Part shown: one piece after another, positions 1-64,000 of the stretch
Layout: the number at the start of each line of letters is the position of its first letter
Position numbering within the stretch: position 1 is the stretch's first letter
The notes under the pieces: model-generated
The model's database searches: none
What the model was told of the DNA's origin: nothing
What the model saw: only the letters and a program-made list of their open reading frames with translations
DNA from: Monocercomonoides exilis PA203
Taxonomy: Eukaryota; Protista; Preaxostyla
Direction: 5' to 3'
Length of the DNA stretch: 64,000 nt
NCBI GenBank assembly: GCA_001643675.2
Contig: LSRY02000019.1
Location: 620,001-684,000, forward strand
Program-made: the position numbers and the translations under genes

Positions 1-44
1 CTACCCAAAGCCTGCTTTCAATAATCCTAACAAAAAAAATACAT

Positions 45-728
45 TTAAGCCAAGACTCCAGGAGCAGGTCCAGATAATGATGCTACTGAGCTGCTTGAAG
101 CCTCATCAGAAGGTGGAATAACAGCTAATTTCTTTTGAACGTCCATCAGTATTTTTTGTTTCTTCTCAAGTTCTTTTTGAAGTTGTTCTGAAATGTTACA
201 AATCTAAAAAATTGCAATAAATCAGCATTATTATGAAACACATAGAACATTTCAAATAAAAATCAAAATCGAGAAAATATCAAACGCCTTCATAATTCGA
301 TTTGATCGATGGAAGAAATTCGCCAACAGTCCTTTCAACAAGAACATCACCAATCATCCTCCAACACTTACGCGATGCCTCCATTGGAGTTAGTGTTTCA
401 ATTACAAGTCTACGTTTATAGTTAAAATGATTTTCGAAAAATAGTTTGATAACGATAAAAAGTGCAAAAAAACATGCCATGATAAAATGTAAATCATAAA
501 AATCATAATAAAAACATTATAAATAAAAAATGTACAGTACCTGTGTTCAACTTTATCATTATCAATTTCAGCTAGTCTTTGAGTTAAATCGACAACTTCA
601 GAACGAACAGTTTGGAACAATTGTTCAATTGCTTGTGGAGATGTTGCGCTATTGACAACAGGATCTGTTGAAGATGACGTCGAAGAAGTTGAGGAACTTG
701 ATGGCATCGCTACGTGTGTTTCCGACAT
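45..728 (-). CDS. PFDN2: Prefoldin subunit 2 (3 exons: 728-541, 409-286, 203-45)
   Basis: Spliced across GT-AG introns gives ...DKVEHRLVIETLTPMEASRKCWRMIGDVLVERTVGEFLP...PGVLA*, the prefoldin-2 signature (EHxLVIxTL, RKCxRMxGxVLVERTV, C-terminal GVLx). Confidence 0.9.
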
Positions 729-809
729 TATTAAAAATTTTTATCTAAAATAAAGGCACATTTCCATAATTACAATTTTCATATATTAATTTTTGTGTTT
801 CAGCCTTAA

Positions 810-3280
810 ATGGAACTTGAAAAACAAGAGGGGAACAACATAACTTGGTGGAGTGGCACAGCATTAGATTTAAGATTTTTAGGCGAAGATAATCTTGTTC
901 AAATTGCAAAACTTGCTTCATCTCCTGAAGAATTTTATAAGAAATATGTTGAACAAAATAATTTTGAAAGCTTAAAGAATGACGTCATGGAAGCGTTAGA
1001 TACAACAAAGGAATATTCAGAAGATTTTTCTTCTCGTGTAATGCAGTATTTTTCTTGTCATTGGATCAAGAATTGCTTGGCAAAAGAAGACCAAAAACAA
1101 AGACAATCAGCTTCATTTGAAAATAAAACCGAAGGATCAGAAGATTCAACTGCAGCGGAAGAAGTTTCAAAACCCGAACAGAAAAATGATGAAGAATCTT
1201 TAACTAATAATACAAATATTGAACAAGATATTGCTAAAAATGAAGAAGGAAAAGAAGTTGAACCAATGGAAAACAAGCAAGAGCTTCATGAAACAGAGGA
1301 AGTATCTTCCCACAATGAGGAAAAAGAAAACGAACAACAAAAAGAGCTACAAAAAGACTCTGGTTTTTCGATGGCAGTGAGCCTTTCAGAATCTCAAGAG
1401 CAATTAAGAAAGGTTTGAAAAAAACGAGTTCATTTTAATTATAGATTTAATTTTTTATTTAGACACTTCCATCGACATTGCTTTCGGAAACAAAGGCTTC
1501 AACTAATATTATGTCAATGGCCAAAACTCAAAATGAAATTATTGAGATACTTTTCCAACAAATAGCGGATCTTCGTGACTGGTACATTTCACAAATTGGT
1601 GTTGTCAACGCAGAGTTGAAGCAGATCAAGGAAGACCAGAAGAAACTAGCAAACTCATTTAATGAAATGAGAAAATTCATCCAAAATTATTCACAGCAAG
1701 TCAAAAAACAAATAAATAATCTCGAGTCACAGATGTCAAATAGCCCATCGTTGATGCCCGGACAGCAGATGATGCAGCCAATGCAGCCAATCCAACCAAT
1801 GCAATCAATGCAATCAATGCCATCCATGCAGTTTGTGATTCCCCCACTACCTCCACAACAGCCCCAATACATGTACGTTCATCCACAAGTCTCACAGCCT
1901 TCGATGATGAACGTTGGATATGCTACGCCCATGCCACCTCCAATAATGAGCCAGCCACCTCCAAGCCAGCTCCCTTCATTTCCACCACCAATTGCCCAGA
2001 CCACATCAGCAAACCAGTGCCCAGGCTTTCCTCTGCAGTTTGCTCGTCCACCGCCTTCTTCGTCTTCGTCTTCCTCTTCATCATCTTCTTCCTCCTCATC
2101 ATCTTCATCATCGTCCTCCTCCTCATCTTCTTCAAAACCATCCACAAAGCATGCTCCAACTGTCATTCCGATTGGCGACTTTGTTGATTCACAGTTGGGA
2201 TCTGACCCGTCTGACAGAAGAGAAGAGCTGTCTTCGCATCCAATGAAATCCACGCCTGCTTTTGTTCCCCACATTACAGCGCTTCCCCCGCGCCCTCCGC
2301 CTTCTATCAGCACAGACGAATCGGGTATTGAGCTGGTGAAGATGCCGAGCAGTGCAATGCAGCCGGGGAGTCAAGAGGAAGAAATGAATCCTGTTTCTTT
2401 GTCTGTGTCTGATCTGCTGCCGCAAGCGCAGTTTGAGCTGAGGGAGCCGAGTGTTGTCCAGTGCGAAGGGAAGAAGCTGCGGTGGATCAAAAAGAAGGAG
2501 ACGACGGTGCTGCTGGATCATGTTGTGCTGGAAGGAATCGTGTCTGTCGAGTGGAAGGTGGTGACTGCAGGAAAAGGTTTGCATTTTATTTACAGAAGTG
2601 CAAAACATTAAACAATATTTTGAATTTAATTTGTTGTTGTTATTATTTTTTGGAATGTTTGAAATTTTCTTTGGGAATTAATAGATAGCTCTATTGAACT
2701 TGGATTTGCTATGGACGTGCTTGGAGATGGTTGTGCTGATGAGCAGTCACAAAACATATATGCAAGTTACAAAAACTCGTTTGCATTTGAATTTATTTAT
2801 TTTGCAGATTCATAAATGAATATTTAATTAATCTTTTCTAAAAATTTGTTTACTTTTGAAAATCTTATTCAAAACATTCAATTTTTGTATTAAAAAAACA
2901 ACTGAAATTTAATCTATCAATTGATTCTCATTATGCACAAATGTGCTATATGCATTCACACCATGAAACATTTGACTTCACTTCTTCTGTTCAGAGGCAT
3001 GTTCAAAGTGAGATCTCTGACACGGCATCTTGACGGATTCCGCGCCGGAGATATTATCCGACTGGAGCTGGACATGATCACAAGAGATGCACAGTTCTTC
3101 AAGAACAACCATCCCGTTCCCTTGCGAATCGCAAAAATTCCGCAAGTGAACAAGTTCTTCCTGCGTGCGAGTGGGACAGACACGACTGTGGAGTTGCTGT
3201 CTCTTCTGCAGCTATTTGAGCACACGCCTGTCAGCAAGGCGCTTATAAGTGAGCTGGTGCAGATGGACAAGTTGGACTAG
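810..3280 (+). CDS. Multi-exon hypothetical protein: acidic N-terminus, coiled coil, Pro/Gln/Ser-rich linker, C-terminal SPRY/B30.2-like domain
   Basis: ORFs 810-1418, 1478-2611 and 2921-3280 plus a small exon at ~2689-2778 can be joined by GTTTG..AG introns; C-terminal 'FRAGDIIRLELDMITRDAQFFKN' resembles SPRY (GDxIxxxLD..xxxFFKN). Confidence 0.6.
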
Positions 3281-3958
3281 ATTTGTCCAATTGTTGGCGC
3301 TGCACCGTTACAAAAAGAGGTTAGAGTCGTAAGTGTTTCAAATGTTAAATACTTTTAACGTTCTTTCTTTTGAGATATATATCGAAGTTTTCTGCATCTT
3401 TGTTTTTTCTTTCTTTTTATTTTCTTTTATTTTTTCCCATTTATTTCCTTTCAAAGTTTCCATTAATGAAGTTTACTGTTTATTATGTTTTTTTGAAAAG
3501 GGTGAACTGAATTATTGCTTTTTTTGTGGGATTTTCAATGCCACCTTTTAAAAAATTATATTGAAAATTGAACATTAGTCTTTACATACACTGATCCATT
3601 TTTTCAAAGTTTACAAAAATAAAGAGAACTTGAAGTTGTAACTGAAATTGATTGAAAATAAGCATATTATCTTTTTCATTTCTCCATCATTTAATAATAA
3701 AAAAACTAATTATCAAATAAATTACATCAATTCTTTTTTAGGCATGCTGAATATAATCATAAAGTCCACGTAGTTGAATATTGAAAGTGAAAAAAGCTAA
3801 TGAACTTCAATAATTCTCTTTTTTTTTTTTCACAACAAAAAAATAGAAAAAAATATTAAACATTTCCAATGAAATGAAACATGACAACAACAACAAAAAA
3901 TGAAAAGATATGCAAAAACAAATACAAAGATTAAATAATGATAAATAATTTAACAATT

Positions 3959-6900
3959 TCAGTGAATCTGGACAGAAGCTGCAGTAGTTGCAGTATCATC
4001 CGCCATGATGGCATAATCAGTGATGGATCGTGTGTTTGGTGTTTCTCTGTAAAAGGCAAAGAATCCGTTTGTGCAACATATCAGCAAGTAGCCCCTCTGC
4101 CACTTCACTGAACTAACTGAGCTGCATCCATATGGAAGGAGAGATTCACCAGCCTCTGAAACAGAATAGCATGTCAAGTTGAAATTCCACAAAAGAAATA
4201 AAATTAAATATATATAAATATAAATATATATTTGAGAAAAAAATAAATGAAAAATATTTCAGGAAAATAGAATAAGTTTAGTAATGAACAAATCATATTA
4301 AAATGAGTACAAACCGACATAAGGCAGAATTTCAAAAGGAGCCGAACCAAAAATGAAGAACTTCTTCTGTCGTTCCTTTAATGTGAAGTTCATTAGTGTT
4401 GACGACATCTCCTCAGGCCTCAGAGTTGATTGGAGCAAAAGATGCTGAGGCTGAATTCAAAACAGCATGTGGACAGAAAATGGGCAAAAGATATAAAAAA
4501 AAACATATTCAAATATTATTTCAATCAACATATAGTTGACAAATTCAACAAAAGTTGATAAATCGAAAAAAAAAATTTTTTTTTTAAATGTCAATTATTA
4601 AATACAAAAAATTTAACCACAAACCGATTCATATCCTTCGTACTGGTTGTGCTTCGAAGCCATTTCTCTCGGATCCTGCATCGATCCGTGGTAGTTCCCG
4701 CGCTGCGGCACTTCTGTCAGCCGCAAAGTGTCGTCGCTGCGGAGCAGGTGGCTTTCTCTGATCCGCTCCACAAGCAGGCGGTCCATTTCTCGCTCCCTCT
4801 CTTCCATCATCTCAAGCTCAGCCTGCGCGTCCCGCTGCAGCAAAAAGCGCTTCAGCTTGTCCTTCTTCGACAGCGCCCACCCGGCCGCTTTCTTCCGCTC
4901 CTTCCGCTCTTTCTTCCGGTCTTTCCTTTTCTCTGATCGTTCCCTGTGCTTCTCTTCGTTGCTCGCACTGAGCTCAGCAGCAGCTGCTACAAGCGCTCTT
5001 TTCACAGACTCGTCTCGCCCGGCGATCTCAAACAGATCCGGATTGTCGTCTTCCTCTTCCTCTTCCTCATACCGCGGTGTGATCAGCTTCATCCGATGCT
5101 TCCTCCCATCTCCGCCAATTGACATCACCGTCTGCGGCTTCCACCCATCCGCCAGTGTCATCTTCTGCAGCTCCCGAAGCTCAGCCCTCCTTCTCTTCTC
5201 TTCTCTCTCCTTTGATCGCTGCTCCTCATCCACCACAACGCCTGTGCCCGGAACCATCGAGCGTGCCAGCGACCTGTCCTCCAGCGCGCCTTCTGCAGTG
5301 ATCAGGATAACTCTGCTCTGCCCACCCGAGTGCGGATGAGAAGAAGACGAAGAGGTCTGCGGCGTGGTGTTGGAAGAAGAAGAGATCGGCTGGCTGTTAG
5401 ACGTCGTTGTGGCTGTCGGCTCTGTTCTGTCTGAGTGTTGAGAAGACAAGCCTGTTGTTGACTGCGATGCTGCCTGCGTCTCCTGTGTGGACGACTGTGA
5501 GGAAATATGAGAAGTCGTACCCTGGCTGCCTTCCTCTCCTTCGTCCTCTGACCCGCTTCCAATCACTCCAACCACTTCATCTCCGATTTGTGGAACAGAC
5601 AAACCATCAACTGCCCCGGACAAAGAACTAGCACCAACACCCAGCCCACTCTTCTTCCCTTTCCTCCGCTTCTCCTTCGCATCGTCTTGCGTCTCCTCTG
5701 TAGACTCTGACCCACTTCCTGTTGCATCCCACCGGTGCGGCAGCTCATTCTGCTTGTCTTTTGATATCCACCCTTCCACAATGCCCTTGATGAACCGCAC
5801 ATCCTTCTCTCTCTCTGGCAAGTTCTTCTCCTTCGCCAGCTCCCTTTTCAATAACTCCTCCCTCCTGTGATCATCGATTCCACTTCCACCGCCTCCACCG
5901 CCTGCGCTCTGCAGCTCCGCCATCCGTAGCCACTCGCGCACCAGCCGCTCTTTCTCCCACTCTCGCCTTCTCGCTCTCTCCTGCACTTTCTTTCGCAGGC
6001 TGAGGAGGTTTTCAGCAATCTGCACATTCAGATTCTTCACATTGAAGATGTAAGGCAGACACAGCCCGTCATCTCCTGCCGTGACCAGCTGATAGATGAG
6101 AGGCATCCCAGTCTTTGAGGACAGTGCAGTGGGGAGTGTGTATGGAGGGTTCGGGTCAAACACGATGTGCCGCACCCAGCTCGTGTGGCCCCGCAGACGG
6201 CAGAGAGGGCGAGGACGCTTGTGCGCCTCTGCAAACACCATCACGAAGTCGTTTTCGCCTCCGGTCTGAAATGGATGAGGAGAAATATTTTTTATTATTA
6301 TTATTTGTATCACAGAAATAGGTGGTTCATTATTTTCAATTAAAAAAAATATAAAATAAAATAAAATAAAATAAAATAAAATAAAATAAAATAAAATAAA
6401 ATAAAATAAAATAAAATAAAATAAAATAAAATAAAATAAAATAAAATAAAATAAAATAAAATAAAATAAAATAAAATAAAATAAAATAAAATAAAATAAA
6501 ATAAAATAAAATAAAATAAAATAAAATAAAAATAAAATAAAATAAAATAAAATAAAATAAAATAAAATAAAATAAAATAAAATAAAATAAAATAAAATAA
6601 AAATAAAATAAAATAAAATAAAATAAAATAAAATAAAATAAAATAAAATAAAATAAAATAAAATAAAATAAAATAAAATAAAATAAAATAAAATAAAAAT
6701 AAAATAAAATAAAATAAAATAAAATAAAATAAAATAAAATAAAATAAAATAAAATAAAATAAAATAAAATAAAAATAAAATAAAATAAAATAAAAATAAA
6801 ATAAAATAAAATAAAATAAAATAAAATAAAATAAAATAAAATAAAATAAAATAAAATAAAATAAAATAAAATAAAATAAAATAAAATAAAATAAAATAAA

Positions 6901-7573
6901 ATAAAATAAAATAAAATAAAATAAAAATAAAATAAAATAAAATAAAATAAAATAAAATAAAATAAAATAAAATAAAATAAAATAAAATAAAATAAAATAA
7001 AATAAAATAAAATAAAATAAAATAAAATAAAATAAAATAAAATAAAATAAAATAAAATAAAATAAAATAAAATAAAATAAAATAAAATAAAATAAAATAA
7101 AATAAAATAAAATAAAATAAAATAAAATAAAATAAAATAAAATAAAATAAAATAAAATAAAATAAAATAAAATAAAATAAAATAAAATAAAATAAAATAA
7201 AATAAAATAAAATAAAATAAAATAAAATAAAATAAAATAAAATAAAATAAAATAAAATAAAATAAAATAAAATAAAATAAAATAAAATAAAATAAAATAA
7301 AATAAAATAAAATAAAATAAAATAAAATAAAATAAAATAAAATAAAATAAAATAAAATAAAATAAAATAAAATAAAATAAAATAAAATAAAATAAAATAA
7401 AATAAAATAAAATAAAATAAAATAAAATAAAATAAAATAAAATAAAATAAAATAAAATAAAATAAAATAAAATAAAATAAAATAAAATAAAATAAAATAA
7501 AATAAAAATAAAATAAAATAAAATAAAATAAAATAAAATAAAAATAAAATAAAATAAAAAAAAAAAAAAAAAA

Positions 7574-7631
<58 letters not shown>

Positions 7632-10600
7632 AAATAAAATAAAATAAAAAAAAATAAAATAAAATAAAAAAAAAAAAAATAAAATAAAATAAAATAAAAT
7701 AAAATAAAATAAAATAAAATAAAATAAAATAAAATAAAATAAAATAAAATAAAATAAAATAAAATAAAATAAAATAAAATAAAATAAAATAAAATAAAAT
7801 AAAATAAAATAAAATAAAATAAAATAAAATAAAATAAAATAAAATAAAATAAAATAAAATAAAATAAAATAAAATAAAATAAAATAAAATAAAATAAAAT
7901 AAAATAAAATAAAATAAAATAAAATAAAATAAAATAAAATAAAATAAAATAAAAATAAAATAAAATAAAATAAAATAAAAATAAAATAAAAATAAAATAA
8001 AATAAAATAAAATAAAATAAAATAAAATAAAATAAAAATAAAATAAAATAAAATAAAATAAAATAAAATAAAATAAAATAAAATAAAATAAAATAAAATA
8101 AAAATAAAATAAAATAAAATAAAATAAAATAAAATAAAATAAAATAAAAATAAAATAAAATAAAATAAAATAAAATAAAATAAAATAAAAATAAAATAAA
8201 AATAAAATAAAATAAAATAAAAATAAAATAAAATAAAAATAAAATAAAATAAAATAAAATAAAATAAAAATAAAATAAAATAAAATAAAATAAAATAAAA
8301 TAAAATAAAATAAAATAAAATAAAATAAAATAAAAATAAAATAAAATAAAATAAAATAAAATAAAATAAAATAAAATAAAATAAAATAAAATAAAATAAA
8401 ATAAAATAAAATAAAATAAAATAAAATAAAATAAAAATAAAATAAAATAAAATAAAATAAAATAAAATAAAATAAAATAAAATAAAATAAAATAAAATAA
8501 AATAAAATAAAATAAAATAAAATAAAATAAAATAAAAATAAAATAAAAATAAAATAAAATAAAATAAAATAAAATAAAATAAAATAAAATAAAATAAAAT
8601 AAAATAAAATAAAATAAAATAAAATAAAATAAAATAAAATAAAATAAAATAAAATAAAATAAAATAAAATAAAATAAAATAAAATAAAATAAAATAAAAA
8701 TAAAATAAAAATAAAATAAAATAAAATAAAATAAAATAAAATAAAATAAAATAAAATAAAATAAAATAAAAATAAAATAAAATAAAATAAAATAAAATAA
8801 AATAAAATAAAATAAAATAAAATAAAATAAAATAAAATAAAATAAAATAAAATAAAATAAAATAAAATAAAATAAAATAAAATAAAATAAAATAAAATAA
8901 AATAAAATAAAATAAAATAAAATAAAATAAAATAAAATAAAATAAAATAAAATAAAATAAAATAAAATAAAATAAAATAAAATAAAATAAAATAAAATAA
9001 AATAAAATAAAATAAAATAAAATAAAATAAAATAAAATAAAATAAAATAAAATAAAATAAAATAAAATAAAATAAAATAAAATAAAATAAAATAAAATAA
9101 AATAAAATAAAATAAAATAAAATAAAATAAATAAATAAATAAATATAAAAAATGAAAAAATCAATTGAGGATAAGATTAATCACACAGCTAGTATTTTCC
9201 CGTCGGATGACCAAGCACAACACAACAATGCACCAACAGGCGATTTAAAGGCGTATTTGAATCGGTTGTATTGATAATGGAACACAACAAGAAACCCTTC
9301 TTCAGTGACAAATGCAACAAGCGGGAATTTCTTGTTCGGATTGATTTTTATATCTAATTAATCACAAACATAAAGATTGATTCAATCACATAAGAGTAAA
9401 AAATAATATACAAAGAAATTCTCATTCTCCGACATTCTCATCAAAAAAATCATCGCAAACCAAACACTCTCCCCTTCGACACGCTCCACCTGCACAGCGG
9501 GTTAAATTGCTGCGAGCGTGTGAAGAACGACATCCCTGGGTAGTCCTTCATCTCGTCCTTGACTGCCTGCGACAGATGCGACGTGGTCTTGAAAAAATGC
9601 GTTGGGCTGCCTGCAGACGAGGCTGTGCCTGAATACGATGAAGACACCGTGGCCGAGTTGGACAGCGAGGGCGAGCGGGCAGCAGCTGTGAAGTAGACAG
9701 CAGAGGCAGAGGATGGAGGGGTGCCTGGCGTCGATGAAGTGACAGATGAACGAACAGACGGTGTGGTTGACGGGGTTCCGAAACTTGACTCAGCAGAGGA
9801 AGAGAAAGTGGACTGGGCTCGTGCTTGGTGGTTTCCAGCAGCTGATGAGGAAGAAGAGGATGATTGCTTTCCAGACGACTGCTGGACTGATGACGTCATG
9901 TCAGTCGTATCTGTCTTCGATGTGGTTGAAGACACTCCATCCTGTTTTTTGCTCTTTTCTGGATGCTTTTCTCGCGAAAGGCGGATCCGGCTGCGTGATT
10001 TGCGGGAGGCCTCTCGCAGCTTCCTCTCCTCTTCATTCAGCTCCATCTCTTGGATCACGTCCGTCGCCTGGTTGGTTGTGGACATGTCATCCAGAGCAGT
10101 GGACGAGCTGTGCAGCAGATGCAGCGACTCTGTTGGAGGTGAAGAAGAAGGCCTGTACTGATGAGCATCTGGTGTTGGTGACACACTTTTATGATCAGAC
10201 TCCACCGACAGCGATATGTCGATCTCAGACGGTGGCTCCTTCGGCATTGCTGCAGAAGGCGGGAGAATATCCTCTGCAGGCATCTCCCCCGTGAGCATCT
10301 GCAGCTCCATCTCTGCCCTTTTAATGTCTGTAACTGGAGACGTGTGTCTGCGTGTGCCGGCGCGTCTGTCCGAAGACGACGCGGCACGCTCAATCGGATG
10401 CTTGCGGCTCTTCCGCGCGCTGCCGTGCTCTTGTCTCAGCGCTCGCTCGGCACTCATCCTTCTGATCGCATCGTCTGCGGAGCGCCCGCGGATGTGCCTC
10501 CGTTCCTCATCCCGCAGCTGCGCCATCAGCGACGCAAGCGATGACACAGACGTCTCTCGAGATGTCGCTGCACTGCTCGGCGCTGCAATAAACACCCCGT

Positions 10601-12238
10601 CCTTCCACTTCCCTTTCAGCTTCTTCTTCTTCATCTCCTTCTCCTTCTGCTTCTTCTCGTTCTTCCGCCTTATCCGCAGCTCCTCCTCGTTCTCTGTGCC
10701 GCTGGCAACCAGCGCCCCGCTAGCGACTTTTGATTGGCTGTGGTCGGCGCCTCCAAGTGGCATCTTCTTCATCGGTGGCGGGTCAGCCATTGCAATCTCA
10801 GCGAAGAACGGGTGGACAGGGTGCTGCAGCTGCGTGTCGATCAGAATCGACTCGCGTGTGATGCCGCGCAGTACAGAAAGAGAAGACGAAGCCGACGGGC
10901 TGTGCACTTGCACGTTCTTGCGGAACGCGTTTGTGTTGAACGTCTTGGCGAAGGAGATTCTTGGAACGGACTTGGAGAAGAACGCCTCGGGAGACACGAT
11001 TTCCTCCTGCGGCTCCTTTGCGCTCTTCCACTTCAGATGCAGCGGATAGTCTGGATCTGCCAGGTTTCCTGCAACAAGGGCGAAGTACTGGCGCAACTTC
11101 TTCTCTGTGCGCGGGTGGTTGATGGGTGAGGGAACAAGATCAGGAAGGTTTGGAGAGGATGAAGTGGAAGATGATGAAGAAGATGATGAAGTGGATGGTG
11201 CAATGGTGAGGTTAGATGTGGAAGAAGACGATGAAGCGAGTGGAGAGTGAACGTGTTTTGCTGGGTTGAATTGCTCCCCGCGTTTCTGTGTCTGTGAAGA
11301 ATGCAGCCGAAATGACAGTTTTGAAATGGGAGTTGAGCTTGGAGTTGCCGATGAGTCGATGTGAGTGTGCCCAAGCGACCCTCCAGGCTTTGTCGATGAG
11401 ACGGAAGAAAAAGACGGATTGGGCCATTCTATTTCTGGCAAATCGAGTGCAGTACCAAGAACAGTACCATCTTCAAATCCAACAATAATCAAAGGTGGGT
11501 CTAAATTACTATTGTAATCAATTGATGTGACAGCTCCGTTTGCACAAATGCACTTGAAAACAATAAGTTAACTAACTAACATATCAACAACGAAAAACGC
11601 AAACCCCTTCATTGTAAATGTATCTGCTAGAGAAACCGTCCATACTAATAACTTCAAACTGACCACTTCTTCTTCCAACAACAAGAAAAGGTTCATTAGC
11701 GGTTGAAAAAGATATCATTGCTGTGACGGGATCATATCCAGCTGTTGGTCCAAAGCCTTGAAGCGATTTATGATATTCTTCGAGAGTTGGGAGCTGAACA
11801 ATTGTGGCCATATCTCGGCAAACGATAAATGCTCCTTCGCAAGATTCTTTTGGTGTCTCTTCTAAGAATTACATAAAAATTAATAAGAAGTTATAAATAA
11901 GATTATATTAATTTAAATATGAAAACTTGTTGCAACAATCCCAATTGATTCAATTGGATCTTTCTTTTTCTCTGAAGGAATGATAAATGTCCCAATTGCC
12001 AACTGTGGTTTAACTGTACCAAAATCTTCTATTTCAATTGGTATGTTAAATGTGGCAATACGTGTTAATTCTGTTCAAAAAACAGTTTTATTAATAAAAA
12101 ATGTATTTTGTTAACAGTTGACCGTTAAATAAAAAAATGATGATTCAAACTATTTCCACAAGGAAAAGAAATTTCTTGCAGTTTTCCTGCTGAAAATCGA
12201 TAACTTGATGGACTGATGTATCTTTGTTTTGGAAACAT
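3959..12238 (-). CDS. WD40 protein of the WDR20/DMWD/CreC family (USP12/46 cofactor-like), multi-exon with large low-complexity insertions
   Basis: Exons join to FKSPVGALLCCAWSSDGKILA|TGGENDFVMVF...LCRLRGHTSWVRHIVFDP, matching WDR20/DMWD '[41 protein letters not shown]'; NPLCRWSV motif also present; putative ATG at 12238. Confidence 0.75.
6351..9130 (+). repeat. (AAAAT)n pentanucleotide microsatellite, ~2.8 kb, inside intron 6266-9186 of the WDR20-like gene
   Basis: Directly visible; occasional AAAAAT units and an A-run-rich patch at ~7555-7680. Confidence 0.98.
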
Positions 12239-12401
12239 TTTTGTTTCAGAATACTGAAACAAATATTATGGTAACATGATCATTAATGTATTTCAACAAA
12301 AACTTAAAACAGGAAAAAAAAATCATACGAATTGTTTGTAAATAAATAAATAAAATGCCAATGGAGTTTACCAAGGTTAAAACAAAAATGTGAGAGAATC
12401 G

Positions 12402-14807
12402 TCACAATTTCATTAACGTTTTTGCCACAATAATTGCAGCAGCTCTAACTCTGCTGTCCCATTTCGAATTTCGGATTGCATCGATGCATTCTGGAATTCC
12501 CATGCTTTCAGATAATACCTTCACCAGATGCTTGAGGTGCATGCGTTGGTCTTCGAGTTCTGCTTCAGAGAGAACCGGGATGCTAAACTTTTCCTTTAAA
12601 ATTTGTGATATTTCTTCTTCATCAAGAGTAATAATTGTTTGCTCCGACTTTTCCTTTTCCTTATCCTTTTCCTTCTCCAATTCTTTCTCTTTCTCCTTTT
12701 CTTTCTCTTTTTCTTCATCCAATACTTCTTCTTTTTTTATTTCCTTTTCATTTTTTGAGCTTTTCTCTTCCTCTTTTTCCATTTCGCAACATTTCCTGCG
12801 ATACTCTTCAACACATACACGCTTCAGAAGTTGCCCCAGACCCAGCAGCGCACAGCGAAAACAAACAGAATCCGACGTAAACAGAGTCTGCAACTGCGGG
12901 TTAGTGGATGCTAAGTCTGTTGAACCTGCTGAGTTTGCTGAGTTTGTTGAACTAAAGTCTTCTTCTTCACTGCTGTCTTCATCAACTTCTTCGACCGCTT
13001 GCATTTTTTTTGCGATGTGCTTTCTTTCGTCTTCCAACCGGCTGATGGCGCTTTCTGCATCGTCTGGAATGGTCACTTCAAGAGACAGAAAACGCTCTAT
13101 GCTTTTGAACAGGTTCTCGACAAACAAGCAATGCACAGCTGGCGTCTGAGAGAATGGATGATGCTTATCTTTGCTTCTTCCATCATCATCATCAGAAGAA
13201 GAAGAACAAGGTGAACTGCTTGACGAATGAGCATCGTCGGAAGCAGCATCATTAGACGGAGTTTCTGAAATGGAAGAAGCAGCCACCAAGGAAGACAATC
13301 GAAGCATGTTGGAAGAGCTCGATGATTTCGAGGACGAAGAAGAAAGGATGGCTCCGAAGGAGGCAAACTCAGAAAGAGAAAGAAGTATTTGAAAAGCCGA
13401 AAGGCGCTGCCGCTGAAACAGAAGGGGAGAAAAAACGAAAGAGTCTTGAGGCAAGTCAGGTTTTTGAATGCATGTTGATGCAGACGCTGAAATTGGCTTA
13501 GCCGATGAACTGGATGGAACAGGAAACGAAGAAGATTCTGAAGGCGGATGAAGGAAAATAACAACACAGTCATGAAAGTCGGATGAGGTCACATCCTTCT
13601 TCTTTGAAGAAGTTACGTTTATTGTTGAGAACAGAATCACTTTGTGCAGAAGCGAAGGATAAGTGAAAATGATGTCTGCATACGAATTTGGGGATGAAAG
13701 CAAGATGTGGATAGTCTCAAGCACTTCTTGCGAGAGCTGAAGCAAAAGCGTTTCGCTTGGTGAGGTGTGAGATATGGAGGCGAAACACGCACCATCCTTG
13801 ATGAAAGATGGTTCGTACGACAAAAATGGAAGAAGGGAGTCAAGAAATGGATACAAATTCATCGTCAATATCAGCTCATTCTTCATGCTTCTGTTCAATA
13901 CTAATTGTTGCACTAATTCAACCGAGGTTATCAGAAGTTTCATCATTTCATGGGTTAAATAAACATCTGAAAGCCTAATAACTGGGAGATTGGACGAATT
14001 TGAAGAAGAAAAACTGGATGAACAAAATTTTTTATCATTGGAAGTGCTAATCGAAGTTGGAATAATTTTATTTTCGAATATTTTTTGCATTGCATTTACA
14101 AATACTCGCGGAATATTCAGCCTTTGAAGAGTTTCACGAGAAGCTAGTTTCCAAAAATATTTGATAGCAACAACATTAAAACTGCAACAAAAAGTGAAGT
14201 ACATACAAAAATTCTCTCCAAGAACAGCGAAGCAATTGAACAATTGGGCGATTTCCACAATATCAAAATCTATTTTCAATTCACATTCCAAAGAATCAAT
14301 AAGAAATTGTGTAACCATCTCGCTCAATTTTTGTGGGAATGTCTTGAATTTGAAAAGATAGCAAAGGCATTTACAAGCAAGTAACTTAATTTGTTTGGAT
14401 GTTTTTTCATCTATGACAAAGTTAGAAAGAATTTTTTCTCCATTTGTTCTGCGAAAGCCATCACAAAGAATATTTTTGCGCCAATGACCAGCTAATACAG
14501 CTCCTTTATAAAGAGAAATGTACAGAAAATGCATTGAATTCAATGCAATTTCAGCATCTTCTGATTGTAACAATATCAGCACAGGATTCAAAAATTTACT
14601 GGTTGCCAAATCAAAAAGATCCTCTTTGGAAGCCTTTTGTACTTGCTGTTCAAGTTCTGAAAGTTTGACAAGCAAATCTTCTTTTGTTAAGTTTGATAAA
14701 TGTTCAATAGAATCTTTACAAAATTGCAAATGAATGATTATAGTTTATAAATTTTAATGTATAAATGCAAAACTAATTATAGAAATTGCATTTCCTCGTT
14801 CTTCCAT
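12402..14807 (-). CDS. Hypothetical helical/ARM-like protein with Ser-rich and Glu/Lys-rich tracts
   Basis: 775-aa ORF 14729-12402; probable short first exon (MEERGNAISII) at ~14807 joined by a GT..AG intron; possible 63-nt in-frame intron 14206-14144. Confidence 0.6.
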
Positions 14808-14989
14808 TCAAAGAAAAAATTTGAATTAAAAATGTTCTCAAAAATAATGTTATGGATTTTTCGAGATGATTTTGACATTTATGTTATTGCATCATTTTCG
14901 TTTTCATTCGCTTCTGTTTGAAATGAGATTGTAATTTTGTTGATGAAGAAAAAATTTGATCCTTAAAGCCATTACTGAATAATCTGACA

Positions 14990-15380
14990 ACTATGATAAA
15001 GCCTTTATGAAAATTTCACATTGGAAAGCGTGTGAATCACCTGGAGGATAGGGGATAAATGTAACCCTAACCTAGTTTGAATCATTTCATATTTAATGAA
15101 AAAGGTTCTTCTGTGGGCCTTCTTTTTGAGTGTCAATGATACTTAGAAAAGCAGCCGAGTACCCCAGGCCTGATTCCTTTTGCATTTTGCTTTTTAAGTT
15201 AGTGCGAGTTGAGTCTAATCCTGGGTAAGGGGTTGTTCCTGTGGAACGGTCAAACGATCTTCCAGAAAGGCCCTAACGTCCTCATCTGGCAATGGCTAGA
15301 CACAACTGTGCGGGGTTTGTCCTCGGCAGATTTATGTGCAGGAAAGATTCATCGCTTTCCACAAAGTTAGAATATCTGAT
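14990..15380 (+). ncRNA. Candidate telomerase RNA (template TAACCCTAACC) with box C/D-like termini
   Basis: Intergenic GC-enriched island with no ORF; template at 15062-15072; GGGGATAAA (15051-59) pairs with TTTGTCCTC (15316-24); TGGAAAGCG/TGAATC (15022-38) pairs with GATTCA/CGCTTTCCA (15346-61); several internal hairpins; CTGA at 15376-79. Confidence 0.7.
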
Positions 15381-15691
15381 AAAAGATTTGAATTATGTAT
15401 AATTTTTATTTCGTTCTATTTTAAAAAAAATGAAAAGTATCGAGTGAAAAATTATTATTGGTGAAAAATGAGCTTCCAACTCATTAAATTTATTTCCTTA
15501 CGCAAAGAATCATAAAAATATGACTTTCGTAATGATGCAAATTAACGCCTTGAAAAAAAATTTCTGAATGTAATTTACAAAAAGAAAAATAAAGCCCATC
15601 TGATGATTTTAAAAAAACTTAAAAATAATGGAAGTTCAAGATTCCAATAGATGTGAATTATTTGAAGAGAAAGAAGAGAATTGTTGATAAT

Positions 15692-16445
15692 TTAGAAGTG
15701 TTGAGATAGCCACTGAATTCCCTCTCTGAAGCCCCGACCTCTGGTGATAGTGCACATGAAAATTTCCAACGGTCTTGCTCCATGTGCAACTGCTGAACCT
15801 TTTCCGGTTGTCGAAAGAGATAACCCTAATGCGCTTCGAAGTTCTGCTTCCGATGCAGCTCCTGGAAGATCAATCTTATTTCCCAACACCAAAATTGGAA
15901 TAGTCTTTATACGTTCATCGGTTAAAATCTTTTCCAACTCTGCTCGAGCCTCGGGGAATCGATCACGATCATATGAATCAACAAGAAAGATGATAGCATT
16001 TGCAGTTGTAATGTATTCTCCCCAAAGAGGTCGAGCTGAAAATCAAAAAGTTTTTGCGTTTTTGAATAATACTATTATGTTAAATTGTTGAAATAAAAAT
16101 ACGAACCTGCAACATGGCCACCCATATCGTATGCGTGAATATTAAGCTTTTCATAAGTAAACTCTTCTTGAACTGAAATATGCATTGTTCAGTCCATATC
16201 AACACCAAATGCAATCAGGAGAAAATATGAAATAGCAAAATGAAAATCTAAATTCTAATGATTTTGTACAGCAATGGCAAACTTGGCATCTGAGTGGGAT
16301 CTTGAGGAACAATTTTTCCAAATTTCAAACAATGAAGAAGTGTTGTTTTTCCAGCGCCATCCAGTCCTACGAACAAAAGATTACCACTTTTGTTTATTAA
16401 GCCCCATGATTTTAACAGATTTTTGATCCACTTCCAAATAAACAT
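15692..16445 (-). CDS. SAR1: Sar1 small GTPase (COPII), 3 exons
   Basis: MFIWKW N-terminus, GLDGAGKTT P-loop, DMGGHVAARPLW switch II, LGNKID, TTGKG, RPLEIFMC..GF.EG.QWLSQ. Confidence 0.93.
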
Positions 16446-16492
16446 ATTCTAAACAACAAATGTTTTGATCAATTCCTATTATTTGCTAAATT

Positions 16493-18263
16493 ATGTGTTG
16501 TTCAAATGATTATCGAATTTCAGGAGAAACACCAAAGCAAAGAGAACTATTAAGATTTGAAAATTATCATAATGATAATCAAAACACGGAAATGCAGGAG
16601 CTTAAGGATAAATTTTTGTTTTCTTTACGAACACAGCAAAGAACAACACTTATTAATTCCAAGCGTGTTAGGCAACTTGAATTAGTTAAGGATTCTTTTA
16701 ATATGCATGTCTGCTTTTTTGCAAGGTTACCTTTATTATTACAATTTTTGAAATATATTTTTGATGATTTATGTAGAAAAATGAAATTGCAAAAATTTTC
16801 GAACAATTAACGCAAATTAACGCTGATAACATTGAAAATTGTTTAAAACAGCTAAGTTCGATTACTGGAAAATGTTTGTTCAAAAGAAATTATAATTTTC
16901 TTGTTGATGACTTGCTTTCAAAGATAGCGAAGCTGTTCAATTTGTAATTTCCATGAATGGATTGGAAATTCTTTTAAAAATTCTTTCCAGTCATCCTTCT
17001 TCAGATGCAGCTGTTTCAATTTTAGAAGTCTTTCACGATATATGTTTGCGCATTTATATTTTTATGAATTTTTCACAGCTAATAAAGCTATATCGCAGAG
17101 TGAGCATGTCACTGCACTTGCTGTTAGTGGATTGCTTAATTCGTTTAAAATTTTAGCCCATTGCAATGACTCTCGTGTTCAGGCCGAAATGTTTTATATT
17201 CTTGGAAATATTGCACTCGATTCATCGGATTTAACATTGTTTTGCCTGCAGCAGGATGTTGTGCCATCGATAGTATTTCTGCTGGCGGATGAGCATACAC
17301 ACAGTCAGGTAGTAAGTGCTGTTTTATTTGCATTAAGCAGGCTTTGTAAGAATGGATTACTTGTCGACAGAGAAATAGAGAGAAAAGAAAACGAAAAAGA
17401 TATAATTGGAAATACTCAATGTTCAAACTCAATAGCAACAGAAACGTATGATTCGCTAACATCTGAAGAGATTCAATTAGCCCATGAATCGGGTGAAGAC
17501 GTGAGTGTTGATGCATCTAACAGCGAAAGCAAAGATTTGACAACAGAGCAGTATTTGTGGGCGATCGAAGCAGCCAGGGTGAAGAAGGCGTTCACGTCAG
17601 CTGAAATTGACCTGTGCCAGAGCATTCATTCTCTTGCCGCAGTGAAAGATGGCTCTGCGAATCCGATTGCAACAGCCGCTTTCCAACAGGATTCATCCAC
17701 AGATGCATTTTCTCCAATGACATCTGACGAGGCAGGTGCAACAAGCACTGCGGATTCTGCTTCTCAAGAGATTCCTCCATCATACCACAAATTGCTGGAA
17801 GCAGCGATGTCTGGAGAGTCCTCCTCGAATGCACTTTCTATCTCGCACTCAATGCAGCTGTTGTCAACAGTGCCGCTGATATCGTCGTTTCTGTATGGAG
17901 AGGATTTGGACAGGGCAGCTGACTCGTTGTTTGCATTGATGTTTCTCTCAGCCAGTTCGCATTATGCGAAGGAGGTGTGTTTTGCGTGTTTGGTTTATTT
18001 TATTTTATTTTTCACTTTTATTTTTTTTTAAATATTGTTTTCTTTTATATTCTTCTTTCACACGAACCTATTTACAATTTTATCGATAGTTTATTGTTAA
18101 CCAGCAGTTGCTTTCTATCATAGCAGAGCTGATGATCTCGTCAAAGAACAATGGCATCCTTTTGTATGGTGTTAGGATTTTTTCAACCATCTCAACAGGG
18201 CCTGCATCTTATACACAGGTTTGATTGAAATAGTTCGCATTACTTTTTATTTTGTTATTTTTC

Positions 18264-18302
<39 letters not shown>

Positions 18303-19636
18303 AACATAATTATAAACAAAACGTACATGAATGCATGTATTTATTCTGACTCAGGCACTTTTTGATGCGAGTGGGTTGGATGCTTTGGATCTGTGTTTGT
18401 GGAGACAAGATGAAGAAGTGTCATTCATGGCAATGGCAACACTGCACACCCTCTCTTTTGGTCATATTCGTCACGTATGCTGTTTTTCTGAAAAGATGGG
18501 AGGAAATTATTATTTATCTTTTTAAATGTATTTTTGCCACCTTGGATGATAATTAAGCAATGAAATTTTTTATTTTTTTTTTTATTTTTTTTTTTTAATA
18601 AAAAGTGACTTATGTTTTTGATATAAATGCATTGATTTTGAGCAATTCATTTTTTTGGCTTTGTTTTTAATGATTTTAACTTTTTCAATTTCTTTTTAAC
18701 AAACAATCTAATTTTATCTTTCTATTATTTTAATAATAAACCCAATCATTTCAGTTAGTTCTCATCGGAACACACAAAGTCTTCCAATCAATGTGCGACC
18801 TGATCAACTCCTTATCATTCCCCCACATTCAGCTGATGCTGCCTGTGATAGAGAAAATTCTTCGTTCTTCTCTGACTGCCTGTATTGTTGCTTTAAAAGG
18901 GGATATTGTGATTTCCTTGATCCACCTGCTCCGCACGATGTGTCCGTCAGCAGCGGCTTCCTCTTCGATTGAGATGGAAAGAGAAGGAAATACAGTCACA
19001 CTGAAAAAGACTGACAGGCCGAACGTTGCAATGCCGAAGCTTTATCCAGAAGATAAAGATGAAATAGAAATTTCAGTGAATCTTTCTTCGCTTCCTGCTA
19101 ATTTCCTCATTTCTCTGCTGAATATATTGGTGATGCTGACGAATTACTGCCAGCAGGAAAGCGATCGGCTGGAAAAGAACAGGAGGTTGATGATGCATAA
19201 AACACGAGGCAGAGCTATTCCGTCGATTAATCCGAAGAAGAAAGTGCAAATTTCGTTGGGGCAAAAAAGAGTGGTTATAGAAAGCCCATTTGAGTCGTGT
19301 GATGGGAAAATGGAAATGGATGCTAGTGAAGAAGAAGAAGAAGAAGATGATGATGATGATGATGACTATGGAGATGAAAGCTCAAATTTTGAAGAAAGTG
19401 AGGGAGAATTAGGTGAAAAGAAAAAATTTGAAAATAGAGTTGTTTGGCAAATGAGGGAAAGGGGATTCGACAATGAGCTGATGGAGCTTGCACGCCATAA
19501 AAATCAAAATGTGAAGGAACGTGCAATGTTGTTATTAGCTAGCATTCATAAGTTGGATTGCGAAAATTTAGATTCTGTGATATGCGAATATGAAGAAACT
19601 ATAAATGAAACAAATTGTTTAATAAAAGATGGCTGA
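16493..19636 (+). CDS. Importin-alpha-like armadillo repeat protein (divergent), multi-exon
   Basis: IBB-like 'FSLRTQQRTTLINSKR', ARM-like 'AEMFYILGNIALDS', 'SAVLFALSRLCK', 'DLDRAADSLFALMFLS', C-terminal 'LMELARHKNQNVKERAMLLL'; ORF pieces separated by AT-rich GT-AG introns. Confidence 0.6.
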
Positions 19637-20015
19637 ATCAACCAACTTTATGTTGTATAATGTTCTTAATATATGTTTTTATTGCATTAATTATCACAGA
19701 TACTTGACAAATTCTAGTGATAAAATATTCTTTTTCAAATTTGTTGTTGAAACCATTATTTTTGCGATTTTATCCAGTTTGTGATTTTTCATTCTATCAC
19801 TTTATTAACAATATATGACCAAACATATTCCATCACATTGCTATATGATAATGCTTTAAATTTCTATTTTACCAATAACAACATAAATCTTTTCGCTAAC
19901 AATTTTTTTCTTCCGAATTTTTTTATTTAAAAATGAATCAACTTAACGAATGTCAATAATGCAAAAATATGTTGCATTTGGATCTGACACTTCATTATAT
20001 TAATTTAGCAAAGCC

Positions 20016-23000
20016 ATGAGCCTTCAGTTTTCCTTTATAGCTGAGGGAAGCACGCGTGTTTCACATTCGTCCCTTTTTCTTCAGCAGGCAGTATATTACA
20101 TGTTTGGAGAAAGCGGAAAGCAAGAAAATAGAGAGTACATTAACTCTGCAATTAGATATGACACTGCAAGTGGAACGATGCAACATGTTCCTTTGTTTGT
20201 AAGCGGAAAGCCTGCCAAACCTCGTGCAAGTCACACCACTACGCCTATTTCATATGATAGATTTTTATGCTTTGGTGGAAACTATCATTTAGAACTTCTA
20301 AACGAATGCTTAGTTGGACAAATACCTGATGGTCCAACTTCACATCTCAATTTAGATACACTTCTTGTAAATTCAAAAACTCCTTGTCACAGAAGAGGAC
20401 ATGCAGCCGTTGCACTTGGAGATACTCACCAAGTATTTGTGATGGGCGGAAATTCACAAGAATCTTGCTTAAATGATGTTCACATTTTTGATGCTGGTTT
20501 GTTAATAAATTTTTAATAGTTTTTAAAAATCTTTCATATCTTTATTTTTTTCTGATAGGAGCATCAACGTGGCGTTGCGTTTCACCTCACAGTAACCCTT
20601 ATCTCAGCGATTCACTTCCCGATACGACCCGTCCGGGCCCACGTACAAATCATGCTCTGATCCCCTTGTGGCCCGGGAGCAGCGCAGGGGCAGCTCTCAG
20701 CACAACACTCGGGGCAACAACAACCACGTCTGGAATGGGACTGGGAATGCCGTCGTGTGTTCTGCTTTATGGCGGTCAATGGACCCGAATGAGGAGCACC
20801 AGAGCTGTCCAAGGGCCGCTGGTGTATGAGGACGCGTGGCTGTTTGACACAAAAGCAGAGAAATGGCACAAACTCAAACTGAATGGGCACACTCTATGCA
20901 ACGTATGTGGAAAGAGGATGGGCCATGCACTGGCTCCGATATGGTCCCAGCCTGCTTCGGCTCTGCTGTTTGGAGGAGGACCTGATGTTTCAAAGATGCA
21001 GATGTGCAACGATGCATACATACTGGATCTGAGGATGATGGGAATGCTCCCAACTTCTTCTGCAACATCATCAGCTACTCCATCTTCTGTTGCCATCTCG
21101 TCCTTCACCGATCGTGGTGGTGGCAGTGTTGTTGAAGACTACAGCATGTGTGAGTGTGCGCCGTATCTGCTGCAGCCAGGCTCTGTCCCTCGCAGATCGA
21201 TTGCACCGCGTATGTTCCACACAATGGATGCGATCGACGACGGGTCGTTTTTGGTGTTTGGTGGCTACGCTGGGCACCGCACGTGCGGCGGGCTGTGGGC
21301 AGCGACTCTGAGCAATTGTGAATGGGCGCAGAGAGAGAAGGCAAGGAAGAAGGCCAAACATAAGCGCAGAGAAGAAAAAGACAGAGAAAGAGGAATGGAA
21401 AAAGGAGGGGACAGCAAAGACAAGGGAATAATGAGACACTCATTGCCTGAAGCTGCAGATCCATCACAAATGTACCATCATCTTCCGTTTATTTCTTCTC
21501 CATTCCGCCCAGCTGACCCGAACCGTGTTCCAATCAAAGAAGTTGTGCTGATGAAAGAAGGGGTCGATGGGTCAGCCGGAGAAGTTGTGGTTGTACCGCC
21601 TCTGAAGAAGCATTTCCCTTCTGCTTTCGAAAGAGACGCGCCGACAACAGGAACGATGCCCAGGTCGTATCTGGTTGGAGCCAGCAACAGCGACATTGGC
21701 GGTGAAGGGATGGGCGGTGGCGATGGATGGGGTGGTGAAGGACGATCGATTTCTCCGTCATCATCTCCAGGGATGGCCATGGACAGCGCAGCAGGATTCG
21801 GAGGGGTTGCCATTGATCCGTCGGTTGACAGCCACTTTGTGGACGGGATGGGAGAGGTGAACTATCCGCTGCTGAACACGTTCATTGACTATGCCATCAA
21901 GCAGAACATCCGCTTTCTCCCGACTGCACAGCAGGTGTGGGCCATCTGCGATGCAGTGCTTCCTCTCCTGCGGAACGAGGCGTCGCTGCTGCAGGTGAAG
22001 CCTCCGTGCAAAGTGTTTGGAGACATCCACGGCGACTACGAGGCGCTTCTGAAGTTCTTTGAGAACTTTGGCGACCCGCGCGAGCGGACAGACCTGTCGT
22101 ATCTGTTCCTGGGCGATTACGTAGACAGAGGAGAATACTCTGTTCTGGTGGTTGTGCTGCTCTTCGCCCTGAAGCTGCGCTATCCAACGCGCATCTTCCT
22201 CCTCCGCGGAAACCACGAGGCCCGGGCAATGTGCGGAGATGGCCACGGGTACTCTACTCTGCTGAGCGAATGCCTGAATCTTTACCACGATCCTTCACAT
22301 TCCCCAGAAAACCCTAGTTCTTTGTCGCCTTCTCAGAGTCACTCTTCCGCGGAGAGAGCGCCAATCACCACAAAGTCAGCGATGGAAGCAGAGAAAGCCA
22401 AGCATAACACGCTCTCCGCACTCGATGTGTGGAACATCATGGTCGATACGTTTGACTATTTGCCGTATGCTGCTGTGATCGGCCGGACCATCTTTGCAGT
22501 GCACGGCGGTCTGTCACATGCACTGCCTACACTCAACCAGATCTACCTCATTCCGCGTGGCCGTGCTGAGGAGCCTGGCGGGAGTGGGACAAGTGGAGCA
22601 GAGGGAGTGGAGTCTGTGCGTGGAGGTGGGGCACTGGGTGTGTCAGGCAGCGGGGCGAGAGGAGGCGCTGATGGGAGCGGCTCGTTCAACTACCGCTTCG
22701 GCCCAGATGCGCCGCCTGTGCTGACACCTGCGCAGGAGCTGCTGTGGAACGATGCGTCGCGCACGGAGGATCAGATTGAGCCGTGGGTGGCCAACCAGAT
22801 CAGGCGGTGTGGCTTCTACTTCAACGGGACAGTGGTCGACAACTTCTGCAAGCAGAACGGGCTGAAGCTGATCGTCCGAGGGCACGAGGTGTGTCCTGAT
22901 GGCTTCGACTACTTTGCCAAGCGGAAGCTGATCACACTGTTTTCGGCGCCGCAGTACTGTGGGATGGACAACCACGGTGCGATTCTGGATGTGAAGCGGG

Positions 23001-23326
23001 ATTTGTCGGTGACGCTGGAGATGCTGGACGGCCGATCAGTCAGAGGGTCTGTGACAGGACCTCCGGACACTCCACCGCCAACATCACACACACCATCGTA
23101 TGGCTCCCCATCGACTTCTGCTTCACCTTCTGCCTCTTCTGCTTCGTCTTCTTCGGTTTCTCCTTCACCATACTCGTCTGTTGGCTCTGGCCGCCGTTCG
23201 CATTCTGCCCCGCCGCTTTCGCCTGAAATGGAAGAGCGGATGCGCAGAGAACGCGCCCCGACGCCTCCACGCCGCACTTCTCTTTCTCCTCCTCCACAGT
23301 CATCCACCGCGAAGTCTTCGCGCTGA
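20016..23326 (+). CDS. Kelch-repeat Ser/Thr protein phosphatase (PPKL/BSU1-like architecture); one intron ~20498-20558
   Basis: Kelch repeats (PRASHT..FGG, RRGHAA..MGG, RMGHAL..FGG, PRMFHT..FGG) followed by PPP motifs GDIHG, GDYVDRG, LRGNHE, HGG, RGHE, LITLFSAPQYCG. Confidence 0.88.
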
Positions 23327-23688
23327 AGGCTTTTGTTACTTTTTTTAGAATAGCTCTTTGATTTCTGTTGTTTTTGAATGAACTTAGACTGGTTTCCTTT
23401 CCTTTTTTATCGATTATGATTATGATTATTATTATTATTATTTTCTGTTTCTGTTTCTTTTTAAAATTTCACGTTTTCCTCTCATATCATTTTCACTTCC
23501 TCTTCTGAAAAAAAAATCGCCTATGAATAAAACATCAAATCATAAAGATTTCAATTTTATTGATTCAGTCTTATTTTGTGAATTATCTCAGAAATTTTTG
23601 ATGAAAGAGCACACTTTCCCTCTTTTGCAGGAAAAGACAAATAAAAACATGGTAATGAAAAACAATTTTACTTGATATAATGCATGCT

Positions 23689-24791
23689 TCATTCTTTTGG
23701 ACAAATAAGATCAAAAGAAGATTTTGATGGGATAGTTTTCTTTATGTGTTCGTTTTCTATCATCAACGTTAATGAGGTAACAACACTCAATAATTGTTTG
23801 CTAGTAACTCCACACACTTCATGCCAATGAGATGACGTTGATGAAATTTCAATGGGAGAAGAAGAAGAGCCTGAAAGTTGTTCAAGTGACGATGATGGTT
23901 GTTGGTAGTCATCAGATTGTGTTAAAGTGTCTTCTTCATTGAGAAGCTGAGCAGCAAGAAATATGCACCCGCATGCGATAACTTCGGGCTTGTATATAAC
24001 ACAAAGAGGAAGATGATAACTATCATTTAAAATCGAAAGACTAAGAGCACATAGTTTTACGCTTGAGTGCAGAGAATGAAGAAGATTGAAAAGGATGGAA
24101 TGAGGATGACAAATCGAAAATTCAAAATTCAGAGAACGCAAAAGAACTTGCTCGTAGCATAAGATGGATGCTCTGTAATTGAAATAGCGCTATTTTAAAA
24201 TAAAATGAAATTTTTTTTCAAAGTCAATAAAAAAAGTTAATATTCAAACTTCATCGAAAATAAGAGGTTCTTCTTCTGGATATAATATTTTTCTTGAAAC
24301 ATTAATTATGTCTTTCATTGTTCGTGGAGTTTCTTCACATTTAGAAGAAAGAAAAACAGCAGCTTGAGCAATATCCTTTAAAATAAATAGAAATTTTAAA
24401 TTGCACCAAAAAATAGTCGACAATATTTTAAAAAAGCATTCACCAAACTAAAAACGGAAATTTTTCATCTGTGTGACTGAGGAAAAAATGATAAAAAAAT
24501 GAAAAGGCAGTCGCACGAACTGTTTGACCTCTAAACTCAAATATTCAATAGAAGGCAGATAATACTTGCGAATTAATTGAGTAACAAATAAAAGCATACA
24601 ATTCCAAGCGTATAATCATTTGTTCAATAAAATCAATTGCTTGCTCACATCGTTTGTTTCTAAAAAATATTTCCATAATACTTGGGGAAAAAATTATGTG
24701 ACTCAGAATATTTTTTTAAATCAATAAAAAATTTCAATAATTGCAGTTAAACATTTTAAGATTTTGTGAAATTCTTTTACTTTGAATTCAT
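23689..24791 (-). CDS. CCNQ: Cyclin, most like cyclin Q/M (FAM58), multi-exon; start approximate
   Basis: Spliced exons give AAVFLSSKCEETPRTMKDIINVSRKILYPEEEPLIFDE.RYFNYRASILCYEQVLLRSLNFEFSICHPH, close to FAM58 '[52 protein letters not shown]'. Confidence 0.7.
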
Positions 24792-24848
24792 GAAGTGAAA
24801 CTGAAAAAATTATACAATAAATCTGTGAAATGTTTGTGAAGAAGATTT

Positions 24849-25558
24849 TTACGACATCTGCCCTTCCATAATCTTTTCCTCTGTTCCTTTAACTGGTTTC
24901 TTTTCAACAGCTCTTTCTGTTGTTGCGCGCTTCTCAGAAGGCTCTTTCAAAATCTTCATCTTTGACTGTTGTTTTAATTCAGCCAATCTAAGTCTTTGCT
25001 TTTCTCTTTCATGTTTCTGCAAAAGCACAAATCACAAAAAATAGCAAAAGTTTTAATTAAATTAAAAAAATTTTTTAACTTGATATTTTCAAAAGCAAAA
25101 GAAAACAAACTCTTTCAATAGATTCATTCAATTTAACTTTAGCAGCATGTATACGCTGTTTATAATACATTCTTTCTCTTCTCAGACGTATTTGTTGTAT
25201 TCGTTTCATTGCTTTAATTGTTGCCATGTACAGATTTCTGTCATAACGAACTGGACGATTTTGTTTTCTTTCGAAGTCAAACGTCTTATCGACTGTAAGT
25301 TCTTTTCCATGAGTTCTTCTAAATGATCCAGTCCATCTAACTTTTCTCGGATTCTTTTTCATTTTGAATGCTTTATGGCATTTTGATCGGCAAAATCGAA
25401 AAATCTAACATTAGAAAAATGCAACACGTAAAAAAAGCAAATCATAAAATAAAATAAAAAGCTAATTGAAAGCACACTTTTCCATCATTTCTAACATAAA
25501 CCATCCCATGTCCTGGGTAAATATTCCCAGAACAAAAGTGGCAAGTTTCGATCCTCAT
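24849..25558 (-). CDS. RSL24D1: Ribosome biogenesis protein RLP24/RSL24D1 (L24e-like), 3 exons
   Basis: [27 protein letters not shown]|[49 protein letters not shown]. Confidence 0.93.
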
Positions 25559-25866
25559 TTAAAAAATTATTCTTAAGGGACTCTCCATAATTTGTAATTA
25601 TAGAACAAGTTCTCAAAAAATCTCTTTTGAGCAATATTGCCAAAGCAAAATAATAATGTAGTTGTCATTCAAAATAAAATCAAAAACACAAACTATGCAA
25701 AATGAAATGACTCTCAAGAAATTAATACGAGTTATTATTTTACTGAAATTACGATCAGATCAAAAAATTTCATCACTTTCTTTACATCCCCAAAAAAATA
25801 ATCTTGTGTTGTAATTTACACCTATAAATTGAAGCATAATTTAAAAGAGGCAACAGTCAAAATTTC

Positions 25867-28589
25867 TCATTTCTCCTCAAAATGTTCCTCTTCTTTCTTC
25901 TTTTGTTCATCTTTTTCCTTCAAACTCTCTTCTTCAATGTTTTTATAATCTTCATCTTTTCCTTTTCCTTTTCCTTCCGCCGCCTCCCCACAAACACACG
26001 AAAACGTCGACGCTGCCGAATCTGCCTGTTTTTTTCTCCTCTCTTCTCTCTCTGCAACCCACTCTGCTTTATGCTCGTGGAAGAAGACGCGTGTCAGTCT
26101 TGTTCTCAGTTCAGGCTGAGGTTTTAACAAGAATTCATTCACTTCTCGTTGGGTGAAGCAATAAATAGAAGGCTCTTTGGATTCTTTGGATTCTTCTTCT
26201 TCTTCTTCTTTTAATTTTGATTTTTCTTCTTTTTCTTTTTCTTCCTCTTTTTCTGTGTGTGTTTCAGATGTCATTCGAGGAGAAGGAGGAGAAGGAACAG
26301 CAGAAATTGAGGATGAAATAGAGGATGGAGGTACAGGCCTTTTCAGGTCAGAATGTGAAGAAGAAGAGGAAGAAGAAGAGGAAGAAGAAGAAGATGATGA
26401 TGATGATGATGATGTGGAGTTATTGCTTTGTAGTAGTTTAGCTTCAGTTGTGCGTATGCGTTCGACAATCATGTCAAAGACAACAGGAATCAGATGAAGA
26501 GGAAGACGACGAGGGAATGGAATGGAAGAAGAAGAAGAAGAAGTCGATGCAGATGCTGGCGATGTTGATGAAGATAATGTTGCTGATTCATTTAACTGAA
26601 CTCCATCTTCTTCTTCTTTCTCCTCCTTCTTCTCCTCTTCTCCTTCTCCTTCTTCCGCCATCCTTCTCGCCTCCTCCCATATCTCCTCCCCGTGCATAAT
26701 GAAGAACGTCAGCGCTCTTGTGGCTGCAGGCGACACAAACTTCACATACGGCATCAGAACAGGGCCAAACACAACTGCCAGCGAAATCGCATTCATCTTC
26801 GTCGTGTCTGCGAGCGGGCCGGCAACCAGTACCCATACAGAGAGAAGCAGCTGCAGAGTAGCCAGGTGCTCTGGGGGAAGGCTGAGGCAGTGGCGAGCAA
26901 TGGCTGCTTGCTTCTCAGAGGAGCGGAAGTCCATCATTTCATCGAGGGTGAAGGGGGAGGAAGGGTCCATGGAGAGGGCGGAGGAAGACATGCCGGTTGT
27001 GCTGAGCTGGGTGGGGGCGGAGGAGGAGGGAGAGGAGTGAAGTGTGGAAGAAGAAGAGGAGGAAGAGGAGGATGAGGAGGATGAGGAAGAAGAGGAAGAA
27101 GAAGTATTAGCTTCGTCTCTCTTTTCGCTTTCATCCTCACAATTGCATTTATCTTCTTCGCTTTCTGCTTTTTCCTTCTTCTCTTGTGCCTCTGCATTCT
27201 CTCTTCTCTTCGCCTCGCAGTCCTCCTCAGTGGGCGAGAGGGACTCAAAAATCTCGCTCAGCCTGTTCGCCCACTCTCTGCTGAACAGCCCTTCCTCGAT
27301 CTTCTTCAAAAACGCCTTCACAATCGACCCAAGCGTCGCATGTCCAATGTCCTCAGGCAGCTGGTGCAGCGGGTCTTTCTCAAAGTACTTCATTGCAATC
27401 TGGAACGCGCCGTAGTTCGGCGACGCGCGGAACATGAACTCCCGGCTCAGCAGCGTTTCGGTTGCATCGTATGCGATATGGGAGGCTGATGAAAGAAGGG
27501 TGTTGGTTAAGTTAGAATTAGACTTAGACTCAGAATCAGTATCAGTATTATTATTATTTGCAGAAGGAAGAGGCTTGATCCCTCGAAGAAGCTGGGCAAA
27601 CACATTGAGCAGAAGAAGGGGCACGTAACACTCGCGGGTGATGGGGAATAGACGTGTCGGGTGATATGGAGAATCAAGAGGGATTGTGTCTTGTGTGGGT
27701 GTTTTGTCTGATTTTTTCTCTTTTTCGGTTTTTGGAAAAACAGAAGAGAGTTTGACGCAATTTAAAACTGTTTCGAATTCGAGAAGGCGAAGTTTGTGCA
27801 GTGGTACTCCATAAAATGTAGGGAATGGTTGTTTTAAACAAGAACGATTATAAATGCAAGGCATTTGGAGTTGTTCTGGTTCAATGAATTGATAGACTTC
27901 TTCAACTGTTGATACAAAATGTAACTTTTTAAAGAATTTCGAAGAAATAAATGTCTTTGCAATCGAAAGAAGGATTTTCAAAAATGTTGGTGCTTTTATT
28001 ATGATTAGTGATTTTAAGTTCTTGCGAACCTGTTTTGAAAGAAGATTCTTGTAAAAATATGGAAAAAAACCAACACAAACCACATATGGCATCATGCTAT
28101 ATAACGATGGAGCTACAAATGCCGGAGGATTTCCACTGTTAAAAGTATCCATACAATTGATAACAAGAGTAAAAGGGCAAAATTTCTATGAAAAGAAAAT
28201 AATTAACAAGGAAAACAGAGTCTTTCCAAAGCAAACAATTTCATCGAGCTTATTAAAGGCATATGAAAGCATAAAATCTTTTGAAATAGATTTTTCCACG
28301 TAAGCGGTGCAAATCATCATTGTTCTAAAGCCATTTTTATCACGGCCTGTACAAAATTTTTAAATCACAAAAATTGTTATCAAATAAGCAATAATAATAA
28401 GAATTCCGTACCAACTTCGCGAACAGGTACTAATGGATGCAGTGAGGAATAATCTTCTGTTTTTGATTTGTTAAGCAAATTGATGTATGACTGAGGAATT
28501 TCTGCAGTAGCCGGATCTAATCGGGGATTATCTGATTCTTGAATTATGTACGTCGCATTTTTCGTGCTGGAATTGCACGGTGAAGCCAT
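25867..28589 (-). CDS. BCH/CRAL-TRIO + RhoGAP protein (p50RhoGAP/ARHGAP1-like)
   Basis: N-terminal GRDKNG..., 'VRKNLKSLIIIKAPTFLK..FISSKFFKKLHFV' (BCH); 'MFRAS', 'GSIVKAFLKKI', 'TKMNAISLAVVFGPVL' (RhoGAP); ATG (MASPCN) at 28589. Confidence 0.8.
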
Positions 28590-28652
28590 TTTATCAGACA
28601 AGAACTTTAGAAGATCATTCACATAATAATTGTTTCGGCATTTCAAAACTGA

Positions 28653-31600
28653 ATGGAAATTGAGCCTGAAAACGATAATGAAGAAGAGGAAATTATTGAA
28701 GATGGAGATGCTGAAGAAACAATAGAAAATGAAGAAGAAACGCCAGACGTCACTGATGACAAGCCTGTAGTCAGACATCTAAATCGCATTTTATCTGTTA
28801 AGATTATTTACGCTGATCCAATAATTTTTAATCAATTTTGCGTTCACCCATGTGTTAGAGTTCATGTAATGGATGAATTAACCGGAGATTATTTTTTAAA
28901 ATCAGATCCAGCAAGAGCTGCAATTAAACAATCTGAGTTCGCAACAAACGCTTTGTGGCAACCAGATTACTTTAATCACATATTGCCGTTTACAACAGAT
29001 CCATTTAACCTTGGTAAACGTACAGTTCCTCGATGGAACGAACAATTTTATATAAACGAAACATTTGATTATCTAACTTCTCCAAATGTCGTTTTCATCT
29101 TTGAGATACTTGAATTCAACAGGCCATCGATCAATCCAAAAGAAATGGGATGGTATCCTATCGCATGGGGATTTATGAGAGCGAGAACTTTGACAATACT
29201 TGATCTGTCAAAAGAAATACCTATTAACTTGTACAGAATTCCGCAATCAATGAGTTCCATTTCATATTTGTGTAATTGGCCATCTTCTCCACCATGTTAT
29301 CCTATTGGATTTTATTTGTACATGCAATCAATAGGATGCTCTCTTCCACTTCCCAAAAATGGATGGTGTCCTTCAAAAGATGTTGTTAGATCAACAGTTG
29401 AAGGATGGAGACTTTCAACTCAAGCAAAATTTCCAGCTGACATAAGTCAATGCATTTCATCCTTCGATAGCAACTCAGTTGCTCCTGTACAGAGGCCTAC
29501 AGAGTCTCTATGGGATAGATTTCGCTCTAGCTTCACGCGCAAGTCTCGAAAGCCAAGGGTATCGCTGGAGTCTTTGTCAATTTTCTCCAGATTATACATA
29601 CGTTTTCGACCATTCAGGCCACCACCTACCCTTTCTGCTGTGATGGATGGGCGAGCAGTTAGTGTGTTCCAGAAGGAGGTTGGAGCTGTGTGGTATGCTG
29701 ACCCAACAACTGGTGCAGAGCTGCAAGTAGCAGCCGGAACAGCGATGCAACGCGAGATCGAGAGAGCAAGACGACGAAAGCAAAGTGATACTTTGAAAGC
29801 GCTGAAACGAGAGTTTATTGTGCAGTCAAGAAAGAGCTTGAAATATTCCGCAAGGCGCACTGATCCTTCGTGGTGTATGGCTCCAAACACGCACTGTGTC
29901 TCAACAACAACCGGAAAGGAAGGCTGCTTCCGCTTATGTTTTTCTTCAGAAGGCGACTTCCTTGCAGCAGCCTGTGGAGATGGGAAACGGTTTTATATTC
30001 GTGTTTTCCAGGTTATTGTGAATGGGATTGGTGCGTTGCATTCTGTTCATGTGCTTCCATTGGTTGAGTGCATCGAGCATTTGAACATCGTCCACGATCT
30101 CTGCTGGTCCATTGATGATTCGATGCTCCTTTCAGCATCGTCAGACTTCACAGCAAAAGTGTTTGACTTTGTTCGTTACGATAAGGAGAAGAGCATTGAT
30201 GAAGTCAAAGAAGAGGCAAAACAGGCAGAGAAAGCAAGACGAAGAAGAGAAAGGATGCTGCAGCAAGGGCAAATTGCACCGAATGAGATTGACGACAGCT
30301 GGGAAAGAAGAAATGCAACGCTTCTTAATCGGGTTACGCAGCTCAATGCATCTGAGACAAAAGAGCTGATAAAGCTGTATGAAACAGATCCAGACGGGTA
30401 TGTTCTCAATCCTTCAAGTTATTTCAGTTCAAATTCACTTCATCCCAACAACACTTCAAACATTTCATCATCATCCGTCACTTCATCATCATCATCAACT
30501 TCTTCTTCTTCTTCTTCTTCCATTTCATCCTCCTCTTCTTCGTCTCAGTCTTCCCATCAGCCCACTTCATCTTCCACAGCACCTTCTTCATCTGCCACTT
30601 CATCCACCACACCCTCTCCATACTTTTCATACCTCACTTCACGAATATCTCTCCGACACCCAACTTTTGTATACGCTGCGAAATTTCATCCAAAATTTGC
30701 CGGCGCAACTCCACTTGTTCCCGACGAGCGGCGTGAGAAAGTTGAGGTTCTGATCGACCAGCTGACAAAAGCGATTGTTGAGAGAAAAAAACTCAAAGAG
30801 AAAGAAAAAGCACGTGCTCGCTTAGCTGAAAAGAATAATAAAAAGGGGAAAGAACAAAAAGGAGCGAAGGACGATCAGCAAAAAAAAGTGACCTTTAATG
30901 TGCAAGAAGGCACAGGAGGAGCTGATAAGACGTCTTCTGAACAAAAACAGCCAACATTTGTGGAGACAATTACATATCCTCTTTTTTCCATTGTTGTCAC
31001 AGCTGCATTTGATGGGATTATTCGAGTGTGGCTCGTCACAACAGCCCTGCCGCGCGATTCTGCAAGCATGAGCGAAGTTCTGTTTGGCCCTTCGCCTTCT
31101 TCAGCTGCTTCAGATGCTTCAAGCGCATCTGCTTCTGCTTCTGCTTCTGCTTCAATGGAGAGCAGAGCTGTCAAGACTGGGCGGAACAAGCGATCGCCCC
31201 GCTCTGCAGAAAAAGTCAGCTCTGCGAATAGTTCGAATCTGAAGCCCGTTCGACACCACATTTTGCTATTTACACGAACAGTCCATCAGTCTCACATCAA
31301 TCTGCTCTGCTTTGATTCAACAGGCGATGTTATGTTCACGTCGGATGGGATGGGAGTGCTGATAAAGTGGAATGTCTCTGTCAACAAGGAAGAACTGAAC
31401 GATGCATTGACACAAATAGCACTCACTTTGATTGGAAGTGCATCAGGGAATAAGATAGATGCAGGAAACGATGGTAGTTTTGGCTATGATTCACAAACAA
31501 ACGGAGCTAATTCTCGAAGGGCCTCTTCTTCAGCATTGGATCACTACAATGATAACAGAAACTCCGAACACTCTGCGCTTGATTCAAATGCTTTTGATGG

Positions 31601-34600
31601 AGTTATTTACGACACGAAGAAACAAGACAGAATCAGCGCTTTGCTGTCGAACCCGGATGTGCAGGGCGCATTGGACGAGTGGTTTCAGCCCATTTTCCTC
31701 ATTTCAGCTGGAACGATGAACATTCAAGAGCTGGGCCCAGCGCTTCAAGGGCTCGTCAGACAGAAAGAGGCGCAGATGGATAGAACACGCAACAAAAGTC
31801 GATCTCCAACGTCTTCGTTTGAGTCGTCACCTTCTGTGGGAGCGAAGACTCCTGCCTCTTTTTCTTCTTCTTCAGTTGATCTTTCTTCTCCTTCAATGGA
31901 ATCGACTGGAAGAACCCCACTTCTTTCTGCAAATGAGCAGACTCCTTCAAGTCCTTTGTCCTCTTCCACTTCTATTGAATCTTCGCCTAACCTTAACGAC
32001 AGGGCATCTTTGATGGGTTCTCCCACTCTTTCTCGAACAGGCAAAAGAAGTGGCCTGCTTTCTCCTTCATTTCTTTTGCAGCCATTGTGCACACTTTCAC
32101 CGTATCCGTCAACAATCAATGTTCTTCTGTCCATTTCAGATCCTGTCTCATCACTCACAAAAGCGCCAGCCCCACCAAAGCTGATGATACGGCCGCTCAA
32201 CGGACTTCCTATGCTTCTTTCTGGGAGGCGGGGCATGTCGCTCTCTACCAGCTGTTCTGTTCCTGCTTCGTTGCCTCACTCGTCTGGCGCGTCTTCAAAG
32301 GGGATGGCGCTGAAAGGTGCTATTTCGCCAGATGGACGGTTTATTGTGGCTGGAGGAATAGATGGCTATCTGAGGCTGTGGAATGCATCGACTGGGAAAC
32401 TTGTGCAGCTGCAGATGCGGCCCCCGCAGCAAGTGCAGTTGGAGGAGAGAGAAAAGATAAGGCAGAAGCAGAGAAGAGAAAGGGAGTTTGTGCTGGGGGA
32501 GGCTAATAACAGGAGAAATGATAATGATCTGAATGAAGAAATAACTCCATCATCAGCACTGGAGATCCACATGAAATTTCATCCGATCAAATCTTCAAAG
32601 GGGAATAGGGCGGGGAGTGAAAGACACAAGGGAAAGAAGAAAAAGCAAAGAAGTTATTTTTCTGAAGGATATGATTCGGACTCATCAGACGACGAACACG
32701 ATCTCAACGACGCTGCTGAAGGATATTCAGTCAGCGATGCCCAGCTGTTTGACGAGACATTCATAGACAATCTGTATGTGCCCCCAGAATTCCCAGTGAA
32801 TGGCATGCTGCCTGTTGGATTCACCTCTCCTCTCAGCGACGTTGCGTGGCATCCGCTGGACAACATTGTTGCTGTGTGTGCAATGGGTCCCAATCAGCCT
32901 CTCCAAATCTTTGCTGCGCTTTACCCGTTGACTCCTCAGGCTGTTGGAGCAGACGCTGCTGCCATTGCAAAGCTGCCAAGTGAGTCTCGCACGTACCTTC
33001 CACTCCCGCGTCTTGTGGAAATCACATCTTCAGGAACCAAAATGTTTGAGGCAGACGGAAGACTCTCTGCGCGCTCTGGAGATAACACAGCACGAATTGA
33101 CGGAGCGTTTCCTTCAACGCCGAGGCTTATCCGCGATGGCACGCCATATCAGAACGATCTTGCTGATGTGCGCACGTATTCTATTGGAACAGGCAACGAG
33201 CCAGAAGTGATTGCTGTGCAGAAGCTCTTCCGGGCTGCCATCGACATCGCAGCGGCTCCGCCGTCAGATTCGCCGAATGCAAAACCGGCCCAGCTCGTTC
33301 TGGCGACTGGAAGCGGAGCGTCTCAAAGGCCGCTTCCGTTTTCGTTCGGAAAAAGAGGGGAGACTCCACTTTCTCCGCATGCAATAAAAGAGAGAGAGGA
33401 GCGAGATGAACAAAAGGATGAAGAAGAACGTGCAAAAGCGAAAAGCAAAGGAGAAAAAGGTCAAGATGAAACGGAAGAGGGGCAAGAAACTCCTCCACCG
33501 TCTCCTTTGAGAGAAGACCAGCAAAATCAGTTTGGCACATCAGAAACAGGACGCAGCGGAGGAAAAACTGGGAAATCCGGAGAATTCGCGAGAGGGCGTA
33601 CTGGATCAATTGCGCTGTCTCCGTCGTTCCCAACATCAGAGAACCAAAAATTGCGTGTTCGGGAGACCAATGAGCTTTTAAGCGAGATGGAGCAGCAGAG
33701 GCTTCTGAGCGAGGCAGAGGAAGGAGGAGAAGCAGGCCGTTCTCCGTCAGACACTCAAGGTGTTGTACCTCCTCCTCCGAAACGCACACCTTCTGTTCCT
33801 CCTCCAAAAATACCTCCTCCGAAGTCGCGTCCTTCGTTCAAGTCGATTGGAAAGGCGGTGGTGGCAATGCAGCAAATGAAAAAGATGCAGTCAATGTTTG
33901 CTTCAAGGCCTTTGTCGACTATCCGGGAGCCTCCTGAAGACGAGGATGATCTGCTTAACACAGCATCCTCAGATAAATTAGCCTCATCTTCGAATTCCCC
34001 ACATCGCCAAAGGGCAGCTGTGCAGTCCAGCCATGATGCACCTCCGCCTCTGTCTCCTTCTCGTCGCTCTCTCTCACCAACAGCAGACAGCCACTCAATC
34101 AACAATTCAACAATACAATCTGACGATTCCCCACAAACACCTCAAACACCCCGTTCGCCTCATTCACCAATCACACCCCAGTTTGTGCAACAGTCTCCAT
34201 CTGCAATCAGTGAGTCTCGTTCGATTTCACCACACAAGTATCCATCATCTGCATCTGCTTCATCTTTTCCTTCTCCTCCTTCTCTCTCATTTTCATCTCT
34301 CGACCCGCAAACACCTTACACGACAACGCCTGCATATCTTTCTCCTCCTCCTGCTTCTTTCGCTTCAAGCGCTTCCATTTCACCGCCTCGACGATCAGTC
34401 TCACAGTCAATTCCGGCCGGTTCTCGTGTGGTGTCCTTGTCAAATGCTGCTCCTTCGTATTCTGAAGTCGCTTTGGGCCAGACACCTTCCTCGCAGAACT
34501 CAGACGATTCTTACTCTGTTCGGTCAGATGCCCCTCTTTTGTATCAGAAAGGAATGCCCGCCTCTTATTCTTCTCCTTCTTCTTCTTCTTCTTCTTTTCT

Positions 34601-35258
34601 GCCTCCTTCCTCTTCTTCGCGTTTCAAAGGTTCACAGGCACCAGATGAATACGGCAGGCTGCGAACAACAGACGAAGCACGATCTCCTGTGTCATATCAA
34701 TCTCCATCGTTACAATCAAACTATTCTTCTTCTTCTTCTTCTTCGAATCCTTCTTTGCCTTCAGCTACACCTTCTGTCATTCGTTATGCGCAAAGTGCTC
34801 AGTCTCCATATCTTATGAATAGAACGACCCAACCAAGCAATACGAGGGCATTTGATTCTGATGCTTCTCGTGAACCAAGAAGCACATTAAATCCTTCAGT
34901 ACAGCAGACGCCAACTACTTCTTCTTCTTCTTCTTCTGCTTCATCATCAGACACTCTGCTTTCAACCCCCTCAGAGCCTGTTCCACTTTCTCCTTCATTT
35001 GTCGTTGCACCAACCTCTTTCCACATCCGATTGCCTCCTATTCAATCACACAAACCTGCATATCGCCACCGCCCTCAGCAGGCTTCGACCATCAGAATAA
35101 CACCCGGAGCTGCTCAGCCGCAAACAATAAGCGTTTCTTCTTCTTCTGCTTCATCTTCTTCTCAGCAGAAGCCTGTTGCTCCACGCACTTTGACAGAGCC
35201 TCAGCGAAAGACGAAGTCAGTGATGCTCTTTTCTGATCCTTCTCAGCTGCCTGGTTGA
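28653..35258 (+). CDS. AHI1: Jouberin/AHI1 homolog (C2-like + WD40 ciliary transition-zone protein), 2201 aa, apparently intronless
   Basis: HPCVRVHVMDELTGDYFLK, HILPFTTDPF..PRWNEQFYINETFDYL..VFIFEILEF..IAWGF, CMAPN..GKEGCFRLCFS..LAAAC, HLNIVHDLCWS, HPTFVYAAKFHP all match AHI1 blocks. Confidence 0.85.
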   Translation: MEIEPENDNEEEEIIEDGDAEETIENEEETPDVTDDKPVVRHLNRILSVKIIYADPIIFNQFCVHPCVRVHVMDELTGDYFLKSDPARAAIKQSEFATNALWQPDYFNHILPFTTDPFNLGKRTVPRWNEQFYINETFDYLTSPNVVFIFEILEFNRPSINPKEMGWYPIAWGFMRARTLTILDLSKEIPINLYRIPQSMSSISYLCNWPSSPPCYPIGFYLYMQSIGCSLPLPKNGWCPSKDVVRSTVEGWRLSTQAKFPADISQCISSFDSNSVAPVQRPTESLWDRFRSSFTRKSRKPRVSLESLSIFSRLYIRFRPFRPPPTLSAVMDGRAVSVFQKEVGAVWYADPTTGAELQVAAGTAMQREIERARRRKQSDTLKALKREFIVQSRKSLKYSARRTDPSWCMAPNTHCVSTTTGKEGCFRLCFSSEGDFLAAACGDGKRFYIRVFQVIVNGIGALHSVHVLPLVECIEHLNIVHDLCWSIDDSMLLSASSDFTAKVFDFVRYDKEKSIDEVKEEAKQAEKARRRRERMLQQGQIAPNEIDDSWERRNATLLNRVTQLNASETKELIKLYETDPDGYVLNPSSYFSSNSLHPNNTSNISSSSVTSSSSSTSSSSSSSISSSSSSSQSSHQPTSSSTAPSSSATSSTTPSPYFSYLTSRISLRHPTFVYAAKFHPKFAGATPLVPDERREKVEVLIDQLTKAIVERKKLKEKEKARARLAEKNNKKGKEQKGAKDDQQKKVTFNVQEGTGGADKTSSEQKQPTFVETITYPLFSIVVTAAFDGIIRVWLVTTALPRDSASMSEVLFGPSPSSAASDASSASASASASASMESRAVKTGRNKRSPRSAEKVSSANSSNLKPVRHHILLFTRTVHQSHINLLCFDSTGDVMFTSDGMGVLIKWNVSVNKEELNDALTQIALTLIGSASGNKIDAGNDGSFGYDSQTNGANSRRASSSALDHYNDNRNSEHSALDSNAFDGVIYDTKKQDRISALLSNPDVQGALDEWFQPIFLISAGTMNIQELGPALQGLVRQKEAQMDRTRNKSRSPTSSFESSPSVGAKTPASFSSSSVDLSSPSMESTGRTPLLSANEQTPSSPLSSSTSIESSPNLNDRASLMGSPTLSRTGKRSGLLSPSFLLQPLCTLSPYPSTINVLLSISDPVSSLTKAPAPPKLMIRPLNGLPMLLSGRRGMSLSTSCSVPASLPHSSGASSKGMALKGAISPDGRFIVAGGIDGYLRLWNASTGKLVQLQMRPPQQVQLEEREKIRQKQRREREFVLGEANNRRNDNDLNEEITPSSALEIHMKFHPIKSSKGNRAGSERHKGKKKKQRSYFSEGYDSDSSDDEHDLNDAAEGYSVSDAQLFDETFIDNLYVPPEFPVNGMLPVGFTSPLSDVAWHPLDNIVAVCAMGPNQPLQIFAALYPLTPQAVGADAAAIAKLPSESRTYLPLPRLVEITSSGTKMFEADGRLSARSGDNTARIDGAFPSTPRLIRDGTPYQNDLADVRTYSIGTGNEPEVIAVQKLFRAAIDIAAAPPSDSPNAKPAQLVLATGSGASQRPLPFSFGKRGETPLSPHAIKEREERDEQKDEEERAKAKSKGEKGQDETEEGQETPPPSPLREDQQNQFGTSETGRSGGKTGKSGEFARGRTGSIALSPSFPTSENQKLRVRETNELLSEMEQQRLLSEAEEGGEAGRSPSDTQGVVPPPPKRTPSVPPPKIPPPKSRPSFKSIGKAVVAMQQMKKMQSMFASRPLSTIREPPEDEDDLLNTASSDKLASSSNSPHRQRAAVQSSHDAPPPLSPSRRSLSPTADSHSINNSTIQSDDSPQTPQTPRSPHSPITPQFVQQSPSAISESRSISPHKYPSSASASSFPSPPSLSFSSLDPQTPYTTTPAYLSPPPASFASSASISPPRRSVSQSIPAGSRVVSLSNAAPSYSEVALGQTPSSQNSDDSYSVRSDAPLLYQKGMPASYSSPSSSSSSFLPPSSSSRFKGSQAPDEYGRLRTTDEARSPVSYQSPSLQSNYSSSSSSSNPSLPSATPSVIRYAQSAQSPYLMNRTTQPSNTRAFDSDASREPRSTLNPSVQQTPTTSSSSSSASSSDTLLSTPSEPVPLSPSFVVAPTSFHIRLPPIQSHKPAYRHRPQQASTIRITPGAAQPQTISVSSSSASSSSQQKPVAPRTLTEPQRKTKSVMLFSDPSQLPG

Positions 35259-35810
35259 GCAACGTTTTTATAAAGTTATATTGAATAATAACATTTTTTA
35301 TTTATTTTGTGTTTGATGTTTGATTTTACTGTCTTTTTAAGCTTCTCTTATTTTGAAAGAAAAAATTAAAAAGAAATGTTTTCGTTGAACATCATTTTTT
35401 TTTGTGCTTTCATAAACAAAAAAGGAGAAAATTTCCTTTTTAAAAAAAGGAAAAATTGTGAGATGAATTTAAAAAATAACGAAAAAGAGAAAAAGAAAGA
35501 ATTGAAAGATAATAGATGAACAGTGCCGTGAATTTGCTTCATATAAAAAAAATACTTTGAAGAGAAAGAGAAATGTATAACTTAGACTAAGTTAAGACGT
35601 GCAAAGCAATAATCTTCCAAATAACATAAACATTGTCATGTTTCTCAATTGATTCAAAATTTCTTCCTTTAAAATCAACCTCTTCTTCTCCTTCACAATG
35701 TCATCGTTTAAACGTTCGGATGAAAGTGTATAAAAATAAGTGAATGAAAGATGAGACCAAGGCAGAATCATTTTCTTCTTCATTTCCACTTCAAATCTCC
35801 CTTTTCTTCC

Positions 35811-38152
35811 TTACAGCCTCGCTTTCTTCTCCAACCTCCCTGTCTTCCCAAACGCCAGCGGCACATCATGCTTCTTAATTCCCTCAGTCACTGCCTCCTG
35901 CGCAAACTGGTTCATCAGCGTCCTCTCCCTCGGCACACTTCTCTCCCTCTGCATCTGATGCCCGCGCACCGTCATGTCCTTCAGCTCCCGCTCCATCGAC
36001 TCCACCACCTCCTCCTCCACCCGCTTCGCCTCGTACTGGTGATATGCAGTGCGGAAGGCGTCGATGCACAGGTACCCTTCCTCCCCTGGCTTGTACCCTC
36101 TCGTAGCAATTGTACCGCCCAGCGTCCCTGACGTGTTGCGGGGCTGTGAGCCGAACTTCTCTTTGATCGTCAGCGCCAGCCGCGGCGACTTGTCTGTCGA
36201 AGAGAAGGAGCGCGAGTTCACACGGGCAGACGCGATCTCAGACTCGATCGTGTCGAGGGAGTGCGCCTCAGCTTGGTCACAGAGCATTTGGAACTCTTCT
36301 TCGGAGAGGTTGAAGGGGTTTGATGGGGTCATGATGAGTTTGTGGAGCTGGATGGGGTTGGGGAAGAGGGGAAGAGAGAAGGAGGAAGAAATGTAATGAA
36401 TCAAAAAAATAAATCACAATTTGAGAATAGAAGGATTTAATGAAAAAGAAGATGTTTTGAAAAGAAATAAGAAATTTTTAAAAATAAATGTTCACATTAA
36501 GAATTATAAATATTATTTTTTATAACAATAAATTTTCCTTTCAAACCTTCTCTCTTTCTATCGGCTGTAGGAAGTCCGTCTCGTTAATCCCCAGCTCTGC
36601 CCAGGGGAGCGGGCTGATAAGTGTCTTCGAGCCTGGGTCTTCTCCGTAGTTCTGGTTGTCAGCCACGCTCTTCCTCGACGGAGCGGGTATGTCTGTCCTG
36701 ATGGAAGGCACGCCACACGGGCGCATTTCTGCATCGCCGGAGAAATCGCGCACTTTCGTTGAGCCCCACCGGCCTTTGATGAGTGAGCGCCCGAGGTCAG
36801 CATCTGGCTCTGCTGCCGCTGTTCCCCCAGCCAAATACGGGTGCCGGTACAGTGTCTCGGAAGATTCTCCGTCGCCTTTGTAGGTCTTGCCAAAGGCATA
36901 GTCCTCAGGAAGGCGATAGTCGCGGGCCCTGTTCGTGTTTGTTCAGTGTTTTGAAGTGATGTGTTGATTGTATTTTTTTATTTAAAAAAAGAAATAAGTC
37001 GGTTAACAACAATAAAAAATGAAGAATTTGGAGTAAATAATCCAAACTTTAAAGGATTTGGCTTTCCGACCTCTGGATGATGATAGCGATCGTACTCTCC
37101 GACAGAACCTTTTACGATGGAAGTCGCCGAAAACGGAGAATCGCCTGGTTCTGGTTGGACAAGTTCCTTTGTTTGCGAGCCAGAAAGAAGAGCTTTAGAC
37201 ATGGGCTTTGATCCAAACACAGCAGTTGTGGGATCACCCATCTTTCCCCATTTATAATCTCTGCTGATAGTTTCTCCAGGAGCATAATCTCCGAATGTTT
37301 TCACATACATTCTATGTACTTGCTCTGGCTCCTCGTTGGTGCCACCAGATGGAGTCACAAGCTCCTTTGCAGGTTCCGCTTTTAAATGAAAAATATTTTT
37401 CAATTCAAAATAAGTTGTTGAAAATTGAAGCGTTTACCATAAAAATAAGAAATAAGAAATTATTTCGTCAAACAAGGTACAACATGTGTTCCAAAAGAAA
37501 ATTCTGGATCTCCAGCTGGTCCGCTCCATTTGTAATTTCTTGTTGTTGCGCGTCCAAGTGGAACATGAGCTGCATCTTTATATTGTGATTCTTTTCTTTG
37601 CTCAAGAGCTTCCGCAAATTCAGAAAGAGGTGGAGGGTTAACTAATTGCTTTGCCTTTACAAAATAAAAAATAATTCAATGAACACAAGAAAACAAGAGA
37701 GGTTAGGATACAGTGACACTTCTATCTCCACTTGGAATTCCATATGTGTGATATTCTGGAGGCATTTGATGACCCTGAATTCCCCAATGGATCACCTTAT
37801 CACCAGTTTCAATGTTGCTCCTCCAAAAACGTTCTTGAACGGGTTGAACCGGAGGTTCTTCAGGCTTTTTAAAAAAATCAAATTTTGAGGAAAATCACAC
37901 AGCATGCGTAAAAATAACAAACATTTCATAATTTTTGCACCAAAAATAAAAAAGTGATAAATAAAAATTCAAACAGTTTTTGTGCAATCAGCAGCAGTTA
38001 CAGATATAACTGGAGGTGGAATTCCAGCCTAATAAACAATAATAAAATATAATTGATTTAAGAGCACGTAAAAAAATATAATTAATTTAAATAAATTATA
38101 AAACTGGTGGTAGAGTGCTTGGATCTTTCGGTGGAGAGCGTCTTGAACTCAT
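35811..38152 (-). CDS. EFHB: EFHB/CFAP21-like flagellar protein, multi-exon
   Basis: 'MYVKTFGDYAPGETISRDYKW', 'CGVPSIRTDIPAPSRKSVADNQNYGEDPGSKTLISP..LGINETDF', last exon 'LSEEEFQMLC..LCIDAFRTAY' resemble the EFHB C-terminal region. Confidence 0.72.
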
Positions 38153-38249
38153 ACTTAAACGGTAAATGGTTAAATATGGGTGCAACAGATAAATTCCGTT
38201 GATGAATAAAACAAATTTTAATATGGTCAAAAGATCAATAAACTCTGGA

Positions 38250-39078
38250 ATGATTCATATTTTACTGCTGTTGGTTTTTTTGAATCGTAATCTTTTTTGC
38301 GAAACGTCCATATATGATCTTGTTGAAAAAGAACTTTCTGAAAAGCCACCAAAACAACTGATTGTTGAAACAATTGAAGAAGGCGAAGAATGCGAAATGC
38401 TAACTAAAAAGGGACATAAAGTGAAAGTACGAAAGCAAAATTTTTCTATTAACAAATTTTCTTTTTCTAATCTTTGTGTTATTTTTTTGTTTGCATTTTT
38501 TTTTCAACTTTTACATCAAATTCATTTTCAGGTTCATTATACAGGCCGTCTTTATGGTGATGATGAAATTTTTGATAATTCGTATGAGAGAAAACAACCT
38601 TTTGAATTTGTACTTGGATTTGGACAAGTTGTTGAAGGTTTATTCGATTTCTTTTATATTTTCAAAATATTTGAAAATTCAAAACAGCTTGGGACGAAGG
38701 TCTTCTAGACATGTGTGTTGGAGAGAAAAGGCGATTAATTGTTCCTCCCTCAAAAGGATACGGAAGAAGAGGAGTTCCCGATCTTATACCTGGTTTTTAT
38801 TTTTTTTTATTTCCATTTATTTGAAGAGTTATTAATATCTTTAATTTTTTTCCATAAATTTTCAAGGGAGTGCAACTCTTGTTTATGAAATTGAACTTGT
38901 TTCTTTTGATTACACAAAGATCCACAAGAGAAAGACAGCAGCAGAAAGAATTGAAGAAAGGCGAAAAGCTGAAAAGAAGGCAATTCAGAGACAAAAACTT
39001 CAAGGAGAGCTTCAGCCCGATGGATCACGACTGGTAAACTATAAATCTACAGGAGAAGAAGAAGTTATTGAATTGTAA
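38250..39078 (+). CDS. FKBP-type peptidyl-prolyl isomerase, ER type (FKBP2-like), 4 exons
   Basis: Signal peptide [11 protein letters not shown]; [68 protein letters not shown]; ends EEEVIEL*. Confidence 0.9.
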
Positions 39079-39317
39079 TAAAAGGCTCCAATTCTCATTT
39101 CACCTTGTTGTTATTTAATTTTTTTTAAGTTTAAAGTTTTATCAATTTCATTAAAAATAATATTGCGTGTTTGTCAATTGAAATATTAGCATTTTTTTAT
39201 CAATTCTGAAAAGAGCAATAAAGTAAAAAACAAATTGAATCATAAACGCAGACATTTAATTATTTCTTATAATAGACACTTGATCTTTCACGAAGAATTA
39301 AGGTTTGTGTGATCGAA

Positions 39318-40990
39318 ATGTCATTTGTTAGAAAAAGTAAATTCCGTCATGTGTTCGGAGAGCTTGCCAAGCGTGAGTTTATGTATGAGGGCATAAAAGG
39401 AACAGGAACCACCCTCGATACAAACATGATAAAGGTGAACAACAAGTACATCTCTTACATTTGGGAAGGTTCTGGAGGAGGTGCGATTTGCGTCTTTCCT
39501 TCAACACAAGTTGGACGTCACCCAACGTCAATGCCCCTCATTCGAGGTCACACACGCCCTGTTACAGATATGGATTTTTGCCCACATGATCCAGTCTGTA
39601 CTTTTTATTTCCAAATCATTCAAAGATTTTTAATTTTGATTGTTATTTGTTTTTGACATGTTACTATTTTTTCCATCCAATGTTTTAGGATACAATTGCA
39701 ACAACATGCGAAGATTGCACAGTTCGTGTTTGGAAGATTCCAGAGAGCGGAATGCCGGCTGATGGAATTGAAGAGCCAGTGGCAGCTTTTACTGGACACG
39801 GAAGAAAATCCACTGAAGTTATTTGGAATCCATGTGCCTCAGGGATTCTTGCATCTGCAGGTGCTGATGCAACCATTAAAGTGTGGGATTTGAATTCAAA
39901 AGAAAGAGTCTTTTCAATCGATAACCAACACGGAGATGCAATCCAATCCTTCCAATGGAACCAAGCCGGAAACATGATTGGAACTCAATGCAGAGACAAA
40001 AAAATACGTTTGTTTGATGTCAGGTCCAATCAAAAAGTACTTGAAATTCAATCACATGCTGGAGTGAAAACAGCTCGTTTCCTCTTCAACAACAAAAGAA
40101 ACTGGCTCATGTCAACAGGATTTGGACAAGGAAGCAATCGTCAAGTTCTCATATGGGATGAACGAAACACAACCAAGCCAATTGTGTCCAACGTGATTGA
40201 TCAAGCATCTGGTATCATGATGCCATTCTTTGATGAAGCCACACAGATTTTGTTCATCGGGTCGAAAGGTGAGGCAAACATAAGATACTATGAACTCACT
40301 GAAGATCCTCCACACTTCTTCTACATCACCACCTTCCCTGAGGGTACACCAACACGTGGCCTCACAGCTCTTCCCAAGCAGTATGTGCATTCCGAACACT
40401 GCGAAATCATGAAGTTCTTCCGTATTACTGCAAAAGATTCTATTGAACCCATCTCATTTGTTGTTCCTCGTCGATCAGAAATGTTCCAGGCAGACATCTA
40501 CCCACCAGTGGTGGACACGACCACACCTTCAATGACAGGCGAAGAGTGGATCAAAGGCGAGAACAAACCACCAAGATATTACGTCTTCACAGCTGACGGG
40601 AAAGGGGAACACTGCAATGCAGACGAATTACCAGCAAGTGCAGCAGCTTCTCCTTCACCTGTTTGCTCTCCTATTCACAGCGGTTCGCCTTTAGCATCGT
40701 CTTCATCAACACCTTCGATTCCCGAAGGTCATGTACCAAAGGCACAGCTTGATGCTGCAAACGCTAAAATTGCAGAGTTAGAAAAGCAGCTGGCTGAAAT
40801 CAAAACAAAAGCTGAAGGAGGAAATGGATCTGCGAAAATTGAACAACTTGAAGCAGCTTTGAAAGAAAAAGACGAACACATTGCAGACACCAAAGCGAAA
40901 ATTGAAGAACTTCAAAAGGACATTGCAACAAAAGACGAAGCTATTGCAGAATTGAAGAAGCAAATGGAAGAAAAGAAAGCTGAGATGTAA
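39318..40990 (+). CDS. Coronin (WD40 actin-binding protein with C-terminal coiled coil); one intron ~39594-39688
   Basis: MSFVRKSKFRHVFG start, GHTRPVTDMDFCP, SKGEANIRYYE, IEPISFVVPRRSEMFQADIYPP. Confidence 0.95.
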
Positions 40991-41259
40991 GGAGCATTTC
41001 ACATTCCTGAATTTATGTCTTTATCGAATCACTTTGTTGCTATGATTTAAATAATTAATTTCAAAGTGTTTGTCTTTAATTTTTATTGAAGAGTGTTATT
41101 GCTCATTCCGTGTTCGCATATTTTTCTTTTCCAATTTAAATTTGTGAATAAACATGAATATTTATCGTGCTCATTCAATATGTGTAATTTATTTTTATCA
41201 AAAGAAAATCCATTAAAATTTAATGAATGGAAGAATATGTGTTTTTATTAAGTTGATTT

Positions 41260-41693
41260 ACACCAAAAATTATTCAAAATGAGAACTTTTGCGTTCAAAA
41301 TGGAAAATTTGCAAACGAATTAATAATTGTTGTAAACCTAACAAAAATTTATTCGCACTCTCACCAAATTTTGTGAAAATCAGTTTGCCACTTTTGAATC
41401 AGAAATAATTTTGTGTTGTCATTATTTTTTCGCACAAAAGATAAAAAATTTTTTTAATTTTCTATTTTTTCAAGAAAATATAAATTATTACATAAAATTT
41501 TTATTCATATGATAATATAAGATATTTACTTTTCGAATGCATAAATTTTCATTTCGTTTGAAAATTTTTCATTTCGAACGCAAAATTATTAATTTGAATG
41601 AAAAATTATTATTATGAATGAAATTTTTATTTATTCGTTTGCAAAATTATTTATTCGATTGCAAAAATTCTCATTTAGAATAATTTTTGGTGC
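41260..41693. mobile_element. Non-autonomous TIR element (~430 bp) with subterminal ~20-bp tandem repeats
   Basis: CACCAAAAATTATTCAAAATGAGAACTTTTGC (41261-) versus reverse complement of GCAAAAATTCTCATTTAGAATAATTTTTGGTG (-41692), 2 mismatches in 32; ATTT on both flanks. Confidence 0.65.
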
Positions 41694-41861
41694 ATTTATC
41701 TGAAAGAGAGTTAATAAAGATTCAAATCTCATCAAAAGAATGAATTATGAACAGTTATCTGCAAAAGTTGATTGTTTAATCAATATGAAACATTTTTGTC
41801 TGTTCTCCAAATTGAAAGGTTAAAGATTAATAATAAATAATAAGAATAAAAATTTTCTTTA

Positions 41862-41895
<34 letters not shown>

Positions 41896-42141
41896 TTATT
41901 TTCTTTTATTTTTATTATTATTTAATTTAATTTAATTTTATTTTATTTTATTTTATTTTTATTTTTATTTTTTAATGAATGAAGTGATCTACAGTAACAA
42001 AAATTTAAAAGTCGTTCGGCACAGATATAATTTTTAACATATTATTTTCTACGAAATGAAAAAAAAGCCTCGCTCACATTAAAGTTTTATGATTTCATAT
42101 TTTTATACTGTTTGTGTTTATAAAAGTGCACTCTTTCAATT

Positions 42142-42479
42142 ACTGTGGACAGTGACATTATCTCAACAACCGTTGACAATTTCATTTCTTCAATTAACAC
42201 AATTATTTCTTAAATAATTACAAATTAGTAAGACATACAGAAATGAAACAACTTTCTCCCAAGAATAAAAAACGAAACGCTTTCAATTTTCGGAGAAACT
42301 CGGAGAATCTAATTTCTCTGGGTTTCTCCGAAAAGAAAAAATAATTCTAATGAAATTTCACTATGTTGGAAAAAAGATTTCAACAATTCATATTAATTCA
42401 TGTTCAATGAGGGAATAATTGGGCTAATTATCAAAAAGCTGCTGTCAACGGTTGTTGAGATAATGCCACTGTCCACAGT
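42142..42479. mobile_element. MITE with 37-bp TIRs and a central hairpin
   Basis: ACTGTGGACAGTGACATTATCTCAACAACCGTTGACA (42142-78) is inverted at 42443-79 with 1 mismatch; internal palindrome TTTCGGAGAAACTC...GGGTTTCTCCGAAA at ~42288-42333. Confidence 0.75.
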
Positions 42480-43168
42480 TATTAAAAGTGTTCACAATTA
42501 TTAACACTAACCATACACCATTATGTATTTAAATTTGGAAAACTTTTTAAACAAAATGAAAAAATCCGTACAATTTTTATCAAAAAAATAATTGTGATTA
42601 ATTGGTTTTTGGCTTTTTATTAGAAAGTGATGAATATGTAATATTTTGTTATTATTCGTTTAAATATTGGGGAAAATACGGACTTTCAAGCTTTTTTTGC
42701 ACAAAGCACAAAAAATTGCTTCACTCATAACTTAATTTCGCTTTCTCAGATTTTGAAATGAATTTGATTTTCATATCCTAAAACATGCATCGTCGAAATC
42801 AAAACATGAAGTTTCCCAACATTTCACGAATGTCAAAAAATGTACCCATTTTTGTTGTGTTTTTTGATATGAAAAAGTCAATGAAAAGTGCATAATTTTT
42901 CAATGAATATGCTTGATTAAAAATATTTTGACCCATATTGTAAAAATGAACATCAATTTGTGTTATTTTGCAAATAAACATGAATTTTTCACTTTTTCAG
43001 ATGACAATAATTATCCTTGAAATCTGATCATTTTCAAACGAATCAATGTCAAATTGTTAAATTATAGATAACATGATCTAGATAAATTATTTGCCTCAAT
43101 TTTCAAAACTGAATTCAAAAAATTTTCTCGATTGAATAAATAAATCAATGCACTTACGGAATTCTTTA

Positions 43169-43529
43169 TATAGTTTGTGCAAAAAAACCGGACAAGATCG
43201 ATTTCTCAATAACCGCAAGAAGAAAAATTCTGATAATTTTCCTCAAATTATATCTCATCAACACAAACTCGAGTGACATAAAAGACTTTCAGGACAGCTT
43301 CGCTTGAGCTCAGAAAAAATATATATCGAAATCTCCGAGAAACTCAAAATCCTATTTCTCGGAGATTTCGATATATATTTTTTCTGAGCTCAAGCGAAGC
43401 TGTCCTGAAAGTCTTTTATGTCACTCGAGTTTGTGTTGATGAGATATAATTTGAGGAAAATTATCAGAATTTTTCTTCTTGCGGTTATTGAGAAATCGAT
43501 CTTGTCCGGTTTTTTTTGCACAAACTATA
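43169..43529. mobile_element. Foldback MITE: near-perfect 174-bp-arm palindrome with 12-nt loop, TA flanks (Tc1/mariner-like)
   Basis: Arms 43169-43342 and 43355-43529 are identical except for one homopolymer indel; related diverged copy at 60181-60781. Confidence 0.85.
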
Positions 43530-44516
43530 ATTCATTAAATACTTTTCTTTAAAAGGAGATATAACTTTGAGGTGTTTATTTTTCGTTATTCAAAGTGAAT
43601 TCTCAATCAGAATATTATGATAGAGAAAATATGGCTTCAATAATTATCACTTATATATTTAAATAATTCTCAGCGATGTAAAATAATGAAGTTAATAAGT
43701 ATTCTGTTTATTTTTATTTGTTCAAAAAAGCTTTGTAAACAAGAATAATAAGGAAACAAAAAATTTTTTATAGTTTCCAATAAATTCCTCTCATATTAAT
43801 TGAATCCAAATATTTTGAAAAAAAGAATTATTTAAAACACAAATTATTAGATGAATTTTGAATAGATTTTTTATATTCAAAAAAACTAGGTTTATTCAAA
43901 TGAACTCATGTTTATTCGAATATATCGAGTTAATTTGAATAAACTGAGTTCATTTAAGATAGACAGAGTTCATTTGAGTTACGAAAATTTTTGATAAAAA
44001 ACAAGTATTTTAAATGAGTCAAAAATACATTGCAAAAACAAACAAATATAATATGTATATTGACAATAATGTTTTGGAAATTATTTTTGTTACTTTCGTC
44101 AAATAATTTGTTTTTTTATATATATTAAGATCTCATTTTTCTATGCCAAATAACTTCTTGCGAGTAATAAAAAATCATTTGTTCATTTCTTCAATAATTA
44201 ATTAAAATTGTTTTTTTCTTTTCTTGACTTTTCTTTTCTTTTGTGCAATATGATAAAATTAGTGAAGCATTTGTGTAACTGTTATCAAAATAAAACATAC
44301 GAAGAAAACAAGAATGTTTTTTTACTTAATCTTTTGAGGTATCGAAATAGAACAATAGAAAAATGAATCTCATCAAGAAATTAATGAAATATTCATTCCT
44401 TTGTTCAAATTGACAAAAAAAATGCAATTGTCGTTCATATAAATATGAGTTGAAAATTGTGCTCCTGTATTTTCGTTTGTTTTCGAAATATTTCGATAGT
44501 CAATGATAAAAAATTG

Positions 44517-46184
44517 TTACATGAATGAAGTTTTTCGAATTGCTTTTCTTTCGGAGTTTGCACGTGTATTAATATCTCTTGTTTTCTTTCTTTCTTTTTC
44601 TTTATAACACTCAAACACTTCTGTTTTCTTAAAACAATTTCCATCATCATCTTCCAGTCTGTGATAGTCAATAACCAAATTAGTCAACCAACATGCTATT
44701 TTTGCATCTGTTCCAACGTTTTCTCTGCCTCCTGAGTAGGTTTCAGAAAGTCTGAGCCAAAGCTTTTTCATCCGGCCGAAAAACCATTCAACAGGAATGA
44801 TGCATCTAGCAATGCTCTTGTTGAATTCATCAATACTCAGAGAATCCAATTCTTGTTCGGTGAGTCGGTCGAATATGGAGCTAGAGGATTCAGTCGTTGA
44901 TGATGATGATGCGCTTTTTGTAAATGATGAAATGAAAGAATCAATGAATGAAAATTGTGACAAGGCTTGTGATGATGATTTCATTGTTTCAGGAAAAGAA
45001 TCAGAAGGAAGTTGGGTGAAAGCTTGGGAGCATTCAGGGAAAGTGGAATGTGATTCAGTTTGAGGAATAAGATGAAGCTGAGGGGGGTGCAGGGAGTGGA
45101 GGGAGTTGTTGTGGAGATGTGAAAGAAGGAGAGGAAGGGGGAGAGGAAGTGGGAGAAGGAAAACGAGAAGGAGAAGGAAGCTTGGCTATTTCTGATGAAA
45201 ATTTGACGGAAGTCAATTCTTGGAAAAAACATTTCTTGATGGGAGTGATTAATCGAATGTTTGGGAAATGTCCTTGATATCCTTTGTCTCCCATGATCGC
45301 CCAGCTATCATTCCTTAAATCTTGTAAATTCCTTATTCTTTCTTCATCAGTTTTTTCTTATATTCCTCATATCTTTTCATTTTTTTCCGAAATAGGAAAA
45401 CATCATGTTTTCCTCCTTCAATCGCGTCAGAAACGAACAAAGCCTTGTGAGGTTTCCAAGATGAAACAGCCACTTCGATTTTGATGCAGTAAACTGAATG
45501 ATGTGCATCAAACAGTTTTTTCCCTTCGGTGAATGTGGTAGAAATGGGATACGGCACTTTAATTGTCGTTGCATCGACTAACAAAGCAACATTAGGAAAT
45601 TCTTCGTTGGGAATTGTTGGAGGCCTAGGTGGAGTGGAGAAAATTTCATTCAACGCAGAAAGCAATGCGGGACATGCATCAGTCAAACAGTTGCTTGCCA
45701 TTGATTGAGATATACCCATTAAAGATGAAATCCTCTCCAAGGTCGTCCTGCTGGACAGCCACTTAAGATACACTATAAGCTTATCATGTGGTGAAAGAGT
45801 TGATGGAGGCCCTTTTTTCGGTGCGCTGTTCACGATAGATTTTATCAAATTTCCAAGTTCAACAATTGTTGTTTTTGGTAAACGTAAATGCTCATCATTG
45901 GTGAAATGAAGAAAATGATCGGTGATAAATCCTAGTGATTCATCTTTTTTCTCTTCATCTTGATTAACATCAGTCTTTTCTATTTTTTCCAATTGTTTTG
46001 TTTTCCTATCCTGCAGTTCGTCAAAATCCGGCTGTTTCCGCTTCGGTTTTTCATTTCGCAGATGAACAGATTGCTTCATTTTTTTGAATCTTTTCTCTTT
46101 GATTTTTGTTGAATTCAGAGTATATTTTGAAGGCGACTCTTTAATAGAGGGACTATCTGCAGTTTTTTGAATTTTTGAATTCAA
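44517..46184 (-). pseudogene. DDE_Tnp_4 (IS5/Harbinger-like) transposase, frameshifted
   Basis: HTH 'LSPHDKLIVYLKWL..ISSLMGISQS', 'LLVDATTI', 'HHSVYCIKIEVAV', 'GGKHD', 'WAIMGDKGYQG..LITPIKK', 'FNKSIARCIIPVEWFFGRMKKLW'; frame changes in an A run (~45351-56) and probably a C run (~45082-87). Confidence 0.85.
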
Positions 46185-46249
46185 ATGAACTCTTGTTTCG
46201 TTGTAAACAAATGGTGTTGTTTGATTAGCAACATTTAAAACATTTGATG

Positions 46250-48648
46250 TTGATGGAACAGTTTGTTAATGAGATGAATTATCTTCATTTTGGGAAAGAT
46301 TTTCACAGGATTTATTTTCAAGTATGCATTAAATTCAAAATCGTTTTGATCAAACGATGGGCATTCCACATTCTTTTCCCTGCATATTCAAGTTCAAATG
46401 TCAACAATACGAAAAATACAAAATGAAAACCTTCCAATGTGTGAATCTTCATCATCTCAAGGAATTCCAAAGAAAGCAATTAAGCTTGTGCCAGACAATA
46501 ACGACATTTTTCGAAATAAATAAAATTCTTACAAAATTATGGGGAAAATTAAACATCAGCACTGAACAATGATTCGAACTTTCACACTGAACATTTAAAT
46601 CGAGATACATCATCCGTATTTGTTAAAATCTTCTTGAAAAGATATCATATTGAGAGACTCTCCAAAAAAACATGATCAGTTAAACAAAAAGTTAAATAAA
46701 AGTTAAACAAACATTGCTTTTGAAAAGATGATTGAATTTAGCTCACCAGACTCATTCATTTCTGACAAATTGAAAATGAAGACAAATTAGTAAATTAATA
46801 TTGAGGTGCATCCAGAAATTCGAATATTCAAAAATGTTAAAAGTACGTTGAACGAATTTTCTAATTATTCGTAACGTATATAAGTTTTGCGAATAAAGCA
46901 ATACTCAAATGTGAAAAACATGGATTGTTTTCCTTGTGAGTTATGGTCTATTCAATTGTTTCAAAACTTTCAGAAGCTTTTTCGAAATTATATTGTTTTT
47001 TCACATTCTTTTTCCTCTTATGTCCTTTTTTTCCATAAGAAATGGTTATTTTCACAGGCTCCTGGTCATCTTCATGTGCTGCAAAGGAGAAGGTGTAATA
47101 ACAAAGTTCCAAAATTCCATTTCAAGAATCAGCTTTTAATTGGAAAAAGTTGATGAATTCGGATCAGCTAAAATGTTCAGTGCAAATCCTGTGAAATTGT
47201 AGAATAAATGCTTCAATTTCTCACAGGCCTCAAAATGATGTGTGGTTCATGAGGTTCCGTTTTTGGAGATCAGAACTTTAAAAACTTTTGTCGGAGAAGA
47301 TATGATGAGAAGAAGGATGTGAGCTGACAACAAAATGAGAAGAGAGATGAAGCTGTCAGTAATTTTGTACAGCAAAAGTTCTGTTCATTCGAATGCTCCA
47401 AAGAGAGTATGGCTGATTTCTCTGGATACATCGATTTTTTTTGAATAACTGCTCATACTCAGGTTGTAGTTGATACACCAAAAGGAAAATAGCTTTGTTG
47501 ATGCTGTTCTGCTCTTTCGCTGGAGTGTGAACTAATCTGTTTGTCGGAAGCTTAGGTTTCTTCACTTCTCATTTTCAAAATGAAGCTTAAAGATTAGAAG
47601 ATTTGTTTGTGCAGAATAATTCGCTTATCCATTAAAAAAATACAGCAATAATAACAAAAAAGCTTCAATTTCTAATTCTTCGTTTGTGAATTGTCGATCT
47701 TGGCTGTATATGTGACGATTGAGAAAGGATTGTTTTTTCACCACAATCCATTTTTTCTTTATATTCTTCACTCCGGATAATATCATCTGCTTCGATTCTG
47801 CTTCGCTGACTATTTCGAGCTTGAAGGGAGGAGATGGGGAGAAAGATAATTCTTCGATGTGGATTCTGGATGATGAATGCAGCCTGGAAGGGATGGCAGG
47901 AGAAAGGGAATCGTCCTTCTTCGTTCCCAAGCTGGAAGAGGCTTCGGCCAGCGAAAATAGATGTGGGACTGAAATTAAATTCAAAGGGAGAGATTATTCT
48001 GCTATGTGATTCGTCATTCCGACTGACTTTGTCATCTGGAGATTCAGACCTGATTTAGACATATCACTTTGAAGAAGATGGTTTTGTGAGTGAAACGGAA
48101 GCAGTTGGGATGGTGTTTTCGAAAAATTACTCTTTGACCCCGGATGAAACAGAGGTTTCTGTGATGATTGTGTATGGGAAGCGGTTGTCTGAAACTGATT
48201 TATTTGTTCTGAGGAGCAAAAGAAAGTTGAAAGAAAATGGAGAGGAAAGGATTGTTGAAGGAGGAAAAGAAGTGAAATCGTATTGGTCGTTGATTGTTTG
48301 CATTGAAATTGTTGTATCACTGCTTGTAGTCATTGATGTTCTGGCTGTTTGAGGAAGAAGGGAAAGAATGAAGCCGAAGATTAGAAAGATATTGTGAACG
48401 ATAACAGCAGAAAGGATTCGAAGAAGTTTGGGATGGTGACGATGGAGATTTCTTTTGACGCTCAGTGGATGAAAGCAAATGCTGATTCATTAAAGAAGAA
48501 TCAAGTGTGGCTTTTTGAATAAAAATCTGATGAAATAATTGATTCATAAGCCGTAAATAAAGAAAGTTGATATCGAAAGCTGCATCAACCCATGTATTCA
48601 GCTTCGCGCTTCAGTACTACGGAAAATGTCAGTGATTAATCGCTCCAT
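46250..48648 (-). pseudogene. Degraded coding sequence inside the PHIS element (second ORF or N-terminal extension)
   Basis: Chain of short overlapping minus-strand ORFs (48547-48317, 48333-48127, 47984-47625, 47565-47356) with coding-like composition, broken by stops and frameshifts. Confidence 0.35.
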
Positions 48649-49413
48649 GAACACTAACAGAAACAAATTTTTATTTGAGATATTTAATTACGTGATGATC
48701 ACATTTTTTGTTAATGAGAAAAAACAGTACATGACAATGAGAATAAAATGATATTTTCTTTCATTTCACGTTGATTCTATCAAATAAAATCTTCTTTTAA
48801 CATATCTCTGTTTTTGTTTAAGAATAAAGAAAAATCTCTGTTTTTTTGAATTTTTCAATTTTATTGATGATGAAATGAAAAATAAAACGAAAAATATTTT
48901 AATTAGTGTTCACCACTTTTTCATAAAAACTTTATTTAAGTGTATAGCACTTTATTCAAGTGTCACTTCGGCCATTTAAAATAACATGACATCATTTAAG
49001 AAAAACCCAGTTCATTCAAATAAAATGAATTTATTCAAATAAAAAAATTCTATTCACAATTCATCTATTGTTACAAATTCTTACGATTTTGTTTATTTCT
49101 TTTCTCACAAATATAACGTTGTTGTTCAATTTTAAAGAGTTTCACGATAAATGGAAATGATAAAAATTTATTCTCAAAATTTTATTTGAGATATCAAAAT
49201 TTCCAGTTAGTATATACAAAAATTGTTGATTACAATACATTCTATCTTCGAAAGCTCAAAGGATTTTCTAAATAATCATTCTTTTTAATATAAATGATGT
49301 TTAAATGGATTTTTCGTCAGTTCCTAACGGAATTCTATCCGGATCACATTCCTATTATAAAAGAATAAGGATCAAAACAGTCAGTAAATTCTCCATTAGT
49401 AATCTTATGCACA

Positions 49414-52400
49414 ATGAATAAAACACTTCTGCAAACATTATTGACATATTTAGTATTATTGAATTATTTCCTTTCAACTGATTATTTCAACCCAACAAAT
49501 AAAAACATATATTCTCAAATTATTACAAAAAGTTATTCATTGAAAGATGAGCAATGCAATACTCGTGTTTCATCTTCTTTCAAAAATGAAGAGTACTTTT
49601 TGTTAAACAAAATACAATTATCTTCATCAGAGACAAATGTTATCCAAAAATTTTCTGAAACAGAAAATACTCCAACAATTGGTTGTTTTAGTCAATTCAG
49701 AAAAGATGAAAATTTGGACTCAAACACATATGAAAGCATGATGTTGAGTTGTGTGAGAGGAGAAATGATCTTGCTGAATTCTTCATTATTTGTCAGAGAA
49801 ATTATTCTTGAACAAGCAAACACACCTTCCATATCACTTAAAAGTGATATATCAGAGCTATTAATGCATAATTGCTTTCTTGAATTATTCCCAACGCTTG
49901 CTGTCTCTCCTTTTGAGTGTTCAAATGGAATTGTCAATTTGATCAATATCTCTATCATAAAAACAATGCAAAATTTTGTTTTGCCTTCTCTTGTCTCAAC
50001 AAGATCCTCTTCAATTTCTTCAACAGGATCAGTTCTCATTTCTTTCAGCTCGTTTTCATCGTTTTCAACCTCATTCGGGAATCCATTTATTGCAGATATC
50101 AATTTTTCGTTTTCTTCTGCTTCACATTGTTGCTTCCACAACATTTCCACTCAAAACAACAGCATGCACTCAAAACACTTGCGTTCTAATCAAGAAAGCA
50201 AAATTGAAAACTGCTTCATCACTGTTTGCATTTGTCCGTTTTATGGAGTGATTATTTCAGGTTCACTAGGTTATGGTGATTTCTCCTCCACAAACACTTC
50301 TTTTATTCGTTCTCTAAACACCTATTCTCACAAGAATTATTCAAATACAACACAATCATTTACAGAAGGAGACATCGCATTTGAAGATTGCTCTTTTTCA
50401 GAATGCAGCGCTCTTCATGGAGGTGCAATTGCAGTGAGCAACAGAGCCAAGCTTGCTGTTGAAAAATGTGTATTTTCAGAATGCATCGATACATTTCCAA
50501 CAGCATATGGATATGGGGGTGCTGTTTTTAGCAATGGAAGCAATTGTGAGATTACAAACTCTTCATTTTCAAAATGCGCAGGAACTGGAAGCGGTCCAAT
50601 TGGTGGTGCATTTGCTCATATTTCAAATAACTTTTCAATTGTTATTGACAGCACTTTTGAAAATTGTTCAGCATCTTATGGAGGAAGTGTTGCATGGTAT
50701 ACTGGAGGAAGTGGATCGATTTATAATACTGTTTTCAAATGCAGTAGAGCAACATTGAGGTATGCTGGAACAATATTTCTTCAACATCAAAAAAGTGATT
50801 TTGTCATATCAAATTGTTATTTATATAAAGGGGATTCTCCACTAGGATCAGGTGGATTTGATGCTTCAGAAAATATCAATAATAAGAGTCTTGAAATACA
50901 GTTTTGCTTATTTGAAAACAATACAGTTCAGAAATCAACTCATGCAGCAGATATTTTTCTTGGAAAACATTTCAATATTAGTACAATTGAAGATCACATC
51001 ATTCACTGCTTTTCTCATTCAATGGCTCCAAGAAAAGTTGTTCTTTGTGCTGAATATGCAGAGCCCTGTAATGATAAAGGCGTTGCATATAACTCGTGGC
51101 TACCAGATCCTCAGCCAGAAATACACATCAGTAATTCTGGAAGCGATGTGAACACTTGTGGAGGAGCAGGTTCGGAATGCCAAACGGTGGAATATGGAGT
51201 GACAAGATGGAATTCATATTTGAAACAGAATGTTTTGATGTCCAGTGAAGAATTCGAAGAAGACATTATTGAAATTGACTGGAAAAATATCGTTCTCAAC
51301 GGAATAGAAAACGGCAAATCAACAATAAAATGCCACGAGGCTTCGCTCACAGATCATCTCATCTCCATTGGCAATGGTTCGCTGAATGCAAAAAGGATTT
51401 CTTTTGCTTGTGCGTTTAACAGATCTGCTGTGGCAGTCATGTCCTCAGGCTCAGTTCAGTTGGAGCTGTGCAGTTTCACAAAAAGTGCTCAATCGAATCA
51501 GCCTTCAACTCAACCTCTAATCAATGTTGAAAATGGATATGTGACAATTATGTCCGTAAATGTGTCGCAGTTTGTGTTTTCACAAGGATGCGCTTTTGCA
51601 ACTTCCAACTGCAAATCCATCACTATTTCGAACACTTCTTTTTCAGATATCGAATGTACACAAAATGGAGGATGCTTGAGTGCATCATGGAGTGAAAGAT
51701 CAGATGGAACATTTTCAACTTCAATAAACAATTGCATCTTTAAGCGTTGCAGGGTGGTTGCAGATGGAAATGGAGGAGGAGCATTGTTCCTCTCACTACA
51801 AAATACATGCTCTGCAACCATTTCATCATGTTCCTTTGAAGAATGTGAGGCACCTTTTGATTCGCAAGTGGGATATGGAGGAGGAATCTTTCTGGACCTT
51901 GGTCATTCAGATGCTGCATTTGCCATCACCTCTCCTTCTTTTTCTGTGGAAAAGCCAAACAAAGCAAAACATGGAAATGACTTGTTTGTCCAATCACCAA
52001 ATCTCAGAGAATCTATCACAAACGAAACACTTCCATTTGCTTATGCACTTGGCCACAGCTCCTTCGACAGTTTGCAAGGGTTCACTGGGAATGACCATGA
52101 ACATTCAATTCCGTTGGTTTTGCTTTTGGAGGATGTTGGACAAACAATCCATGTTAGAAGCAATGACGGTGTTGATGTTGTGGTGTGTGGATTCTCGGAT
52201 TATCCGTGCCACTCGCTCAATTACTGTGTGGAGAGGTTGGAAGAGGAAAACGCAAAGACAGTAGCTGTTCTTGCCTCAGCAACAATTGAAAACGAAACGA
52301 CACTGCACAATTTGGATTTGAAATCATCAAATACTTCAAAAGCCGAAATCACTTGCATCAAGTTGCTGCAGGCCTCAACAAGAAAAGCGATGGCTGCCAC

Positions 52401-55400
52401 AGGGGATGTGTCCGTCGAATTGATCCACTTTTTGCTTCCTTCTTCATTTGATACTGAGATCGAAGCCTTGATATTCTTGTCTTCTGGAGGAATGCTGACG
52501 ATGAAATCTTGCTCATTCGAGATGCAACAAGGCGAGCTCGGCCAGATGGGTTACTGGCTGTTTCAGATTTGCGGAGGAATACTAAATATCGACAGCTGCA
52601 CCTTGAGTTCAGACTGCCTTCAGCGCGCGCCCATAGCCGTGTGCGAGAGCGACACAAGCACTCAAGCAACAATCATTTCATTGAATGTGAAAAACACAGA
52701 TATTGGCAATCATCCTCTTATCCATGTGATTCCATCAACAGCAGTTAAACTCCTGAATGGTGCTACAACGAGCAATGGGATCATATCTCTTGATTCATGT
52801 TCTTTTGAAGGGATAGTCCATGCACATGCAAACAGTGCAGTGCTGTTTTCATCTCATATTTCAAGCTGTGTTGAGTGCTCCCATTGGAATGTCACGAATG
52901 TCAAAAGCACTCAGAGCATAGAGGGAGGCGCGATGAAAGTTGTTACTGATGCTGATGGCCAATTCAAGATGGAAAACGCAACATTCACAAAATGCTGCGT
53001 CGAATGTGAAACAGCTGGAAAAGGAGGAGGCATCTATTTTGACTGTTCGGCTTCCAATGCATTCTCCTTCCAGCAGATGACCTTTGATCAGTGCTCTGCA
53101 AAACACGGGAAAAACATGTTCTTCCTTTCATCAGACCTGAATGTTTCCATCACAAACCAGTCTTTAGCGCTTGAAGTGAGTGAGACAGCAAGCGATACAA
53201 ATCTGTTCATCGGAAGCGACTCCACAAAAGCAAACTTCGATCTGTGCCGATTTCTGATTGGATTTGCTTCTCAAGAAATCCATCTCAGCAAGAACAGCGG
53301 CTGGGATGTTCTCCGCTGCGGGAGCGAGAGCGAGCCATGCGCAACAATGCAGTACGGCCAGAAGCATTTCTGTGCTTCAGATAATCCAGCACAAGCAAAT
53401 ATGAGCATTTTCCTCGTCATAGATGAAGTTCAGGTGGATTGCGAAGTCGACATTTCAAACAATACTCTGACCTCTTCCGATATTGACTCTCACTCTGCTC
53501 TGTTATTCGCAGCAGCCATTTCACCACAACCAGGAAAGCAGCAACATACTGACTCTGTGCTGGTAAACACTGGCACATGCTCCCTCTTGAGCGTCGATGT
53601 CTGTTGTGATCATGGCTCGGGATGGAGCCAAACATATTTGATAAGCACTGCTGCTGGCGCTTTCTCTGCTCAAAGTTGCTTGTTTACCAGCACCTCTGGC
53701 ACAGCAATTCCTTATTGTGTCGTTGCCTGCTTTTCTGGTACTTGCGAATTGTCGCTTTGCTCATTTCAGTCTATCAAATGCGAAGGTCACATCTTCATTG
53801 CATCGTGCGGAAGCAGTTCTATCTTATCAAATGTCTCAATGAGTAATGTTGAACTCATGGGAAAAAGCATTGCGGAAGTGTTGCCGCAAGTGATGCCACC
53901 AGCAATGACACAGGAAATCAACGAAGACATTTGCCCAACAGTGCAACTCAAATGCTGCACCCTTCACTCGCTTCTTCAAAGTACCCCTTCTGAACCCTCC
54001 ATCATCAGCTCCTCTGGCAGCCAGCCTTTTAGCGTGTCTGTCCAAAACACGTCCATAAAGAACTGTGGAAGCAGCCAAAGTGAGAGCGGAGGATGCATAA
54101 CCATGAGGCTAAATGAAGAAGCATTCTTTCACTGCACTTTATCCACAATCTCGGAGTGCTTCTGCTCTGCGACTGGAAGGGGAGGCGCAATATTTCTGGA
54201 TTGCTCATCAATTGCAGGCGATAGCGCGCTGCCTTTCCTCTTCAAAAACATCACATTCTTGGAGAACAAGGCGTTCAGAGGAAGAGACATATATGTGAGA
54301 TGCTCCAATGTGGAATCCCAAATAAGGAACGAGCTATTCCAGCTCGACTTCAGGCCACCATACAACCAGGAGCTCGCCATTTGGGGATGCACTGCACAAA
54401 ACTATGCTGACGAGCAAGATCTCTTGCTCCTCGTAATTGTGTATCAGAGTGAGACAATATTTGCTTCTTCTTCAGCAGACAACACCTCAGATTCACGCCA
54501 GTGCGGAGCTATCAATGCGCCCTGCTCTTCCTTGAATATTGCATTGTCTCACATCATTCCTTCTGTTTACAGCAACTTGCTCGTTGACGAGGTTTCTCTG
54601 GTTTCTGGTGAAATAAGCATCCATGATGTCTCGATCAAGTCGCTGGAGCAGGAAAGAGACAGAGGGACAATCCTCCTGAACAGGAGCATTGAGAGCAGGA
54701 TGAACAGCCTTCTCACGTGTGCATCCAGAGTGAAAATCGAATTTCTTAAATTCATGTTCGTAAGCGCGTTTTCTTCTCCACACCCCAGCTTATTATCCCT
54801 GACTGACGGTAGCTTGTCAATTGCAGATGCACTCTTCTCCCAAGATGATTCGAATGATTTTTCTGAAATGAGGTTGAATTGCTCCATCATTCTCGTGGAA
54901 AATGGCAGGCTGCTGATCAACGAATGCACTTTTGCTTCCCTCCGTCTTGGTTCTCCATGCGTAGCAGCAAAAGGGGGACAATATTGCTCATTTATGAACT
55001 TGAACATTTCTGATGTGAATTCTGATGTCTTGTTTGATTTCCGCAATCTGGCAAACCTCTCCATGCAGCAGGAGCTTATTTCCAGTTGCGCACTTGAACA
55101 ATCCGCTCTTATCCTTCACAACTGCAAAGACTCCCAGCTCCAAAAAATTCAAGTCAGAAATGTTGAGAGCAACTCAAGCTTGATTGTATTTTCCTCAGAT
55201 GGTTCCGGTGCTTGCTCGAACATCCAGTGCTATCATTCCGAATTCGATGCCATATCTGTGCTGTCTGGCTCCTTGCTTTCCATCGAATGCCAAGATGCAA
55301 ATGTCGAGATGAACAATCTGTCATCGACAAAAATAGTGCTGACTAATGGCTGTGCTGTGAACCTTGCATCTGCAAATTCCTCATTAAGTATCAGGCAATC

Positions 55401-57726
55401 ATCGTTTCAAAACATATCCAGAGATTCAATGGGCCCATGCTGCCTGGCTGCTTCACTTTCATCACCATCGCTCGAATTGGAGAACTGCTCATTCAGAAAA
55501 TGCGTCTCTCCTTCAGATAAAGGGAGCATCTCTGCTTTATCTGGCCTATCCAATGCAAGCATAACTTCGTGTGCATTTGATGGAGAAACTGGCCCGCAAC
55601 AACTCAGATCCAATGCAGATTCATTCAAAGATTTGTGCAAGTGGAATGGCTCCATGATCGATCTTCTCAATTGCTCGGGAGCAACAAAAGACACCACAAT
55701 CGCAAATTCGTCCAAAGGAGGACTGTCAATCTCTGGCGGAAACATTTCCATTCAGTTTGGGATGTTTTCTGGCAACAATCCAAACGCTGCTGGATACCCA
55801 TCCATCAGAAACAACGTTATCTGCTCACACAATGCACTCCTGAACATCGTCAGCCTCAAGGGAGGAGATGGCTTTCTCCCCAACACCTCAATGTGGGTTG
55901 CAGGCGACGATTGCACGCTTGCAGGCTTGGCCTCAGAAAGGCTTTCCCCATTCTTCATCCCACAGCTGCACTCAGTTAACTCACATATCCAAGGCGATGC
56001 ACTTTCTCTGGATCTCATCGGCTCTTTACTCCTCCCCTGCCACCTGCTCCTCCAGATCGATTTTATCGAAGGCTCCCTCCATCAACTCAAGACATATCCG
56101 CTGCAAGCAGAACTCTTTGAAAATGAAACAGAAATCCATGCAGTCATCCCAGCCTCAATCGTGACTTCGGTACCTGACACCACAGAAGTGTCAGTGTGCA
56201 TTCTGTTTGGAAATGCAGAGACACCTTCTTCAACAAAGGAATTTATTTTGAAGAACATGAGCGAGATTGCGCAAAAAGAAGATGAAAGAATCACAAAAAG
56301 TGGAAAAGAAGGAAAAACATTTTGGCCAATAATAGTTATTGCATTGGTGGTAATTCTATTAATAATTATGGCTGGGTTTATTGTATTTGTTGTTCGATGG
56401 AGAAAGCAAAAGAGAAGAACAGAAGAGTTGGAGATAATTGTAAATGACACATTGAAGAAGGATCCGAAGCTGATTGAAATGACTACGATGGAGATGTCAC
56501 CAGAGGAGCAGTGGCGAAGAGCAGAGAGAGAGGCTGAGAAGAAGAATGAAGAGAGGATCAAGAAGAGAGTGTATGCGAAAAGCCTTCAACATTCAGAGTC
56601 ATCAGAGCATCTTCTGTCTGAGAGTGGCTCCACTGAATACATTTTGGGGAAAGATTCAGACAAGATTCCTGATTGGGCATTAGAAAAGTTGGAAGAAGAT
56701 GAAGATGATATTTCAAAGAAGCGGACTCCATCCCCATCCATCTCATCCACTTCAACAACTTCAACCACTGATACTTCAGACACAGAATCCACGTTTGTTC
56801 GGAGAGAGGACTTGTGTCCAACCACTTCATCCATGTCCAATCTGGTGGATGCAATGGCCTGTTCGTCTCCTCATGAGAAGTTGATTGTAGATCTGAGGGA
56901 TTCTTTGTTCATGCTGCTGCATGGAAGAAATGAGAAGAAAGAAATGGCGATTGGCTCTCTGCAAGAAAGAGAGATGACAGCTGCACAGATTCTGTTCTGG
57001 GTGGCTAATCTTGCGCTTCACTCCTTTGAAGACGATGGAGATGAACTCTCTTCGCTGGCCAATCTCAGCCCTCACATTGTTCTGTTCTCAGAGCACATGG
57101 TGATCTGCATTGCCATGCATTCTGACTGCTCTTCTTCAGACTCAGACACTTCATCCATCTCTTCATCAACTGTTGTCACATCAACATCTGATTGCTCCAC
57201 AGTGAATAGAAATGGGAAAGACTCGCCACCGCCATCATCAGCTTTTGAGGATGAGGATGACAACAGGAAAGAGTGCCTGAGATGGAAGGCGCCAGAGCTG
57301 CTCATCAACAAAAAGATGGGAGCAACAAAAGAGTCAGTGGTATTCTCGATTGGGATGATGCTGTGGGAGTGTCTGACGCTGGAGATCCCGTTTGGAGAGT
57401 ATGAGGCAGAGGTGGCGGGGCAGAAGATTGTGAACGGAGAAAGGCCAAATATCGACAGGATCTGCAGTTCGTCTTTTGCCAGCGTAGCAAAGGAATGCTG
57501 GTCGCGTGCACCTGGAGACAGACCATCGCTCGAAAGCCTCAAGAGGATCTTCATTCAGCACTTCCCTGCAGGCGCTGTCATGCTCACAATGTCTGATGCT
57601 GTCGACTTCGAGCCTGACACCGATTATGGATATCGTGGCAGCTTCCTTCCCCGATCTGCCACTGCTTCATCAAATGCAACAGCAACAGTAACAGTAACAC
57701 ACACAAACGCACAACACAATTGCTAA
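49414..57726 (+). CDS. Giant intronless type-I membrane protein: Cys/Ser-rich beta-helix (GGA-repeat, Pmp/pectin-lyase-like) ectodomain, TM helix, C-terminal TKL/tyrosine-kinase-like pseudokinase
   Basis: 2770-aa ORF; hydrophobic N-terminus; repeated FxxCxA..GGAI/L motifs; TM FWPIIVIALVVILLIIMAGFIVFVV followed by RWRKQKRR; LRWKAPELL, VFSIGMMLWECLTLEIPF, RPSL kinase C-lobe motifs without HRD/DFG. Confidence 0.85.
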   Translation: MNKTLLQTLLTYLVLLNYFLSTDYFNPTNKNIYSQIITKSYSLKDEQCNTRVSSSFKNEEYFLLNKIQLSSSETNVIQKFSETENTPTIGCFSQFRKDENLDSNTYESMMLSCVRGEMILLNSSLFVREIILEQANTPSISLKSDISELLMHNCFLELFPTLAVSPFECSNGIVNLINISIIKTMQNFVLPSLVSTRSSSISSTGSVLISFSSFSSFSTSFGNPFIADINFSFSSASHCCFHNISTQNNSMHSKHLRSNQESKIENCFITVCICPFYGVIISGSLGYGDFSSTNTSFIRSLNTYSHKNYSNTTQSFTEGDIAFEDCSFSECSALHGGAIAVSNRAKLAVEKCVFSECIDTFPTAYGYGGAVFSNGSNCEITNSSFSKCAGTGSGPIGGAFAHISNNFSIVIDSTFENCSASYGGSVAWYTGGSGSIYNTVFKCSRATLRYAGTIFLQHQKSDFVISNCYLYKGDSPLGSGGFDASENINNKSLEIQFCLFENNTVQKSTHAADIFLGKHFNISTIEDHIIHCFSHSMAPRKVVLCAEYAEPCNDKGVAYNSWLPDPQPEIHISNSGSDVNTCGGAGSECQTVEYGVTRWNSYLKQNVLMSSEEFEEDIIEIDWKNIVLNGIENGKSTIKCHEASLTDHLISIGNGSLNAKRISFACAFNRSAVAVMSSGSVQLELCSFTKSAQSNQPSTQPLINVENGYVTIMSVNVSQFVFSQGCAFATSNCKSITISNTSFSDIECTQNGGCLSASWSERSDGTFSTSINNCIFKRCRVVADGNGGGALFLSLQNTCSATISSCSFEECEAPFDSQVGYGGGIFLDLGHSDAAFAITSPSFSVEKPNKAKHGNDLFVQSPNLRESITNETLPFAYALGHSSFDSLQGFTGNDHEHSIPLVLLLEDVGQTIHVRSNDGVDVVVCGFSDYPCHSLNYCVERLEEENAKTVAVLASATIENETTLHNLDLKSSNTSKAEITCIKLLQASTRKAMAATGDVSVELIHFLLPSSFDTEIEALIFLSSGGMLTMKSCSFEMQQGELGQMGYWLFQICGGILNIDSCTLSSDCLQRAPIAVCESDTSTQATIISLNVKNTDIGNHPLIHVIPSTAVKLLNGATTSNGIISLDSCSFEGIVHAHANSAVLFSSHISSCVECSHWNVTNVKSTQSIEGGAMKVVTDADGQFKMENATFTKCCVECETAGKGGGIYFDCSASNAFSFQQMTFDQCSAKHGKNMFFLSSDLNVSITNQSLALEVSETASDTNLFIGSDSTKANFDLCRFLIGFASQEIHLSKNSGWDVLRCGSESEPCATMQYGQKHFCASDNPAQANMSIFLVIDEVQVDCEVDISNNTLTSSDIDSHSALLFAAAISPQPGKQQHTDSVLVNTGTCSLLSVDVCCDHGSGWSQTYLISTAAGAFSAQSCLFTSTSGTAIPYCVVACFSGTCELSLCSFQSIKCEGHIFIASCGSSSILSNVSMSNVELMGKSIAEVLPQVMPPAMTQEINEDICPTVQLKCCTLHSLLQSTPSEPSIISSSGSQPFSVSVQNTSIKNCGSSQSESGGCITMRLNEEAFFHCTLSTISECFCSATGRGGAIFLDCSSIAGDSALPFLFKNITFLENKAFRGRDIYVRCSNVESQIRNELFQLDFRPPYNQELAIWGCTAQNYADEQDLLLLVIVYQSETIFASSSADNTSDSRQCGAINAPCSSLNIALSHIIPSVYSNLLVDEVSLVSGEISIHDVSIKSLEQERDRGTILLNRSIESRMNSLLTCASRVKIEFLKFMFVSAFSSPHPSLLSLTDGSLSIADALFSQDDSNDFSEMRLNCSIILVENGRLLINECTFASLRLGSPCVAAKGGQYCSFMNLNISDVNSDVLFDFRNLANLSMQQELISSCALEQSALILHNCKDSQLQKIQVRNVESNSSLIVFSSDGSGACSNIQCYHSEFDAISVLSGSLLSIECQDANVEMNNLSSTKIVLTNGCAVNLASANSSLSIRQSSFQNISRDSMGPCCLAASLSSPSLELENCSFRKCVSPSDKGSISALSGLSNASITSCAFDGETGPQQLRSNADSFKDLCKWNGSMIDLLNCSGATKDTTIANSSKGGLSISGGNISIQFGMFSGNNPNAAGYPSIRNNVICSHNALLNIVSLKGGDGFLPNTSMWVAGDDCTLAGLASERLSPFFIPQLHSVNSHIQGDALSLDLIGSLLLPCHLLLQIDFIEGSLHQLKTYPLQAELFENETEIHAVIPASIVTSVPDTTEVSVCILFGNAETPSSTKEFILKNMSEIAQKEDERITKSGKEGKTFWPIIVIALVVILLIIMAGFIVFVVRWRKQKRRTEELEIIVNDTLKKDPKLIEMTTMEMSPEEQWRRAEREAEKKNEERIKKRVYAKSLQHSESSEHLLSESGSTEYILGKDSDKIPDWALEKLEEDEDDISKKRTPSPSISSTSTTSTTDTSDTESTFVRREDLCPTTSSMSNLVDAMACSSPHEKLIVDLRDSLFMLLHGRNEKKEMAIGSLQEREMTAAQILFWVANLALHSFEDDGDELSSLANLSPHIVLFSEHMVICIAMHSDCSSSDSDTSSISSSTVVTSTSDCSTVNRNGKDSPPPSSAFEDEDDNRKECLRWKAPELLINKKMGATKESVVFSIGMMLWECLTLEIPFGEYEAEVAGQKIVNGERPNIDRICSSSFASVAKECWSRAPGDRPSLESLKRIFIQHFPAGAVMLTMSDAVDFEPDTDYGYRGSFLPRSATASSNATATVTVTHTNAQHNC

Positions 57727-60180
57727 GCAAGCATGCTCCCAATAATTCCTCGATTCAGTAACGCTCTTGAGCCTTGCTTACAGTGAAATGCTAATTTTCT
57801 GTTATTCGCTCATAGGATTCAAAATGATACAATTCCCAAGAATGCTTTAAAGCAAGTCTTTGAAGAGACTGAAATTACAAATTCGCCAAAACACGGCCAG
57901 ATATAAAACCTCAGATTGTTCGTCTTTCTGTTCATTCCATTGGGCATTTGAATGATCAGCAACAATCTGCAGGTGCAAATCAGCAGCTTTTGTTTAGAAA
58001 AATGAAATTGATAGTTAAAAATGAAGCGCTGTCAGAACACTTCCAATCGAAAAAGAAGGAAAGTCATGCATATGAATGAAACGATCACAATTATGGTGAA
58101 AGAAAAGTCAATTCTGAAACAGTCGTAAAAAACCGTTGAAAATTCTGTTGTTGCAGCCAAGATGTTGCACATAAGTTGTTGGAATATCCTCGATTCATTT
58201 GTTGTGTTTTGTTGAAAGTTTCATCGCTGTTATAATTATTGTTATTTTTTTCGAATTATTTTTCTTTTGAGTATTTTTTGATGTTGGGCATCGAGTTGCT
58301 TGCTGCTCCATCTCATCAACTTGCTGGACTCTTTGCTCAATTTCCAATTCAGATCAATTTATAAAAAAAACTTTCTGCAATATGCCTATCAAATTTGTCT
58401 TTATCTCTTGATTCAACAATCCATGAAACTGCGTAGCTTCTTCTTCAAATGATCATAATCCCCAATTTCATTGAGCTCTCAAAACTTCCCTTCAATTTTC
58501 CTTTCCCATTATATGTCTTTCTTTTATTTTGCTTTTTCTTTCAATATGCAGCCGAAAGCACCTCTCCTTCTCGGTCTCAGTTGCGTCATCGCAAAATCTC
58601 TGGCCAATTGCTTTCGAATTGTTAGAAATTAAAATGAAGGCTGCTGTCTGATGAGGTATATCCTTTGCAAGATGTTTGCCTTTTTATTCATTTTTGAATT
58701 AAAAGAAGAGGCGAGGCAGCATTGAAATGATTAAAAAAGAATTTCTATTCTTGGCACGATAAGTTTCATTTGCTTTTGTTCCTGAGTAACGCTTTCAAAT
58801 CAAAAATCAAAACTCAAACAAGTAGATACTCCAGCCTGATTTCAGCACTAACATCACCACTGGTCTTTCATTTTATTTTTCCCTCTTTCAGAACTCCTCC
58901 CATTGGATGTTTTTTTTCCCCTGCTTTCTTCAAGTATTTTTTTTTCCTCTTCAAGAACGAAAAAGCTGAAATGCCTCTGTCTCTTGCACTGGTTCACAAA
59001 TAATCCAGGATTGCACGCCCTTGAACTGCTTATCACATTTCCCGCAAAACGCAGCGTATTCTCTCGCGTCATGAATCAGCTTTGAACTACAGCCATCCTT
59101 CAAGTCATCTTATCCGTTCCAATAAAAAATTATAATTGTGAAGTTCGCTCGCAACTTCTGTGATTTCTAGCTCATTCAAAAGTTGTATTTCTCTGAAAAA
59201 TGCAATTTCTGCCGTCATTTTGATCTGAGTTCTACATTCTAATGGTGATCCATTGACTCTGATGAGTCAGATCTAAGCAAAAGGATAACCGCTTCCACAC
59301 ATATTATTTGGTTGTTTTTTTGTGTAAATTGCAAGATGTTGTTGCTTCTGTAACCAATTTGGTAACTTCGTTAAGTCTTGGCAAAGCCTTCTTCTTACAT
59401 AAGTTTTTTCTGTTAAAATACAATTTATTCATTTATTCTGCCTTCTACTCCGGTTCGATTGCCAAATAAAAATATTGTGCATGCAGTATGTAAAGGATTC
59501 CAGAAAAAGAAAATATTTGACCGCCTTATGAGCACGACAACTCCAAGTTAAAGAACCAAAACTGAAAATAATAAATAGTGGGTGACGAAGGAAAATTGAA
59601 ATGAAGATTAGGAGAAACCCACAGCAAAATGAATATATAATTCTACACAATGCTCCATGGTTTTTCAAACCGAGAATGCTTTGGATGGATCACAATATTC
59701 ATATTTATTTGATTCTATTAATTCAGCCTTCCAAAATCCACTTTCCATTTGAAATATGATAGAAATGCATAATAAAAATTAGGTAGAAGATGCACTATAT
59801 TTATGATGTGAAAGCTTGCCTTTTACAAGAAAATGGACATTTATAATATGATCTCAATGCCATTTTAAATTATATTATACGAAATTTTAATTTTTCCAAA
59901 AACAATTTAATTTTTTAATTACAGAATTGACGTTTGTAAAAGAAATATTATTCAAATATGCTTCATGAAATTCTTGAAATTTATGAAATCAAATCTATTT
60001 TGTGTGAAATGCAAGAAGAAATGCAAATCGATATCAAAAATCATAAAAATGTTGAAATTTTTTAACATATGCAATATCAAGTTCTTTTTCACCTTTTAAA
60101 TGAAAATTGAATAATCATTTTTGTTTCAATTTTGTAAAAGATAATTTTTGGTGTTCCTCAAAAATATAAAAAAATAAATA

Positions 60181-60781
60181 CAGATATCGCACAAAATTCC
60201 GGACAAGGTCGATTTCACAATAACCATTCAAAGAGAAAATCTGATGATATTCCTCTAAATATATCTCATCAACATAAACTCAATTGGGTGATTCTTTTTG
60301 AAAAGTCACAAATGTTTAATTTTCTAATACTTCAAAATTTTCATTTTTTTACTAAATATTTTGTTAACAAATATAAAACTTCACTTAAATGGAATCAATT
60401 ACTTGATATTGCTATTTCAAACATTATTGAGGAGATTTGTGAGCTGAAACATAAATTTGAGCGAAATATGAAAATTTTGAAGTATTAGAAAATTAAACAT
60501 TTGTGACTTTTCAAAAAGAATCACCCAATTGATAAACGAAACTTTCAAAATAGTTTCATTTGTGCTCAGAGAAAATAAATGATTGAAATCTTGAAACTCA
60601 AAATCATATTTCTCCGAGTTTTTAAAAATAATTTTCTTTGAGCACAAACGAAGAAGTTCTGAAAGTCTCGTTTATCAATTGAGTTTGCATTAATGAGATA
60701 TATTTTGAGGAAAATTGTCAGAATTATTCCTCTTGCAGTAATTGTGAAATCGACCTTGTCCGGTATTTTATGCGATATCCG
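60181..60781. mobile_element. Diverged foldback MITE (same family as 43169-43529) with TA TSD, interrupted by a nested MITE
   Basis: TA|CAGATATCGCACAAAATTCCGGACAAGGTCGATTTCACAAT ... ATTGTGAAATCGACCTTGTCCGGTATTTTATGCGATATCCG|TA; shares CCGGACAAG.TCGATTTC.CAAT and central AAACTCAAAATC..ATTTCTC with the 43.2-kb copy. Confidence 0.8.
60286..60526. mobile_element. 241-bp MITE (GGGTGATTC..GAATCACCC) with AATT TSD
   Basis: Long TIRs GGGTGATTCTTTTTGAAAAGTCACAAATGTTTAATTTTC; AATT duplicated; second copy at 62812-63051. Confidence 0.9.
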
Positions 60782-60952
60782 TATTTCACCTGAACATTCA
60801 AAAACCCTTCCAATCTATTAATAACAATTTATGATAAATAATTAAACTATTTTAACTTTTTTATTTTAGTGCGCAAACTCGTTAAAAATGTTTTTGAATA
60901 TTTTATGACCAAAAAAATTTTCACAATTTAAGTGAAGGATCAATATTTTTTC

Positions 60953-62009
60953 ATGGCTGAACCAAATTTGATCTTGAAAGATTGAACTTTTTCATTGATG
61001 AATCGCATGTTTAATGACAAAGAGAAAGCTTGGAATTGGTATTTCACAGTGCTGCGAGATGGTATTAACCAATGTGTCGAATTCACAAAATAGAAAAAAA
61101 TTGCAGAATGGAAGAAGGATACAGATATTGGATTTGTCCCAGATGCATAAAATTCAAATGTTTCGTTCATGAAGGAACAGTATTCGAAAATATGAAAAAG
61201 CCCCTTGGAGTTACTCTTCTTGTATTACTATATCTCTGGTTAAAAACACCAATTAAAACTGTTTCAATGTTATTATCTGTGAATAGAAAAACAATATCAT
61301 ATTGGGCCAGTGTGATGAGGTGCTGTTGTATGCGGATTTTGAACAGAAACCAGCACAAAATCGGAGGAGAGGGGAAGATTGTGGAGATAGATGAAGCAGT
61401 CTGGAGAAGAAGGAAATACCATAAAGGAAAAAGGAAGAAATTGATTTGGATTTTTGGAGGTGTCGAAAGGTTGGAAGGTGGAGGAGCAGGTGACAGATTT
61501 ATGATGATAGTACCAGACAGAACCAAAGATACACTGATTCCAATAATTCTGGATCACATCAAATTCGGAACAAAGATATATTCTGATGAATGGAAAGCTT
61601 ACCAATGTTTGAGTGCGTTTGGTTATTTACATGAAACAATCTGCCACAAGCGGGAATTTTTCAATAAAGAGAACAAGGCTTGCACAAACACAATTGAAGG
61701 GTTATGGAAATATTTGAGGTCATCTTTTCCTCGGTCAGGAATGAGAATAAAATATTTCGCAGATCAGATTGCTATATTTTTGGTTAAAAAAATCATTGAA
61801 GCTTGAGTTTGTAGATGTGATGAGAGAGTTGATTCATTATGAACATGACAAATTGATTGAAGAGGAAAATGAAATAATAGTAAAAAATTGATGAAGAAGA
61901 AATCCCAGATGCAGATGATATTCTTCCTGAAATTGAAGATGATAATGATTTTGATCCTTTTGGAGCAGGAGACGAAGAAAGTTCCATCGGATATAGCCCT
62001 TCAGAATAA
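60953..62009 (+). pseudogene. Merlin/ISXO2 (IS1595-like) DDE transposase, decayed
   Basis: IGGEGKIVEIDE..RRKYHKG..WIFGGVER..VPDRTKDTLIPII..GTKIYSDEWKAY..HETICH..TNTIEGLW; upstream in-frame TGA and frameshift after ATG 60953; acidic tail continues via homopolymer frameshifts to TAA 62009. Confidence 0.88.
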
Positions 62010-62811
62010 TTTTTCATAACGTTTACAAACAATTTTTACATTCTTAACATAAAAAAATTTCATGTCCCAGTACGATTATTTTATAATTTTTAAAATTTAA
62101 TATTTAAACACAGAATGATTTCCTCACTCAGATATTTTGTACGAATGAATGTTAAACTATTATAAATTCTTTAATCATAAAATAAAGCTTAATCTGATGA
62201 AACAGTATAGTACATTTTTACCAATGAATAATGCTTGATTGTGCCTTTTGATAATTTTTCAATGTACCTTTTTCTATTATAATAGATGGAATGTGAAATG
62301 TTTGAAATATTTTGATATAATGAAGTTATTACGAAATAACCCACAAATTTCGAGTTTTTCAATGGTTTTTTGAGTTTTTCTAATTCTTTTGAAAAAAAGT
62401 CAATCTTATTGAGTATATACAAATAAAGTTTTATTATTTTTTTTTGTCTTGTTGCAATTTATTGTCATTCTCTTTTTTGTCAGTTTTATTTCATTGTTAT
62501 CTGTATTCTGAGACAAAAACTGCAAAATTGATCTTCAATTTCACATAACAAATTTTTTTTCAATTACCTTGTCATTTCTTTCATTAAGCTGTGCATGAAA
62601 AGAAATATACACGCTGAGCTTGTTTTACCTTTAGCATTTACATCCGATGTTCTGAAATAAGAAACTGCAAACTCGTTAATTGGAGATAATTCATCTTCTT
62701 TTGATTTTACTTCATTTCAACTGTTCTTTTAATAAATATTTTATTTTTTAACATAATTAGCATTCAAACATTATTCCTCTTTTGAAAAGACAATTTATTT
62801 CATAATTATAT

Positions 62812-63051
62812 GGGTGATTCTTTTTGAAAAGTCACAAATGTTTAATTTTCAAATAAATCTAAAATTTCATATTTTGCTCAAATTTCTGTTAACTAATATC
62901 AAACTACATTTATAAGGAATCTATTTCTGGATGATGCTATTTCAAACATTCTTGAGGATGTTTGTGAGCTGAAACAGAAATTTGAGCAAAATATGAAATT
63001 TTAGATTTATTTGAAAATTAAACATTTGTGACTTTTCAAAAAGAATCACCC
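62812..63051. mobile_element. 240-bp MITE, second copy of the GGGTG..CACCC family, ATAT TSD
   Basis: TIRs identical to those of 60286-60526; arms near-perfectly inverted over ~80 bp; ATAT on both sides. Confidence 0.9.
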
Positions 63052-63449
63052 ATATTCAGAAATATTTCTTTTATTTTTATGCAATAAATTTATCATTACA
63101 CATGCAAAGTGAATAAATTTTTATAATAAAAAAGGTATCAGCGAAAAATATCGTTCAAGATAAAAATGAATATCTGATGATTATTTCGAAATAGTGACAT
63201 GAAAGTTTCATTTTTCAAAAAAAAAGTCGTTCCATCAAAATACTTTCTTCTTTTTATTTTAAACGCATAAACAAAACTAATTTTCCATTCAGAGATATAG
63301 TAAAAAAATAAAAAGTTTAATAACAAAGTCAATTGTTATTTTGGGAGATGAACTCGTAACAATAAAACAAAGCCAAATAAGAAATGAAGTTATTGTTTTT
63401 TTCTTCTCTCCAAATTCGCTCGTGGCCTAAAAAAAAAAAAAAAACATCT

Positions 63450-63665
63450 CAAAATCGCACGTATACAGCGCACATCGACTCCGCTCCCTTCTGCTTCCTT
63501 GATCTCCACAGTGAATGTATCACATCTTTCAGCAGCTGTCTTTGCCAGAACCACTCCATCGCCACTTGTCAACTTCACATTCATCACCTTCACATTCGCA
63601 AGCACGCTATCTCCTGATGCTGTGGCTGTCAGATACAGTACAGATGACGACAATGACAACAATGG
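63450..63665 (-). pseudogene. Isolated GC-richer coding fragment resembling a surface-protein ectodomain
   Basis: LSSSVLYLTATASGDSVLANVKVMNVKLTSGDGVVLAK in AT-rich flanks with no complete gene context. Confidence 0.3.
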
Positions 63666-64000
63666 GCATAGGTGTAAATTGTACCACTTTCAGTTTACAT
63701 TTTTTCAAGATTTGAATAATATGGCGTTAATTTATCCAATTTAACTAAGCGATTAAAGGAGAGAAATTTCGAAATTCGACAAAAAATTTTCTCTCTGAAA
63801 TTCAAAAATTTCGACACCCATAATATTTTTATTTTGATCATATTTTATTGAAATTTCTTTTTCTTGCTTTGCAAAGATCAAATAAATTTGTCGATTCAAT
63901 GGAGCAAGATGAAATATAGCGTTTAATGTTTGTCATGGTGAATTTTCGTAAATATTATTTTTAATATAGCTTATTTTTATCGATTTGATAATTTAATTAT

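What the first reader, a model, noticed from the sequence alone, without database searches (positions are those of the whole stretch)
14990..15380. Candidate telomerase RNA gene (TTAGGG template) in an intergenic gap
Seen in sequence: the gap between SAR1 and the 12.4-14.8 kb gene holds an ORF-free, GC-enriched island. It contains TAACCCTAACC (15062-72), about 1.8 copies of the complement of TTAGGG. Two nt upstream, GGGGATAAA (15051-59) can pair with TTTGTCCTC (15316-24), the position of a template-boundary element. The domain is closed by TGGAAAGCG/CGCTTTCCA (15022-30/15353-61), TGAATC/GATTCA and CCTG/CAGG. Internal helices are TTTCAT/ATGAAA, GGGCCTT/AAGGCCC (15115-21/15267-73), a hairpin at 15122-51, TACCCCAGG/CCTGGGTA (15160-68/15220-27), TGGAA/TTCCA and TCTGGC/GCTAGA. 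AGTTGAGTCTA (15207-17) can cross-pair with TAGACACAACT (15297-307) at 10 of 11 positions, a possible pseudoknot. Established knowledge: telomerase RNAs have a ~1.5-2-repeat single-stranded template, a 5' boundary helix and a pseudoknot, and are too divergent for BLAST or Rfam to find. Inference: this is the TR of an oxymonad/metamonad, a group where I know of no validated TR (novelty not verified).
Basis: partly seen in the sequence, partly recalled or inferred. Interest (0 to 1): 0.92.

Follow-up and report, generated by a model that had tools for sequence, protein, structure and literature searches.

The report
Telomerase RNA gene of Monocercomonoides
This intergenic island is very probably the telomerase RNA gene of the oxymonad Monocercomonoides exilis, apparently the first for any metamonad, because the bases just 3' of its TTAGGG template are found copied into this genome's own telomeres.

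Summary
Window 15022/27-15362 (+) is a single-copy, expressed, strongly structured RNA of about 336-340 nt (fold z -6.6). It has no Rfam match. SRP, U3, RNase P and RNase MRP RNAs lie at other loci. The genome is M. exilis, with TTAGGG telomeres and a TERT gene.

- **Decisive evidence.** Other first readers of this scan had noted a recurrent telomere variant, TTCAAACTAGG, on other DNA of this genome. I verified it. It is the exact reverse complement of 15071-81, the bases directly 3' of the template UAACCCUAACC (15062-72).
- **Junctions.** Many unique-sequence/telomere junctions begin with variable-length suffixes of ATTCAAACTAGG. This is the mark of telomerase priming on this RNA.
- **Gene signals.** The locus carries the snRNA-type promoter shared by M. 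exilis U2, U3, U5, U6, MRP, P and SRP genes. It has the U2/U3/U5-type spacing and the same downstream ATCTGWWW box, and no T-run, which suggests Pol II. These signals predict ends at 15022-27 and 15362, and one RNA-seq contig spans 15028-15362.
- **Not shown.** The pseudoknot and template-boundary helix remain unproven, no relatives were found so covariation could not be tested, and TERT binding is untested.

Confidence is about 0.88.

The parts
14957..14975 (+). snRNA-type proximal promoter element: TGATC (14957-61), 7 nt, then CCATTAC (14969-75)
   Evidence: The same [T]GATC-N2-8-CC(A/C)T(A/T/G)(A/T)T element lies upstream of M. exilis U6, MRP, RNase P, SRP x2, U2 x2, U3 x2 and U5. The composite element plus TATA occurs once in 128 kb of window background, and that one case is this site.
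14992..15001 (+). TATA-like box TATGATAAAG (GATAAAG starts at 14995)
   Evidence: GATAAAG starts 26 nt after the CCAT core, the spacing found in all five U2/U3/U5 genes. The Pol III-type genes have 31-33 nt. The box lies 27-32 nt before position 15022-15027.
15022..15362 (+). Telomerase RNA body, about 336-341 nt (5' end 15022-15028, 3' end about 15362)
   Evidence: Run X2 gives an RNA contig at 15028-15362. No run covers 14670-15020. Fold z is -6.64 on the + strand. The locus is single-copy. The ends predicted from the promoter and the 3' box agree with the contig ends.
15062..15072 (+). Template UAACCCUAACC: templating part 15062-67, alignment part 15068-72
   Evidence: It is complementary to 1.8 TTAGGG repeats. 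G15061 cannot continue the repeat. Two one-round scraps elsewhere (C33, C41) end exactly at ...GGGTTA.
15073..15083 (+). 3' template flank UAGUUUGAAUC, used as a second alignment and start site
   Evidence: The reverse complement of 15071-81 is TTCAAACTAGG, the dominant complex variant inside the telomere arrays. It is also the first telomeric bases at many chromosome-end junctions, in variable register.
15022..15043 (+). 5' strands of the three-part closing stem (15022/25-30, 15032-38, 15040-43). They pair with 15339-42, 15346-52 and 15353-58/61.
   Evidence: Present in the MFE and in every constrained fold. This is thermodynamic support only.
15339..15361 (+). 3' strands of the closing stem
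15044..15049 (+). GAGGAU, paired with GUCCUC at 15278-83 in the MFE.
   Evidence: Which helix, if either, sets the boundary is undecided.
15079..15108 (+). Hairpin directly 3' of the template (GAAUC/GGUUC and UUUCAU/AUGAAA). Its base must open when the flank is copied.
15115..15273 (+). Large junction domain closed by GGGCCUU/AAGGCCC. It holds a U-rich/A-rich hairpin (15123-49), a long hairpin (15150-15237) and a short hairpin (15242-64).
   Evidence: It is the place to look for the pseudoknot/triple helix and the TERT-binding stem. That role is inferred, not shown.
15285..15338 (+). Two 3' hairpins (15285-15300 and 15301-15338)
15372..15382 (+). 3' box-like element ATATCTGATAA. Its ATCTGATA core starts 12 nt after 15362.
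   Evidence: [AT]TCTGWWW lies 12, 12, 20, 20 and 13 nt after the ends of U2a, U2b, U3a, U3b and U5. It is absent after U6, MRP, P and SRP, which end in T runs. ATATCTG[AT][AT]A occurs 4 times in 128 kb of background.
15692..16387 (-). Context: the SAR1 gene. Exons are 15692-16035, 16107-16172 and 16283 onward. It has TTTATT/TTATTT (AAUAAA/AAAUAA on its own strand) at 15405-11.
   Evidence: Spliced RNA contigs. The large exon is 100% identical to M. exilis Sar1. The poly(A) signal type comes from PMC8767320.

Best explanation
This is the telomerase RNA (TR) gene of Monocercomonoides exilis. It is an independent snRNA-type gene on the + strand that yields an RNA of about 336-341 nt (15022/27-15362).

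Inferred mechanism: TERT copies UAACCC (15062-67) after the DNA end ...GGTTA pairs with UAACC (15068-72), adding GGGTTA per round and stopping before G15061.

The RNA stays accessible for about 10 more bases 3' of the template. A ...GGTT end that pairs with AAUC (15080-83), or a non-telomeric broken end that pairs anywhere in 15073-83, is extended through UAGUUUG before it reaches the template. This writes (A)TTCAAACTAGG ahead of TTAGGG.

Shown here: the RNA exists, it is structured, it has promoter and 3' signals, and its flank sequence is present in the telomeres. Inferred: TERT binding, the exact ends, Pol II transcription, and the boundary and pseudoknot elements.
For: 1. A template of 11 nt complementary to TTAGGG lies at 15062-72. 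The genome has (TTAGGG)n at contig ends: 14472 forward and 9872 reverse matches against 2 and 5 for the control (PMC6759080, PMC8767320). A TERT RNA-binding domain gene is present (82.5 and 79.5 bits).

2. TTCAAACTAGG is the reverse complement of 15071-81. It is the dominant complex variant among about 3000 telomere units examined, with at least 16 copies plus near-variants.

3. CCTAACCTAGTTTGAAD has 16 genomic hits against 0 for the control. They are this locus, three sites inside telomere arrays, one interstitial 21-nt scrap, ten hits (eight distinct sequences) at junctions of unique sequence with telomere, and one (C91) whose context I did not resolve.

4. Of 8 junctions not chosen by the variant, 3 carry different suffixes of it: CAAACTAGG, AAACTAGG and CTAGG. 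Variable register indicates template copying.

5. Fold z is -6.64 on the + strand only. The locus is single-copy.

6. RNA contigs cover 15028-15362 as a separate 335-nt contig in run X2. Coverage is zero at 14670-15020. SAR1 introns are spliced out of the contigs, so the signal is RNA and not DNA.

7. The promoter element, the TATA spacing of 26 nt and the 3' box at +12 match U2, U3 and U5 of the same genome.

8. No Rfam family matches. SRP (88.8 bits), U3 (103 bits), RNase P and MRP candidates are at other loci.

9. The other internal loci that carry the template-plus-flank string, C33 and C22, are unstructured (z -0.9 and -0.2), AT-rich and lack the promoter.
Against: - No homologue was found, so there is no covariation support for any helix.
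- The pseudoknot and boundary helix are not established, and the MFE partly pairs the template.
- In 3 of 4 runs the RNA contig is continuous with the SAR1 transcript, and depths are similar (62 against 60 in X2). Contigs carry no strand information.
- The TATA-like box is imperfect (TATGATAAAG).
- The test for read-through of the 5' boundary was uninformative.
- There are no binding or activity data.
- The telomere arrays come from a nanopore assembly, so homopolymer-type variants such as TTAGG and AAA/AAAA are unreliable.
Confidence: 0.88

Rival explanations
1. The island is part of a long (about 665 nt) 3'UTR of the minus-strand SAR1 mRNA, perhaps a structured regulatory element. The telomere-like string would then be incidental.
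For: In runs X1, X3 and X4 one contig runs from SAR1 into the island. In X2 the two contigs have similar depth, 62.4 against 59.5. The island lies downstream of the SAR1 stop codon on the SAR1 strand.
Against: - Structure is specific to the + strand (z -6.6 against -2.2).
- The X2 contigs break at 15354/15362, exactly where the 3' box predicts the RNA end.
- GC is 0.44-0.46, against 26% for M. exilis 3'UTRs, whose mean length is 312 nt (PMC8767320).
- AAUAAA/AAAUAA on the SAR1 strand lies at 15405-11, which fits an end near 15380. No such signal lies 20-30 nt before 15028-15068.
- A + strand snRNA promoter sits at the right distance.
- This reading does not explain the match between the flank and the telomere variant.
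Confidence: 0.03
2. It is a snRNA-like non-coding RNA with some other function that happens to carry, or acquired by insertion, a 21-nt piece of telomere-junction sequence. The true telomerase RNA would lie elsewhere.
For: Such 21-nt scraps do exist at non-telomeric sites: C33:1052677 and C22:23840. The bare 12-mer GTAACCCTAACC occurs at several unrelated loci. No TERT binding is shown.
Against: - The true TR must contain CCUAGUUUGAA next to a template. Apart from telomeres and junctions, all genomic sites with that string followed by A, G or T were listed. The context of one hit (C91) was not resolved.
- Only this locus is structured, expressed and promoter-bearing.
- The string lies antisense to the telomere G strand, in the largely unpaired stretch just inside the closing stem, as a template should.
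- Where a telomere would have AACC, the locus continues AAUC, and many junctions carry the A that U15082 would encode.
Confidence: 0.06
3. It is a scar of an old chromosome break healed by telomerase, lying in otherwise non-functional intergenic DNA.
For: Scars of the same 21 nt exist elsewhere.
Against: The known scars lie in AT-rich, unstructured DNA. This site lies inside a GC island of about 340 nt with z -6.6, RNA coverage and promoter signals.
Confidence: 0.02

Closest known systems
Plant and ciliate telomerase RNAs (Arabidopsis AtTR, Tetrahymena TER; PMC8287931)
   Same: Small size (150-350 nt). The template lies near the 5' end. The whole RNA is closed by a multi-part terminal stem (P1a-c or stem I). 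The gene is driven by a snRNA-type upstream element plus a TATA box.
   Different: Those RNAs are Pol III transcripts that end in a T run. This gene has the U2/U3/U5-type element-to-TATA spacing, a 3' box and no T run until 41 nt downstream. There is no sequence or Rfam similarity. A pseudoknot has not been shown here.
Fungal telomerase RNAs (S. cerevisiae TLC1, S. pombe TER1), which are Pol II snRNA-like transcripts (from established knowledge)
   Same: Predicted Pol II snRNA-like biogenesis. As in budding yeasts, the telomere arrays carry variant repeats that record how the template is used.
   Different: The fungal RNAs are 1-2 kb, have an Sm site and bind Est1 and Ku on separate arms. This RNA is about 340 nt, and I found no convincing Sm site.
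Vertebrate TR (H/ACA class, Rfam RF00024) and trypanosome TR (Pol II; PMC9841428 abstract)
   Same: An 11-nt template for TTAGGG, as in human TR, and a helix-closed template core.
   Different: There is no H/ACA two-hairpin 3' domain, because the 3' end pairs with the 5' end. There is no Rfam hit.
De novo telomere addition (chromosome healing) in ciliates, Plasmodium and yeast (from established knowledge)
   Same: Unique sequence is joined directly to telomere repeats. The first added bases depend on where the broken end pairs with the RNA.
   Different: Here the preferred start lies outside the canonical template, 1-10 nt to its 3' side. This gives a recognisable non-telomeric starter at many natural chromosome ends.

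Membership tests
Telomerase RNA (functional class) | Template complementary to at least 1.5 telomere repeats of the same organism | tested here: met
   UAACCCUAACC at 15062-72. Telomeres are TTAGGG (PMC6759080).
Telomerase RNA (functional class) | The template region is actually copied into telomeric DNA | tested here: met
   Indirect but specific. The non-telomeric flank 15073-81/82 appears as TTCAAACTAGG in the arrays and, in variable register, at junctions. No mutagenesis was done.
Telomerase RNA (functional class) | The organism has TERT | tested here: met
   PF12009 at C36:2215302-2215691, 82.5 and 79.5 bits.
Telomerase RNA (functional class) | Expressed as a discrete stable RNA | tested here: inconclusive
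   RNA contigs cover it, and one contig matches 15028-15362. Contigs give no strand, and three runs join it to SAR1.
Telomerase RNA (functional class) | Core-enclosing helix | tested here: met
   A three-part closing stem, 15022/25-43 with 15339-58/61, appears in all folds. Support is thermodynamic only.
Telomerase RNA (functional class) | Template boundary element 5' of the template | tested here: inconclusive
   There are two candidate helices: 15044-49/15278-83 in the MFE, and 15051-59/15316-24, which costs 8 kcal/mol. Products ending at GGGTTA in two scraps fit a boundary at U15062. Read-through variants were uninformative.
Telomerase RNA (functional class) | Pseudoknot with triple helix 3' of the template | tested here: inconclusive
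U-rich and A-rich strands exist at 15123-52 and 15175-98. No pseudoknot tool and no covariation were available.
Telomerase RNA (functional class) | Binds TERT and supports activity | not testable with these tools
   Needs immunoprecipitation or reconstitution.
Telomerase RNA (functional class) | Conserved, with covarying helices, in related species | not testable with these tools
   The nearest SAR1 is only 58% identical. Metagenome scans gave 0 hits and 44 chance-like hits.
Rfam telomerase RNA families (vertebrate, ciliate, Saccharomyces, Ascomycota) | Match to a family covariance model | tested here: not met
   No telomerase family matched at E up to 10 over 14500-16000, and nothing in the window reached a gathering score.
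Pol II snRNA-type gene of M. exilis (class defined here) | GATC..CCAT element 26 nt before the TATA box, and an [AT]TCTGWWW box 12-20 nt after the 3' end | tested here: met
   The spacing is 26 nt to GATAAAG (23 nt to TATGATAAA). The box is at +12 after 15362. The class rests on five genes (U2 x2, U3 x2, U5), and polymerase use is inferred.
SRP, RNase P, RNase MRP and U3 RNAs | Match to the family model, with no other locus filling the role | tested here: not met
   No hit here. SRP is at C1 and C7 (88.8 bits), U3 at C6 and C68 (103 bits), RNase P candidate at C26 (25.5 bits, full length) and MRP candidate at C11 (31.3 bits, full length).

The most novel reading that the evidence does not exclude
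M. exilis telomerase uses an extended template with two registers. About 10 bases 3' of the canonical template (15073-83) serve as the preferred landing site for non-telomeric or mis-aligned DNA ends. As a result many natural chromosome ends start with a fixed starter, (A)TTCAAACTAGG, and the arrays carry it as an internal variant. This would point to frequent chromosome breakage and healing in a genome with 40-50 small chromosomes. If the RNA is also a Pol II snRNA-type transcript, metamonads would join opisthokonts and trypanosomes. That would bear on whether Pol II or Pol III biogenesis of telomerase RNA is ancestral in eukaryotes.
Probability: 0.5. Interest if true: 0.88.

Novelty: new member of a known kind. 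Interest (0 to 1): 0.82.

Why it matters
I found no telomerase RNA described for any metamonad.
- A 2024 review says the Giardia TER is still unknown (PMC10999387).
- The 2021 and 2025 surveys of TR evolution do not mention metamonads (PMC8287931, PMC12133305).
- No paper links Monocercomonoides with telomerase RNA.

Current views set Pol II telomerase RNAs (Opisthokonta, Trypanosomida) against Pol III type-3 RNAs (Diaphoretickes) (PMC9841428). A metamonad TR with a readable promoter gives a new, deep data point for that question.

The locus also gives a concrete RNA for reconstituting oxymonad telomerase. It provides a seed and a promoter rule for finding TRs in other Preaxostyla, parabasalids and diplomonads. 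It also explains the odd repeat and junction sequences at M. exilis chromosome ends.

Tried and rejected
- **Rfam.** The region at E up to 10 and the whole window at gathering score gave nothing relevant. The only hits were chance-level, including snoR25 at 15527-86 (23 bits, E 1).
- **Other known RNAs.** SRP, RNase P, MRP and U3 identity is rejected, because these RNAs are at other loci.
- **Paralogues.** There are none; the locus is single-copy.
- **Synteny in relatives via SAR1.** The nearest homologues are only 58% (a 513-nt contig) and 55% (Streblomastix, a 1271-nt contig) identical, so this route is unusable. SAR1 was searched with its largest exon alone, by reference. The spliced, joined protein was not built.
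- **Metagenome scans.** The 21-mer of template plus flank gave 0 hits. The promoter-plus-template pattern gave 44 hits with no flank similarity, about what chance predicts on my rough estimate.
- **Read-through of the 5' boundary (GGGTTAC...).** There were 35 hits against 11 for the control, but the next base inside arrays was a 9, t 6, g 6. This is uninformative. Only one array, on C32, reads GGGTTAC-ATTCAAACTAGG.
- **Rival loci.** C33:1052677 and C22:23840 show no structure, no GC island and no promoter.
Both are possible but not favoured by energy.
- **Neighbour gene 12402-14729 (-).** No Pfam family matched.
- Read laying was given 3501 letters.

Full report
**What is there.** TAACCCTAACC sits at 15062-72 inside an island of about 345 nt. 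Its GC is 0.38-0.46, against 0.22-0.30 in the flanks, and it holds no ORF of 60 aa or more. As RNA, the + strand 15010-15375 folds to -130.8 kcal/mol with z -6.64, and none of 100 dinucleotide shuffles folds as well. The - strand gives z -2.2.

**Organism and background.**
- The window is G000:C13:620001-684000 of an 82.3-Mb assembly in 101 contigs.
- The large exon of the downstream gene is 100% identical to Sar1 of Monocercomonoides exilis.
- The assembly figures match the published nanopore assembly, which reports 10 chromosomes with two telomeres and 65 contigs with one (PMC8767320).
- (TTAGGG)4 occurs 14472 times forward and 9872 times reverse, against 2 and 5 for the control. The arrays reach contig ends. 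This agrees with PMC6759080.
- A TERT RNA-binding domain is encoded on C36 (82.5 bits; 79.5 bits).
- The genome therefore needs a telomerase RNA with a CCCUAA-type template.

**Not another known RNA.** Rfam gives nothing over the region at E up to 10, and nothing in the window reaches a gathering score. The other large structured RNAs are elsewhere in the genome:

| RNA | Location | Score |
|---|---|---|
| SRP | C1 and C7 | 88.8 bits |
| U3 | C6 and C68 | 103 bits |
| RNase P candidate, full length | C26 | 25.5 bits |
| RNase MRP candidate, full length | C11 | 31.3 bits |

The locus is single-copy.

**The decisive evidence: the RNA's template flank is written into the telomeres.**
- Earlier first-stage notes on other pieces of this genome reported a recurrent telomere variant, TTCAAACTAGG. 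I checked this myself.
- On the right end of C1 the variant occurs at least 7 times inside the array, and the junction of unique sequence with telomere reads ...TTTATC-CAAACTAGG-(TTAGGG)3.
- Among about 3000 canonical units in hand it is the commonest variant apart from the TTAGG unit and single extra-G variants, with at least 16 copies plus TTCAAAACTAGG and TTCAAGCTAGG.
- The reverse complement of window 15062-81 is TTCAAACTAGG followed by TTAGGGTTA. So the 9 bases directly 3' of the template (UAGUUUGAA), read together with the template, encode exactly this variant in the right phase.
- The pattern CCTAACCTAGTTTGAAD has 16 hits in the genome and none for the control. They are this locus, three sites inside arrays, one interstitial 21-nt scrap (C33), ten hits (eight distinct sequences) at junctions, and one on C91 whose context I did not resolve. 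At the junctions, unique subtelomeric sequence is followed by (A/T)TTCAAACTAGG and then the array.
- Among 8 junctions that were not selected through the variant, 3 begin with different suffixes of the same string: CAAACTAGG, AAACTAGG and CTAGG.
- Variable register is what copying of an RNA from different priming points produces. A fixed subtelomeric element would not give it.
- By my own estimate, a random template-bearing locus would match the 7-nt non-telomeric core in the right place with probability about 6e-5.
- Where a telomere C strand would read AACC, the locus continues AAUC (15080-83). A ...GGTT end can pair there with three Watson-Crick pairs and one wobble. Seven of the ten listed junction hits carry the A that U15082 would encode.
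- Two one-round scraps, on C33 and C41, stop exactly at ...GGGTTA. This fits a 5' template boundary at U15062.

**Rival loci.** The only other internal sites with template plus flank are C33:1052677 and C22:23840. They lie in AT-rich DNA, fold no better than shuffles (z -0.92 and -0.20) and lack the promoter element. They look like products of telomerase, not genes.

**An independent gene with snRNA-type signals.** The upstream regions of M. exilis U6, MRP, RNase P, SRP (two genes), U2 (two), U3 (two) and U5 share [T]GATC, 2-8 nt, CC(A/C)T(A/T/G)(A/T)T, and then a TATA box.

| Gene class | Core-to-TATA spacing | 3' signal |
|---|---|---|
| U6, MRP, RNase P, SRP x2 | 31, 31, 33, 31, 31 nt | T run |
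| U2 x2, U3 x2, U5 | 26 nt in all five | [AT]TCTGWWW box 12-20 nt after the RNA end |
| This locus | 26 nt to GATAAAG (23 nt to TATGATAAA) | ATCTGATA 12 nt after 15362; no T run for 41 nt |

At this locus TGATC is at 14957-61, CCATTAC at 14969-75 and TATGATAAAG at 14992-15001. In 128 kb of window background the composite promoter pattern occurs once, at this site, and ATATCTG[AT][AT]A occurs 4 times. These signals predict an RNA from 15022-27 to about 15362 and suggest Pol II. The polymerase assignment is an inference.

**RNA evidence.**
- Four random-primed metatranscriptome runs from one study hold the region.
- Their contigs skip the SAR1 introns, so they derive from RNA.
- They give no cover at 14670-15020 and start at 15028, 15045, 15045 and 15068.
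- In run X2 a separate 335-nt contig spans 15028-15362, and the SAR1 contig starts at 15354.
- In the other three runs the two are joined.
- Contigs carry no strand, so this is consistent with a discrete RNA but does not prove one.

**Arguments against the rival reading (a 665-nt SAR1 3'UTR).**
- Structure is specific to the + strand.
- The GC content is wrong, since M. exilis 3'UTRs average 26% GC and 312 nt (PMC8767320).
- The SAR1-strand poly(A) signal at 15405-11 fits an mRNA end near 15380.
- No poly(A) signal lies upstream of 15028-68.
- The contig break coincides with the predicted RNA 3' end.

**Architecture (thermodynamic only).**
- A three-part closing stem (15022/25-43 with 15339-58/61) encloses a junction.
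- The junction holds the template region, a hairpin at 15079-15108, a large domain at 15115-15273, and two 3' hairpins.
- The pseudoknot, the boundary element and the TERT-binding stem are not established.

**Comparison and novelty.**
- The closed-circle layout and the snRNA-type promoter recall plant and ciliate TRs.
- The predicted biogenesis resembles the Pol II class (PMC9841428, PMC8287931).
- I found no published metamonad TR (PMC10999387; PMC12133305).
- No relatives could be retrieved.

**Verdict.** This is the telomerase RNA of M. exilis, with confidence about 0.88. It is a new member of a known functional class and does not belong to any described TR sequence family.

Noticed in passing
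G000 chromosome ends: L029 (C21), L033 (C39), L035 (C45), L036 (C47), L037 (C52), L038 (C53), L040 (C62), L001/L026 (C1), L044 (C9), L067 (C54): Many natural chromosome ends join unique sequence directly to (A/T)TTCAAACTAGG or a shorter suffix of it, and then to TTAGGG repeats. This suggests the ends arose by de novo telomere addition. Several junctions also show loose microhomology to the RNA further 3' (for example ...GAAATAATTC against the encoded GAAATGATTC).
   Followed up: partly
Telomere arrays in L025-L042: The 5-nt unit TTAGG makes up about 5% of units (173 isolated cases per about 3000). It could arise when a ...TTA end pairs with UAG at 15073-75, or it could be nanopore G-run under-calling. 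The assembly alone cannot separate the two.
   Followed up: no
L011, L012, L013/14, L016/17, L021, L022/23, L073 (upstream 100 nt and downstream 40 nt of each RNA gene): M. exilis small-RNA genes share a GATC..CCAT upstream element plus a TATA box. The spacing is 31-33 nt in the genes that end in T runs (U6, MRP, P, SRP) and exactly 26 nt in U2, U3 and U5, which also have a downstream [AT]TCTGWWW box. This is a usable rule for finding ncRNA genes in this genome.
   Followed up: partly
L011 (G000:C26:370664-371073) and L012 (G000:C11:710531-710826): Full-length RNase P and RNase MRP RNA candidates score below Rfam's gathering cut-offs (25.5 bits against 28, and 31.3 against 50). They carry the snRNA-type promoter and P4-type 3' motifs, so they are probably genuine.
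   Followed up: partly
L031 (G000:C33:1052677, minus strand) and L034 (G000:C41:818298): Short non-terminal scraps equal one pass of the RNA from U15082 to U15062: (A/T)TTCAAACTAGGTTAGGGTTA, followed by unrelated sequence. They are likely footprints of single-round telomerase action at breaks. The C33 site may be the 21-letter rival locus of note s1-466238.
   Followed up: partly
L046 (C10:1731746), L055 (C22:23840); L057, L063, L064: Two repeat families abut GGTTAGGGTTAC: one continues GGAGTGCGGTACAAC... and the other GTTTTTTTTGATTAAATTTTTGATC.... They may be mobile elements that carry or target telomere-like ends.
   Followed up: no
window 15527-15586 (+): A weak C/D-box snoRNA-like hit (snoR25, 23.4 bits, E 1) with AAUGAUGC and CUGA motifs lies between the telomerase RNA gene and SAR1. 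It is at chance level.
   Followed up: no
window 12402-14729 (-): The upstream neighbour is expressed at low depth and has a 63-nt intron at 14144-14206. Its 579-aa C-terminal part has no Pfam family.
   Followed up: partly
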